A DNA stretch of 32,000 nt, from contig JBEKXS010000001.1 in assembly GCA_049511795.1 (NCBI GenBank), positions 120,001 through 152,000 of the forward strand. The letters are read 5' to 3'. Numbering within the stretch: position 1 is the stretch's first letter; every line of letters begins with the position of its first letter. Positions 1 to 32,000 of the stretch are shown here, piece by piece. Below the pieces are notes generated by a model. It did not search any database. It was not told the origin of the DNA and was given only the letters and a program-made list of their open reading frames with translations. The position numbers were made by a program, and so were the translations under genes. The stretch is from Candidatus Saccharimonadota bacterium (GTDB lineage: Archaea; Nanobdellota; Nanobdellia; Pacearchaeales; GW2011-AR1).

Positions 1-77
1 TTCTGGAAAGGTACAAAATAGAACAATCCTCCAAGAACTAGAAAAATTACTCCAAATATAATCAGGCTTGCTTTCAT
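1..77 (-). CDS. N-terminus of a small membrane protein; the gene continues past the left edge of the window
   Basis: Reverse-strand ATG at 75-77 translates to MKASLIIFGVIFLVLGGLFYFVPFQ, which is hydrophobic. An AGGAG Shine-Dalgarno-like motif lies about 8 nt upstream. The gene sits directly downstream of the 133..330 gene on the same strand. Only 25 codons are visible. Confidence 0.35.
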   Translation of the reverse strand, partial: MKASLIIFGVIFLVLGGLFYFVPFQ

Positions 78-132
78 TTTGTTCTCCTTTCTTGTTTTTT
101 CATTTTATTTAAAATTATGAAGTGTGATATTT

Positions 133-330
133 CTAAGCTGCTTTTATTGTATGAGCTATTACCGAAATTATGAACAGTATTACAAAAATTATTGCTAGCC
201 ACTTTGCTATTGTTAATGAAACTCCTGAAATAAGCCCGAATCCAAATATTGCAGAGACTATTGCTATAATTAAGAATATAACTGCCCAAGCCAACCAACC
301 AACTGTTCCTTGTTTGTTCATTTTATTCAT
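133..330 (-). CDS. DUF1328/UPF0391 (YtjA-like) small two-TM membrane protein
   Basis: 65 aa. GWLAWAVIFLIIAIVSAIFGFGLISG...AKWLAIIFVILFIISVI resembles the UPF0391 pattern of two TM helices with a GFGG-like turn. The overlapping 74..298 ORF in another frame is rejected. Confidence 0.65.
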   Translation of the reverse strand: MNKMNKQGTVGWLAWAVIFLIIAIVSAIFGFGLISGVSLTIAKWLAIIFVILFIISVIAHTIKAA

Positions 331-441
331 TTTTTATACTTTATGTTAAATCTGTTATGATATATATAGTCGCGCTGTATGAACCCATACTCTTAATCTG
401 AATGTTAAGTTCTAAAAAATAATTATAATTAAAAAAATTAA

Positions 442-816
442 TTAAAACTTTTCATCACCGCAAAAATATAATCTTTCATTTATTATTTTATTATCTTTCC
501 AGTGCTGAACATTTACCCTGTGAATTATTTTCTCTTTTTTATTTTTATCTTCAATGTTTATAGCCCATTCTGTCATTGAAATATTATCATCAACTCCCCC
601 AAAAGTAACAGATTTTATTTCAGCGCTGTTTAATTTTTCTATTTCCTTAAGAAATATGGTTTCTCTCTTTCTGTTATTTTCTTTTCCGTTTATGGGAAGA
701 TTTCCATTTACCTGTGTAATTACTTCATCTCCGTAATATTTTTCAAATGCTTCCAAAAGCTTGCCGTCCCTAATTAAAGCATTCAATTTTTCTACGTTAT
801 TTTTTAGTTTTATCAT
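442..816 (-). CDS. SnoaL-like / NTF2-fold protein
   Basis: 124 aa. The N-terminal helix ...LLEAFEKYYGDEV... and the C-terminal ...VQHWKDNKIINERLYF motif are typical of SnoaL-like polyketide-cyclase-fold proteins. Recognised from memory only. Confidence 0.5.
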   Translation of the reverse strand: MIKLKNNVEKLNALIRDGKLLEAFEKYYGDEVITQVNGNLPINGKENNRKRETIFLKEIEKLNSAEIKSVTFGGVDDNISMTEWAINIEDKNKKEKIIHRVNVQHWKDNKIINERLYFCGDEKF

Positions 817-837
817 TTTCTTGGATAAAAATATTTT

Positions 838-1113
838 TTAGGTGAAAATAAAAAGGGCTTCAACTGCCAAAACAATCAGCAGTCCTAAAACTACGACTAA
901 GACCATATTCGTATTTCTGTCTTTCACTTCTCTTCTATTGTCGGTTATATCATCATTTCTTAATCTGTTCTCTCCCATAGTTCTATCTGCTTTGGATCTT
1001 CTTTCTGCAGTTAATTCGTCATTTCTAAATCGACTATCTTTCATTGTCTTGTCTGCCGTTTCTCTTTTGTCCGTAGTTACCACATCATTCTTCATTCTTT
1101 GCGTATTTGTCAT
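838..1113 (-). CDS. Small tail-anchored protein with a duplicated charged repeat
   Basis: 91 aa. It holds a tandem repeat of about 20 aa (ADKTMKDSRFRNDELTAERR / ADRTMGENRLRNDDITDNRR) followed by one C-terminal TM helix (MVLVVVLGLLIVLAVEALFIF). I recognise no family. Confidence 0.5.
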   Translation of the reverse strand: MTNTQRMKNDVVTTDKRETADKTMKDSRFRNDELTAERRSKADRTMGENRLRNDDITDNRREVKDRNTNMVLVVVLGLLIVLAVEALFIFT

Positions 1114-1219
1114 TTTTTTCTTTCCTCCATTGCATTATATCATAATCAAAAGAGTATATATGCTGGCGCTGTAGCAAGACATAATTGTTGTATGAGAAAA
1201 TACTTTATCGTGTAAAAAT

Positions 1220-1996
1220 TTATACTACTTTTTTAGAATAATCCCAAAGAATGCCATAAAAATCAAGATATTCTTTTGCAATAACATCATTTTCTATTAC
1301 AATTGTATAAATAGGATCAATCCAAAGAGTGATATAAACAGAGCCATTGCAGACTACATGGGTTATTTGGGAAGTTTTAGCCTGCTGAGTTTTAGGTAAA
1401 AGCCTTGCTTCTGTAAATTTTAAGTTGCTGAGCGTTTTAACTTCTTCATGAGGAAGCTTATAAAAAAGAAGTTTAAGCTCAATATGATTTTTTATTCTTT
1501 CAAGATGGAAAGAATTCATTAATCTATCATTAAGAACATTGATTATGCTCTCATTTTCTGCAAGACCATAAATCCAGATATCTGATTTTTTTTCCAAGAG
1601 ACCGAATAAAATGCTTTTTACGGCATTTAATCCTTCTAAAGTATAAACTTTGGGCGTATGACCAGACACAAAAGTTGTTTTTATGAATTCCATTGCTGTT
1701 TTTAGATTTTCCAATTTATCTTTTTCTTCATTAATAATCAAGTCTGTTGCTAAAGCGGCAAATACCTGCTTTCCTTCTTTGTTGGACAAATAAACCAGAT
1801 TTCTTTCCTTAAGCTTTGTTAAGGTGTCATATACATTAGCCCTATGCATGCCTGTTCTTTTTGAAATCTGTGTTGCAGTAGATTCCTTGTTTTTTAGCAA
1901 ATCAAGGTAAACAGTAGTCTGCATTTTAGGGATGCCTACTGATTCAAAAGCTTTCAAGATATGTTCGTCTACCATTTTATTTTTAAGTGTTTTCAC
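1220..1996 (-). CDS. TrmB-family transcriptional regulator
   Basis: The N-terminal winged-helix region TTVYLDLLKNKESTATQISKRTGMHRANVYDTLTKLKERNLV is typical of TrmB. The ORF-track start at 1996 is GTG. The ATG at 1975 has a TATA-like AATATATA 29 nt upstream and may be the real start. Confidence 0.78.
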   Translation of the reverse strand: MKTLKNKMVDEHILKAFESVGIPKMQTTVYLDLLKNKESTATQISKRTGMHRANVYDTLTKLKERNLVYLSNKEGKQVFAALATDLIINEEKDKLENLKTAMEFIKTTFVSGHTPKVYTLEGLNAVKSILFGLLEKKSDIWIYGLAENESIINVLNDRLMNSFHLERIKNHIELKLLFYKLPHEEVKTLSNLKFTEARLLPKTQQAKTSQITHVVCNGSVYITLWIDPIYTIVIENDVIAKEYLDFYGILWDYSKKVV

Positions 1997-2044
1997 TATA
2001 TATTTTTTTTGGTTTGAGTAAATAATAAAATCAATAAAAAATTT

Positions 2045-2380
2045 TTAATTCAGTTTTACAGCAGTGCCGTAGGCAAGAATTTCTGATGAGCCGCGCATTA
2101 TTGAGGAAGCATCAAATCTCATTGCAATTATTCCATCTGCTCCCATCTTGATTGCATTGTTTATCATTCTGTTATATGCCTCATCACGTGACTGGTTTAT
2201 CAATTCTGTAAATGTCTCTATTTCTCCGCCGACAAGACTCTTAAGCCATGCCATGATATCTCTTCCAAGATTTCTGCTTCTTACAGTATTTCCCCTAACA
2301 ACTCCAAGAATTTTTTTAACTTTTCTGCCTGGAATATCATTCATTGTCACAGCAGTGATACCTTTGCTATCTTGTGCCAT
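2045..2380 (-). CDS. YbjQ/UPF0145 family protein (putative heavy-metal-binding domain)
   Basis: 111 aa. GVVRGNTVRSRNLGRDI...GGEI...R.EAYNRM...A..MGADGIIAMRFD....GTAVKL matches the YbjQ_1 family pattern. Confidence 0.8.
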   Translation of the reverse strand: MAQDSKGITAVTMNDIPGRKVKKILGVVRGNTVRSRNLGRDIMAWLKSLVGGEIETFTELINQSRDEAYNRMINNAIKMGADGIIAMRFDASSIMRGSSEILAYGTAVKLN

Positions 2381-2382
2381 TT

Positions 2383-2562
2383 TTATCTCTTTCTGACTTC
2401 TTCAATTTTATTTTCTTTTTTATTGAGTAATATTACAATCCCTATAATAGCGACAATAATCCCAAAGATTAATACAATAAGTTGTGAAAAATAAACAAAA
2501 CAGATGTACAATCCAAAAAATAGAAGAACAAGTCCTGTAATTATCCTTGGAAAGTCTGTCAT
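2383..2562 (-). CDS. Small two-TM membrane protein of 59 aa, absent from the ORF track, first gene of an operon with ybjQ
   Basis: Manual translation gives MTDFPRIITGLVLLFFGLYICFVYFSQLIVLIFGIIVAIIGIVILLNKKENKIEEVRKR*. The stop at 2383-2385 lies 2 nt before the ybjQ start codon (2378-2380). TTTAAATT starts 29 nt upstream of its ATG. Confidence 0.55.
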   Translation of the reverse strand: MTDFPRIITGLVLLFFGLYICFVYFSQLIVLIFGIIVAIIGIVILLNKKENKIEEVRKR

Positions 2563-2626
2563 TGAATCGTAAATGTGAATAAGAATTTAAATCTATCCAT
2601 TTTTAGTCATCTCTTTAAACAAAAAC

Positions 2627-2634
2627 TTTATAAA
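2627..2634 (+). promoter_or_regulatory. TATA box (TTTATAAA) upstream of tuf
   Basis: Same octamer as at the other promoters in this window. It starts 39 nt before the ATG at 2666, which implies a leader of about 10 nt. Confidence 0.5.
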
Positions 2635-2665
2635 CCTAATTTTTTATCACATATAATCTAATACA

Positions 2666-3949
2666 ATGGCAAAAGAAAAACCAAACATGAACGTCGTGTT
2701 CGTTGGACACGTCGACGCAGGAAAATCAACTGTAGTTGGAAGACTTCTTTTCGATTCCGGTCTTGTTTCAGAGCAGGAAATGGCAAAGTTGAAACAGGAA
2801 GCTGAAAAGCACGGAAAAATCGGATTTGAATTCGCTTATGTCATGGATAAAATCAAGGAAGAAAGAGAAAGAGGAGTTACTATTGACCTTGCTTACAGAA
2901 AAATTATGACTCCTAAATATCAAATCACAATCATTGACGCACCAGGTCACAGAGATTTTGTCAAGAACATGATTACAGGTGCCTCCCAAGCAGACTGCGC
3001 TTTCCTCGTAATTGCTGCTCCTCAAGGAGTTCAACCTCAGACAACAGAGCACTTGTGGCTTCTTAGAACAATGGGTGTCAAAAACATTGCAGTAGCAATC
3101 AACAAAATGGACGCTGTTGGATACAAAGAAGAAAATTTCAACAAAGTAAAAGAAGAAGTTGGAAAATTGCTTCAGGGTGTTGGAATAAACGCTGCAACAA
3201 CTCCATTCATTGCATGCTCTGGATTAAAGGGAGATAATGTTCACAAGAAATCAACAAATATGTCATGGTACAAAGGACCAACAATTTTCGAGCAATTTGA
3301 TTTGTTCCCTCAACCACAGTTGCCTACTGAATTACCAATGAGAATGCCTGTGCAGGATGTTTATGAAATTACAGGTATTGGAACAGTTCCTGTAGGAAAA
3401 ATAGAAACAGGAACAATGAAAGTCGGTCAGAAAGTAATTGTTTTGCCTGGAAGAACAGGTGGCGGAATTAGTGGTGAAGTAAAAACAATAGAAATGCATC
3501 ATGAATCTATGTCAGAAGCTCTTGCTGGGGATAATGTGGGGATAAACATAAGGGGAGTTGGAAAGAAAGACATTGCTCGTGGAGATGTTATCTGCGACGC
3601 TGCAAGGCCTTCAAGTGTTGTTGAAGAATTCATTGCAACAATCACTGTCATAAATCACCCAACAGTTCTTGCAAAAGGATACACTCCTGTATTCCATGTT
3701 CACACAGCTCAGGTTCCATGCCAATTTGTTGAACTTATAGAACAGATTGACCCAAGAACAGGCGAGGTAATAAAGAAAAATCCTGACTTCTTGAAAAACG
3801 GAGACACAGCAAAAGTCAGAATAAGGCCTCAGGGAAATCTTTGCCTTGAAACTCAGAAGGAAAATTCTTACATGAGCAGATTCGCAGTAAGGGATGCTGG
3901 TTCAACTGTTGCTGCCGGAATGTGCACTGAGATAGTAAAGAAAAAGTAG
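2666..3949 (+). CDS. tuf: Translation elongation factor aEF-1alpha
   Basis: 427 aa with G motifs GHVDAGKST, DAPGH, NKMD and SGLKGDN. Full-length similarity to the EF-1alpha/EF-Tu family; the domain II/III region ...GTVPVGKIETG... is present. Confidence 0.97.
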   Translation: MAKEKPNMNVVFVGHVDAGKSTVVGRLLFDSGLVSEQEMAKLKQEAEKHGKIGFEFAYVMDKIKEERERGVTIDLAYRKIMTPKYQITIIDAPGHRDFVKNMITGASQADCAFLVIAAPQGVQPQTTEHLWLLRTMGVKNIAVAINKMDAVGYKEENFNKVKEEVGKLLQGVGINAATTPFIACSGLKGDNVHKKSTNMSWYKGPTIFEQFDLFPQPQLPTELPMRMPVQDVYEITGIGTVPVGKIETGTMKVGQKVIVLPGRTGGGISGEVKTIEMHHESMSEALAGDNVGINIRGVGKKDIARGDVICDAARPSSVVEEFIATITVINHPTVLAKGYTPVFHVHTAQVPCQFVELIEQIDPRTGEVIKKNPDFLKNGDTAKVRIRPQGNLCLETQKENSYMSRFAVRDAGSTVAAGMCTEIVKKK

Positions 3950-3991
3950 ATTTATTTCTAGTTTTGTGCTAATGATTAATCTTTTAAACAA

Positions 3992-4279
3992 GTGCCTTTT
4001 CTAAAAAAGATGATTCCAGAGACAAAATATCCTGTCTTTAGATTAACATATTGGTCTTTAGATGAAGAAAAAGCTGTAGCTTTTGTTGCGGCGGATTCAA
4101 GGATAAATGCAGAATCTTTGTTAATGCAAAGACTTGAAGATGAAGGAGATACTCTTGGGGATGTGATTTCTGCAAGAGAAATAAAATATACATATCATCA
4201 TCAGCAAAAAGTGCTTAGCTCAGGGCATATTGACAGACGAGATTGTGTTGTAGAAGGCTATGTTGTCCGCCCAAAATAA
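3992..4279 (+). CDS. Hypothetical protein
   Basis: 95-aa ORF with a GTG start. An in-frame ATG at 4010 is an alternative start. No recognisable motif. Confidence 0.4.
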   Translation: MPFLKKMIPETKYPVFRLTYWSLDEEKAVAFVAADSRINAESLLMQRLEDEGDTLGDVISAREIKYTYHHQQKVLSSGHIDRRDCVVEGYVVRPK

Positions 4280-4328
4280 TAAAATTCTGAATAACAATTC
4301 TTAAAAACCCCAAATTGTTATTTTTTAT

Positions 4329-4892
4329 ATGCTAAAACTAGACCCAAAAATGAGCAAGTCGGAAATCGACCAATTTCTTCAGGGAAAAGGAGATTATGTG
4401 CAAATAGATCATTTGAGCAGATTCATAAAAGAGCAGATTCCTATGGACACAAAGAAATTTGTTTTCTTGAAACTTGCAGTTCTCTATGAAAAAGCCAACA
4501 TGAATCAGGATGCAGCAAAAATGTACAACAATGCAGCAGACCTTTCAATTGTATTTGCAGAAAAAATAAAGAATTATCTAAAAGAGGCGGAACTTTACAC
4601 AAAGGCAGGCAGCTTTGACCGTGTAGAAAATGCAATGAAAAAGGCAATGGCACAGGGAAATTCAAAAGATAAGGAAATGATACAGTCTTCTGTTAAAATG
4701 TTCTTCGAGCAGCAGGCTCAGTTGAATGAGACAGACTCAAAAAGAAACCAGGCAACAAGATATTATGAAAAGCTGCTTGAAATGAAGATTTCTGACCAGG
4801 AAAGAAGGATAATAAAGGAAAAGCTCCTTGAATTGTACAAGCAGCTTGGAAGAGTAAGGGAATATTCCAATCTGGAAAAGATGTACAAGTAA
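4329..4892 (+). CDS. Hypothetical all-helical (TPR/SNAP-like) protein
   Basis: 187 aa with helical, K/E/A-rich composition. CTTAAAAA starts 29 nt upstream of the ATG. Confidence 0.55.
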   Translation: MLKLDPKMSKSEIDQFLQGKGDYVQIDHLSRFIKEQIPMDTKKFVFLKLAVLYEKANMNQDAAKMYNNAADLSIVFAEKIKNYLKEAELYTKAGSFDRVENAMKKAMAQGNSKDKEMIQSSVKMFFEQQAQLNETDSKRNQATRYYEKLLEMKISDQERRIIKEKLLELYKQLGRVREYSNLEKMYK

Positions 4893-5120
4893 TTTATTTC
4901 TTTATTTCACAAGTTTTAAAAGGGGAAAAAACATCTAGTTTTTGTAGAAAAGTACAGTAAGTAATTATCATAAGATAATCACATTCACCGAATGACGTTC
5001 GCACTGCGTTCGTCTTCACTTTCATTGTTTAGTTTTGAAAGAACCCCTTGTACACAGGGAAGAACAAAGTGTGCAGTATTTTTCTATGAATTAAATTTTT
5101 ACGGAGGTAAAAATAAGAAA

Positions 5121-6272
5121 ATGGCAAAAATAAGCCCTGTATCGATAAAATACATGATACATGCAAACTTCAGGGTCGAGGGCGCTTTGGAAAAACCTGA
5201 CGTAATCGGAGCCATATTCGGGCAGACAGAAGGTCTTTTGGGAGCTGACTTAGAAATGAGAGAGCTTCAGAAAGAAGGCAAAATCGGAAGGATTGAAGTC
5301 GAGCTTGAAAGAAAGGACAAGATTACAACAGGAAAAATAATGATTCCAACTGCACTTGACCAGTCAGAAACCACACTTATTGCTGCTGCTGTCGAAACCA
5401 TTGAGAAAATAGGACCTTGCGACTCCCAGATAGAAGTCGAAAGAATCGAGGATGTAAGAGGCTCCAAAAGAGACTATATCATTGAAAGAGCAAAGAAACT
5501 TATGGGAGAATTGAAAGGCACAACAGACTCAAGGGAAATCTCAAAGGAAATCAAAGATTCTGCGAGAACAGCAGGAGTAAAAGAATATGGGGATGAAAAA
5601 CTTCCTCACGGAGATATTTCTGGCAACGAAGTCATCGTTGTAGAAGGAAGAGCAGATGTTCTTAACTTAATGAGGGCAGGAGTCAGCAATGTTATCGCTA
5701 TGAACGGAACAAAACTTCCAGAAGCAATAAAGGCACTTTCACAGGAAAAAGAGATAACTCTTTTCATTGATGGTGACCGTGGCGGAAAGCTCATAGCTCA
5801 GAACGTTGTGGAAAATGCAAGAATAAAATATATTGCAGTTGCTCCTGATGGAAAAGAAGTAGAAGAACTCGCAGGCAAAGAGATACTCATGTGCCTGAGA
5901 AAAAAAATACCTGCAGAAGATTTTTCTTCAAGCAGATATAACAGCAGAACTTCAGAATCAAAATCTGGCAGCTCTGCTTCCTCTTCTTTTTTGAATGAAA
6001 AAAACAAATTAATAATCAAAGAAATAGCAAAGAAAAATGAAGGAACTGGAAAAGCAGTCCTGTTAAATGATTCTCTTGAAGACATAAAAGATATTCCTGC
6101 AAAAAGCTTGGTAAGTTTTTTAAGAAAAACAAGAAGCAATCCAAGCGTGATAATTCTTGACGGAACAGCAACAAAATCAACAATAGAAGTCGCGGAAGAG
6201 GCAAGAGCAAGGGTTCTTGCTGCGAAGAATTTCACGACTACAGACACAAATCTCGAATTGATGAGCTTTTAG
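5121..6272 (+). CDS. dnaG: Archaeal DnaG-type primase / exosome-associated Toprim protein
   Basis: Toprim motifs VIVVEGRADVLNLMRAG...NGTK and LFIDGDRGGKLI, with an archaeal DnaG N-terminus MAKISPVSIKYMIHANF.V.G. GGAGGT lies about 10 nt upstream of the ATG at 5121. The 43 codons upstream in the ORF track (4992-5120) look non-coding. Confidence 0.9.
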   Translation: MAKISPVSIKYMIHANFRVEGALEKPDVIGAIFGQTEGLLGADLEMRELQKEGKIGRIEVELERKDKITTGKIMIPTALDQSETTLIAAAVETIEKIGPCDSQIEVERIEDVRGSKRDYIIERAKKLMGELKGTTDSREISKEIKDSARTAGVKEYGDEKLPHGDISGNEVIVVEGRADVLNLMRAGVSNVIAMNGTKLPEAIKALSQEKEITLFIDGDRGGKLIAQNVVENARIKYIAVAPDGKEVEELAGKEILMCLRKKIPAEDFSSSRYNSRTSESKSGSSASSSFLNEKNKLIIKEIAKKNEGTGKAVLLNDSLEDIKDIPAKSLVSFLRKTRSNPSVIILDGTATKSTIEVAEEARARVLAAKNFTTTDTNLELMSF

Positions 6273-6300
6273 GCATTCTAAAGAGATAAATATCATAAGT

Positions 6301-6308
6301 TTTATAAG
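6301..6308 (+). promoter_or_regulatory. TATA box (TTTATAAG) for the 6330 gene
   Basis: The octamer starts exactly 29 nt upstream of the ATG at 6330, which implies a leaderless mRNA. Confidence 0.55.
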
Positions 6309-6329
6309 TAATTTAATTAACGATTTTTT

Positions 6330-6929
6330 ATGGATAATACAAAGTTAGATTTACATGAAGATTTAATACCAGAATTCCAGCGTGAGCTACCTTTGGGTAT
6401 AGAACAAGTAGTCGCTATTAATCCATTTATAGGAATTGACACACCTTATTCTGATTTTTGGTTGAATGTAATTTATGAAAATGAGGTATATGGTGGAAAT
6501 CTCTCTAAGTTTGGTAAAGAAGTTGCTAAACATGTTACAGGAAAGACTTTTTTGGACCTTGGTTGTGGAATCCCATATCAAGTTTCAGCTGCAGCTGAAA
6601 AACTCGGAGCTAAAAAATATATTGGTATAGATAAGAATGTTCCGCTAAAACCATTTAAAATAACAGAAAGAGCTATGCCTGCTTATGCTGTTAAAGGAGA
6701 TATATTATCTTTCTTAGCAAGGAGAAGTGCTAGTGATGGAACTGTTTTCTTCTCTTATGGAATTGATGCACATTCTAATAAAGATTTTGAAAGATATTTA
6801 TCTGCAGTTTATGATGAAATGAAACGCCTTGGTAAAAAAGGGGATATTGCATTTTCAGAGAGTAATGTAATTAATCCAGAAAAAGCAGGATTTAAGAGAA
6901 ATGAAAAGGGATTTTACGTTTTTTCTTAA
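6330..6929 (+). CDS. Putative class I SAM-dependent methyltransferase-like protein
   Basis: 199 aa. FLDLGCGIPY...KKYIGIDKN resembles Rossmann MTase motif I and the following acidic residue. The rest is unrecognised. Confidence 0.45.
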   Translation: MDNTKLDLHEDLIPEFQRELPLGIEQVVAINPFIGIDTPYSDFWLNVIYENEVYGGNLSKFGKEVAKHVTGKTFLDLGCGIPYQVSAAAEKLGAKKYIGIDKNVPLKPFKITERAMPAYAVKGDILSFLARRSASDGTVFFSYGIDAHSNKDFERYLSAVYDEMKRLGKKGDIAFSESNVINPEKAGFKRNEKGFYVFS

Positions 6930-7089
6930 ATAAATTTTACCCTTGATAAAAGCTCGTTCACTTTATGTTACTCACATACAGTACTAGTGTAACTGGATAA
7001 TTACGACAACACCATAAACTTTATAAACGAAAACCAAGTCAGGTAAGTTAACGGAAACTTAGTTTCCAGGATATAAAAATAAATTAAAA

Positions 7090-8310
7090 ATGATACAAAA
7101 TATGGAAAAGAAATTAATGGTTTCTTTCCTACTAGCGGTGAGCGTTTTATTCTTTCTTGCTAGTGTTAGTGCTACTTCATCAATTGCAACAATAACAAAC
7201 GTTGAAGTCAACGGTGTCAGTGCAAGTTCAAATCCAGCAATAAATGTTGGAGATACTGTAACTGTCAGAGTTGATTTTAGTGGTCTTGCAAATGTGCAGG
7301 GCATTACACTTCAGGCAACATTGGAAGGAAATAGCCAAAATACTCAGGCTGAAACAAATGTATTTGATGTTGAATCAGGTTCTTTGTACACAAAGAGTCT
7401 TAACATCAATGTTCCATTTGACTTGAAGAATTCACTTAGTGATAGCGTGAATCTTCACATAAGGATAAGCGGAAACGGCTTCAGTACAGAAGCTGATTAT
7501 CCTTTGAAAGTGCAGAGAAGTTCTTTTGTTGCAGATATACAATCTGTAATTACTCCTCAGCAAGTTAAAGCAGGACAACTTTTCCCAGTTGACTTTGTTA
7601 TTCAGAATGAAGGCTACAACGATCTTACTAGCCTCTATGTAACTGCAAGCATACCAGCATTGGGCGTCACACAGACAACTTTTGTTGGAGACCTTGTTGC
7701 ATTGACATGTAATACCCATGATACCACTGTCTCAGACTATGGTGTTAATATTACAAGAAAATGCAATGAAAACGGACAGGAAACAGTAAGCGGAAGAGTT
7801 TTCCTTCAGTTACCATACAGCGTCCAGACAGGAACATATGCGCTTCAGTTGAATGCTTTCAACGGGGACACAAGTTCAAGTCAGACAGCACAGGTCAGTA
7901 TAACAAATGATTTTTCCACAGGAAATTTCATTGTTTCAGGCAATCAGATGCTTATCGTTAACCCTACAAATAGTGTGGTTGTTTACAGGCTTGTTCCTGA
8001 ATCAACAAATTCTGCTACAGTCAGCGTAAGCGACAATGTTGTTGCTGTTCCAGCTGGCGCAAGCAAGACAGTTACTACACAAGTTTCTGGACTTGCAGCA
8101 GGACAGACTTACAACGTCGATGTTTTTTCATCTGACGGAAGTCTTGTTCAGAGAGTTGGCTTCACTGCACCATCAGTAGGCGCATCCAGTCCAGTAATTG
8201 TATTAACAATAATCCTTGCAATAATCTTTATTGTATTGCTTGTTGTTCTTATAGTCTTGATTGGAAAGAAACCTGAAAAATCCGAGGAATTCGGAGAAAG
8301 TTACTACTAA
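7090..8310 (+). CDS. Secreted, C-terminally anchored cell-surface (S-layer-like) protein
   Basis: 406 aa. The signal peptide is (MIQN)MEKKLMVSFLLAVSVLFFLASVSA. Its body is T/S/V/N-rich with beta-sandwich-like repeats and several N-x-S/T sequons. A C-terminal TM helix (VIVLTIILAIIFIVLLVVLIVLI) precedes a short charged tail. The start may be the ATG at 7102. Confidence 0.7.
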   Translation: MIQNMEKKLMVSFLLAVSVLFFLASVSATSSIATITNVEVNGVSASSNPAINVGDTVTVRVDFSGLANVQGITLQATLEGNSQNTQAETNVFDVESGSLYTKSLNINVPFDLKNSLSDSVNLHIRISGNGFSTEADYPLKVQRSSFVADIQSVITPQQVKAGQLFPVDFVIQNEGYNDLTSLYVTASIPALGVTQTTFVGDLVALTCNTHDTTVSDYGVNITRKCNENGQETVSGRVFLQLPYSVQTGTYALQLNAFNGDTSSSQTAQVSITNDFSTGNFIVSGNQMLIVNPTNSVVVYRLVPESTNSATVSVSDNVVAVPAGASKTVTTQVSGLAAGQTYNVDVFSSDGSLVQRVGFTAPSVGASSPVIVLTIILAIIFIVLLVVLIVLIGKKPEKSEEFGESYY

Positions 8311-8315
8311 ATTTA

Positions 8316-8336
8316 TTTTTTCTTTTTATTTTTTTA
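8316..8336 (+). terminator. Oligo-T tracts downstream of the surface-protein gene
   Basis: The sequence is ...atttattttttctttttatttttttattta. Several T5-T7 runs of this kind typically act as archaeal intrinsic terminators. Confidence 0.45.
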
Positions 8337-8394
8337 TTTAGTCTTTCTCCCTCCTCATTTTATTCTAAATAATTAAGAATTAGCTTTAGCTGTA

Positions 8395-9024
8395 TTAATC
8401 CCCTTCAACAAAAGGCACAAAGACAAAACCAGGCAGCCGTTTTTTTATCTCAAACTCTGCCTCTGAATGCCTTTCAATAACAATTATTTCCTGCTCAAAG
8501 CGCGAGCCTTTTGGAGCGACAAGAATTCCTCCATGAGTTTTGAGCTGAGCCATTATTTTCTCGGGAACATCTCGCAATGCAGCGCTGATAAGGATCCTGT
8601 CAAACTTTGCCTCATCTGGAAATCCATTTGAGCCGTTTCTTTTGTAAATTTTAATGTTTTTGTATCCTGCATCTTCAATGTTTTCTTTTGATTTTTTCAC
8701 AAGCTCTGGAATAATTTCAAGACCGATAACTTTTCCTGTTTTTCCGATAAGCTCTGAAATAAGAGCAAGAACATAACCTGAGCCTGATCCTATCTCAAGA
8801 ACTTTCTGCCCTGGCTTAAGGTGAAGATTTGAAAGCATAAGGGCAATTGTATAAGGCTGTGAAGTTGTCTGGCCTTTTGTAAGTGGCAAAGGGGTGTCTT
8901 CATAAGCCATTTTCTTCAGATTATTTGATATGAAGTTCTCCCTGTTAACTTTTGAAAAAGCATCTATTATTTTCTCTGGTGCTCCTCTTTCCCTGAGGCT
9001 CCATAGCAGCTCTTTCTTGTTCAT
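8395..9024 (-). CDS. pcm: Protein-L-isoaspartate O-methyltransferase
   Basis: The motifs TSQPYTIALMLSNLHLKPGQKVLEIGSGSGYVLALISELIG..GKVIGLEI and ...DRILISAA... are canonical for PIMT. I chose the start at the ATG at 9024 (MNKKELL...) because TATTTAAA starts 29 nt upstream. The ORF track extends to 9066. Confidence 0.9.
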   Translation of the reverse strand: MNKKELLWSLRERGAPEKIIDAFSKVNRENFISNNLKKMAYEDTPLPLTKGQTTSQPYTIALMLSNLHLKPGQKVLEIGSGSGYVLALISELIGKTGKVIGLEIIPELVKKSKENIEDAGYKNIKIYKRNGSNGFPDEAKFDRILISAALRDVPEKIMAQLKTHGGILVAPKGSRFEQEIIVIERHSEAEFEIKKRLPGFVFVPFVEGD

Positions 9025-9105
9025 AATCAAAAAAAGTTTTCCTGGTTTAAATATCTTAATCATCACAATAAAGGTTATAAAGAAAAAATAAAGTTAATTT
9101 TTATT

Positions 9106-9387
9106 ATGGGAACAAAAGTTCAGATAGGAAGTGGGCCTTCAATGCCAATAGAAGATTTGGAAAGAATACTATCTGAAGCAAGAAAAATTGAAAGTAAAAA
9201 AATTAAACGTAACCGGAAGTTAATTGAGCAGGCCGGGAATCCTGTTCCTGAAAGGCAAATATTGGTGCATTATGATTCCTCTAGTCCTAATTTAGGGTAT
9301 TCTGTTGATGATATATTACCAAATGGCCAAAGACCAATTAAGGTTGGTGAGGCAGAATATCGTTCTAGTGATTTAAGAGGAGTATAA
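9106..9387 (+). CDS. Hypothetical protein
   Basis: 93-aa ORF. GTTATAAA lies about 30 nt upstream. No recognisable motif. Confidence 0.45.
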   Translation: MGTKVQIGSGPSMPIEDLERILSEARKIESKKIKRNRKLIEQAGNPVPERQILVHYDSSSPNLGYSVDDILPNGQRPIKVGEAEYRSSDLRGV

Positions 9388-9393
9388 TTTTTT

Positions 9394-9723
9394 ATGGAAA
9401 AAATAGTAAAATACAATTTGGGTTATCAGAGGGATTTGCCTGATGGGGGAACGGAACAACTCAGATCTGAAAGAGAGATGCTTAGTGCGGTAGAAATTCC
9501 CTTAATTAAACCAGAAGAAATAGCAAATGCTGATAGACTTGAGAGGAGAATAGAAGTCCATCCAGGAGATCATGCAGGAATAATGCCATGCCTATTTGGA
9601 TATAGTGTTAATATACATGCTATAAGAGACGGACGTGATGTCTGGATTGGTGGCGAGACGCTTAATTCTAATAGTTTAAGAAAAATAATTGATAAAAAAC
9701 ATAGCGAAGCTGCATCTGGTTGA
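9394..9723 (+). CDS. Hypothetical protein
   Basis: 109-aa ORF beginning 6 nt after the previous stop, so probably co-translated. No recognisable motif. Confidence 0.45.
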   Translation: MEKIVKYNLGYQRDLPDGGTEQLRSEREMLSAVEIPLIKPEEIANADRLERRIEVHPGDHAGIMPCLFGYSVNIHAIRDGRDVWIGGETLNSNSLRKIIDKKHSEAASG

Positions 9724-9733
9724 TAAAACAATT

Positions 9734-12598
9734 TTAAACCTTCAAGCTAATTATTTTTGAAATTCCTTCATGCATGCTGACGCCGTAAAGATTTGTTGCC
9801 TTGGAAATGACTTCATCATTGTGTGTTATGACAATATACTGTCCTTTCTGCATGTATTTGTTAAGAAGACCGGCAAGACGTTCTGAATTTCTTTTGTCAA
9901 GAGCTGCATCTATTTCATCAACAAGATAAAAATAATATGGCCTGTACTCCTGAATTGCGAAGATAAGGGAAAGTGCAACAAGTGTCTGCTCTCCGCCTGA
10001 AAGGGATTTTACATCAAAGTATCTTCCATGGCCCGTTTTTACAGTTATCAAAACTCCAGCGCCTTCTGCAAATGGGTCTTGAGGATTTTCAAGCTCAAGA
10101 TAAACCTGGCCTTTTGTGCTAAGTTCTGAGAAATTTCTGGAAAAGAGTTCATTAAGCGTGTTTAATGTTTGCATGAAAACTTTCTTTTTCTTGACATCTA
10201 TTTCATGAATGATTTTCATTATGCCTTCTTTTTCTTTCTCAATTATTTCTGCTTTTTCCTTTACAGCATCATATTCTTTCTTTATTGAATCGTAAACTTC
10301 AAGAGAACGGAGGTTTACTGTTCCGATGCTTGCAAATGTTTCCTGGTTGCGGGCAAGTCTTTCTGTCAAAAGATCGCGCGATGTTTTTATTATTTCAATT
10401 TCACCGAAACCTGCAAGCTCTGTTTCAAGGTTTTCTGCTTCTGCGTCAATTCTTGCTTTTGTTATTTTGACTTCATTGATTTCTTGTTCTTCTGCGCGGA
10501 TTTCTGTCTGCTTTTTTGAAATTTCCAGTTCTGTATCCCTGTTTTTCTTCTGAAGTGCATCGCGGTCTGAAATAAGCTTTTGGAATTTCTCGCTGAGTTT
10601 TTCTTCCTGAACTTTTTTCTTTTCTAGGATTTCTTCTTTTTCCATCAAAACATCTGTAAGGGAATTTATCTCTTCATTAATGTCTTCCTCATTTCTCAAT
10701 ACCTGTTTTATTGAAGCGCGCATCCTTTCTGCTTCCCGCTCCTTGAATTCAACTTCTGAATCAAGATTTTCTTTTGTCCTTGTTGAAATTTCCTGCAACT
10801 CAATCCTTAAGTTTTCGTATTTTTCATCAATGTTTGAATTGTTCCCAACTTCTTCTTCAAGATTCTTTCCTTTTTTAACAAGCTCTGCAATTTCCTTTTT
10901 CAAATCATCTGCCTTAATCTGCATTGTCTTTATCTGCTCTTTCTTTTCCTCTATTGAGAAAAGTTTTCCAATGTCAACTTCTGTTTTTGAAATATCAGAG
11001 GTTATTTGCTCTATATCTTTTGAAAGAAGCTGCTTTTTCTGGGAGATTTCCTTAAGCTCCTTGTCCATTGACTCAACTCTTTTTTTCAGGTTGTCAATTA
11101 TTGGAGCCATTTCTTTTTTTATCATTCCAAGATGCTCTTTTGTTATCTTGCTTTTGCAGACAGGGCAAATATCCATGCTTGAAATCTTCTCAAGCGTTTC
11201 TCTGTGATGCTCTATCTCTGATTCATTTGCATAAATTATTTTTTCAATCTCTGTTTCCCTTTTGAGGATGTTATTCATTGAATCTTGCTTTTCTGCAAGC
11301 TGGTGCCTTAATTCATCAAGCTTGTTTTGAGAAGAATGTTTGTCAGAAAGCGCTATTGAAATATTCTCTATCTGCCTTAAAAGAAAGTCAGACTCATTTG
11401 TGTAATTCTGGAAAAGGGAATTCTTGTCTTCAAGCCTTTCCTTGGTGTTTTTTAATTCTGCCTTTGATGTATAGAATTTTTTCCTTAAACTTTCAAGTTT
11501 TTCAAGCTCAAGCTTCTTTTTTTCCATTTCTTTTGATTTTGTCGCAGAAGTAGGGGTTTCCTTTTTCAGATTTTTTACCGTTGCTTCAATTGAATCAAGA
11601 GATTCCTGAATTTCTTTTTTCTGGTGAAGAGATTCATTAAGCTTTGAATTGTAATTTTCCTTTCTCACATTCAGACCTGCAAGCTCTGCCCTTAAATCTG
11701 CAATTTCCTGGTTAAGTTTCTCTTGTTCAAGTCCTGTTGATTCCTGAATCTGCCTATTTATCGCAGAAATTTTCAACTCTGTGTTTTTTATTTCTGTTTC
11801 AAAACCAACGATTGTTTTTCTAAATTTTTCAACAATCCTGTTCTTTTCTTCTATGTCTGAATTTATTACTTCTGCTTCTTTTTTCTTTTTTGACAAATCA
11901 TAAGAGATTATGCTTGCCTTGAGTTTCTTTATGTCTTCCTCTAATTTTTTGTATTTCAATGCCTGCTGCCTTTCTTTTTCAAGATTGTTAAGATAAGCTG
12001 TTCTTTCCCTCAAAATAGATGTTATTTCCTTAAGCCTTTCATCTGTTTTTTCAAGTTCGTGGATTGATTTTTCCTTTCTTGTTTCATAAACAGATATTCC
12101 AGATACTTCCTCCAAAATTCCTCGCCTTTCTTCTGATTGCATTCTTACAAAATTTTGAATCTCACCCTGAAGAATTATATTAAATCCCTGTGGGTCAATT
12201 CCTGCCTGTGCCAGAAGGGAGAGAACTTCCTGTCTTGTTTTTGTTTCATCATTTATTTTGTAAATGCTCTGCCCGTTTTTCCTGAGAATTCTTTTTATTG
12301 AGATTTCTTGTGTATCAAGAGAAAATGTTTTCTGCGAATTGTCAAAAAAGATTTCAACGCTTGCTTCTTTCGCCGGAGCGACAGACTTGCTTCCAAGGAA
12401 AATAAGATTTCCTGCGCGTGCAGCACGCAACGATTTCATGCTCATTCTTCCAAGAACAAAGCATATTGCGTCAGAAACATTGCTTTTTCCGCTTCCGTTC
12501 GGGCCTAGAATGACATTGATTCCGGGAGTAAATAATATTTCTGTCTTTTGGGGAAAACTTTTGAAACCGTGCATCACCAGCTTTTTGATATAAGACAT
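9734..12598 (-). CDS. SMC-family ATPase lacking a hinge domain, with a central CxxC zinc-hook-like motif
   Basis: The N-terminal head is MSYIKKLVMHGFKSF...GPNGSGKSNVSDAICFVLG, followed by QGEIQNFVRMQSEERRGILEEVSGISVYETRK. The C-terminal head has LSGGEQTLVALSLIFAIQ (signature), YFYLVDEIDAALD (Walker B) and ITHN (H-loop region). About 600 aa of uninterrupted K/E-rich coiled coil lie between the heads. CPVCKSKITKEH (nt 11156-11167 encode CPVC) sits at residues 478-481 of 954. I placed the start at the ATG at 12598, which has TTTAAAAA 29 nt upstream; the track start at 12613 is TTG. Confidence 0.9.
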   Translation of the reverse strand: MSYIKKLVMHGFKSFPQKTEILFTPGINVILGPNGSGKSNVSDAICFVLGRMSMKSLRAARAGNLIFLGSKSVAPAKEASVEIFFDNSQKTFSLDTQEISIKRILRKNGQSIYKINDETKTRQEVLSLLAQAGIDPQGFNIILQGEIQNFVRMQSEERRGILEEVSGISVYETRKEKSIHELEKTDERLKEITSILRERTAYLNNLEKERQQALKYKKLEEDIKKLKASIISYDLSKKKKEAEVINSDIEEKNRIVEKFRKTIVGFETEIKNTELKISAINRQIQESTGLEQEKLNQEIADLRAELAGLNVRKENYNSKLNESLHQKKEIQESLDSIEATVKNLKKETPTSATKSKEMEKKKLELEKLESLRKKFYTSKAELKNTKERLEDKNSLFQNYTNESDFLLRQIENISIALSDKHSSQNKLDELRHQLAEKQDSMNNILKRETEIEKIIYANESEIEHHRETLEKISSMDICPVCKSKITKEHLGMIKKEMAPIIDNLKKRVESMDKELKEISQKKQLLSKDIEQITSDISKTEVDIGKLFSIEEKKEQIKTMQIKADDLKKEIAELVKKGKNLEEEVGNNSNIDEKYENLRIELQEISTRTKENLDSEVEFKEREAERMRASIKQVLRNEEDINEEINSLTDVLMEKEEILEKKKVQEEKLSEKFQKLISDRDALQKKNRDTELEISKKQTEIRAEEQEINEVKITKARIDAEAENLETELAGFGEIEIIKTSRDLLTERLARNQETFASIGTVNLRSLEVYDSIKKEYDAVKEKAEIIEKEKEGIMKIIHEIDVKKKKVFMQTLNTLNELFSRNFSELSTKGQVYLELENPQDPFAEGAGVLITVKTGHGRYFDVKSLSGGEQTLVALSLIFAIQEYRPYYFYLVDEIDAALDKRNSERLAGLLNKYMQKGQYIVITHNDEVISKATNLYGVSMHEGISKIISLKV

Positions 12599-12619
12599 AT
12601 GAAAAGTAGACAAGGCTTA

Positions 12620-12627
12620 TTTTTAAA
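12620..12627 (-). promoter_or_regulatory. TATA box (TTTAAAAA on the minus strand) for the SMC-like gene
   Basis: Starts 29 nt upstream of the ATG at 12598. Confidence 0.5.
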
Positions 12628-12671
12628 GATTATTTAGCGATAAATGAAATATATATTGTAGTAAATTAATA

Positions 12672-12679
12672 TTTATAAC
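12672..12679 (+). promoter_or_regulatory. TATA box (TTTATAAC) for the 12701 gene
   Basis: Starts 29 nt upstream of the ATG at 12701. Confidence 0.5.
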
Positions 12680-12700
12680 TTTCATTTTCCCGTGTTTTTC

Positions 12701-12952
12701 ATGGAATTAAAGGTTAAAAAGAGAAATGGGCACGAAGTTCACAGAGTCAATGGAACTGCAGAAATCAAGGAAGTTCTTGGAAGTGCTGATTTGTTTGAGC
12801 AGAAGAATCAAATAGTTCAGGTATGCTTTCGTGGAGAGCATTGTTCTGGAATATTTGAGCTTTCAGGAGACGAAGCAAAGGGGCTTTCAAAAGAATTGAA
12901 CAGAGTTACTAAAGCAGGAAACAAGTTCAAGATAATGAAATTAAGAGAATAA
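12701..12952 (+). CDS. Hypothetical small protein
   Basis: 83-aa ORF from the ATG at 12701; the track starts at the GTG at 12692. Its 3' end overlaps the convergent rnhB by 12 nt. No recognisable motif. Confidence 0.45.
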   Translation: MELKVKKRNGHEVHRVNGTAEIKEVLGSADLFEQKNQIVQVCFRGEHCSGIFELSGDEAKGLSKELNRVTKAGNKFKIMKLRE

Positions 12953-13615
12953 CTTTTTCTGATTTGAATCAGAGTGCGCTTTTTTCCAAGTGCTCCAACT
13001 TTTTCTGAAAATGCCGTGGTCATCAAGTTTTTTTAAGTTTTTTTTCAGGAATTTTTTTGTCTTTGGGTCAGATGCATAACCTGAGCCAATAGCTGGTCCA
13101 TATTTTCCCTTCAAGATATCCATCTCGCGCTCTCTTTCCTCTTTTGCAAGTATTGAAGCTGCAGAAACCGCAACATGATTTACATCTGCCTTGTGCTCGC
13201 ATGAAATTTCAAGGTTTGAGAGATTGTCTATATACGTTTTTACTGTTTCTGTCCATGATGTCCTGTTTGTTGAGGGGCAATCAATAACAACTTTCATTTT
13301 TCCAGAGCCCTTGTTTATTTCATTAATAATCTGGGCAGCCATGTGGGCTTCAAGGTCATTTAAGTTAATACCGTCTTTGTTTTTTCCATCAATTTCTGAT
13401 GCTTGTGTCTTCACGACAAAGAATGCTTCTGCTTTTTCCTTGATTGCTGTTTCCAAAAAAGCACGCCTTGTTTTTGAAAGTTGCTTGCTGTCCCGAACCC
13501 CGAGCCTCTTCAGCTCTTTTTCTGCTTCAGCTTTTATTAGGCAACCGGCAAGAATCATTGGACCAATTACAGGACCTCTTCCTGCATCATCAATACCTAA
13601 AATAAGTTCCGGCAT
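12941..13615 (-). CDS. rnhB: Ribonuclease HII
   Basis: The N-terminus ILGIDDAGRGPVIGPMILAG, plus ...DSKQLS... and ...SAASILAK..R, are classic RNase HII active-site motifs. CTTAAAAA starts 29 nt upstream of the ATG. Confidence 0.92.
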   Translation of the reverse strand: MPELILGIDDAGRGPVIGPMILAGCLIKAEAEKELKRLGVRDSKQLSKTRRAFLETAIKEKAEAFFVVKTQASEIDGKNKDGINLNDLEAHMAAQIINEINKGSGKMKVVIDCPSTNRTSWTETVKTYIDNLSNLEISCEHKADVNHVAVSAASILAKEEREREMDILKGKYGPAIGSGYASDPKTKKFLKKNLKKLDDHGIFRKSWSTWKKAHSDSNQKKLFS

Positions 13616-13692
13616 TCAAGGGAAAAATTGTTTTTGTTTTTAAGCATTTATAACTTCTTTAGGATGATTAAGTTTAGTTTTATTTCAAAAAG

Positions 13693-13700
13693 TTTATAAG
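13693..13700 (+). promoter_or_regulatory. TATA box (TTTATAAG) for initiator tRNA-Met
   Basis: Starts 31 nt upstream of the mature tRNA 5' end at 13724. Confidence 0.55.
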
Positions 13701-13723
13701 TGTTCTGCAGGTTGTTTTTGGAT

Positions 13724-13799
13724 AGCGGGGTAGAGGAGCCTGGAGTCCTCGCAGGGCCCATAACCCTGAGATCGCGTGGTTCAAATCCCGCCCCCGCTA
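13724..13799 (+). tRNA. tRNA-Met(CAU), probably the initiator
   Basis: Manual cloverleaf. The acceptor is AGCGGGG/CCCCGCT with an A1:U72 pair. The anticodon stem-loop is CAGGG-CCCAUAA-CCCUG, giving three consecutive G:C pairs next to the loop. The T arm contains GGTTCAAATCC. A1:U72 plus the GGG:CCC anticodon stem are archaeal initiator features. Confidence 0.85.
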
Positions 13800-13806
13800 T
13801 TTTTTT
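13800..13806 (+). terminator. T7 run immediately after tRNA-iMet
   Basis: TTTTTTT directly follows the discriminator base, as in a typical archaeal oligo-T terminator. Confidence 0.5.
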
Positions 13807-13815
13807 ATAAAAAAC

Positions 13816-13823
13816 CTTATAAG
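13816..13823 (+). promoter_or_regulatory. TATA box (CTTATAAG) for tRNA-Ser
   Basis: Starts 34 nt upstream of the tRNA 5' end at 13850. Confidence 0.5.
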
Positions 13824-13849
13824 TGCTAAATAATTCAAAATTTCAATAT

Positions 13850-13930
13850 GCCACAGTCGCATAGCGGTATTGCAGCGGATTGCTAATCCGCGCCCTTCGG
13901 GGCTCCCAGGTTCGATTCCTGGCTGTGGCG
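13850..13930 (+). tRNA. tRNA-Ser(GCU), type II with a long variable arm
   Basis: Manual fold. The acceptor is GCCACAG/CTGTGGC and the anticodon stem-loop is GCGGA-TTGCTAA-TCCGC. The variable arm is GCCCTTCGGGGC and the T arm is CCAGG-TTCGATT-CCTGG. Confidence 0.85.
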
Positions 13931-13938
13931 TTTTCAAC

Positions 13939-14487
13939 ATGCCTGAAATTTACCAGCCAGAAGAAGATTCTTATTTGATGTCTGAGAAAATAGCAGAGGA
14001 AATCTCAAATATATTAAGCAAAAATAAAAATCCAATTTTTTTGGAAATAGGCTGTGGTTCTGGAATAAATTTGCGGGTTGCACTTGATTCTGGAATAAAA
14101 AAACAAAATATTCTTGGCACAGACATTAATGAAGAAGCTGTCAGGCATTGTAAAAGTTTAGGATTTAATTGCATATTATCTGATTTGTTTGACAAGATCA
14201 AGGGAAAATTTGACATAATTGTTTTCAATCCCCCATATTTGCCGTTGGACAAAAATGAGCCAGAAGAATCAAGGCAGGAAACAACAGGTGGAAAAAAAGG
14301 AAATGAAATAATTATTAAATTTCTGAACCAGGCAAAGAAATATTTAGCAAAAGAAGGGGAAATTCTGATAATAACCAGTAGTTTATCTCAAGATGTTGAT
14401 TTCAAGAAGTTAGGTTATAGAGCTGCTGAGTTAGCAGATAAAAAATTATTCTTTGAAAAAATAATTATCTGGAGGTTAGAGATATAA
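13939..14487 (+). CDS. HemK/Mtq2-like N5-glutamine (or N6-adenine) methyltransferase
   Basis: Contains FLEIGCGSGINL (motif I) and IIVFNPPYLP (NPPY motif IV). The ATG at 13939 lies 8 nt after the tRNA-Ser 3' end. The ORF-track start at 13870 falls inside the tRNA and is rejected. Confidence 0.8.
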   Translation: MPEIYQPEEDSYLMSEKIAEEISNILSKNKNPIFLEIGCGSGINLRVALDSGIKKQNILGTDINEEAVRHCKSLGFNCILSDLFDKIKGKFDIIVFNPPYLPLDKNEPEESRQETTGGKKGNEIIIKFLNQAKKYLAKEGEILIITSSLSQDVDFKKLGYRAAELADKKLFFEKIIIWRLEI

Positions 14488-14489
14488 AA

Positions 14490-15077
14490 TTAATCCAAGG
14501 CAACAAACTTATCCCTGCCTGTCTGTTTTGCCTTGTAAAGAGCTTGGTCAACACGCTCTTTTATTTTTTTCTCTGAGTCATCTCTTCTGTATTCTGTTAA
14601 ACCGCCAGAAACAGTCAAGCCATATTTCTTGAATATAGTATCTGATTTTATTGCGTCTCTAAGCCTTGAAGTTATCGTTTTTGCTTTTTCAAGATCTGTT
14701 TGTGGAAGGAGAATCATAAACTCTTCTCCACCAAATCTTGCAATGACATCAGGAGTTCTTAGCTGGTTCACAAGCATTTTTGAAAGCCTTACAAGAAATT
14801 CATCTGCTTTCATATGCCCGTATTTGTCATTTATTTTTTTGAAGAAGTCAACATCTATCATGAAAAGAGAAAGATGTTCCTGATTTCTCCTTGCCTTCTC
14901 TATTTCCATGTTAAAAACATTGTCAAAGAACTTCATGTTATACAATCCGGTTTTTTCGTCATGAGTTGCAATTTCATAAAGCCAAGAAACATATTTTTTA
15001 TCAGAAGGCTTAACGCTTTTGAAGAGTTTTTCTATTTTTTCCCTGAAATCTTTTCCAAATGCTGCTTTCTTACTCAT
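14490..15077 (-). CDS. Stand-alone GGDEF-domain protein (putative diguanylate cyclase)
   Basis: Matches the GGDEF family along the whole domain: HDEKTGLYNMKFF, FMIDVDFFKKINDKYGHMKADEFL, RTPDVIARFGGEEFMILLP, LTVSGGL and VDQALYKAKQTGRDKF. GGEEF is encoded at nt 14718-14732. RTPD, an RxxD motif five residues upstream, is encoded at nt 14748-14759. The ATG at 15077 has TTTATTAA 29 nt upstream; the track start at 15083 is TTG. Confidence 0.85.
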   Translation of the reverse strand: MSKKAAFGKDFREKIEKLFKSVKPSDKKYVSWLYEIATHDEKTGLYNMKFFDNVFNMEIEKARRNQEHLSLFMIDVDFFKKINDKYGHMKADEFLVRLSKMLVNQLRTPDVIARFGGEEFMILLPQTDLEKAKTITSRLRDAIKSDTIFKKYGLTVSGGLTEYRRDDSEKKIKERVDQALYKAKQTGRDKFVALD

Positions 15078-15098
15078 TAGCAATTTAACAATTTTTAT

Positions 15099-15106
15099 TT
15101 AATAAA
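15099..15106 (-). promoter_or_regulatory. TATA-like box (TTTATTAA on the minus strand) for the GGDEF gene
   Basis: Starts 29 nt upstream of the ATG at 15077. Confidence 0.45.
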
Positions 15107-15121
15107 GCTTTCTTATTAAGA

Positions 15122-15129
15122 TTTATAAA
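15122..15129 (+). promoter_or_regulatory. TATA box (TTTATAAA) for the 15151 gene
   Basis: Starts 29 nt upstream of the ATG at 15151. Confidence 0.5.
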
Positions 15130-15150
15130 TGATTTCTCCCTGTATAAATT

Positions 15151-15627
15151 ATGTACAATTGGTCTGGTCAAATGATGAATGGAAGCTGGAATAATTGGAT
15201 GAATGTCACAAATTACAGGGATTTTATACTAGGAGGAAGCTTAGGGGCATTAATTGCTGCATTGTTTATATTCGCTGTAATATTCTTCATTGCTTTATAC
15301 ATTTATTTTGCACTTGCATGGAGAGCAATAGCAAGAAAAAGAGGATACAAGCATCCATGGCTTGCATGGGTTCCTGTTGCAAACATAGCAATGTGGCTTC
15401 AAATGGGTGGATTTTCATGGGCATGGATTTTCCTTATGATTATTCCTATAGCAGGATGGATTGCAGTCTTTGTTTTATTCTTAATATCAACATGGAAAGT
15501 CTTTGAGAAATTGAAATATCCAGGGTGGCTTGGTCTTTCGCCTCTTCTGAGTGTTTTGGGTCATGGATTCGGATTCCTTGCATATGGAATTATAATAGGA
15601 ATAGTTGCTTGGAAGAAGAAAAGATAA
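15151..15627 (+). CDS. Integral membrane protein (about four TM helices), unknown function
   Basis: 158 aa with hydrophobic segments FILGGSLGALIAALFIFAVIFFIALYIYFALAW, WLAWVPVANIAMWLQMGGFSWAWIFLMIIPIAGWIAVFVLFLI and FGFLAYGIIIGIVAW. The alternative-frame ORF at 15195..15506 is rejected. Confidence 0.6.
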   Translation: MYNWSGQMMNGSWNNWMNVTNYRDFILGGSLGALIAALFIFAVIFFIALYIYFALAWRAIARKRGYKHPWLAWVPVANIAMWLQMGGFSWAWIFLMIIPIAGWIAVFVLFLISTWKVFEKLKYPGWLGLSPLLSVLGHGFGFLAYGIIIGIVAWKKKR

Positions 15628-15641
15628 TAAGCAATAAAAAA

Positions 15642-16439
15642 TTATTCTTTAACTATATCGCTCGTCTTTTTGTAATTAACATAAAGCTTGTCAAGAATGT
15701 TTGTAATTTCCTGCCTTTGTTCTGAAGTTCCAAGGCCTTTCCAATCAAGCAAGACCCAGTCGAGCTCTTCTTCTGTTTTCTCGATTGCTTCTTTAATCAT
15801 TTCTTCTGTAAGAGGAAAAACATATTGCGGAATCACATGAGAGATTGCCATGTTTGATTTTGCCTGAATCTTGTTGAAGCCTGGGCAGTAATGGCCTCCA
15901 CCTATTGCAATTGCAATTTCCCTGTAAGGATTTTCCTTGAAATCGGAAATTGCTTCTGAAATTGTTCTTGCAACAACGAACGCTGCTTTTGTATCATTCC
16001 ATTCTGTTTCAGACGGACCTACTTCAATGAATATGCATGGCTTCTCAATTAACGGGCCGTGATGAGTTGCCTCCATTGTAACTTGATAATCATCAAGATT
16101 GAATTTCTTTGCATTTGCATTCAATTTCTCAAAAAGAAACTTGGAGAACAAAGCAGAAGATTTGCAGACTTTGTTTTTTTCGCCGCCATATTCTGCCAAA
16201 CGCCAATTTCCTGGAGCATGGACAGAAAGCGTTTTTTGCTTGCTTTCTGACTTGTGCTTTGATGCAAAAATTATGAAGTCATACTGGCTTATTTTTTCAA
16301 GGTCAATATTTTCAGTGTGAATTACATCCTTGTCGCAAAGATAGAACTTGAACTGCCCAAACTGGCTCAACTGGGTTGTTATTTTTATGCCTGCCTTGTC
16401 AAGCTTGCTCGCCACGACTAAAATCTTTGGATATGGCAT
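15642..16439 (-). CDS. dtdA: Archaeal-type D-aminoacyl-tRNA deacylase (DTD2)
   Basis: FASKHKSESKQKTLSVHAPGNW, EYGG, MEATHHGP, FIEVGPSETEW, IGGGHYCP, SHVIPQY and LDWKG align with motifs I recall from Pyrococcus DtdA (FASRHSS...H.TGNW, EATHHGP, FIEIGSSEEEW, IGGGHY, DWKG). Confidence 0.88.
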   Translation of the reverse strand: MPYPKILVVASKLDKAGIKITTQLSQFGQFKFYLCDKDVIHTENIDLEKISQYDFIIFASKHKSESKQKTLSVHAPGNWRLAEYGGEKNKVCKSSALFSKFLFEKLNANAKKFNLDDYQVTMEATHHGPLIEKPCIFIEVGPSETEWNDTKAAFVVARTISEAISDFKENPYREIAIAIGGGHYCPGFNKIQAKSNMAISHVIPQYVFPLTEEMIKEAIEKTEEELDWVLLDWKGLGTSEQRQEITNILDKLYVNYKKTSDIVKE

Positions 16440-16460
16440 GCTTAATTATAAAAACCATCT

Positions 16461-16468
16461 TTCTTAAA
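16461..16468 (-). promoter_or_regulatory. TATA-like box (TTTAAGAA on the minus strand) for dtdA
   Basis: Starts 29 nt upstream of the ATG at 16439. It lies in a 36-nt divergent intergenic region shared with the 16476 gene, whose own TATAAAAA starts at 16447. Confidence 0.45.
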
Positions 16469-16475
16469 TATTATT

Positions 16476-16721
16476 ATGCAGGAAATCATCAAATGGCTTA
16501 TAGGAATTGTTGTCCTTTTGCTAGGTATTCCTCTGGGAAACTGGCTCGCAAAAACGACAAAAGAAGAGCTCAAGGCAGGAAAAAAATGGTTTAGGCGACT
16601 TGTCATTGTTTGCCTTGTCGGAATGCTTGCGGGACTTGTAATTGGAAATGATGTTTTGATTTTCACATTTGCTTTTATAGCAATTGTTACAAGCAGGAGT
16701 TTAGGAGGCCTGAAGAAATAA
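16476..16721 (+). CDS. Small three-TM membrane protein, unknown function
   Basis: 81 aa and hydrophobic. Its stop lies 1 nt before the dph5 ATG, so the two are probably cotranscribed. Confidence 0.5.
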   Translation: MQEIIKWLIGIVVLLLGIPLGNWLAKTTKEELKAGKKWFRRLVIVCLVGMLAGLVIGNDVLIFTFAFIAIVTSRSLGGLKK

Positions 16722-16722
16722 A

Positions 16723-17442
16723 ATGTTATATCTGATTGGTCTTGGATTAAACATCAAGGGCATAACAAAAGAAGGGCTTGAAATCGCAAAAAGGTGCAAA
16801 AAAGTTTATCTTGAAAATTATACAGTTGAATTGCCCTACACTACAGAAGATGTTTCAGATTTAGTTGGGAAAAAGGTTTTTTTGGCAGACAGAAAATTCA
16901 TAGAGAGTCTTGAAATAGTTGATGAATCAGAAAGGACAGACATTGCTTTGCTGATTTATGGAAGCCCACTAACTGCAACAACCCACATAGCATTGCTTGA
17001 AGAAGCAAAAAAAAGTGAAATCCCCACGAAAGTTATTTACAGTTCCTCTGTATTTGATGCTGTTGCAGAAACAGGATTACAATTATACAAATTCGGGAAA
17101 ATAGCAAGCATGCCTAAATGGCAGAAGAATTTCGAGCCAGATAGTTTTATTGAAATAATCCAGCACAATCTTTCAATGAAAGCGCATAGCCTAATTCTTG
17201 TTGATATCGGATTGCGTTTTCGCGATGCTTTGAAAGAACTTGAAGATGCAATGAAGAAAAACAATCTTGAAATAGGAAATATAGTTCTCTGCCAGGCATT
17301 GGGAACAGATAGGCAAAGAATTGTTTATGGAAAATTCAGCGAGGTTTGGAGTTTAAGAGGTGTTGCTACTCCATTCTGCTTCATAATTCCGTCAAAGCTG
17401 CATTTCATGGAAGCAGAAGTTCTGGAAAATTTTAAGTATTAA
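16723..17442 (+). CDS. dph5: Diphthine synthase
   Basis: MLYLIGLGL....IT.EGLEIAKRCKKVYLENYT, ...LIYGSPLTATTH and ...YKFGK are typical of the Dph5 tetrapyrrole-methylase fold. Confidence 0.87.
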   Translation: MLYLIGLGLNIKGITKEGLEIAKRCKKVYLENYTVELPYTTEDVSDLVGKKVFLADRKFIESLEIVDESERTDIALLIYGSPLTATTHIALLEEAKKSEIPTKVIYSSSVFDAVAETGLQLYKFGKIASMPKWQKNFEPDSFIEIIQHNLSMKAHSLILVDIGLRFRDALKELEDAMKKNNLEIGNIVLCQALGTDRQRIVYGKFSEVWSLRGVATPFCFIIPSKLHFMEAEVLENFKY

Positions 17443-17459
17443 GTTTTCTATAATAAATC

Positions 17460-18110
17460 ATGTTTGAATTAAATGAAAAAGAGATGAAAATTTTGAAAGA
17501 TTTGGATACACCGAAAAAAATTCAGGATTTTCTTAACAAAATTCCAATAAATTTCGAAGAAAAAGGAGATACATGCATGTCTCCAATAATGGTTTTGAAA
17601 AATAACAAGGCACACTGCATTGAAGGAGCAATGTTAGCTGCACTCGCTTTAAGATTGCATGGAGAAAAACCACTTGTTGTTGATTTAACTGCAGCAGACA
17701 GAGATTTCGACCATGTCATTTGTGTTTTCAAGAAAAATGGCAAATGGGGAGCAATAGGAAAAACAAATCATGCTGTTTTAAGATACAGGGAGCCAATTTA
17801 CAAAGACATTCGTGAGTTAGTTATGAGCTTTTTTCATGAATATTTCGATGATAATGGAAGAAAAAACCTCAGGTCTTATTCTGCACCTGTTGACCTTTCT
17901 AAATTTGACAAAATAAACTGGGTCACAAGAGAAGATGATGTTTGGGAAATACCTGATTATCTTGCAAAAATCAAACACTATAACATTCTTAACAGAAAGC
18001 AAATAGCAGGTCTGCGAAAAGCCGATGAAATTGAGATAGAAGCAGGAAAACTGACAGAGTGGAAGCAGTTTGGAAGGCATGATGAGCTACCTGAACCTGA
18101 GAGAAAATAG
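17460..18110 (+). CDS. Transglutaminase-like (Cys-His) fold protein, unknown function
   Basis: 216 aa. AHCIEGAMLAALALRLHG followed by DFDHVICVF and WGAIGKTN resembles the Cys/His/Asp arrangement of transglutaminase-like cysteine peptidases. This is pattern-level recognition only. Confidence 0.45.
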   Translation: MFELNEKEMKILKDLDTPKKIQDFLNKIPINFEEKGDTCMSPIMVLKNNKAHCIEGAMLAALALRLHGEKPLVVDLTAADRDFDHVICVFKKNGKWGAIGKTNHAVLRYREPIYKDIRELVMSFFHEYFDDNGRKNLRSYSAPVDLSKFDKINWVTREDDVWEIPDYLAKIKHYNILNRKQIAGLRKADEIEIEAGKLTEWKQFGRHDELPEPERK

Positions 18111-18155
18111 AGTAAGTGAATAGTTTAAAAATATTAAATTCTATTGAGGAACAAG

Positions 18156-20954
18156 ATGTATGATTTTAAAAAAATAGAAGAAGAATCACGTGCTTTTTGG
18201 AAAAAACATCAGAAAGATATAGGAAAAGCTGTGCATGAAGAAAAGGGGAAAAAACTCTTTAGTTTCCTTGAGGGGCCTCCAACTGCAAATGCGCCGCCGG
18301 GATTGCATCATCTTGAAGTCAGGACTTACAAAGACCTCATAAACAAATTCAGGTATATGCAGGGTTTTTCTGTACCAAGAAAAGGAGGCTGGGATTGCCA
18401 TGGGCTCCCTGTAGAAGTTCAGGTTGAAAAGCAGCTTGGATTGAAATCAAAAAAAGATGTTCTTAAATATGGAGTAAATAAATTTATTCAACATGCACGG
18501 GACAGCGTTTTTTCTTACATAAAAGAGTGGGAAGATTCTACAAAAGAGTTAAACTACTGGATTGACCTTGAGAATCCTTACATAACTCTTGACAACAATT
18601 ATATAGAAAGTGTATGGTGGAGCCTTAAAGAGATGTATGAAAAAGGTCTTTTGTATGAAGGGCATAAAGTTGTTCCATTTTGCACAAGATGCGGAACTCC
18701 TTTGTCAAGCCATGAAGTTGCTCAGGGATACAAAGATGTGACAGAAGAATCTGTTTATATTGCATTCAGGGTAAAAGGAGAGAAAAAACTATACATTCTT
18801 GCATGGACTACAACGCCATGGACTTTGCCTGGAAATGTGGCTCTTGCAGTTGGAAAAAACATAGACTATGTAAAGGTAAAAATTCCTGATGGTGATGAAA
18901 TAATTTTAGGAGAAGATAAATTAAACCTGATTAAAGGAAATTACAAAATAATTGAGCGCCTTAAGGGAAAGGATTTGATAGGAATAGAATATGAACCTCT
19001 TTATAACATTCCCCAGACGCAGAATGAAAACTCCCATAAGATAATTGCTGCTGATTTTGTATCAACAGAAGAAGGAACAGGAATTGTTCATACTGCAGTA
19101 ATGTATGGAGAGGATGATTACGAACTTGGAATGAAAGCAGATCTGCCTGCTGTTCACATTGTTGGTGAAGACGGAAAATTCCTAGACATTGCACCTGAAT
19201 TCTTAAGAGGCAGATATGTAAAGGAAGCTGAAAAAGATATAATCTCTGATTTAAAGAATAGAAAGCTTTTATTCAAAACAGAAAAAATTGTACATAGCTA
19301 TCCATTTTGCTGGAGATGTGAAACTCCCTTGCTTTATTATGCAGTTGATTCATGGTTCATCAGAGTAAGCAGCGTAAGGGAAAGAATGATGGAGCTGAAC
19401 AAAAAAATAAACTGGGAGCCAGACCACATAAGAGATGGAAGATTTGGAAAATGGCTTGAAGGCGCAAAAGATTGGGCATTGTCAAGATTCAAGTTCTGGG
19501 GAACTCCTTTGCCGATATGGGAATGCGAATGTGGAGAGAAAAAAGTCATTGGAAGCATTGAAGAACTGAAAAAACAATCTTTAAAAAAAATAACTGGAAA
19601 AATAGATTTGCACAAGCCTTGGATTGACAGCATAAAATTAAAATGCAAATGCGGAAAAGAAATGGCAAGAATTCCAGATGTAATTGATTGTTGGTATGAT
19701 TCAGGATCTGCAAGCTTTGCACAATTCCATTACCCATTCGAGAATAAAAAAGAGTTTGAAAAAAGGTTCCCATATGATTTTATTGCAGAAGCCATAGACC
19801 AGACAAGAGGGTGGTTTTACACTCTGCACGTAATATCAACTATCATGTTTGATAAGCCAGCTTACAAAAATGTAATATGTGCAGGACATGTTGTCGATGA
19901 AAAAGGAGAGAAAATGTCAAAATCTAAAGGTAATATAATAAAGATAAGGGAAATAATTGACCAAGCAGGTGTTGATGCGATAAGGCTTCAATTCTGCACA
20001 AGCGATGCAGGAAATCAGAAAAGATTTTCTTATTCATTGATGAAAGAATCTGTTCTTCCTTTCCTTAACGTCCTATATAATGCGGGCAATTATTGTTCAC
20101 AGCTTGAAAACAAGAAAAATAAGATGCAGGGAGAAGACAAGTGGATTTTAAGCAAGCTAAATTCATTAATAGAAAATGTCACAAAAGATCTTGAAAACTA
20201 TCAGATAAGCTCCCCATTTCTGAAAATTCAGAATTTTGTTATGAATGATTTTTCGCGCGGATATATAAAAATGACAAGAGATAGGGAAGATACAAAAGGA
20301 ATAATAAGTGAAGTTTTGGAAAAGATTTCGTTGCTCCTTGCGCCCTTTGCTCCATACATAACAGAGCATGTGCATTCGCAATTCAGCAAAAAATCTGTTC
20401 ATCTTTCTGCATGGCCAAAAACTGATAAGAAAAAAATTAACAAAAAACTCGAAGAAAAATTTGAAAGTTTATTCAAAATAATTGAAAAAGGGATGTATGA
20501 AAGAGAAGTTGCTAAAGTAAATCTTAGATGGCCAATGAAATCAGTAGATATTACCTCTAATTTTGACATAGACAAAGATATGAAAGAGATAATAAAAACG
20601 CAACTTAACGTCAAAAAAATTGAGACAAAAACAGGAAAAGAGTTTAAAATAAAACTTGATACAAAAACAACGCCAGAGCTTGAAGCAGAGGGATATGCAC
20701 GAGAACTCAGCAGGCAAGTTCAGGATTTCAGGAAAAAGCTCGGGCTGAAGAAAAAAGACATGATTAAGCTCTTCATAATCACCGACGGCAGTTTTGCGAA
20801 AATGCTGGAAAAACAGAAAAACTTTCTGAAAGAAAGGACAAATTCAAAAAAAATTGAAATCGGGCAAAAGTTCAAGGAAACATTTAAAAACAAATTGAAC
20901 TTTTCAATAAAAGATAAAAGGGGAGATATGGCAATAATTGTTACTGATAGGTAA
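18156..20954 (+). CDS. ileS: Isoleucyl-tRNA synthetase
   Basis: GWDCHGLPVE, TTTPWTLPGNVALAV (editing CP1), GTGIVHTAVMYGEDDY, DWALSRFKFWGTPLPIW and EKMSKSKGN (KMSKS) identify the family. The Cys pairs FCTRCG and FCWRCE are present. I placed the start at the ATG at 18156, preceded by GAGGA; the track start at 18144 is TTG. Confidence 0.92.
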   Translation: MYDFKKIEEESRAFWKKHQKDIGKAVHEEKGKKLFSFLEGPPTANAPPGLHHLEVRTYKDLINKFRYMQGFSVPRKGGWDCHGLPVEVQVEKQLGLKSKKDVLKYGVNKFIQHARDSVFSYIKEWEDSTKELNYWIDLENPYITLDNNYIESVWWSLKEMYEKGLLYEGHKVVPFCTRCGTPLSSHEVAQGYKDVTEESVYIAFRVKGEKKLYILAWTTTPWTLPGNVALAVGKNIDYVKVKIPDGDEIILGEDKLNLIKGNYKIIERLKGKDLIGIEYEPLYNIPQTQNENSHKIIAADFVSTEEGTGIVHTAVMYGEDDYELGMKADLPAVHIVGEDGKFLDIAPEFLRGRYVKEAEKDIISDLKNRKLLFKTEKIVHSYPFCWRCETPLLYYAVDSWFIRVSSVRERMMELNKKINWEPDHIRDGRFGKWLEGAKDWALSRFKFWGTPLPIWECECGEKKVIGSIEELKKQSLKKITGKIDLHKPWIDSIKLKCKCGKEMARIPDVIDCWYDSGSASFAQFHYPFENKKEFEKRFPYDFIAEAIDQTRGWFYTLHVISTIMFDKPAYKNVICAGHVVDEKGEKMSKSKGNIIKIREIIDQAGVDAIRLQFCTSDAGNQKRFSYSLMKESVLPFLNVLYNAGNYCSQLENKKNKMQGEDKWILSKLNSLIENVTKDLENYQISSPFLKIQNFVMNDFSRGYIKMTRDREDTKGIISEVLEKISLLLAPFAPYITEHVHSQFSKKSVHLSAWPKTDKKKINKKLEEKFESLFKIIEKGMYEREVAKVNLRWPMKSVDITSNFDIDKDMKEIIKTQLNVKKIETKTGKEFKIKLDTKTTPELEAEGYARELSRQVQDFRKKLGLKKKDMIKLFIITDGSFAKMLEKQKNFLKERTNSKKIEIGQKFKETFKNKLNFSIKDKRGDMAIIVTDR

Positions 20955-21027
20955 GTCCATAACAGTTACCCTTTTACCATAACAATATTTAAAAATCAAA
21001 TCGCACAATTAAATACAACAAAACAAA

Positions 21028-21834
21028 ATGATAGTCAAAGAAGAATTTTTAAGTCGCCTTCGAAAGATTTTTGATTTGAATCAATACGAAGTTAAGGTTT
21101 GGACAGCTCTTCTTTCTCGTGGTACTTCAACTGCAGGAGAATTGAGCAGTATTTCTGATGTTCCACGTTCAAGGACATATGATATTCTTGAAAGCCTTGA
21201 AAAAAAAGGATTTATTGTCATGAAATTGGGAAAGCCAATAAAATTCGTGGCTTTGAAGCCTGCAGAAGTTGTTGAAAGGGTTAAGAAAAATCTTCTGGTA
21301 GATGCAAAGGAGAAATCAAAGAGGCTTGAAACATTAAGAGGGGATGAGGTTCTTGATGAGCTTACTTCATTGTTCACAAAAGGAGTAAAGTTTGTTGAGC
21401 CATCTGATCTTTCAGGCAGCATAAAAGGAAGACAGAATCTTTACAACCACATGGATATGATGGTACGTGACGCAGAGAAAACAATAACAATCATAACAAC
21501 AGAAGAAGGCCTTAACAGAAAGATGGAAGTTCTTATGCCTAGCCTTGAAAAATGCAAAAAACGGGGTGTTAGGATAAGAATTGCTGCACCAATAACAAAA
21601 AATAATCTTAAGGTCGCAAAAGAGTTCAAGAAAGTCGGAGAAATAAGAAATCTCGACAAGCTCAAGGCAAGACTTGTAATAATTGATTCAAACCAGATTA
21701 TGTTCATGCTTCTTGATGATGAAAAATTCCATCCAAATTACGATGTCGGTGTCTGGATAAACACAGAATTCTTCGCACAGGCACTTGAAGCATTATTTGA
21801 GTTGGCATGGAAAGACATGAAGTCAGTGCATTAA
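21028..21834 (+). CDS. TrmB-family transcriptional regulator
   Basis: The N-terminal wHTH is YEVKVWTALLSRGTSTAGELSSISDVPRSRTYDILESLEKKGFIV. The C-terminal TrmB-like effector domain has the expected length. Confidence 0.8.
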   Translation: MIVKEEFLSRLRKIFDLNQYEVKVWTALLSRGTSTAGELSSISDVPRSRTYDILESLEKKGFIVMKLGKPIKFVALKPAEVVERVKKNLLVDAKEKSKRLETLRGDEVLDELTSLFTKGVKFVEPSDLSGSIKGRQNLYNHMDMMVRDAEKTITIITTEEGLNRKMEVLMPSLEKCKKRGVRIRIAAPITKNNLKVAKEFKKVGEIRNLDKLKARLVIIDSNQIMFMLLDDEKFHPNYDVGVWINTEFFAQALEALFELAWKDMKSVH

Positions 21835-21843
21835 GAATAAATT

Positions 21844-23514
21844 TTACATTTCTTCCAGAGTTTCTATTCCTAACAGCCAGAGCGCATTTTTCAAAACATT
21901 CCTGAAGGATTCAACAAGCGCAATTCTGAAAGATTCTTTTTCTTCAGAGCCAATGACCTTGCAAGTATGATAAAATTCATTGAAAGTCTGGGAAAGCTGA
22001 AGTGCATAATTTGCGATTAACGATGGATTCAAATTTTTGTAAGAATTATGGACAACTTCAGAAAATTCAGACAATTTTTTTACAAGTTCTGTCTCTTTTT
22101 CCTCTAACTCGCCAATTTCAAAATCTTTCAGGGATTTTTTGCTTTTCTTTATTATTGAACTTGCCCTTGCATAACTGTACATCAAATATGGACCTGTATC
22201 GCCTTCAAAATTAAGTGCTTCATCTAAATTAAAATTGATTATTTTGTTTGGTCCATTTTTTATTATTGCATACTTAACTGCTCCAATAGCAACCTTTTCC
22301 GCAATTTTCTTGTTTTTTGATTTTTTCTGCGCTTTTTTTATTGCTTCTGAAATAAAATCTTCAAGCAAAACTACATCACCGCTTCGCGTCGACATTTTCT
22401 TTGATTTTCCTTTTTTTGCCAGAAGTATGAAAGAATAATGAACAACAGAGGGAGGCGTAATATGCAGAAGTTTTAGTGTTTCCTCAAGCTGTTGAAAATA
22501 AAGTTTCTGGTCTTCTCCAAGAACAATAATATTTAGTTCTGATTTCTTCATCTTGTCAATTGTGTAAGCCAAATCACGCAACGGATAAAGCCCCGTGCCA
22601 TCTGAACGCGTAAGAACAAGAACCGGAGATTTCATTTGCCCTTGAATTTTTGTTCCTTTCATATCAAGAACCATTCTTCCATCCTTGTCTTCGAAAAGTT
22701 TGCCTGTTGTTTTCAAATCTTCCAAGATATCCATTGTTTTGCTAAGATAAGATGATTCATAATCAAAAACATCATAATGAATTCCCATCTCTGAAAGAAT
22801 TTTTCTCTGGCCTTCAACGCATGTCTTTGTTATTGAATTGAATTTTGCAGCAACTTTTTTGTCATTATGCTCAAACTTGTAAAGAAGGTCAAAAACTTCT
22901 TTTTCGAGCTTTTTTGATTTCTTGACTTTTGATGCAATATTAACATATTTTTGCAGCATATTCTCAAATTTCATTTTCTCTGCTTTTGCAAGAACAAGCA
23001 TTGCTATTTGTTTTGAAACATCATTCACAAAATAATGAGTTTCTGTGTTAAATCCATGGAATTTTAAAATACGCACAAGGCTATCACCTATTATTGCATT
23101 TCTCGCCCTCCCCACATGGGGGGCTGCATTTGGGTTTATCGAAGTATGCTCAATAAGAGCTTTTTTTCCTCTGCCCGTGTATGTTTTCCCGAAATCTAAC
23201 TTTTTTTTCAGAATTTCTCTGATAAGATTTTTTGTAAGTGCATTTCTGTCAATAAAAAAGTTAATGTAAGGTCCAGAAACCTGAATATCTTTGAAATTTG
23301 TTTGATTGATTTCACCAATTTCTTCCCTTATTTGAATTGCTATATCATGGGGATTGGTTTTCAGCCTTCCTACAAGAAAAAAACAGGGAAATGCAAAATC
23401 CCCCATGTCTGAATTTGGAGGAATCTCAATAATTTTTTCTATATCCTGAATTTTAATGTCAATTTTTATATTTTTCAGGGCTTGCTGGATAAGTTTTGCA
23501 GCGTCCTCTTTCAT
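21844..23514 (-). CDS. argS: Arginyl-tRNA synthetase
   Basis: 556 aa. SINPNAAPHVGRARNAIIGDSL is the HIGH region, YFVNDVSKQI is present, and KMSTRSGDVV is the ArgRS-specific MSTR motif. A C-terminal DALR anticodon-binding-like region (...YALQLSQTFNEFY...) follows. TTTATTAA starts 29 nt upstream of the ATG. Confidence 0.92.
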   Translation of the reverse strand: MKEDAAKLIQQALKNIKIDIKIQDIEKIIEIPPNSDMGDFAFPCFFLVGRLKTNPHDIAIQIREEIGEINQTNFKDIQVSGPYINFFIDRNALTKNLIREILKKKLDFGKTYTGRGKKALIEHTSINPNAAPHVGRARNAIIGDSLVRILKFHGFNTETHYFVNDVSKQIAMLVLAKAEKMKFENMLQKYVNIASKVKKSKKLEKEVFDLLYKFEHNDKKVAAKFNSITKTCVEGQRKILSEMGIHYDVFDYESSYLSKTMDILEDLKTTGKLFEDKDGRMVLDMKGTKIQGQMKSPVLVLTRSDGTGLYPLRDLAYTIDKMKKSELNIIVLGEDQKLYFQQLEETLKLLHITPPSVVHYSFILLAKKGKSKKMSTRSGDVVLLEDFISEAIKKAQKKSKNKKIAEKVAIGAVKYAIIKNGPNKIINFNLDEALNFEGDTGPYLMYSYARASSIIKKSKKSLKDFEIGELEEKETELVKKLSEFSEVVHNSYKNLNPSLIANYALQLSQTFNEFYHTCKVIGSEEKESFRIALVESFRNVLKNALWLLGIETLEEM

Positions 23515-23535
23515 GACAATCCGATGGAAAATAAC

Positions 23536-23543
23536 TTAATAAA
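23536..23543 (-). promoter_or_regulatory. TATA-like box (TTTATTAA on the minus strand) for argS
   Basis: Starts 29 nt upstream of the ATG at 23514. Confidence 0.45.
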
Positions 23544-23597
23544 GATTTTGAAACAAGAAGTTTTTTAAGCGAAAAACCTCTTGGAAATGCGTGATAT

Positions 23598-23681
23598 GTG
23601 GGTGTGCCAGAGTGGTCAAATGGGCAGGACTTAAGATCCTGTGGCTTAGTGCCTTCGCAGGTTCGAATCCTGTCACCCACA
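23598..23681 (+). tRNA. tRNA-Leu(UAA), type II
   Basis: Manual fold. The acceptor is GTGGGTG/CACCCAC with discriminator A. The anticodon stem-loop is CAGGA-CTTAAGA-TCCTG, the variable arm is long, and the T arm contains GGTTCGAATCC. The antisense ORF at 23459..23680 is spurious. Confidence 0.88.
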
Positions 23682-23747
23682 ATTAAATTATTAATTATTA
23701 TGATTTTTTATAATAAAATTTTTAAACTGCTCTTTGTGCTGTAGTAT

Positions 23748-23903
23748 ATGGCAAAAGAAGAGATGATAAAACAGGCATTTATTGCTGGCGCGGGCTCTGC
23801 TTTAACCTACAAAGAGAAACATCCTAATGCTACTGAATCAGAAATAATGTCATATGTTACAAAAGAGATGCAGAAATTGCTCAGAGATATTGAGGAAGAC
23901 TAA
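23748..23903 (+). CDS. Possible small protein of 51 aa, below the ORF-track cutoff
   Basis: Manual translation gives MAKEEMIKQAFIAGAGSALTYKEKHPNATESEIMSYVTKEMQKLLRDIEED*. It fills the gap between tRNA-Leu and the SRP RNA. No homology recognised. Confidence 0.35.
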   Translation: MAKEEMIKQAFIAGAGSALTYKEKHPNATESEIMSYVTKEMQKLLRDIEED

Positions 23904-23915
23904 GTATTCACAATC

Positions 23916-23923
23916 TTTATAAA
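23916..23923 (+). promoter_or_regulatory. TATA box (TTTATAAA) for SRP RNA
   Basis: Starts 29 nt upstream of the predicted RNA 5' end at 23945, the same spacing as at the protein-gene promoters. Confidence 0.55.
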
Positions 23924-23944
23924 CAATTATAATCCTATTCCGAT

Positions 23945-24205
23945 GTAGACTAGGTCGGCGGGATAGCCCTCCGCCATTTGCAAACGGGCTTTATGGCAAA
24001 CTGCAAGGAAGGATGTAACAGACGCTGTTGGAATGTCCTTGTTCCGACGTTGACGCTTTGTCTGTCTCGATCTTGCAGATGCGAAATGGGTCAGGCCTTG
24101 ATCGGAGCAGCCCTAAACATTTGTTAAGGTGCTTGGCAGGTCGCAGAGCCGAGAAAGATTAAGGGTTAACTTTTCAGCAACACTGAAGCTACCTTCCGAG
24201 TCTAC
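23945..24205 (+). ncRNA. ffs: Signal recognition particle RNA (7S/SRP RNA)
   Basis: A GC-rich island without an ORF in an AT-rich genome. The 5' GTAGAC...AGG pairs with the 3' CC..GAGTCTAC as a terminal helix. GGGTCAGGCC-TTGATC-GGAGCAGCC (about 24088-24115) matches the conserved helix-8 SRP54-binding motif (GGUCAGGxCC...GGAAGCAGCC in E. coli 4.5S). Confidence 0.72.
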
Positions 24206-24258
24206 AAATTAATTTTTTCAACGCTAATTTAATAAACTCTTTTTTCTTTATGATTTTG

Positions 24259-24774
24259 ATGGAAAAAAGAGGGCAATTTTATCTTGTTGCTGCAATAATC
24301 ATCACAGTTATTGTCATGGGAATTGCTGCCATTTCAAATTATTCAATAAAATCAGAACCGACAAATGTTGAAGCATTAAAAGAGCAAATACAAACAGAAA
24401 GCACAAAAACAATTGATTATGGCATAAACAAACCATTAGACCAAAACGGGATGTTCAATCTTCTTACTGATTTCACCCAGCAATACATAAATTCTGAATC
24501 AAGGGACAAAAATCTTTACTTCATTTTCGGCACAAAAACAAACATGACTTTGAATGGTTTTCAAAATACAAATAATAATGTTCTTTTAGATAATGCTGCA
24601 GTTACTTCAAACAGCAATAGTGCATTTTTGTATAGTGAAGTGCCTGCAAACCCTAATTTAGTAATATTAACAATAAATCAAACAGACTATGATTTTAACT
24701 TAAGCGATGGGCAAAATTTCTTTTTTGTAATTTCTCAGCAAACAGGAGGTGAAACAGATGTTGTCAGTTGGTAA
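24259..24774 (+). CDS. Type IV pilin-like protein with a class III signal peptide
   Basis: MEKRGQ/FYLVAAIIITVIVMGIAAI has a short basic leader, a G-Q cleavage-type site and a hydrophobic helix. The body is N/T-rich with N-x-S/T sequons. The track start is the ATG at 24250. The ATG at 24259 fits the class III leader and the upstream TTTAATAA better. Confidence 0.6.
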   Translation: MEKRGQFYLVAAIIITVIVMGIAAISNYSIKSEPTNVEALKEQIQTESTKTIDYGINKPLDQNGMFNLLTDFTQQYINSESRDKNLYFIFGTKTNMTLNGFQNTNNNVLLDNAAVTSNSNSAFLYSEVPANPNLVILTINQTDYDFNLSDGQNFFFVISQQTGGETDVVSW

Positions 24775-26011
24775 ATGGAAGAAGAATAAATTAGGTGTCA
24801 GCGTCATAATCGGCTATATTCTTCTTGTTGCCTTTGCAGTTGTGACTGGAGCAATTGTTTACAACTACCTAAGAACATATGTTCCAACACAACCATTGTC
24901 ATGTCCTGATGGAGTTTCACTTTTTGTTCAGGATTCAAACTACTGCGGAAACCAGCTAAATCTTACGATAAGAAACAATGGAAGATTTGATGTTGCTGGC
25001 TATTATATCAGGGCAACAAATTCATCAAGCCAAACAATCCCAATTATTGACCTTTCTTCTTCTTTAAACAGCACTTACGGCGGATTCCCAAATGGAAACT
25101 TAATTATGTTTTCTCCTGCAAACAATAACTCTTTTACAGCAGGAAATCAGACAATGCATGTGTACACTATTTCATCATCATTAGGAAATATCTCTTCTAT
25201 ACAAATAGTTCCTGCAGTTTATGAAGTCCAGAACAACAGAAATATTTTAGCAAGATGCTCAAATGCAATCCAAACTGAAAGCGACATTCAATGTACAGTT
25301 GGTTGTATTCCCGCAATAAATGATAATTTAAACGCAATTTGTGGAATAAGAGTTTGTGGAACACAACAGAATGGGACATGCGGTTCTATTAGTTGCGGAA
25401 CTTGTACAGGTGGGAATGTATGCAACTCAACAGGGCAATGTGTTTCTCAATCACAATGCATAGACACATGTACAAACTTAGGATTTCAATGCGGAACCCA
25501 TACAGTTTGTGGAGTAAATACTCTTTGTGGAACATGTAGTGGAACAAATAATCTTTGTAATTCAACAGGGCAGTGTGTATCTTCTCTTTGCGGAACCCCT
25601 GATCAAGTTTGCAGCAGCGGAGGTTCCCAATCATGTACTATAAATGGGTACCCAGGAACACAAACATGTAATTCTCAATGTACTGCATGGAGTGCATGCA
25701 CAACAACTTATGGAAATGGTGTCTGTGATCCCGGAGAAACTTGTGCAGAACCAGCATGCCAGGGTTATCAAGCAGCATGTACATCAGGAAATGTTTGTAT
25801 TTCAGGTTCATGTCAACCAATAGGCGGTGGAAGCACATGCACAAATTACTGCATAAGTTTAGTTAATCATAATCCTAGATACACAAGCGGCAGCTGCCTT
25901 TCTAGTTCAGACCAATGTCAAACTAATGGTGGGACTTATGAATCAGGAGGAAACCCATATTGCCCTCTTGGTTCGTCTCTATCGCCTACAGGAACATGCT
26001 GTTGTTTTTAA
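24758..26011 (+). CDS. Large type IV pilin-like protein with a cysteine-rich C-terminal module
   Basis: GGAGGTG lies 7 nt upstream of the ATG at 24758; the track start at 24749 is a GTG inside that SD. The N-terminus MLSVGKWKKNKLG/VSVIIGYILLVAFAVVTGAIVYNY is an archaeal DUF361-type prepilin signal. In the C-terminal region of about 250 aa I count about 38 Cys, with repeats CGTCTGGNVCNSTGQCVS / CGTCSGTNNLCNSTGQCVS. The protein ends in ...GTCCCF. Confidence 0.72.
   Translation: MLSVGKWKKNKLGVSVIIGYILLVAFAVVTGAIVYNYLRTYVPTQPLSCPDGVSLFVQDSNYCGNQLNLTIRNNGRFDVAGYYIRATNSSSQTIPIIDLSSSLNSTYGGFPNGNLIMFSPANNNSFTAGNQTMHVYTISSSLGNISSIQIVPAVYEVQNNRNILARCSNAIQTESDIQCTVGCIPAINDNLNAICGIRVCGTQQNGTCGSISCGTCTGGNVCNSTGQCVSQSQCIDTCTNLGFQCGTHTVCGVNTLCGTCSGTNNLCNSTGQCVSSLCGTPDQVCSSGGSQSCTINGYPGTQTCNSQCTAWSACTTTYGNGVCDPGETCAEPACQGYQAACTSGNVCISGSCQPIGGGSTCTNYCISLVNHNPRYTSGSCLSSSDQCQTNGGTYESGGNPYCPLGSSLSPTGTCCCF
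25394..25585 (+). repeat. Intragenic direct repeat encoding the CGTC-x(4,5)-C-NSTGQCVS unit
   Basis: 25394-25450 (tgcggaacttgtacaggtgggaatgtatgcaactcaacagggcaatgtgtttctcaa) and 25526-25585 (tgtggaacatgtagtggaacaaataatctttgtaattcaacagggcagtgtgtatcttct) are clearly related at both DNA and protein level. Confidence 0.7.
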
Positions 26012-26017
26012 AATAAA

Positions 26018-26025
26018 TTTATAAA
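26018..26025 (+). promoter_or_regulatory. TATA box (TTTATAAA) for the pilin gene at 26047
   Basis: Starts 29 nt upstream of the ATG at 26047, implying a leaderless mRNA. Confidence 0.55.
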
Positions 26026-26046
26026 TTGCAAAAGCGTTGAATAAAA

Positions 26047-26529
26047 ATGATGAAGAGGATGAAAAAAAGAGGTTTGTCTCCTGTTATTGCGACAATGCTT
26101 CTTGTTGCAATGACAATTGCTCTTGCTCTTATTGTTTTCTTGTGGTTCCGAAGCTTCAATCAGGAAGCAATCACAAAATTCGGCGGAACAAACATAGATA
26201 TTGTATGCCAGCAAGTCCAGTTTGACGCAAATTATGATTCTAGTTCAGATACATTGTCAATTCAAAATTCAGGGAATGTTCCTGTATACAGTTTCAGCCT
26301 TCAGATACAAAAATCAGGAAGCCAGCAGACAATTGATATGACAAGTGCTGTTGCAGACTGGCCAAAAATCGGATTGCCTGTAAATGGAGTTTACTCCGGA
26401 GCAATTGACAGCACAGATGCAAGCGGCGCAAGCACGATAACTGTAATTCCTGTCTTGAGGGGAACTTCAAGCAGCGGAATAAAAACTCATGTTTGTTCTA
26501 GCCAGTACGGGAAGCAATTAACTGTATGA
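26047..26529 (+). CDS. Archaeal type IV pilin (DUF361-type N-terminus)
   Basis: MMKRMKKRG/LSPVIATMLLVAMTIALALIVFLWF is a textbook archaeal class III signal peptide with the (K/R)G-(L/V)SPVI motif. Confidence 0.82.
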   Translation: MMKRMKKRGLSPVIATMLLVAMTIALALIVFLWFRSFNQEAITKFGGTNIDIVCQQVQFDANYDSSSDTLSIQNSGNVPVYSFSLQIQKSGSQQTIDMTSAVADWPKIGLPVNGVYSGAIDSTDASGASTITVIPVLRGTSSSGIKTHVCSSQYGKQLTV

Positions 26530-27047
26530 AAATGAAATCAAAAAAAGGATTATCAGCTGTTGTGGAAACTATGATTATGATTGCTCTTGTAATTGCAGCT
26601 GTTTCAATAATCTGGGTCGTCATAAACAATACAATAAACACGCAATTGAATACAGCAAGCTCTTGCGCAAATGTTGTTGACAAAGTCACAATTGACCAGA
26701 GATATACTTGCTATAATGAAAGCTCTGACCAACTTAGACTTGCAATTAATGTTGGCGACATAAAAAATCTTCAGGACATTTTAGTTTCTATAACACAAGG
26801 CGGGCAGAGCAAAAGTTTTAAGATAAATACAGACAACGCCACTGACGGTTTGAAGTATTTTAACTGGTCAGGACCTATGCAAATTCCAGGACCAAATTCA
26901 GGATTAACATATATTTATCCAATGAACTCGCCTATTGTTCAATTTCCAGACCAAGTTGAAATTGCGCCAATTATCAACGGGAACACATGCACAGGACCTG
27001 CTCCTATAACACAAATAGACAGTTGCACATTGCTCGCTTCTGGATAA
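26526..27047 (+). CDS. Archaeal type IV pilin (DUF361-type N-terminus)
   Basis: MKMKSKKG/LSAVVETMIMIALVIAAVSIIWVVI. An ATGA start/stop overlap with the previous pilin gene indicates translational coupling. Confidence 0.8.
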   Translation: MKMKSKKGLSAVVETMIMIALVIAAVSIIWVVINNTINTQLNTASSCANVVDKVTIDQRYTCYNESSDQLRLAINVGDIKNLQDILVSITQGGQSKSFKINTDNATDGLKYFNWSGPMQIPGPNSGLTYIYPMNSPIVQFPDQVEIAPIINGNTCTGPAPITQIDSCTLLASG

Positions 27048-27071
27048 AACAAAAATATTCTCAAAGAAAAT

Positions 27072-27079
27072 ATTATAAA
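27072..27079 (+). promoter_or_regulatory. TATA box (ATTATAAA) for the pilin-like gene at 27101
   Basis: Starts 29 nt upstream of the ATG at 27101. Confidence 0.5.
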
Positions 27080-27100
27080 CTATCCCTCGCTAGTAGGTAT

Positions 27101-27667
27101 ATGAATCTGAAAAAGAGGTTTTTATTTGGAAAAACGCGCGGAAAAAATTATATCCAGGGGCAGGTTTGGGTAGAAACGGTTATCTATACCCTTGTTGCTT
27201 TTGCATTAATGGGGCTTGTTCTTGCATTTGTTGTTCCAAAAGTTCAGGAAACGCAAGACAAAGGAATCATACAGCAGTCAGTTGGAATAATGAACAACAT
27301 TGATACAACCATAAGAAATCTTGGGAGCCCGGGAAACCAGAGAGTTATACAATTAAGCATACAAAAAGGCTCTTTGACAATAAATGCCACAAGTGACCAG
27401 ATAATTTTCAACATTGAAAGCAATTACCAATACAGCCAGCCGGGAGAAAATGTCACAGTAGGAAACTTGGTCGTGCAGGATGAAAAAGAAAACAATATTG
27501 ATGTAATAAATATGGCATTGGATTACTCCGGATTGTATAATCTAAGCTACAATGGGCAGGAAATATCAAAGACATTAACAAGTGCCTCAACGCCATACAC
27601 TGTCACAATATCTGACCAAGGTCAGGATCCATCAGGAAATGCAATAATAAACTTTCAGGTAAGCTAA
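27101..27667 (+). CDS. Type IV pilin-like protein with a class III signal peptide
   Basis: MNLKKRFLFGKTRGKNYIQGQ/VWVETVIYTLVAFALMGLVLAFVV. The ORF-track extension back to 26987 overlaps the previous pilin gene and is rejected. Confidence 0.65.
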   Translation: MNLKKRFLFGKTRGKNYIQGQVWVETVIYTLVAFALMGLVLAFVVPKVQETQDKGIIQQSVGIMNNIDTTIRNLGSPGNQRVIQLSIQKGSLTINATSDQIIFNIESNYQYSQPGENVTVGNLVVQDEKENNIDVINMALDYSGLYNLSYNGQEISKTLTSASTPYTVTISDQGQDPSGNAIINFQVS

Positions 27668-27677
27668 AAATAAAAAA

Positions 27678-29222
27678 ATGGCAACGATAAAAGACTATCC
27701 AAGAGTCAAAATAAATTTCAATCCAGAAGTTCCTCCCTTAAAGATATCTAAGGATAAAACAAAAATAGATGTCCGTTACAGCGTTCTTGCTCCTTTTGCA
27801 TTTATACACATTCATTGGGACCCAAAAGAGTTTGAAGTTATGTACGAAATTGAAGAGCCAATACTTAATGCAGAAGAGCAGGCATATGCAGACCAGATTC
27901 TTAATGCAATGCGAGACATGATTGATTTTGACGTCATCGTCGAGAAAGACAATGAAAAGCTTCTTGAATACATTGACAAGAGATTTAAAATAATAGCGTT
28001 TGAGCTTGGACTGAACATTTCATATGAAGCTTACAAAAAAATATATTACTATCTTGTAAGGGATTTCATCGGCTTCAATGAAGTTGAGCCTTTGCTAAGA
28101 GATTATTTTGTTGAAGATATAGAGTGCAATGGTGCTGACAGCCCTGTTTACATTGTCCACAGAATTTTCAGGAACCTTAAAACAAATCTGATTTTCAAAA
28201 GCATTGATAGATTAGAAAATTTTGTAGAGAAACTGGCGCAAAGAAGCGGAAAATACATTTCATATGCCTCCCCGATACTTGATTCAACATTGCCTGACGG
28301 AAGCAGGGTAAATGCAACATACACAAAAGATATAACAAGCAGGGGACCAACATTTACAATCAGGAAATTCACAAAAACTCCATGGACACCTCCTCAACTT
28401 TTGGCTTTCCAGACCTTAAGCCCTGAAATGCTCGCATATTTGTGGATTTTAGTTCAATATAAAATGAATATTCTAATAACAGGAGGAACATCGTCGGGAA
28501 AAACAACTTTGCTTAATGCAATTGCATTCTTTATTCCGCCAGAGGCAAGGGTTGTTTCAATTGAAGATACGCGTGAACTTAATTTGCCAAGGGAAAACTG
28601 GCTTCCAAGCGTTGTGCGTAGTGCAACAGGGGCTGGAAATGTTGGTGAAATCGACCTTTTCACATTGCTGAAAAGCTCTTTCAGGCAAAATCCGGATTAT
28701 GTAATTGTGGGTGAAGTCAGGGGAGAAGAGGCATATGTTCTCTTCCAGGGAATGGCATCAGGGCACTCATCAATAAGCACTATCCACGCAGATTCTGTAG
28801 ACACTGTTATACAAAGATTGGAAACTCCACCAATCAACCTTTCGCCTACTCTTCTCAATGTACTTGATTGCGTATGCATCATGACGCATGCAATCGCAAA
28901 AAAGCAGGAAACAAGGAAGCTAAAGGAAATTGTTGAAATAATAAATGTAACTCCTGATGGCGTTGCTTTGACAAACACTCCTTTTATCTGGAATCCAAGC
29001 GATGACAGCTTCTACTTCAAGAAAAACAGCAAGATTTTCGAGAAAATATCAAAAAGATATGGAATTGATCCAAAGGAACTTGATGAAGAATTCAGGACAA
29101 GAGTCAAACTCCTTTACACCCTGTATGAACATAAAGTGTTTGGTTTCCAGGAATTCCAAGACGTTGTAACACAGTATTACAAGAAACCAAAAGAAACTTT
29201 GGCTAAATTTAATATTGGATAG
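27678..29222 (+). CDS. FlaI/ArlI-PilB/TadA-family type IV pilus (secretion) ATPase
   Basis: 514 aa. Walker A is ILITGGTSSGKTTLLNA, the Asp box is VVSIEDTRELNL, Walker B is PDYVIVGEVRGEEA and the His box is GHSSISTIHADS. The N-terminal domain is typical of archaeal FlaI-like ATPases. Confidence 0.92.
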   Translation: MATIKDYPRVKINFNPEVPPLKISKDKTKIDVRYSVLAPFAFIHIHWDPKEFEVMYEIEEPILNAEEQAYADQILNAMRDMIDFDVIVEKDNEKLLEYIDKRFKIIAFELGLNISYEAYKKIYYYLVRDFIGFNEVEPLLRDYFVEDIECNGADSPVYIVHRIFRNLKTNLIFKSIDRLENFVEKLAQRSGKYISYASPILDSTLPDGSRVNATYTKDITSRGPTFTIRKFTKTPWTPPQLLAFQTLSPEMLAYLWILVQYKMNILITGGTSSGKTTLLNAIAFFIPPEARVVSIEDTRELNLPRENWLPSVVRSATGAGNVGEIDLFTLLKSSFRQNPDYVIVGEVRGEEAYVLFQGMASGHSSISTIHADSVDTVIQRLETPPINLSPTLLNVLDCVCIMTHAIAKKQETRKLKEIVEIINVTPDGVALTNTPFIWNPSDDSFYFKKNSKIFEKISKRYGIDPKELDEEFRTRVKLLYTLYEHKVFGFQEFQDVVTQYYKKPKETLAKFNIG

Positions 29223-29278
29223 ACTTCTTAATGGTTATAAACGAAAGTATTTAATAACACTTTTTCCTTCTTTGATAT

Positions 29279-29464
29279 ATGAAAAAAGGTGAAAGGAATT
29301 CTGCTGTAGAGGGCGAAATCTCCTCAATAAATTACCTTATAAGAATGCTGGGTATGCATGTACAAAAGCTTGAGGAAGCTTACAAAAAGAAAGACCATAG
29401 GGAATTCAATATAATCAAAAAAGAGATTATTCAGATACAAAAAAAGATACACACTCTTATATAA
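29279..29464 (+). CDS. Small coiled-coil protein, possible pilus accessory
   Basis: 61 aa, helical and K/E/I-rich. Its stop lies 1 nt before the next ATG. TTTAATAA starts 29 nt upstream of its ATG. Confidence 0.4.
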   Translation: MKKGERNSAVEGEISSINYLIRMLGMHVQKLEEAYKKKDHREFNIIKKEIIQIQKKIHTLI

Positions 29465-29465
29465 A

Positions 29466-30788
29466 ATGGCAATAGACGAACTGAAAGCTAATTTTGAAAG
29501 AGAGAAGAAAATAGCTGACCAAATAAGTTCCTTAACTCAGGAGCTGAACAATTCCGAAAGCGATGAAGAAAGAAGAATGATTTCATCGCAGATAAACATA
29601 CTGAAATCATCGCTAAGAAAATCAAGTCAAGGCGTTGTCAATGCTGCGGAAAACATTTCAATGCCAAATCCGCTGCCAACACAGACAAAAACTGCATTGC
29701 CTGTTGTTAAAGCAAAACCTGCAGCAGCACAGACAGGAAAACCAGTGTTCACAGGAAAAGTTGAGGATTTGTTTCCTGCATTTACATTAAGAAAGCAAAA
29801 AGTGTCTAGTCTTGAAAAAGACACAATAAAAAGACTAAAGAAAAAAGAAGTTGTTGTTGCAAAGAAAAAAGAAAAAACTCCAAGTGTTTATGTAAAATTT
29901 GCAAGCAACCTTTTTTACAAAAGAGCTGAAAAGCAGATTAAGAAAGGAAGTTTTTACAATTTAAGAAGGGATTTAATAAAAGGCAACCTTGATTTTGTTC
30001 CTGAAAGCTATATTTCTGTGATTTATTTTACAACCCTGATTTCATTCATTGCATCTATTTTTGTAATGATTTTTTTCCTTTTCTTTGACCTTATTGCCAC
30101 GCCGCCATTCCTGGTTGCAACAAAGACAGCAATCACAACAAGATTTTTGGAAACTTTCTGGATTCTTATTGTTCTTCCTGCTATTGTTTTTATTTTTGCA
30201 TATTTTTACCCGACGCTGGAGAAAAGATCCCTGGAAACAAGAATAAATGAAGAGCTTCCTTTTGCAGTAATCCACATGTCCTCTGTTTCAAGGTCAATGA
30301 TTGAGCCAAGCAAGATTTTCTCGATTATTATTGCTACAGGAGAATATCCTCATCTTGAAAAAGAATTTACAAAACTTTTCAATGATGTCAACATTTACGG
30401 CTATGACCTTGTTACTGCATTAAGGGATATGGCATTCAACAGCCCAAGCAGAAAGCTTTCTGATTTGTACAATGGGCTTGCAACAACAATAACTTCTGGC
30501 GGAGATCTTCCGGAATTTTTTGATAAAAGGGCGCAGACTCTTCTTTTTGACCATCGTCTTGAAACAGAAAAGCATGCAAAAGCTGCAGAAACATTCATGG
30601 ATATTTACATAAGCGTTGTCATAGCTTCTCCAATGATTCTTATGCTTTTGCTTGTAATGATGAGCGCAAGCGGCCTTGGATTAAGCCTGAGCACTTCAAT
30701 GATAAGCCTGATTATGGTTTTGGCAGTCACCTTGATGAATGTTTTATTCCTCGTATTTTTACACCTAAAACAGCCAGGAGGAGAATAA
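29466..30788 (+). CDS. Pilus platform membrane protein, first half (FlaJ/TadB-like T2SSF domain) with a long N-terminal cytoplasmic extension
   Basis: The T2SSF-like region is LPFAVIHMSSVSRSMIEPSKIF...YGYDLVTALRDMA...LATTITSGGDLPEFF. TM helices flank it, and about 170 aa of coiled-coil/K-rich sequence precede it. Confidence 0.8.
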   Translation: MAIDELKANFEREKKIADQISSLTQELNNSESDEERRMISSQINILKSSLRKSSQGVVNAAENISMPNPLPTQTKTALPVVKAKPAAAQTGKPVFTGKVEDLFPAFTLRKQKVSSLEKDTIKRLKKKEVVVAKKKEKTPSVYVKFASNLFYKRAEKQIKKGSFYNLRRDLIKGNLDFVPESYISVIYFTTLISFIASIFVMIFFLFFDLIATPPFLVATKTAITTRFLETFWILIVLPAIVFIFAYFYPTLEKRSLETRINEELPFAVIHMSSVSRSMIEPSKIFSIIIATGEYPHLEKEFTKLFNDVNIYGYDLVTALRDMAFNSPSRKLSDLYNGLATTITSGGDLPEFFDKRAQTLLFDHRLETEKHAKAAETFMDIYISVVIASPMILMLLLVMMSASGLGLSLSTSMISLIMVLAVTLMNVLFLVFLHLKQPGGE

Positions 30789-30804
30789 AAATAAAAGATA
30801 AAAA

Positions 30805-31671
30805 ATGGAACTAAAAAAAGGATATTGGGTCGGAATTGCATTCGGATTCCTAATTGTACTTGCCTCTCTTGCTTTCATAGGAACAAGATTTTTCCTTTTC
30901 ATAATTGGTATAGGGATTTTGACAATAGCTGCGCCTTTTGTGCTGGCAACAATAAATGAAACAAATGCAGCAACTGAGAAAGAAGACATGTTCCTTGAAT
31001 TTGCAAGAAATCTTGTTGAAAGCGTGAAAACAGGAACGCCAATAAGCAAGAGCATTGTCAATGTAAAGGACAAGCCATATGGCGTCTTGAGCGAGAACAT
31101 AAAAAAGCTTGCAAACCAAATTTCAATGGGAATACCATTGAACTCTGCGCTTCAAACATTTTCAAAAGATGTAAACAACAAAACTATTTCGAGGGCGCTA
31201 ACATTAATAGGGCAGGCAGAAAAAAGCGGCGGAGAAATTGGAGGAATTCTTGAATCTGTTACAGAAGCTGTCAGCACTTCTGACAGGCTGAAAAAAGAAA
31301 GGAAGGCAGCAATCTCAAGCCTTGTTGTCGAGGGATACATAATTTTCCTTGTGTTCATAGTTATTATTCTTGTCCTTCAATTCCAGATTCTTCCAATGAT
31401 TACAAACATAGTTCCTTCTGGTTCATCTTTAGGATTAGGAGGAATAGGAGGCCTTGGCGGAATTGGCGGGGGCGGAGGACAGCCAATAGACAAAACGCAA
31501 ATAGCAAATGCTTTCCTTTATCTGCTTCTTATTCAGGCATTTTTCACAGGCTTGACAATAGGAATGCTTTCTGAAGGCAGCATGAAGCCGGGAATAAAGC
31601 ACTCTTTCATCCTTATGGCAATTGCATTCTTGATTTCAGCAGGAGCAAATGTTTTGTTTGGGGGTGCTTAA
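30805..31671 (+). CDS. Pilus platform membrane protein, second half (FlaJ/TadC-like T2SSF domain)
   Basis: FLEFARNLVESVKTGTPISKSI...MGIPLNSALQTFSK....ISRALTLIGQAEKSGGEIGGILESV is a T2SSF signature. It has N-terminal and C-terminal TM helices and a Gly-rich insert GSSLGLGGIGGLGGIGGGGGQ. Confidence 0.8.
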   Translation: MELKKGYWVGIAFGFLIVLASLAFIGTRFFLFIIGIGILTIAAPFVLATINETNAATEKEDMFLEFARNLVESVKTGTPISKSIVNVKDKPYGVLSENIKKLANQISMGIPLNSALQTFSKDVNNKTISRALTLIGQAEKSGGEIGGILESVTEAVSTSDRLKKERKAAISSLVVEGYIIFLVFIVIILVLQFQILPMITNIVPSGSSLGLGGIGGLGGIGGGGGQPIDKTQIANAFLYLLLIQAFFTGLTIGMLSEGSMKPGIKHSFILMAIAFLISAGANVLFGGA

Positions 31672-32000
31672 ATGGTTTTGAAATTAAAAAAGAACAGGCG
31701 CAACAAGCGTGGTTCCCAGGTCGAGTTTGTTGTTTCTTTTGTCCTTTTTGTGACGTTCATAATTTTTGTATATCTTCTTCTTAGCTCAAAGATAGATTTT
31801 GGGCAAGGCAAAAAAAATTCCCTTGACAATGCTGAAACCGGAATTTTGAACATTGTTACTGGAAACCTGGCAGTGACTTCTGTAAGTGTAAATAGTGGCT
31901 CAGGAAGCTGTTTTACATTTACTGGTTTGGCAAGCACTTTAGGGTTAAGTAATAATATTATGGCACAAAATAGTTCTGGAGCAAATGTTTCTGCATATTC
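31672..32000 (+). CDS. Type IV pilin-like protein, 5' partial (continues past the right edge of the window)
   Basis: Manual translation gives MVLKLKKNRRNKRG/SQVEFVVSFVLFVTFIIFVYLLL..., with no stop through 32000. This is a class III signal-like N-terminus. The ATG lies directly after the previous stop. The antisense ORF at 31668..31937 is rejected. Confidence 0.55.
   Translation, partial: MVLKLKKNRRNKRGSQVEFVVSFVLFVTFIIFVYLLLSSKIDFGQGKKNSLDNAETGILNIVTGNLAVTSVSVNSGSGSCFTFTGLASTLGLSNNIMAQNSSGANVSAY

Follow-up and report, generated by a model that had tools for sequence, protein, structure and literature searches.

A Pacearchaeota gene probably encoding an SMC protein with a Rad50-type zinc hook for a hinge

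Introduction

What joins the two protomers of an SMC motor when the gene that encodes it holds no hinge? In textbooks and current reviews, hinge and kleisin are the defining features of SMC proteins, zinc hook and Mre11 those of Rad50 (PMC10586767). Hook and hinge are interchangeable in yeast Rad50 (PMC6969161), and B. subtilis cells whose Smc carried the P. furiosus Rad50 hook for its hinge grew normally, the function of the chimera depending on the length of its arms (Burmann et al. 2017, PMC5344682). We found no earlier description of a natural hook-bearing SMC in the literature covered (mainly non-subscription journals).

The question is raised by a gene lying on the minus strand, at 9734..12598, of a stretch of DNA of 32,000 nucleotides, the whole of which is called here the window. 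An earlier note on this DNA had proposed that the protein joins SMC heads by a Rad50-type zinc hook, and that it is either the SMC of its lineage or a member of a new class, intermediate between SMC and Rad50. We report here that SMC-type heads, long arms and a Rad50-like CxxC hook are indeed combined in this protein without any hinge, and that the combination is conserved in orthologues. The gene is probably the orthologue, in Pacearchaeota (DPANN archaea), of the canonical archaeal SMC, with a minimal Rad50-type zinc hook standing where the hinge of ~170 residues would be and the arms kept at near full length.

Results

Gene limits and ATPase heads

The reading frame ends with the stop codon TAA at 9734-9736 and is open from a TTG (9734..12613, minus strand). 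Since homologues begin with M.YIKK, the ATG at 12598 was taken as the start, which gives a complete gene of 954 aa (9734..12598 in the ORF list). The product is 100% identical to the database protein P0001, annotated as 'chromosome segregation SMC family protein [Candidatus Pacearchaeota archaeon]'.

The N-terminal ATPase half-head (residues 1-168, 12095..12598; this and all features below are on the minus strand) is covered by a PDB match to the Pyrococcus Smc head 5xei, which extends over residues 1-309 (E 1.5e-60 for this stretch). It contains the Walker A motif GPNGSGKSN (residues 32-40, 12479-12505), the segment SMKSLRAA (12419-12442) including R58, which we take to be the SMC arginine finger, and the Q-loop IILQGEIQ (residues 141-148, 12155-12178). 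The C-terminal half-head (residues 791-954, 9737..10228) is similarly covered by a match to the Pyrococcus Smc head, over residues 695-953 (E 1.5e-42 for this stretch), and contains the signature LSGGEQT (residues 866-872, 9983-10003), the Walker B/D-loop region YFYLVDEIDAALD (9896-9934), with YLVDEIDAALD at residues 891-901, and the H-loop IVITHND (9815-9835). Walker A, the R58 segment, the Q-loop, the signature, the Walker B Glu, the D-loop and the H-loop are all invariant among homologues.

From such motifs the half-heads had been assigned to the SMC/condensin type, and all the motifs then quoted were confirmed at their coordinates. In Pfam, SMC_N (PF02463) matched the whole protein over residues 3-947 (1e-54). 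The best PDB match was the Pyrococcus Smc head, with 5e-103, versus 1.8e-12 for the best Rad50. The NCBIfam model SMC_prok_A (TIGR02169) gave 536 bits, a score below its cut-off of 729 because the hinge is absent, versus 65-108 bits for the Rad50 models, whose cut-offs range from 700 to 1087. A placement of the heads inside Rad50/SbcC, which the earlier note had named as telling against its reading, was not obtained: by PDB, NCBIfam and tree, they fall inside archaeal SMC. For the full-length AlphaFold model, the Foldseek matches were all generic ones, to SMC, condensin and Smc5/6, and told nothing about the apex.

Two family assignments were tried and rejected. Rad50 or SbcC identity does not fit the head similarities (5e-103 versus 1.8e-12, and 536 versus at most 108 bits). 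Membership of the ASRP family does not fit the score on the NCBIfam ASRP equivalog NF045487, 122 bits for a cut-off of 300, obtained mainly over the arms and hook (residues 293-654); the phylogeny disagrees with such membership too.

A zinc-hook motif at the place of the hinge

No Gly-rich hinge lies between the heads, as had been supposed. The SMC_hinge model (PF06470, Pfam) gave no match along the entire sequence at E<=10, and a local hinge HMM, which detected 82 hinge-type relatives, was negative in 24 out of 24 hook-type proteins. When hinge-type and hook-type proteins were aligned with hhalign, the hinge block appeared as an insertion placed exactly at CPVC. This motif (residues 478-481, 11156-11167) lies within CPVCKSKITKEH, at the exact midpoint of the protein, where it had been reported; C478, P479 and C481 are invariant. 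It belongs to an apex hook, MDICPVCKSKITKEH (residues 475-489, 11132..11176), which is the sole non-helical apex in both AlphaFold models, full-length and hook-only. The protein has just 3 Cys, and the chance that a CxxC falls 5 residues or less from the midpoint, given 3 Cys, is ~8e-5.

The Pyrococcus Rad50 hook to which the apex had been likened, CPVCGRELTDEH, proved correct on alignment with PDB entry 1L8D. This P. furiosus Rad50 hook was the top PDB match of the hook-region profile, in which CPlCkskITkEH is aligned with the Pyrococcus sequence; the pattern of the hook is CP[VIL]C...IT.EH. Run against the full sequence, the zinc-hook model of Pfam found nothing up to the same limit of E<=10. 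PF04423 was matched in 21 of 21 members of the family, with a best E of 1.2e-7, the window's own match having an E of 0.0025 and a score of 18 bits, below the gathering cut-off of 24.3. The hook-only AlphaFold model had a pLDDT of 93.8, and its comparison by Foldseek with 350k chains returned chains A and B of 1L8D as the top two matches (TM 0.75-0.77), followed by the human Rad50 hook; the E-values were weak (0.04), helical hairpins being generic.

Lack of conservation of the CxxC among orthologues, raised earlier as a possible objection, was not seen, as CPxC was present in each of the relatives free of inteins that were examined: the 142 homologues measured, 117 out of 117 close orthologues without inteins, and every full-length relative of 946-1023 aa, down to ~39% identity. 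It persists where the flanking arm sequence has diverged past BLAST detection. Deep-branching members keep CPxC and have lost the His (H489).

Arms of nearly canonical length

In the AlphaFold model, helical arms extend over residues 169-474 and 487-826, ~300 residues each, with one apex. The N-terminal, ascending arm (residues 169-474, 11177..12094) is formed by helices 169-346, 351-416 and 424-474, and the C-terminal, descending arm (residues 490-790, 10229..11131) by helices 487-586, 590-605, 612-729, 741-757 and 764-826. An uninterrupted coiled coil of ~600 residues had been announced; the long helical arms were indeed found, but not their continuity, the model having short helix breaks at 347-350, 417-423, 587-589, 606-611, 730-740 and 758-763. 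Short breaks of this kind are usual in SMC arms. The single hairpin apex, together with the hook-only model, suggests that the arms would pair in an antiparallel manner.

The distance from Walker A to the first Cys of the hook is 438 aa in 92 of the 142 homologues, compared to 453-467 aa from Walker A to the hinge boundary in hinge-type sisters. From the second Cys to the LSGGE signature, 382-384 aa were counted in 120 of the 142, compared to 384-398 aa in the sisters. Arm lengths of the hook type are ~0-29 residues from those of the hinge-type sisters.

By BLASTP, the proximal N-terminal arm, to ~residue 348, and the C-terminal arm from ~residue 638 align with P0151, a Woesearchaeota SMC, and the proximal arm scored 67 bits on the SMC model in a sub-sequence scan. 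The distal arm and hook gave in-register Rad50/ASRP matches of 26-59 bits in such scans (26-53 bits with the Rad50 models), and hinge-deleted control arms gave none; the ASRP model applied to residues 340-640 alone scored 42 bits, again in register with the hook. These sequence matches could suggest that the distal arm and hook were taken whole from a Rad50 or ASRP donor, a proposal that we did not adopt. The CPxC anchor can, by itself, explain the register of the matches. Nor do SMC models recognise the distal arms of hinge-type SMCs any better, and the hhalign confidence is blank over the distal arms.

Phylogeny and locus

A neighbour-joining tree of the heads was built with 200 bootstraps. 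The 24 hook-type proteins, together with 4 short proteins devoid of the hook, formed one clade in 194 of the 200 replicates (97%). Its sister is a hinge-type clade whose two named members are both from Woesearchaeota, as are two further named hinge-type relatives placed just outside the sister clade. Named members of the hook clade are Pacearchaeota, and among the hinge-type relatives examined none had a Pacearchaeota label. When clustered at 50% identity, the hook type comprises about 24 full-length clusters or more. Short forms with neither hook nor hinge nest within the clade, so that an apex dimeriser may be non-essential in this lineage.

Directly upstream of the SMC gene lies an RNase HII gene (12941..13615, minus strand; PF01351, 7e-46), a conserved syntenic marker of the SMC locus that stands outside the machine itself. 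RNase HII is found upstream at the hook-type loci L001-L005 and L092, at L090, which is hook-less, and at the Woesearchaeota locus L006/L007, of hinge type. As hook, hinge and hook-less forms are all downstream of RNase HII, they are positional orthologues. Three architectures thus occupy this locus: a Woesearchaeota-labelled hinge form of ~1150 aa, the Pacearchaeota Zn-hook type of ~952 aa, and, in some Pacearchaeota sublineages, a form of ~800 aa with neither. CPR bacteria also have SMC-like proteins, of ~760 aa, with neither hinge nor hook. Among the matches listed by a scan of GTDB genomes, made with patterns from the full-length alignment that amounted to generic head motifs, no Pacearchaeota locus appeared.

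Some orthologues are labelled 'Patescibacteria' or 'Bacillota'. The contig of one of them, P0046, encodes diphthamide synthase, ribosomal protein S17e and tRNA-intron endonuclease, which are archaeal markers, and so looks mis-binned; we assume that the other labels of this kind likewise result from mis-binning.

With a clade sister to Woesearchaeota-named hinge-type SMCs and the same RNase HII-linked locus, the first of the two readings initially offered, the SMC of the lineage, is favoured. The other, a new SMC/Rad50 intermediate class, found no support, the protein being a derived SMC rather than an evolutionary intermediate.

Could the gene nevertheless be a specialised paralogue of the ASRP type (ClsN/Sph, 'coalescin'), working alongside a canonical SMC whose gene lies elsewhere in the genome? 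ASRPs (ClsN/coalescin, Sph1/2), like the window protein, are members of the SMC superfamily in archaea that have a zinc hook for a hinge (Yoshinaga 2022, PMC9389158), and NF045487 matches the middle of the protein in register, both within the whole sequence and on residues 340-640. However, the score stays far under the cut-off, and the ASRPs form a paralogous family of their own, more divergent, whereas the heads under study group with canonical SMC: the SMC model gives them 536 bits, and their identity to the heads of the Woesearchaeota-labelled P0151 is 46%. The position of the clade and its locus, and the count of zero Pacearchaeota labels among the hinge-type relatives examined, also go against a paralogue, and the in-register ASRP/Rad50 matches are explicable by CPxC anchoring a generic coiled coil. 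We consider this possibility unlikely.

We give no more credit to the proposal that CPxC is only a structural turn, capping a tight loop or providing a metal or redox site within the chain, with dimers formed via arm-arm packing, the heads and a partner. The hook-less, hinge-less orthologues of the same clade and locus and the ~760-aa CPR proteins would fit such a turn, and they make apex dimerisers seem dispensable in reduced genomes; the loss of the His in deep-branching members that keep CPxC would fit as well. But two Cys of a single chain are too few to fill a tetrahedral Zn site, and there is no further invariant ligand close by, H489 itself not being conserved in the deep members. Moreover, CPxC outlasts the surrounding arm sequence, which has diverged past BLAST detection, and it is specifically the intermolecular Rad50 hook that is matched in sequence and in fold. 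With two Cys per chain available for the hook, the Zn model requires a dimer.

Search for partners

The absence of an adjacent Mre11, ScpA or ScpB gene, which had been remarked at the outset, held when the search was widened, as none of the three gave a Pfam match in the window or ~10 kb beyond. Neither PF02616 nor PF04079 (ScpA/ScpB) was found within ~10 kb at any Pacearchaeota or Woesearchaeota locus examined, nor was an Mre11-type or metallophosphatase gene found in the window or in the DNA flanking the orthologous loci. A kleisin or kite was looked for among unannotated neighbours (Pfam at E<=10, 10 ORFs) with no match, and a local ScpA HMM had no match on the DPANN DNA of the examined loci. 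In large ScpA searches, Micrarchaeota and Marsarchaeota ScpA were among the matches listed, and no Pacearchaeota-labelled ScpA was among the 120 listed of 686 matches.

The Rad50-Mre11 interface is formed by Rad50-specific residues of the coiled-coil base. A Rad50-like ATPase for double-strand-break repair, with a hook tethering DNA ends or complexes and an Mre11-type nuclease encoded elsewhere, would account for an apex close to the archaeal Rad50 hook (C-P-V-C-x3-[LI]-T-x-E-H) and for the in-register matches of distal arm and hook to Rad50 models, but is highly improbable in view of heads that are SMC-type and not Rad50-type, of a proximal arm aligned with SMC (67 bits, and BLASTP through residue 348), of phylogenetic and positional orthology to canonical SMC, and of the failure to find Mre11 or another nuclease partner near any locus examined.

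Discussion

We favour the view that the gene encodes the SMC of its lineage, closed by a zinc hook. In such a protein, two protomers bringing two Cys each would share one tetrahedral Zn2+ as in Rad50, and the Zn-linked apex would maintain a constitutive dimer in place of the hinge. The cycle of ATP-dependent head engagement would then run as in Smc-ScpAB, and entrapment of DNA or extrusion of loops would serve to organise and segregate the chromosome, a kleisin probably taking part.

With canonical SMC (Pyrococcus Smc, PDB 5XEI/4I99, and P0151), the window protein has in common its head motifs, proximal arms, arm length and position next to RNase HII. Identity to P0151, which belongs to a Woesearchaeota-labelled cluster of hinge type, is ~46% over the N-terminal head and proximal arm, and 41% over the C-terminal part. 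Where canonical SMC has a hinge (PF06470, ~170 aa), the window protein has a CPxC loop instead. With Rad50/SbcC it shares the CPxC hook at an antiparallel coiled-coil apex, its CPVCKSKITKEH being aligned with the P. furiosus hook, but these proteins have Rad50-type heads, and Mre11 is usually encoded alongside them, whereas none is adjacent here. The engineered Smc(Zh) has the same architecture as the window protein: a Rad50-type hook closes full-length SMC arms that extend from SMC heads. The function of Smc(Zh) depends on arm length, and arm lengths are likewise tightly constrained in the natural hook family. Smc(Zh) is a laboratory construct with a transplanted hook and flanking coiled coil, whereas the window protein is natural, archaeal and lineage-wide. 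That chimera was the only evidence that we found for hinge-less function of a prokaryotic SMC (PMC5344682).

In practical terms, hook-type SMCs are under-called by equivalog models, and their architecture stays hidden behind the annotation 'SMC family protein'. In several models of DNA loading and loop extrusion the hinge is an active element, for example by binding DNA, as an entry gate or through contact with the heads. If the hook type, and the bare type, are the sole SMC of their hosts and still organise chromosomes, the hinge would be unneeded for the function of a natural SMC motor, including its proposed roles in DNA binding, gating and loop extrusion, and even a covalent-like apex dimeriser would be dispensable; this is a tentative conclusion, whose chance of being right we place just short of even. 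The family offers a natural hinge-less SMC for biochemistry and for single-molecule tests of hinge-dependent models.

The swap from hinge to hook was apparently made by evolution itself and fixed across a diverse archaeal lineage, with arm length held almost to the residue. This would bring independent support to the idea that SMC function constrains the geometry of the arms, and not the identity of the dimerisation domain. At one locus, genome-reduced archaea offer a graded natural series, from hinge to hook to neither.

The gene and its ATPase heads

The reading frame lies on the reverse strand (9734..12613, −) and is open from a TTG. Because homologues begin M.YIKK, the ATG at 12598 was taken as the start, which gives a protein of 954 aa; an identical sequence from a MAG is annotated as [quoted passage not shown]. 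Every motif quoted in the earlier note was recovered from this frame. Verified coordinates are residues 32-40 for Walker A (GPNGSGKSN), 53-60 for SMKSLRAA, whose R58 we take to be the SMC arginine finger, 141-148 for the Q-loop (IILQGEIQ), 866-872 for the signature (LSGGEQT) and 891-901 for the Walker B/D-loop (YLVDEIDAALD); those of the H-loop ITHND and of the apex CPVCKSKITKEH, with CPVC at residues 478-481 (nt 11156-11167), were verified as well. Two of the three cysteines in the protein belong to the central CPVC; for a chain with three, the probability that a CxxC falls within ±5 residues of its midpoint is ∼8e-5. With Pfam, SMC_N matched across residues 3-947 (1e-54), together with generic AAA families, and neither SMC_hinge nor the zinc hook was matched on the whole protein, even at E≤10.

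In a PDB sequence search, Pyrococcus Smc head constructs ranked top (5e-103 to 4e-82), followed by bacterial Smc and eukaryotic SMC1-4, whereas the best Rad50 head scored 1.8e-12. NCBIfam models gave 536 bits for SMC_prok_A and 513 bits for SMC_prok_B, compared to 65-108 bits for Rad50, 122 for ASRP (archaeal SMC-related proteins with a zinc hook; cut-off 300), 38 for arcadin-4 and 33 for RecN. Neither SMC equivalog cut-off was reached (729 and 567 bits, respectively), a shortfall which we attribute to the absent hinge. Judged by these scores, the heads are those of a canonical SMC and retain every catalytic motif, as had been proposed for both half-heads, and the catalytic motif residues are invariant throughout the family.

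A Rad50-like apex in place of the hinge

AlphaFold, run on the full-length protein with a 35-sequence alignment (mean pLDDT 72.9; mostly 80-90 in the arms), placed ascending helices at residues 169-346, 351-416 and 424-474, a non-helical apex of 12 residues at 475-486, and descending helices at 487-586, 590-605, 612-729, 741-757 and 764-826. The coiled coil described earlier as uninterrupted is thus helical on either side of the apex in the model, but with short helix breaks, which are usual in SMC arms.

The hook was considered alone, as a 94-residue segment around CPxC from 21 family members. PF04423 (Rad50_zn_hook) matched all 21 hook regions at E≤10, with a best value of 1.2e-7; the match of the window protein itself (E 0.0025, 18 bits) is under the 24.3-bit gathering score. 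Searched against the PDB, the hook-region profile found the P. furiosus Rad50 hook 1L8D first and 6ZFF second, and the 1L8D alignment sets CPlCkskITkEH opposite CPVCGRELTDEH, so that the Pyrococcus hook quoted in the earlier note was accurate. A hook-only AlphaFold model was confident (pLDDT 93.8), and among ∼350,000 chains Foldseek put chains A and B of 1L8D in the first two places (TM 0.75-0.77), followed by 5GOX, the hook of human Rad50; the E-values were weak (0.04) because helical hairpins are generic. In sequence and in predicted fold, the apex CPxC loop resembles the intermolecular Rad50 hook.

This apex is conserved. Among the 120 top-ranking 90%-identity clusters, identity is 61% or higher and length is 935-984 aa, except for three intein-bearing proteins of ∼1470 aa, and all 117 members without an intein have the central CP[VILFM]C, followed by ..(K)..IT..H. 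When 1.84 billion 50%-identity representatives were searched exhaustively, a graded series of full-length, single-stretch relatives was added (946-1023 aa, 39-48% identical), every one with the central CPxC, the deepest lacking the His (CPKCKQKITKEY, CPTCLRVIDDAA). The CxxC, on whose conservation the first reading depended, is kept through the whole series. The next-best relatives (1078-1203 aa) lack CxxC and carry PF06470 SMC_hinge.

Arm lengths were compared between the hook class (central CPxC, no hinge) and its hinge-type sisters. From Walker A, the first Cys lies 438 aa away in 92 of 142 hook-class proteins (range 433-453), against 453-467 aa to the hinge boundary; from the second Cys to LSGGE the distance is 382 or 384 aa in 115 of 142, against 384-398 aa from the hinge boundary. 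Read from these distances, a hinge of ∼170 residues is gone and the arms are kept to within 0-4 heptads. Profile-profile comparison of the two types gave a single collinear alignment in which the hinge block falls as an insertion precisely at CPVC; with the Pfam result, this bears out the claim that there is no SMC hinge.

Phylogeny and locus

A neighbour-joining head tree (118 full-length representatives, 353 concatenated columns, Kimura distances, 200 bootstraps) united 24 hook-type proteins and four short proteins with neither hinge nor hook in one clade in 194 of 200 replicates; its sister comprises 14 hinge-type proteins. Named members of the hook clade are all Pacearchaeota, and the two named members of the sister clade are both Woesearchaeota. 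Just outside the sister clade, two more hinge-type relatives with a name are likewise Woesearchaeota; a third outside it, labelled Nitrospiraceae, is probably mis-binned. Since Pacearchaeota and Woesearchaeota form sister lineages within DPANN, the SMC gene tree mirrors the species tree. Bacterial labels (Patescibacteria, Bacillota, Nitrospiraceae) are attached in NCBI to several of these SMCs: P0046 (on contig L005), P0112, P0117 and P0171. The "Patescibacteria" contig L005 carries archaeal diphthamide synthase, ribosomal protein S17e and tRNA-intron endonuclease, and its label is therefore likely due to mis-binning; we assume the same for the other three.

An RNase HII gene (12941-13615, −) lies directly upstream of the SMC gene (9734-12598, −), and likewise in close orthologues. 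It is also upstream of a deep-branching hook-type gene (L092), of a hook-less form (L090, one gene removed), and at a Woesearchaeota hinge-type locus (L006/L007, three genes removed; L006 6947-7591 and 10001-13480). A PCMT gene downstream of the SMC gene is kept in close Pacearchaeota. Given the common RNase HII linkage, the hook, hinge and hook-less architectures are positional orthologues, which speaks for the hook-type protein as the SMC of the lineage rather than an extra paralogue. The alternative raised in the earlier note, an SMC/Rad50 intermediate class, was rejected in favour of a derived SMC orthologue; otherwise its interpretation was essentially right, and the finding is real.

Shortened and intein-bearing relatives

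Four Pacearchaeota orthologues, P0140 (804 aa), P0142 (801), P0143 (779) and P0145 (781), have neither hinge nor CxxC; hook-less genes lie at L090 10001-12415 and L091 1080-3494. The four have in common a central deletion of about query residues 385-600 (distal arms and hook), nest within the hook clade and sit at the RNase HII-linked locus. Hook-less short forms occur in several independent assemblies and are therefore not artefacts. In CPR bacteria (labels Patescibacteria, Saccharibacteria), SMC-like proteins of ∼750-770 aa have SMC heads, no Cys pair and no detectable hinge (L042 2456-4738; L050 8169-10421; L058 6933-9179; L083 3568-5853; also P0254 and P0255). These may represent a second, parallel loss of the hinge, in another radiation of reduced genomes.

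Many DPANN SMCs contain extra blocks of ∼500 aa in the N-terminal head, just after Walker A (∼residues 36-38). Some are hook-type (P0074, P0096, P0099, P0121, P0127); others (P0164, P0166, P0175, P0176, P0178, P0186, P0188) lack a central CxxC and are for that reason presumably hinge-type, so that the blocks apparently occur in both architectures. Intein domains (LAGLIDADG_3, Intein_splicing) were matched in P0074, P0096 and P0099, and the split head match suggests inteins in the others.

Neighbouring genes and partner search

ScpA, ScpB and Mre11, which the first reading had not seen adjacent, gave no signal in the window, ∼10 kb beyond, or around orthologues. The search combined Pfam scans of window ORFs, precomputed Pfam annotations of flanking and orthologous loci, relaxed Pfam scans of unannotated neighbours, and a local HMM for ScpA, derived from real smc-scpA operons of archaea and run against the collected DPANN DNA. 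Two large ScpA searches returned 686 proteins, some labelled Micrarchaeota and Marsarchaeota; none of the 120 listed was labelled Pacearchaeota or Woesearchaeota.

Elsewhere in the window, a GGDEF diguanylate-cyclase domain protein (14490-15083, −; PF00990, 8.6e-40) is kept in the orthologous Pacearchaeota contigs L001, L002 and L004; to our knowledge, c-di-GMP signalling enzymes are unusual in archaea. A tRNA-Met (13722-13801, +) and a tRNA-Ser (13849-13931, +) lie immediately upstream of a methyltransferase ORF (13870-14487, +; Eco57I/MTS matches). The tRNA-Ser overlaps its mechanical start and the true one is probably further downstream; the gene is called at 100 and 182 aa in two related contigs. 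A cluster at 24250-31671 (+) resembles a type IV pilus or archaellum-like system of archaea, with a T2SSE ATPase, two T2SSF membrane proteins, a small protein whose match to the N-terminus of archaeal type IV pilins is below threshold, and several unannotated small ORFs.

Discussion

The protein is an SMC ATPase whose catalytic residues are intact, with arms of SMC length and an invariant Cys-Pro-x-Cys at the apex. Two chains, contributing two thiolates each, would bind one tetrahedral Zn2+ and form a constitutive apex dimer in place of the hinge; ATP-driven head engagement and disengagement would then work on DNA as in Smc-ScpAB. Such a replacement is feasible by analogy, since B. subtilis grows normally with Smc(Zh), an Smc in which the P. 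furiosus Rad50 hook stands for the hinge and whose function still depends on arm length (PMC5344682), and the fission-yeast Rad50 hook is replaceable by the MukB hinge (PMC6969161). The near-invariant arm length of the natural family fits this "tuned arm" picture.

As to the origin of the hook, the 12-residue pattern C-P-V-C-x3-[LI]-T-x-E-H common to the 954-aa protein and Thermococcales Rad50, together with the in-register match of Rad50 and ASRP profiles, makes acquisition from a relative with a hook more likely than de novo origin, although the CPxC anchor alone could give the register.

A 2023 review defines SMC by hinge and kleisin and Rad50 by hook and Mre11, LmuB being often hooked (PMC10586767), and a 2021 survey lists DPANN as having "canonical aSMC", with no mention of zinc (PMC8665677). 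In its heads, arms, phylogenetic position and locus the present protein is an SMC, but one without a hinge; with Rad50 and with ASRP it has only the hook in common, its heads and profile scores being those of neither. No description of a natural hook-bearing SMC was found in the literature searched, whose coverage is incomplete. In the hook-type SMC, the Smc(Zh) experiment has a natural, lineage-wide counterpart, accompanied at the same locus by an even more reduced, hook-less form.

Follow-up and report, generated by a model that had tools for sequence, protein, structure and literature searches.

The 32,000-nucleotide stretch of DNA analyzed here (the window) codes for what is probably a cytosolic diguanylate cyclase that has no sensor domain and is native to one clade of DPANN archaea, whose genomes bear the NCBI labels Pacearchaeota, Nanoarchaeia and Woesearchaeota. 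Reviews describe the GGDEF, EAL, HD-GYP and PilZ domains as essentially absent from Archaea, with the matches derived from archaeal MAGs still awaiting confirmation as archaeal (PMC5847659; PMC10086821; bioRxiv 10.1101/2021.11.05.467447). For one lineage, such provenance is confirmed here by repeated assembly, native composition, synteny, co-divergence and intact catalytic residues. The one archaeal GGDEF protein accepted in the literature, RCIX2274 (CAJ37382) of Methanocella arvoryzae, owes this acceptance to its origin in a complete genome (PMC5847659; bioRxiv 10.1101/2021.11.05.467447); that protein, found in one methanogen, is a large REC-PAS-PocR-GGDEF-HD-GYP fusion, whereas the present one is a stand-alone cyclase of 195 aa from a family that is large, syntenic and lineage-wide.

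The open reading frame (14490..15083, reverse strand) opens at a TTG, and the ATG two codons further on yields the 195-aa protein (Table 1). Its residues 37–189 match positions 1–160 of the 161 in the Pfam GGDEF profile PF00990 (136.6 bits, E=8.4e-40, curated cut-off 23.8), which bears out the end-to-end match claimed in the initial annotation, and the NCBIfam model TIGR00254 scores 153.3 bits (cut-off 37.4). The protein is confirmed to be a single full-length GGDEF domain preceded by two short N-terminal helices. Sequence comparison with the PDB retrieves diguanylate cyclases down to E=1.2e-31, and a monomer model built with AF2 (pLDDT 87.5, pTM 0.80) gives a concordant picture: the top 50 Foldseek matches in the PDB all have a probability of 1.00 and are GGDEF-domain structures, nearly all of them solved diguanylate cyclases, two being the GGDEF-EAL hybrids PA0861 and PA0575. 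The domain superposes on these matches with an rmsd of ~2 A, as befits the palm-type GGDEF fold, and the matches with a TMq of 0.81 include the stalk-bearing SiaD and DgcB.

Table 1. Features of the GGDEF gene and its surroundings (positions within the window)
Feature	Position	Strand	Basis
Stand-alone GGDEF protein gene	14490..15077	-	195 aa; PF00990 and TIGR00254 matches
GGDEF catalytic domain, codons 37-189	14511..14969	-	Pfam envelope
A-site GGEEF, residues 116-120	14718..14732	-	read from translation
I-site RxxD, R107-T-P-D110	14748..14759	-	read from translation
N-terminal two-helix segment, codons 1-36, candidate dimerization/partner-binding stalk	14970..15077	-	AF2 model
Divergent intergenic region, 73 bp, putative promoters of the GGDEF gene (-) and a DUF5684-like gene (+)	15078..15150	.	
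DtdA, archaeal D-aminoacyl-tRNA deacylase	15642..16439	-	Pfam tRNA_deacylase, 198 bits

The A-site is intact, and the RTPD motif lies at the I-site position exactly five residues ahead of it, both as initially described. GGEEF recurs in 119 of the 120 best homologues, every one of which (119/119) also has RxxD at the I-site position, and in a 30-sequence family alignment G117, E118, E119 and F120 are invariant, as is the I-site trio of R107, D110 and R138. Mapping onto PleD, by an offset of +252 (2wb4 numbering) together with the literature numbering of PleD, pairs D75 with D327, K80 with K332, N83 with N335, D92 with D344, R107 with R359, D110 with D362, E118 with E370, E119 with E371, R138 with R390, K184 with K442 and R188 with R446; all 11 residues are invariant in the same alignment. 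In PleD, D327 and E370 are the metal ligands, K332, K442 and R446 the phosphate ligands, and N335 and D344 the guanine contacts, these roles being taken from the literature. Accepting them, the family has kept its metal and phosphate ligands (D75, E118, K80, K184 and R188) as well as its guanine-specificity residues (N83 and D92), Asp, and not the Ser of Hypr enzymes, standing at the PleD D344 position, so that the specificity residues singled out for inspection in the initial annotation are all in place. The co-occurrence of RxxD with a second Arg, by which product-inhibited diguanylate cyclases are recognized, suggests that this protein is one of them.

The N-terminus, initially described as helical, short and lacking a sensor domain, is indeed so: residues 1–36 make up two short helices, which the AF2 model places at 9–20 and 24–38, and S31, L33, Y34 and A37 do not vary across the 30 aligned family sequences. 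The best Foldseek matches include structures combining a stalk with a GGDEF domain, i.e., SiaD (7e6g), the GCN4-WspR fusion (3i5c) and DgcB (6ttr). Since the helices are conserved and align structurally with the stalks of these three proteins, they may by analogy pair two subunits.

Among the closest known systems is SiaD of P. aeruginosa (PA0169, PDB 7e6g), which is the best Foldseek match (E=5e-17, TMq 0.81, 33% identity) and also the subject of the best-scoring NCBIfam model (NF038266, 164.4 bits, far under its equivalog cut-off of 290). Both proteins are small and lack a sensor, and in each a helical stalk at the N-terminus leads into a single GGDEF domain; however, the two are not orthologues, the archaeal stalk of ~36 residues is shorter, and no genes of the SiaABCD partner-switch module, within which SiaC activates SiaD, are found near the archaeal gene. 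Cyclases of the PleD, WspR and DgcB type share with it the same GGEEF, I-site spacing, ligands and fold at 30–36% identity over the domain, but carry REC or other input domains, of which the archaeal protein has none.

Contamination is the default suspicion for GGDEF and HD-GYP matches in archaeal MAGs, and reviews voice it openly (PMC5847659; bioRxiv 10.1101/2021.11.05.467447; PMC10086821). An example that has this look is the locus L024, labelled Methanomethylophilaceae, where a FIST-GGDEF gene sits beside MlaD, CBM6 and HsdM. For the gene considered here, bacterial contamination or a chimeric assembly is effectively refuted and may be given next to no credence. At least 24 contigs, assembled independently and drawn from four sources (ENA, JGI, Logan and NCBI), encode the identical protein; the longest has 508 kb, and the same junctions were assembled on both sides of the gene, which supports contig continuity, a point raised in the initial annotation; the NCBI entry [quoted passage not shown] is likewise 100% identical. 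Wherever gene order is shown in these contigs it is constant, running IleRS-Dph5-DtdA-DUF5684-GGDEF-Mtq2-RNaseHII-SMC-PCMT, and archaeal informational genes, including RNAP Rpb1, aEF-2, aEF-1A, S7/S12 and RtcB, flank the GGDEF gene on both sides. Its composition is that of its neighbors (GC 0.347 and GC3 0.316 versus 0.371+-0.027 and 0.312+-0.032), and orthologues occupy the same site in diverged relatives, co-diverging with DtdA. The claim that the gene is native thus stands on repeated assembly, archaeal flanks, matching GC and retained synteny. The stop-to-stop arrangement with an archaeal HemK/Mtq2-like gene was also correctly described, the Mtq2 stop ending at 14487 and the GGDEF stop starting at 14490 with 2 nt between them; the neighbor matches the HemK2/MTQ2 model TIGR00537 at 112.4 bits (cut-off 87). 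The promoter architecture, which had been offered in the same vein as TATA-29-ATG, is too weak an argument for a native gene. TATA-like elements, TTTATTAAATA and GATTTATAAAT, do lie ~21–32 nt from each ATG in the divergent intergenic region, TTTATTAAATA being the one upstream of the GGDEF ATG, and others are present at several neighbors, but they are weakly informative because intergenic DNA here is very AT-rich and chance occurrences are to be expected; as judged from sequence, the region may serve as a promoter in both directions.

Far from being isolated, the gene belongs to a large family. This family is compact, comprising no fewer than 120 clusters when sequences are grouped at 90% identity; its best 120 homologues are 60–100% identical, and 118 of them have 193–225 aa (most 195–203), the other two being fragments of 139 and 148 aa. 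Their public names are mostly Pacearchaeota or Nanoarchaeia, and further relatives at 47–54% identity occur in Woesearchaeota-labelled genomes. Among the matches listed, bacterial GGDEF proteins reach at most 44% identity, the nearest being a mixture from Proteobacteria, Campylobacterota, Bacillota and Chloroflexota at 38–44%. A scan of GTDB genomes with the family alignment recovered at least 7 family loci among many bacterial GGDEFs. Several loci come from Hainich groundwater samples. The initial annotation had allowed that close homologues might prove both common and already characterized: they are indeed common, carrying automatic annotations as "GGDEF domain-containing protein", but no paper characterizing this archaeal family was found. 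In a neighbor-joining tree computed from 109 GGDEF domains, the family clusters together with three short outliers at a weak bootstrap of 33/100 (9/100 for the strict family), and no donor lineage emerges.

Synteny around the gene is retained in relatives at 52–65% identity, and its adjacency to DtdA in relatives down to 46–52%, DtdA being a conserved upstream same-strand synteny anchor rather than a functional partner. Divergence of the GGDEF protein tracks that of DtdA (Mantel r=0.69, p about 5e-4, n=21), which shows that the two have been co-inherited, and mean divergence is equal, at 0.37 for the former and 0.36 for the latter. At the same time, the gene is accessory and dispensable: it occupies the site at 12 of 37 DtdA-anchored related loci, or about one third, the remaining 25 having no GGDEF gene there. 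The DUF5684-like membrane gene across the intergenic region was considered as an obligate partner and rejected, being missing from four GGDEF-positive loci (L010–L012 and L015) and found in three GGDEF-negative ones (L112, L140 and L137).

These observations are best read as describing a stalk-dimerized, product-inhibited c-di-GMP synthase that would act on archaeal targets. Like SiaD, DgcB and the GCN4-WspR fusion, the protein would dimerize through its helical N-terminal stalk, which is conserved, and one GTP-Mg2+ would bind to each GGDEF domain. The metal would be held by Asp75 and Glu118, the guanine read by Asn83 and Asp92, and the phosphates held by Lys80, Lys184 and Arg188; the two half-sites would condense two GTP into c-di-GMP. 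The product would in turn bind the RxxD I-site (Arg107, Asp110 and Arg138) and inhibit the enzyme allosterically, capping the c-di-GMP level with no sensor domain required. How much c-di-GMP is made would accordingly depend on expression and product inhibition, and perhaps also on a partner protein that docks onto the stalk. As to targets, the simplest guess is that c-di-GMP might control the surface or adhesion of an episymbiotic cell via a type of receptor that current models do not recognize.

A GGDEF enzyme of this kind could also make another nucleotide, such as 3'3'-cGAMP or c-di-AMP in the manner of Hypr enzymes, or a linear pppGpG-type product. GGDEF enzymes of altered specificity do exist (the Hypr group, cited in PMC10086821), a sequence does not reveal the product with certainty, and no c-di-GMP-specific partner was found nearby; still, this is unlikely, given that the Hypr Ser position is an invariant Asp (D92, equivalent to PleD D344), that the guanine-contacting Asn83 is invariant too, and that an I-site of the c-di-GMP-binding kind (RxxD with R138), invariant across the family, would be hard to explain without c-di-GMP. 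The same I-site gives some purchase to the idea that the protein is a receptor or sink rather than a synthase, for instance one sensing the c-di-GMP of neighboring or host bacteria, as does the lack of any other c-di-GMP component in the ~52 kb around the gene. Yet receptor-type GGDEFs normally have degenerate A-sites, unlike the intact GGEEF of this family, in which that motif and all metal, base and phosphate ligands are invariant over 47–100% identity, indicating selection on catalysis. Thus, even though GGDEF proteins can act as c-di-GMP receptors (PMC7996900), a mainly receptor role is rather improbable for a protein with no output domain to transmit the binding.

A role in antiviral defense or conflict, in which the enzyme would generate the nucleotide for a system comparable to CBASS or to the Cas10-type palm cyclases, is very improbable. 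The accessory nature of the gene and its variable slot would suit such a role, and there is a weak Cas10/Cmr2 palm2 match, sub-threshold at 18.7 bits (cut-off 27), but this reflects the common palm fold. PADLOC returned no relevant defense-family match on the locus, no effector gene is adjacent, and the neighbors that vary between genomes are of the housekeeping kind (DtdA, Mtq2, NUDIX, saccharopine dehydrogenase, PCMT and RNase HII). Moreover, defense islands turn over fast, whereas this gene has diverged in step with a housekeeping gene.

The preferred reading, a c-di-GMP synthase, has to be set beside the surroundings of the gene. The absence of EAL, HD-GYP and PilZ domains from the window, stated in the initial annotation, holds in domain searches and extends, with MshEN included, to ~52 kb (the window with 10 kb of flank at either end) of a genome of roughly 0.5–0.6 Mb; no second component of a c-di-GMP pathway was seen there, and in the 32-kb window Rfam models detected three tRNAs only, c-di-GMP riboswitches being absent. 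Across the compared GGDEF loci there is no conserved downstream, operonic or effector partner, and two alternative genomic contexts (L013 and L014) show no consistent effector. A type IV pilus-like locus does start ~9–11 kb away, with a FlaI-like ATPase (27678–29222), two T2SSF genes (29466–31671) and a weak pilin match at 26047, but the link to c-di-GMP that its proximity had hinted at has no domain support, MshEN/T2SSE_N being undetectable in the FlaI-like ATPase, its N-terminus included. That no recognizable receptor lies nearby points to targets of an unrecognized kind.

To our knowledge, no archaeon has yet been shown to contain c-di-GMP. Extracts of Haloferax and Sulfolobus, for example, lacked it (PMC8646023). 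Genome reduction usually strips c-di-GMP systems fast, and a single diguanylate cyclase is the c-di-GMP system that host-adapted bacteria with reduced genomes have kept (PMC10333796). Since reduction usually removes such systems, retention of the gene in genomes of about half a megabase (closest contigs 508–623 kb, the 623-kb one being JAQTST010000001.1) suggests a real function. A parallel might be struck with PleD of Anaplasma and Rickettsia, where in a tiny, host-dependent genome one diguanylate cyclase likewise constitutes the whole recognizable c-di-GMP machinery (PMC10333796); these, however, are bacterial REC-GGDEF response regulators with a PleC kinase, whereas the archaeal gene has no two-component input. 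Tentatively, c-di-GMP might be a real second messenger in a clade of DPANN archaea, made by a minimal, lineage-inherited cyclase and either perceived by archaeal receptors unlike PilZ, MshEN or the known riboswitches, or delivered to the host or neighboring cells so as to manipulate how their surfaces behave. If true, c-di-GMP signaling would extend beyond Bacteria to a second domain, and a class of receptors not yet discovered would be implied. At 195 residues and with no sensor domain, the protein is an easy target for expression and assay, so that an experiment on a single protein could address whether c-di-GMP is made by any Archaea.

The stand-alone GGDEF gene apparently represents a lineage-wide and well-supported gene for a functional c-di-GMP synthase in Archaea, as far as its sequence allows this to be read. 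The product matches the GGDEF domain end to end, as the initial annotation had it: residues 37–189 align with positions 1–160 of the 161-position Pfam profile PF00990 (E = 8.4e-40; 136.6 bits against a cut-off of 23.8), and the NCBIfam model TIGR00254 scores 153.3 bits against a cut-off of 37.4. The GGEEF A-site and the RTPD motif proposed there are both found in the translated ORF, with five residues between D110 and G116, and the short N-terminus devoid of a sensor domain is likewise borne out, about 36 hydrophilic residues and nothing else lying upstream of the domain.

Coordinates of the features discussed (window positions unless another locus is named)
Feature	Position	Strand	Remark
tRNA-Met(CAT)	13722-13801	+	just upstream of Mtq2-like gene
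tRNA-Ser(GCT)	13849-13931	+	just upstream of Mtq2-like gene
Mtq2-like ORF	13870/13936-14487	+	TTG at 13870 (205 aa in public calls) or ATG at 13936 (183 aa)
GGDEF ORF	14490..15083	-	longest form, TTG start
GGDEF 195-aa protein	14490..15077	-	ATG two codons downstream of TTG
GGEEF, A-site	14718-14732	-	residues 116-120; translated ORF
RTPD, RxxD motif	14748-14759	-	residues 107-110; translated ORF
DUF5684-like gene	15151-15627	+	158-aa multi-pass membrane protein; weak DUF5684 match, 23 bits, below cut-off
DtdA-RNase HII interval	13616-15641		also in L005, L007, L096-L121
Pilus/archaellum-like cluster	24250-31671	+	
Split Mtq2-like gene, L002	6591-7138		JGI Ga0427947_000024, 324 kb
FIST-GGDEF gene, L024	4735-6486		CAVGIM010000028.1
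Ice_binding protein, L165	14456-16162		within 10 kb of window end
PKD-repeat protein, L166	18354-20867		within 10 kb of window end

A family alignment of 30 members (A1; 59–78% identity to the query) retains as invariant D75, D77, F78, F79, K80, N83, H88, D92, R107, D110, R114, F115, G117, E118, E119, F120, R138, S157, G158, G159, R175, D177, K184 and R188. In a PDB sequence search, query residues 34–192 align with PleD 286–450 (2wb4 numbering), the offset of +252 being valid up to the GGEEF region. The invariant residues match those that we take, from PleD literature numbering, to be the metal ligands (D327, E370), the phosphate ligands (K332, K442, R446), the guanine-reading residues (N335, D344) and the primary I-site (R359, D362, R390). 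The specificity residues thus side with c-di-GMP rather than Hypr synthases: the guanine-reading positions are invariant, and the Hypr (cGAMP) signature, a Ser at the PleD D344 position, is absent from A1. Among the best 120 homologues, 119 carry GGEEF, and all 119 of these have RxxD at the canonical distance. An AlphaFold2 model built on A1 (pLDDT 87.5, pTM 0.80) shows helices at 9–20 and 24–38 followed by the GGDEF fold; its Foldseek matches are GGDEF-domain structures, nearly all solved diguanylate cyclases, with probability 1.00 throughout. SiaD (7e6g), the coiled-coil+GGDEF DgcB (6ttr) and WspR (3bre), each with a helical stalk before the domain, reach a TMq of 0.81, and the similarly stalk-bearing GCN4-WspR fusion (3i5c) 0.77. 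By sequence and model, then, the protein reads as a classic GGDEF cyclase in minimal form, a stalk plus the one domain. At A1 columns 36–43 (window residues about 24–30), the family splits into two forms, one of which has four additional residues (xQKK/DKKY) separating the two N-terminal helices; the window protein is of this longer form.

A native archaeal gene thus encodes a catalytic domain and I-site that are both complete and conserved, preceded by a short helical N-terminus that is conserved as well. The N-terminal helices are predicted to form a dimeric stalk, upon which two GTP-Mg2+-loaded GGDEF domains would condense two GTP to c-di-GMP, and this product would bind R107, D110 and R138, limiting further synthesis. 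As there is no sensor domain, control would fall to expression, product inhibition and possibly a stalk-binding partner, for which SiaC, the stalk-binding partner of SiaD, offers a model. A bacterial precedent for a one-cyclase c-di-GMP system in reduced, host-dependent genomes is found in Anaplasma and Rickettsia (PMC10333796).

Any such claim has to be weighed against contamination. Galperin et al. (2018) wrote that a GGDEF had been detected in only one archaeal ORF, that of Methanocella arvoryzae, and cautioned that bacterial-type matches in unfinished genomes might be contamination (PMC5847659), a caution shared by an HD-GYP census (bioRxiv 10.1101/2021.11.05.467447). More than 300 BLAST matches in Archaea, many of them from Asgard and DPANN lineages, were reported by Braun et al. 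(2021), who detected c-di-GMP in neither Haloferax nor Sulfolobus (PMC8646023), and Romling (2022) held that the presence of GGDEF proteins "need[s] to be confirmed in archaeal contigs" (PMC10086821). The window codes for aEF-1A, SMC, RNase HII, archaeal-type DtdA, diphthine synthase (TIGR00522), two TrmB regulators, IleRS, ArgRS, an archaeal pilin and a FlaI-like ATPase, to which the 10-kb flanks add an Rpb1-type RNA polymerase subunit, aEF-2, S7, S12 and RtcB. The convergent methyltransferase gene, with 2 nt between the two stop codons as first described, is indeed archaeal HemK/Mtq2-like, passing TIGR00537 (112.4 bits, cut-off 87). A 100% identical protein, named [quoted passage not shown] at NCBI, occurs on at least 24 contigs (ENA, JGI, Logan, NCBI), the longest of 507,973 bp and eight index blocks having contigs of 0.2–1 Mb, with identical gene order on both sides at every place shown. 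The GC (0.347 versus 0.371±0.027) and GC3 (0.316 versus 0.312±0.032) of the gene fall inside the scatter of the neighbouring genes. Archaeal gene content, concordant assemblies and native composition together therefore exclude a contaminant or chimeric contig for practical purposes, and the gene is native, as had been supposed.

Bin contamination probably accounts for another archaeal match. The 583-aa FIST-GGDEF protein of a "Candidatus Methanomethylophilaceae archaeon" (L024), 40% identical over the domain, is probably mis-binned bacterial DNA, since its neighbours, MlaD, CBM6/SASA esterase, sugar transporter and HsdM genes, look bacterial; it fails where the window locus passes, and thus the same criteria tell genuine from spurious archaeal matches. 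The reverse error is also seen: contigs of GTDB representatives labelled "Bacillota bacterium" (L009, DATKUW010000087.1) and "Candidatus Omnitrophota bacterium" (L010, DATJPO010000045.1) carry archaeal DtdA, mini-GGDEF, RNase HII and SMC, the latter also IleRS and Dph5, in the window's order, and are therefore DPANN archaeal DNA under bacterial names, from mis-binned or misclassified MAGs.

At E≤1e-3, a word-indexed search with the protein recovered 880 proteins. The 120 best matches are 60–100% identical to it, 193–225 aa long (mode 196) except for two fragments and, where the source gives a name, Pacearchaeota or Nanoarchaeia, with one labelled "Bacillota". Among 50%-identity representatives, searched exhaustively, about a dozen clusters (176–233 aa) show 46–58% identity, beyond which lie only multi-domain proteins or matches of at most 44% identity. 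The family members listed from GTDB species representatives are 47–62% identical and come from Woesearchaeota-, Pacearchaeota- and Nanoarchaeia-labelled genomes and from two labelled Bacillota and Omnitrophota; among the matches listed there, the best genuine bacterial matches reach 38–44% over the GGDEF domain only. In a neighbour-joining tree with weak bootstrap support the family groups with three short outliers, and no donor lineage can be named from it. Automatic GGDEF annotations of the family and passing mention of DPANN matches already existed, and metagenomic surveys have included the diguanylate cyclases of ultra-small or archaeal MAGs in their counts but did not examine them; no published characterisation of the mini-GGDEF family was found in the literature. 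The value of this predicted c-di-GMP synthase lies in its location in Archaea.

Relatives with 55–65% identical GGDEF proteins share the order IleRS - Dph5 - small ORF - DtdA - [DUF5684] - GGDEF - [variable] - RNase HII - SMC - PCMT, and adjacency to DtdA, the archaeal D-aminoacyl-tRNA deacylase gene, is kept at 52–54% identity. A metagenome scan anchored, for an unbiased view, on DtdA rather than GGDEF covered 37 loci whose sequence continues for 1.5 kb or more past DtdA on its downstream side, and the gene was present at this site in 12 and absent from 25, counts that are approximate because some loci are one population recurring across samples. Several of the 25 have no room for it, as RNase HII comes within 266–1139 bp after DtdA. 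The gene is therefore accessory in related loci, and the variable slot in which it lies can also contain Mtq2, NUDIX, saccharopine dehydrogenase or PCMT. At loci with both genes (n=21), pairwise GGDEF and DtdA divergences correlate (Mantel r=0.69, p about 5e-4) with nearly equal means (0.37 and 0.36), a pattern that fits co-inheritance with losses, under the same degree of constraint as a housekeeping enzyme. The DtdA–RNase HII interval as a whole is a hot spot of gene content within an otherwise conserved block, holding Mtq2, NUDIX, saccharopine dehydrogenase, PCMT, PIG-L, DUF5684 or nothing (down to 266 bp), depending on the relative.

Genes flanking the GGDEF gene vary between genomes, and two members of the family with a different genomic setting (L013, L014) added no consistent partner. 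The DUF5684-like gene, divergent across a 73-bp spacer, was rejected as a partner, being neither necessary nor specific: it occurs in only some relatives and shows no co-variation. PADLOC made no defence assignment for the locus, and Rfam at gathering thresholds found three tRNAs only in the window. The reported lack of EAL, HD-GYP and PilZ genes held up and extends, together with T2SSE_N/MshEN domains, to every ORF of the window and its 10-kb flanks. The hint that the type IV pilus locus may be a c-di-GMP target finds no domain-level support, there being no MshEN or PilZ; the FlaI-like ATPase scores 399 bits, below the equivalog cut-off of 550, and its first 174 residues matched no Pfam family. 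This type IV pilus/archaellum-like cluster comprises the ATPase, two separate T2SSF (FlaJ/TadC-like) membrane genes and several small proteins lacking annotation, one of them weakly matching the archaeal pilin N-terminus. The flanks also encode two proteins that may serve at the surface of this ultra-small archaeon or in its adhesion: one, of 568 aa, carries an Ice_binding domain, and the other, of over 860 aa, carries PKD repeats. The Mtq2-like gene probably starts at the ATG, as the ORF from the TTG overlaps tRNA-Ser. In a contig with an identical GGDEF protein (L002), it is split into ORFs of 100 and 73 aa: that population may have a frameshift or pseudogene here, or the sequence may contain an error.

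Follow-up and report, generated by a model that had tools for sequence, protein, structure and literature searches.

A probable modular type IV pilin carrying a cysteine-rich cargo in a DPANN archaeon

The gene at 24758-26011 on the + strand of the analysed stretch of 32,000 nucleotides (the window) most likely encodes, with a probability of about 0.7, a modular type IV pilin, probably a minor one, from a DPANN archaeon, located at the pilus tip and carrying a binding module as its cargo. The N-terminal 180 aa of the 417-aa product are a complete pilin module, and the C-terminal 237 aa are the cargo, in which a Cys-rich stalk is followed by a terminal module with eight cysteines, referred to here as the knob. 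The reading frame is uninterrupted from start to stop, and a GGAGGTG ribosome-binding site lies 7 nt upstream of ATG 24758. Among the 40 cysteines of the protein, 38 fall within the 253 aa from residue 165 on (15.0%), mostly with gaps of 3-9 residues, in agreement with the density described in the original prediction from the sequence; the window's other 26 ORFs contain 57 Cys in 8305 aa (0.69%). The abundance of glycosylation sequons that had also been described is not borne out, as N-x-S/T occurs 9 times in the whole protein versus 8.5 expected from composition, and 3 times in the Cys-rich part versus 5.0. The protein has no Pfam match at E<=1, and its sole NCBIfam match is UpsA (E 0.011, 15.8 bits versus a cut-off of 130). 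An AF2 model of the protein has a mean pLDDT of 80.

The pilin module and its operon

The pilin module begins with a class III (prepilin) signal peptide (aa 1-13, 24758..24796; MLSVGKWKKNKLG), with cleavage predicted after Gly13 in a region that reads KWKKNKLG/VSVIIGYILLVAF (the slash marks the cleavage site). If a class III signal is taken as a short basic leader that ends in [KR]-[GA] and leads straight into a hydrophobic helix at least about 20 aa long, then KWKKNKLG/VSVIIGYILLVAFAVVTGAIVY, with K at -3 and L at -2, is such a signal. Position -2 is K or R in 49 of 51 aligned homologue N-termini, and a regex count finds the form [KR][KR][GA]/[VI]S in 48 of 50 homologue motifs. Thus, the prepilin signal of the original prediction is present and conserved in the family, and its loss from orthologues, proposed there as a refutation, is not what the homologues display, since nearly all have kept it. 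The hydrophobic α1 helix that follows (aa 14-41, 24797..24880; residues 12-41 in the AF2 model) would pack in the pilus core. Its residues Y20, L22 and L23 are invariant in an alignment of 30 sequences and reach at least 90% conservation in one of 56, and the three 10-aa blocks over aa 11-40 have mean pLDDT values of 77, 97 and 87.

Downstream of the helix is a β-sandwich (aa 42-180, 24881..25297) with conserved Cys49 and Cys167 and the motifs CPDGVS and NNGRF. Mean pLDDT per 10-aa block is at least 90 over aa 51-170 and drops to 66 over aa 41-50. The best matches of the pilin module in a Foldseek search of the PDB are a Pyrobaculum archaeal type IV pilus (8fk7, E 6.9e-4), FlaF (4p94, E 1.0e-3) and FlaG (5tuh, E 5.8e-3), which are marginal but consistent (TM on target 0.39-0.48) and agree with the β-rich, pilin-like region proposed earlier. 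The target matches neither of the curated pilin N-terminal profiles PF07790 (Pilin_N) and TIGR02537, nor N_methyl (IPR012902 / PF07963). Pilin_N is matched by 2 of the 56 homologues, and one homologue (P0044) reaches TIGR02537 below its cut-off (E 0.0047).

The setting of the gene supports its assignment as a pilin-type protein within a conserved type IV pilus operon, in which it is the second of five pilin-like genes that are followed by an assembly ATPase and a split membrane platform, all on the + strand. The pilin module is found invariably at this second place in the operon. Gene 1 (24250..24774, from the ORF list; 174 aa, MEKRG/QFYLVAAIII...) overlaps the target gene by 17 nt; in 74 of 80 loci, its homologue immediately precedes that of the target. 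Gene 3 (26047..26529; 160 aa, KKRG/LSPVIATMLLV), kept in 71/80 loci, matches TIGR02537 (arch_flag_Nterm) above the cut-off (E 3.1e-8) and Pilin_N below it (E 1.2e-4, 23.3 versus 25.2 bits), and is a candidate for the major pilin. Gene 4 (26526..27047; 173 aa, SKKG/LSAVVETMIMI), kept in 66/80, also matches Pilin_N below the cut-off (E 1.2e-3). Gene 5 (27101..27667, starting at ATG 27101), kept in 65/80, reads ...IQG/QVWVETVIYTLVAF with Glu at +5 and shows a weak match to the GspG N-terminus (E 0.011).

The ATPase belongs to the FlaI/PilB/VirB11 family of type IV filament assembly ATPases (27678..29222; PF00437 T2SSE, E 4.3e-33); it matches the FlaI model at E 2.4e-119 and 399 bits, below the 550-bit equivalog cut-off, and is found in 62/80 loci. 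Two FlaJ/TadC-like genes form the platform. The first half (29466..30788; PF00482 T2SSF, E 2.2e-13) matches the ArlJ/FlaJ model at E 5.1e-24 and 84.9 bits, well below a cut-off of 550 bits, and the second half (30805..31671) matches PF00482 at E 1.7e-15. These platform genes are linked to the target homologue in 47/80 and 43/80 loci, many of the missing ATPase and platform linkages falling at contig ends. Overall, the gene order recurs in approximately 65-74 of 80 species-level Nanoarchaeota, Pacearchaeota and Woesearchaeota genomes. No peptidase A24 gene is present within the window. The archaeon itself is placed among the Nanoarchaeota in the broad sense, as a Woesearchaeales/Pacearchaeales-type organism.

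The cysteine-rich cargo

The stalk (aa 181-357, 25298..25828) is built of small Cys-rich sub-modules with predicted disulfides. Two of these are CG-rich units, A (aa 195-230, 25340..25447; CGIRVCGTQQNGTCGSISCGTCTGGNVCNSTGQCVS, pLDDT ~90) and B (aa 245-275, 25490..25582; CGTHTVCGVNTLCGTCSGTNNLCNSTGQCVS), which contain the duplicated elements CGTCTGGNVCNSTGQCVS (aa 213-230) and CGTCSGTNNLCNSTGQCVS (aa 257-275). The duplication, recognized in the original prediction together with a DNA repeat of roughly 60 nt, is confirmed: the segments 25394-25450 and 25526-25585 (57-60 nt) are identical at 40 of 57 positions with one 3-nt indel, and the best 33-nt core reaches 82% identity. The number of CG-rich copies also varies among homologues, as had been suggested for checking, from 0 to 3 by strict motif; one locus (L040) has three strict matches and about five tandem copies by eye. 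Next to unit B is a variable Cys-rich insert (aa 278-315, 25589..25702) that occurs in some homologues only, is mostly gapped in the alignment and is modelled at low confidence (pLDDT <50).

The last stalk unit (aa 319-354, 25712..25819; GNGVCDPGETCAEPACQGYQAAC...GSCQP) is assigned by its alignment position as a degenerate DUF4215/myxo_disulf_rpt-like unit, and begins with the predicted GNGVCDPGETCAEPAC element at aa 319-334. Some homologues contain the canonical CGNGxxxxGExCDDGN..DGCSxxC at the aligned position. DUF4215 (PF13948) is matched by 12 of the 56 homologues, and the Myxococcus cysteine-rich acidic repeat (TIGR02232) by P0023 (1.8e-15) and P0044 (1.1e-13), so that several relatives hold a canonical copy where the target has GNGVCDPGETC.... 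In contrast, the copy in the window is too degenerate to match either profile, and the repeat would account for only ~35 of the 237 cargo residues.

The stalk has no Pfam or NCBIfam match, and the cargo model has no significant structural neighbour in a Foldseek search of the PDB (best E 2) or a match better than E 0.66 in BFVD. The non-significant top matches are to reovirus sigma1 and to the Cys-rich repeats of LDL-receptor/megalin and the insulin receptor, at probabilities of at most 0.06. An EGF, knottin or granulin fold, put forward in the original prediction, finds no counterpart among Pfam matches at E<=1 or Foldseek matches. The module, which the original prediction did not recognize as belonging to a described pilin class, is matched by neither Pfam nor NCBIfam models and is undescribed in the literature searched.

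The terminal knob (aa 358-417, 25829..26008) has the spacing C-x3-C-x14-C-x6-C-x14-C-x11-CCC and ends the protein with the predicted ...GTCCCF. Across its family, the module is ~55 aa long, with a pLDDT of ~85-90, and has the consensus CxxYCxxLGYSxGxCRxNxxQCxxNGExYxxGGNxYCTGGPxADTCCCxP. It has no Pfam, NCBIfam or significant PDB match and no description in the literature searched. A role of ...CCCF as a C-terminal sorting or anchoring tag was considered and rejected, because the knob is internal or tandem, with further domains after it, in P0044/L010 and P0074, and many bacterial-type proteins likewise contain internal or tandem knobs ending in CCC.

A profile search recovers the knob in 225 representative protein clusters at E<=1e-3. 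At least 70 of 147 inspected clusters have bacterial-type pilin N-termini of the form G[FY][ST]L[IV]E, and PF07963 (N_methyl) is confirmed in several of these carriers. The few named records are from a Patescibacteria group bacterium and Parcubacteria bacterium DG_74_3; source names include PilV and PulG, and one carrier is a second pilin gene that adjoins the PilB and PilC genes. On bacterial-type pilins and other extracellular proteins, the knob is present in one to three copies, C-terminally and often after Pro/Thr linkers, and co-occurs with GH5, CBM96, Laminin_G_3, FN3 and cadherin-like domains. Archaeal and bacterial knobs are up to 67% identical (median 56%), and by sequence comparison the knob of the target is homologous to the module on these proteins. 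The remark that so high a Cys content is unusual for an anaerobic archaeon is overstated, since many Nanoarchaeota have this architecture and bacterial-type pilins commonly bear the knob.

The cargo slot

The Cys-rich part of the target is a grafted and separable module, and its junction at aa 180/181 coincides with the break in homology to the nearest relative. In that relative (L001), which is syntenic and ~80% identical in nucleotide sequence, the cargo has been lost: homology stops at window position 25295 and resumes at 26071, and the orthologue ends ...SDLQCKT*. The spacer at this site contains two stop-interrupted remnants in the right order, one of a CG unit (i-E 0.007) and one of a knob (i-E 0.013).

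Similar variation can be seen across the 80 loci, of which 32 encode the pilin module (aa 1-180) as a stand-alone protein, 23 a Cys-rich stalk with knob, 12 a Cys-rich cargo without a strict knob match and 12 another cargo. The other cargo in the same slot includes Laminin_G_3 (E 1.5e-16), a sub-threshold Fibrinogen_C-like match (E 1.9e-4, 21.7 versus 22 bits), an Endostatin/DUF1554-like domain (E 3.8e-7) and a β domain of no named family. As defined by Raynaud et al. 2021, a modular pilin joins a pilin module to a module that is not specific to pilus biology; here, the former stands alone in 32/80 loci and the cargo is replaced elsewhere, and proteins other than pilins, with GH5, CBM96 or cadherin-like domains, also carry the knob.

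Among related species, the cargo of the second pilin is thus swapped, expanded or lost, as is expected of a determinant of host or surface specificity. The means by which DPANN archaea and CPR bacteria locate their hosts and stay attached to them are a central unsolved problem, with few members in culture, and the second pilin of this conserved operon provides a concrete locus at which to address it. The ~55-aa, eight-Cys module common to archaeal and bacterial-type pilins on unrelated scaffolds, with identity up to 67%, is new, and could be used as a sequence marker for attachment genes in metagenomes and for the movement of genes across domains from one ultrasmall radiation to the other.

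Proposed function, alternatives and related systems

In the proposed mechanism, a prepilin peptidase would cleave the target after Gly13, and the subunit would enter the pilus through its α1 helix. Its place there is most likely the tip, alongside other minor pilins, as cargo of this bulk would not fit in the shaft without clashes. The cysteines would pair into ~18-19 disulfides to give a rigid, protease-resistant stalk, from which the terminal knob would bind a ligand, either on the envelope of the host cell or on a surface, a glycan being the first guess. Swapping or losing the cargo could then retune pilus adhesion between related species. An adhesin or receptor-binding role of the cargo is backed indirectly, because lectin-type domains fill the same slot in orthologues and because the knob also occurs on Laminin_G_3 pilins and on proteins containing GH5 or CBM96. 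For the element that takes hold of the host, the knob itself is a good candidate, since it is also found on pilus subunits of ultrasmall CPR bacteria.

Other explanations have to be weighed against this tip-located pilin. Archaeal class III signals also serve on non-pilus proteins, and conceivably, as in the Sulfolobus bindosome, the signal and α1 helix serve just to fix the Cys-rich module to the membrane or a very short pseudopilus, in which case the cargo would act at the cell surface. Neighbouring pilins do weakly match bindosome BasC, and the ATPase matches BasE; the analysis, which covers genes and models, shows no extended filament. However, these matches are far below cut-off (BasC, E 0.04; BasE, 204 bits versus 1000), the conserved layout of five pilins, ATPase and platform is typical of pilus systems, and the fold of the pilin module resembles filament subunits, all of which make a surface protein outside a pilus unlikely. 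That the gene is instead a chance ORF, an assembly chimera or a pseudogene might be suggested by the loss of the cargo in its closest relative. This reading is already refuted as far as the sequence tells and can safely be set aside: the frame, which the original prediction had wanted checked for breaks, is open and preceded by its ribosome-binding site, an identical protein is found on 9 contigs (the longest 508 kb), and the model is confident across most of the cargo. In addition, the 56 homologues (272-525 aa, 31-49% identical by BLASTP, the single 100% entry being the window's own protein) mostly align near full length, with Cys columns at least 90% conserved.

Two further possibilities concern the chemistry of the cargo. 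Its cysteines could bind Zn or Fe-S for redox reactions and electron transfer, or for a metal-stabilized fold, rather than form a disulfide-bonded adhesin, in keeping with the 15% Cys, the eight invariant cysteines in 55 aa and the often anoxic habitat of such archaea that the original prediction had raised. This is very improbable given that CxxC...CxxC, CxxCH and ferredoxin-type spacings are absent, the Cys counts are even (40 in the protein, 8 per knob), no metal-binding family is matched in Pfam or NCBIfam, and the protein is exported, with the same modules on secreted enzymes and on pilins after Pro/Thr linkers. In CPR bacteria, moreover, disulfide machinery of the MdbA/VKOR type is reportedly enriched, with pilins as its proposed substrates (bioRxiv 10.1101/335083). 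Alternatively, the knob could be a defensin-like (cysteine-stabilized α/β) effector, not a lectin-type adhesin, that when delivered by the pilus would perturb membranes or bind lipids, acting on membrane lipids or cell-wall precursors of the host. Like insect and plant defensins, nasonin and plectasin, it has a local C-x3-C ... G-x-C ... C-x-C pattern and a predicted order of helix, strand, strand, the helix containing CxxxC, one strand GxC and the final strand CxC (as CCC). Six of its ten best PDB sequence matches are defensin-type or related small disulfide peptides (arthropod defensin 2ru0, plant γ-thionin-like 4uj0, nasonin-1 2koz, two insect defensin variants and hydramacin), each aligning over one shared segment, C..YC..GY.G.C, and Pfam gives Gamma-thionin (E 0.0014, P0081) and Defensin_2 (E 0.012, P0230) on bacterial knob carriers. 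All of these matches are nevertheless below significance (PDB E 0.07-0.8; Pfam under gathering cut-offs). An hhalign comparison with an approximate defensin alignment gives a probability of 13.7% over 17 columns, and no defensin is among the Foldseek matches of the C-terminal model (best E 2). The knob also differs in its eight cysteines, in a ~30-aa loop or insert that replaces the tight hairpin of defensins and in its place inside a large exported protein, defensins being free peptides, and an effector of this kind is quite unlikely. A broader version, doubtful as well, would have the knob as an unrecognized, defensin-like domain family that has been exchanged between CPR and DPANN on unrelated pilin scaffolds and binds host-envelope lipids or wall precursors, perhaps perturbing them locally. 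If so, both ultrasmall episymbiont radiations would share a pilus-tip device for engaging the host, and the variable cargo slot of the second pilin would be a determinant of host range.

Read as a tip-located modular pilin, the target resembles PilB and PilC of Streptococcus sanguinis, modular pilins with a vWA and a ConA-like lectin module, respectively, that act as tip adhesins (Raynaud et al. 2021, PMC8179133). In each case, a small pilin module carries a C-terminally grafted binding module (binding by the target's cargo being predicted), the gene lies among several pilin genes beside the assembly ATPase and platform, and a position at the tip is expected. Both scaffolds also accommodate diverse cargo, with Laminin_G_3/ConA-like domains on each. 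Unlike PilB and PilC, the target has an archaeal class III signal without the N-methyl GFxxxE and a FlaF/FlaG-like β-sandwich, and its cargo is a Cys-rich stalk with an undescribed eight-Cys knob rather than a catalogued domain. Since the earlier survey took only proteins with the bacterial N-terminal motif IPR012902 (PMC8179133), the target would extend the modular pilin concept to archaea.

Among archaeal type IV filaments, ‘system 1’ (the Epd-type pili of Methanococcus and its relatives) has a split platform and several pilins. It is reported to occur in methanogens and DPANN, and at some of its loci there are proteins with class III signals that are adhesin-like or contain galactose-binding domains (bioRxiv 10.64898/2026.04.22.720090; Makarova et al. 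2016, PMC4858521). The operon of the target shares the two-gene platform and several pilins with this system, a likeness of gene content, and the searched text of bioRxiv 10.64898/2026.04.22.720090 and PMC4858521 does not describe the pilin family, its variable cargo slot or the eight-Cys knob. In bacteria, the type IVb minor pilins CofB and TcpB also combine a pilin domain with extra C-terminal domains, start assembly, are located at the tip and mediate binding (PMC5207764; PMC8179133); their extra domains are of the β-repeat and β-sandwich kinds, and their likeness to the target is one of architecture. Closer in lifestyle are the Saccharibacteria, ultrasmall episymbionts like the presumed carrier of the target, whose minor pilin PilX2 bears an accessory domain at its C-terminus and is required for the cells to bind their host efficiently (PMC11623550). 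Like PilX1 and PilX2, the target is a large and probably minor pilin with added C-terminal sequence, which in Saccharibacteria is a lectin-like domain. In that bacterial system the role has been shown by experiment, whereas host binding by the target is inferred from sequence, and a β-jelly-roll and β-propeller take the place of the Cys-rich stalk and knob.

The target gene and its pilus operon

[quoted passage not shown] Cysteine is concentrated in the last 253 aa, which hold 38 of the 40 residues (15.0%) with gaps of mostly 3-9 residues, compared with 57 per 8305 aa (0.69%) in the 26 other ORFs of the window. The duplicated unit of the original prediction, CGTCTGGNVCNSTGQCVS / CGTCSGTNNLCNSTGQCVS, is present and can also be recognized in the DNA, where 25394-25450 and 25526-25585 are identical at 40 of 57 positions with one codon indel; the element GNGVCDPGETCAEPAC and the C-terminal GTCCCF are likewise found. 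These observations are confirmed except for the proposed interleaving of N-x-S/T sequons, which are not enriched: there are 9 in the protein against 8.5 predicted from composition by shuffling, and the Cys-rich part has 3 where 5.0 would be expected.

The N-terminus carries the predicted class III signal, KWKKNKLG|VS. The original prediction had named absence of this signal from orthologues as evidence to the contrary, and it is retained, as [KR][KR][GA]|[VI]S, in nearly all homologues having an N-terminus. An AF2 model built on 56 homologues (mean pLDDT 80) places a helix at aa 12-41 and a beta-sandwich thereafter, with 10-aa block means of at least 90 over aa 51-170. In Foldseek the whole model comes closest, among PDB entries, to the Pyrobaculum archaeal type IV pilus (8fk7, E 6.9e-4), FlaF and FlaG, a match that is marginal but coherent. 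No Pfam model matches the protein, and among NCBIfam models UpsA alone is returned, far below threshold. It is architecture, fold and context, rather than a curated profile, that identify the target as a pilin.

That context is an archaeal chromosome of ~36% G+C, in which the window includes genes for aEF-1alpha, Toprim primase, SMC, RNase HII, an archaeal-type D-aminoacyl-tRNA deacylase, IleRS, ArgRS and TrmB regulators. Of five pilin-like genes (starts at 24250, 24758, 26047, 26526 and 27101) the target comes second; they are followed by a FlaI/PilB-type ATPase (27678-29222) and a FlaJ/TadC-type platform split over two genes (29466-31671). Relatives of the target are present in 138 species-level genomes, and the 80 loci retrieved are labeled almost entirely as Nanoarchaeota, Pacearchaeota or Woesearchaeota. 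About 65-74 of these 80 share the gene order of the operon, contig ends accounting for most of the misses. A split platform accompanied by many pilins is the arrangement named archaeal TFF "system 1" in a 2026 preprint, where it is reported for methanogens and DPANN (bioRxiv 10.64898/2026.04.22.720090).

Several additional features of the operon and its surroundings can be noted. The mature product of the fifth pilin-like gene (27101-27667, +) is predicted to begin at G|QVWVET, where a Glu stands at +5 in the bacterial style, and it weakly matches the GspG N-terminus (E 0.011); this Glu5 is absent from the other four operon pilins and recurs (GQIWVET) in the orthologue at the nearest related locus, L001. 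The 35-nt spacer downstream of the target (26012-26046) contains TTTATAAA at 26017-26024, 22 nt upstream of the ATG at 26047, in a position where it could serve as a candidate internal archaeal TATA box giving rise to a leaderless or short-leader transcript, as would be expected if the gene at 26047, which matches arch_flag_Nterm and Pilin_N, encodes the major pilin. Elsewhere in the window (14490-15083, -) is a stand-alone GGDEF diguanylate cyclase domain protein of 197 aa (PF00990, E 8.6e-40). Few archaea are known to have c-di-GMP cyclases, and so this gene on a DPANN chromosome may have been acquired horizontally. Complete archaeal pilin operons also occur on contigs DATKUW010000088.1 (locus L029) and CAJXGR010000039.1 (locus L031), whose MAGs are labeled Bacillota bacterium and Spirochaetia bacterium; these contigs are probably binning contaminants.

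A separable and variable cargo

Translating the orthologues at all 80 loci, and sorting their C-terminal content into classes, reveals a pilin module whose cargo is separable and variable within a conserved pilus operon. The module stands alone (about 175-195 aa) in 32 of the loci. It bears a Cys-rich stalk ending in an 8-Cys module in 23, Cys-rich sequence lacking a strict match to that module in 12, and other C-terminal domains in a further 12, among them Laminin_G_3 (E 1.5e-16) and an unassigned beta domain ending in ...NITITGS. A tblastn search of the loci with the cargo gave a single match; given that motif counting places the knob in 23 of 80 loci, this result is taken to reflect the limits of the method with a Cys-rich, low-complexity query rather than absence. 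The copy number of the CG-rich unit differs among homologues, from 0 to 3 by strict motif, with about 5 tandem copies counted by eye at L040.

The other C-terminal domains on this scaffold also include animal-like extracellular ones. At L049 (774-2108) it is joined to a fibrinogen-C-like domain with a CDMTRDGGGWT motif, at a sub-threshold score (E 1.9e-4, 21.7 vs 22 bits), and at L029, L039, L042 and L046 (matches starting at 2229, 3176, 4367 and 8001) to an endostatin/DUF1554-like domain, detected at E 3.8e-7 in L029 and assigned in the other three on similarity only. The orthologous pilin of Nanoarchaeota archaeon SCGC AAA011-D5 (L040, 8001-9875; 625 aa) contains, by eye, about five near-identical tandem units of 48 aa (SCVPASNPTLSGVCGSSVCGTAQNGTCSTVSCGTCTGGNSCNQTTGQCV) and ends in a C-terminal domain of about 170 aa that has no assignment; the repeat copy number looks evolvable.

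The nearest relative, L001, is syntenic with the window at about 80% nucleotide identity, and its homology ends at window position 25295, precisely the aa 180/181 junction, restarting at 26071. Its orthologue is a protein of 182 aa ending in ...SDLQCKT*. Such a pattern could arise from gain of the cargo in the lineage of the window or from its loss in that of L001. The 440-nt spacer that follows the truncated orthologue (L001 8549-8989) holds two stop-interrupted remnants, in different frames and in the right order: one of the CG unit, VCGSFSDGCGRTVNCG..NAGKICQSGNCV (about 8594-8710, i-E 0.007), and one of the knob, ..GDSFCAVENAKTCC.. (about 8728-8904, i-E 0.013). Gain is rejected on the strength of these decayed elements; rather, the cargo looks to have been ancestral in the L001 lineage and to have decayed recently, with retention of the pilin module. 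Between tRNA-Leu and the pilin operon, L001 also encodes a predicted secreted protein of 473 aa (5188-6609), Cys-rich and Asn/Ser/Thr-rich, that has no counterpart in the window. Immediately upstream of its gene, at about 5003-5191, is a DUF4215-like CGNGILNSGELC element.

The stalk of the window protein matches no family in Pfam or NCBIfam. At the position of its GNGVCDPGETC... element, several homologues contain a canonical DUF4215/Myxococcus cysteine-rich repeat (PF13948 in 12 of 56 homologues; TIGR02232 scores down to 1.8e-15), and by its position in the alignment the window element is a degenerate derivative of that repeat. In the AF2 model, the Cys-rich part consists of small beta-hairpin modules, with pLDDT of about 90 over aa 211-260 and one low-confidence insert at aa 278-315. 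Foldseek with a C-terminal-only model (mean pLDDT 79) returned nothing significant from PDB (best E 2) or BFVD (0.66), and a search of PDB with the stalk sequence yielded only noise. The EGF, knottin and granulin folds suggested for the Cys-rich part find no support in Pfam or in the Foldseek search.

The terminal knob and its possible function

The last ~55 aa of the target form a module that reads C-x3-C ... [YF]xxGxC ... C ... G[DN]x[YF]C ... CCC in the family alignment, with eight cysteines that are invariant or nearly so. It is modeled as a helix (361-367), a strand (378-381), two short helices and a final strand (413-416). This knob lies outside the models of Pfam (2025) and NCBIfam (2026), and a literature search found no description of it. 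When 1.84 billion cluster representatives were searched exhaustively with its profile, 225 proteins were recovered at E<=1e-3, 24 of them at E<=1e-10; the knob occurs in them in 1-3 copies per protein, often after a Pro/Thr linker.

The knob is common to bacterial-type pilins and carbohydrate-related extracellular proteins. At least 70 of the 147 carriers inspected begin with the bacterial prepilin motif G|F[ST]L[IV]E; a further 58 are unclassed, and many of these are N-terminally truncated fragments or variant pilins. The archaeal scaffold of the target accounts for 14 carriers, and in 5 the archaeal class III N-terminus is of another kind (QxSxEY type). Carriers outside these three N-terminal types include an enzyme of the GH5 cellulase family, a protein with CBM96, FN3- and cadherin-like surface proteins and membrane-anchored proteins. 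The bacterial-type carriers match PF07963, and their pilin parts bear a weak resemblance to the minor pseudopilins GspI, ComGE and PilV; one of them, P0290, is encoded by the second pilin gene directly downstream of PilB- and PilC-type genes. Those with names are annotated as prepilin, PilV or PulG of "Patescibacteria group bacterium" or "Parcubacteria bacterium", and assignment of the group mostly to CPR is based on these few records (names for 2 of 10 proteins looked up) together with the pilin type. Identity between archaeal and bacterial knobs (best 67%, median best 56%) is as high as that of the window knob to its best archaeal match (58%).

Two further readings of the knob were weighed. 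The terminal CCCF might be taken for a sorting, lipidation or archaeosortase-type signal, an interpretation that is rejected in view of the many proteins with an internal or tandem knob (P0044, encoded at L010, among others), which makes ...CCCF a structural feature rather than a C-terminal tag. The knob also recalls cysteine-stabilized alpha/beta defensins in the placing of its motifs, with CxxxC on a helix, GxC on a strand and CxC on the final strand. Of its 10 best matches among PDB sequences, 6 are defensin-type or related small disulfide peptides aligned over one common segment, and two Pfam defensin families weakly match bacterial carriers; all of these matches are below significance. 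Foldseek of the C-terminal-only model returned no defensin, and hhalign of the knob profile against a hand-entered defensin alignment gave a probability of 13.7%, for which reason the knob is not filed as a defensin and the likeness is treated as a lead only.

Modular adhesin-bearing pilins are already known from bacteria. PilB and PilC are adhesins with a predicted tip position (PMC8179133), and the Saccharibacteria minor pilin PilX2, which has a C-terminal accessory domain, is required for efficient host binding (PMC11623550). The original prediction is right in its architecture, and the adhesin or receptor-binding role that it proposed for the target, which these precedents support, is plausible. 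The protein would be cleaved after Gly13 and inserted into the filament through alpha1, its likeliest place being the tip, alongside other minor pilins. A rigid stalk with all its cysteines in disulfides would then present the knob to a ligand on a host envelope or surface, for which a glycan is the first guess in view of the company that the knob keeps (LamG, CBM96, GH5). Conceivably, exchange or loss of cargo retunes specificity. What is new is the archaeal scaffold family with its variable cargo slot, the Cys-rich stalk and, above all, an undescribed 8-Cys knob common to DPANN archaeal pilins and to pilins with bacterial-type N-termini. The original prediction had found so Cys-rich a surface protein unusual for an anaerobe; on this point, MdbA/VKOR-type disulfide machinery is reported to be enriched in CPR bacteria, where it is proposed to act on pilins (bioRxiv 10.1101/335083).

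Two bacterial-type pilins, P0273 and P0295, share the pilin scaffold of the bacterial-type knob carriers and display a Cys/Trp-rich repeat, C..TPTPC..F..Q..C..Q.GC.W, in place of the knob; precomputed annotation of P0273 gives PF27776.
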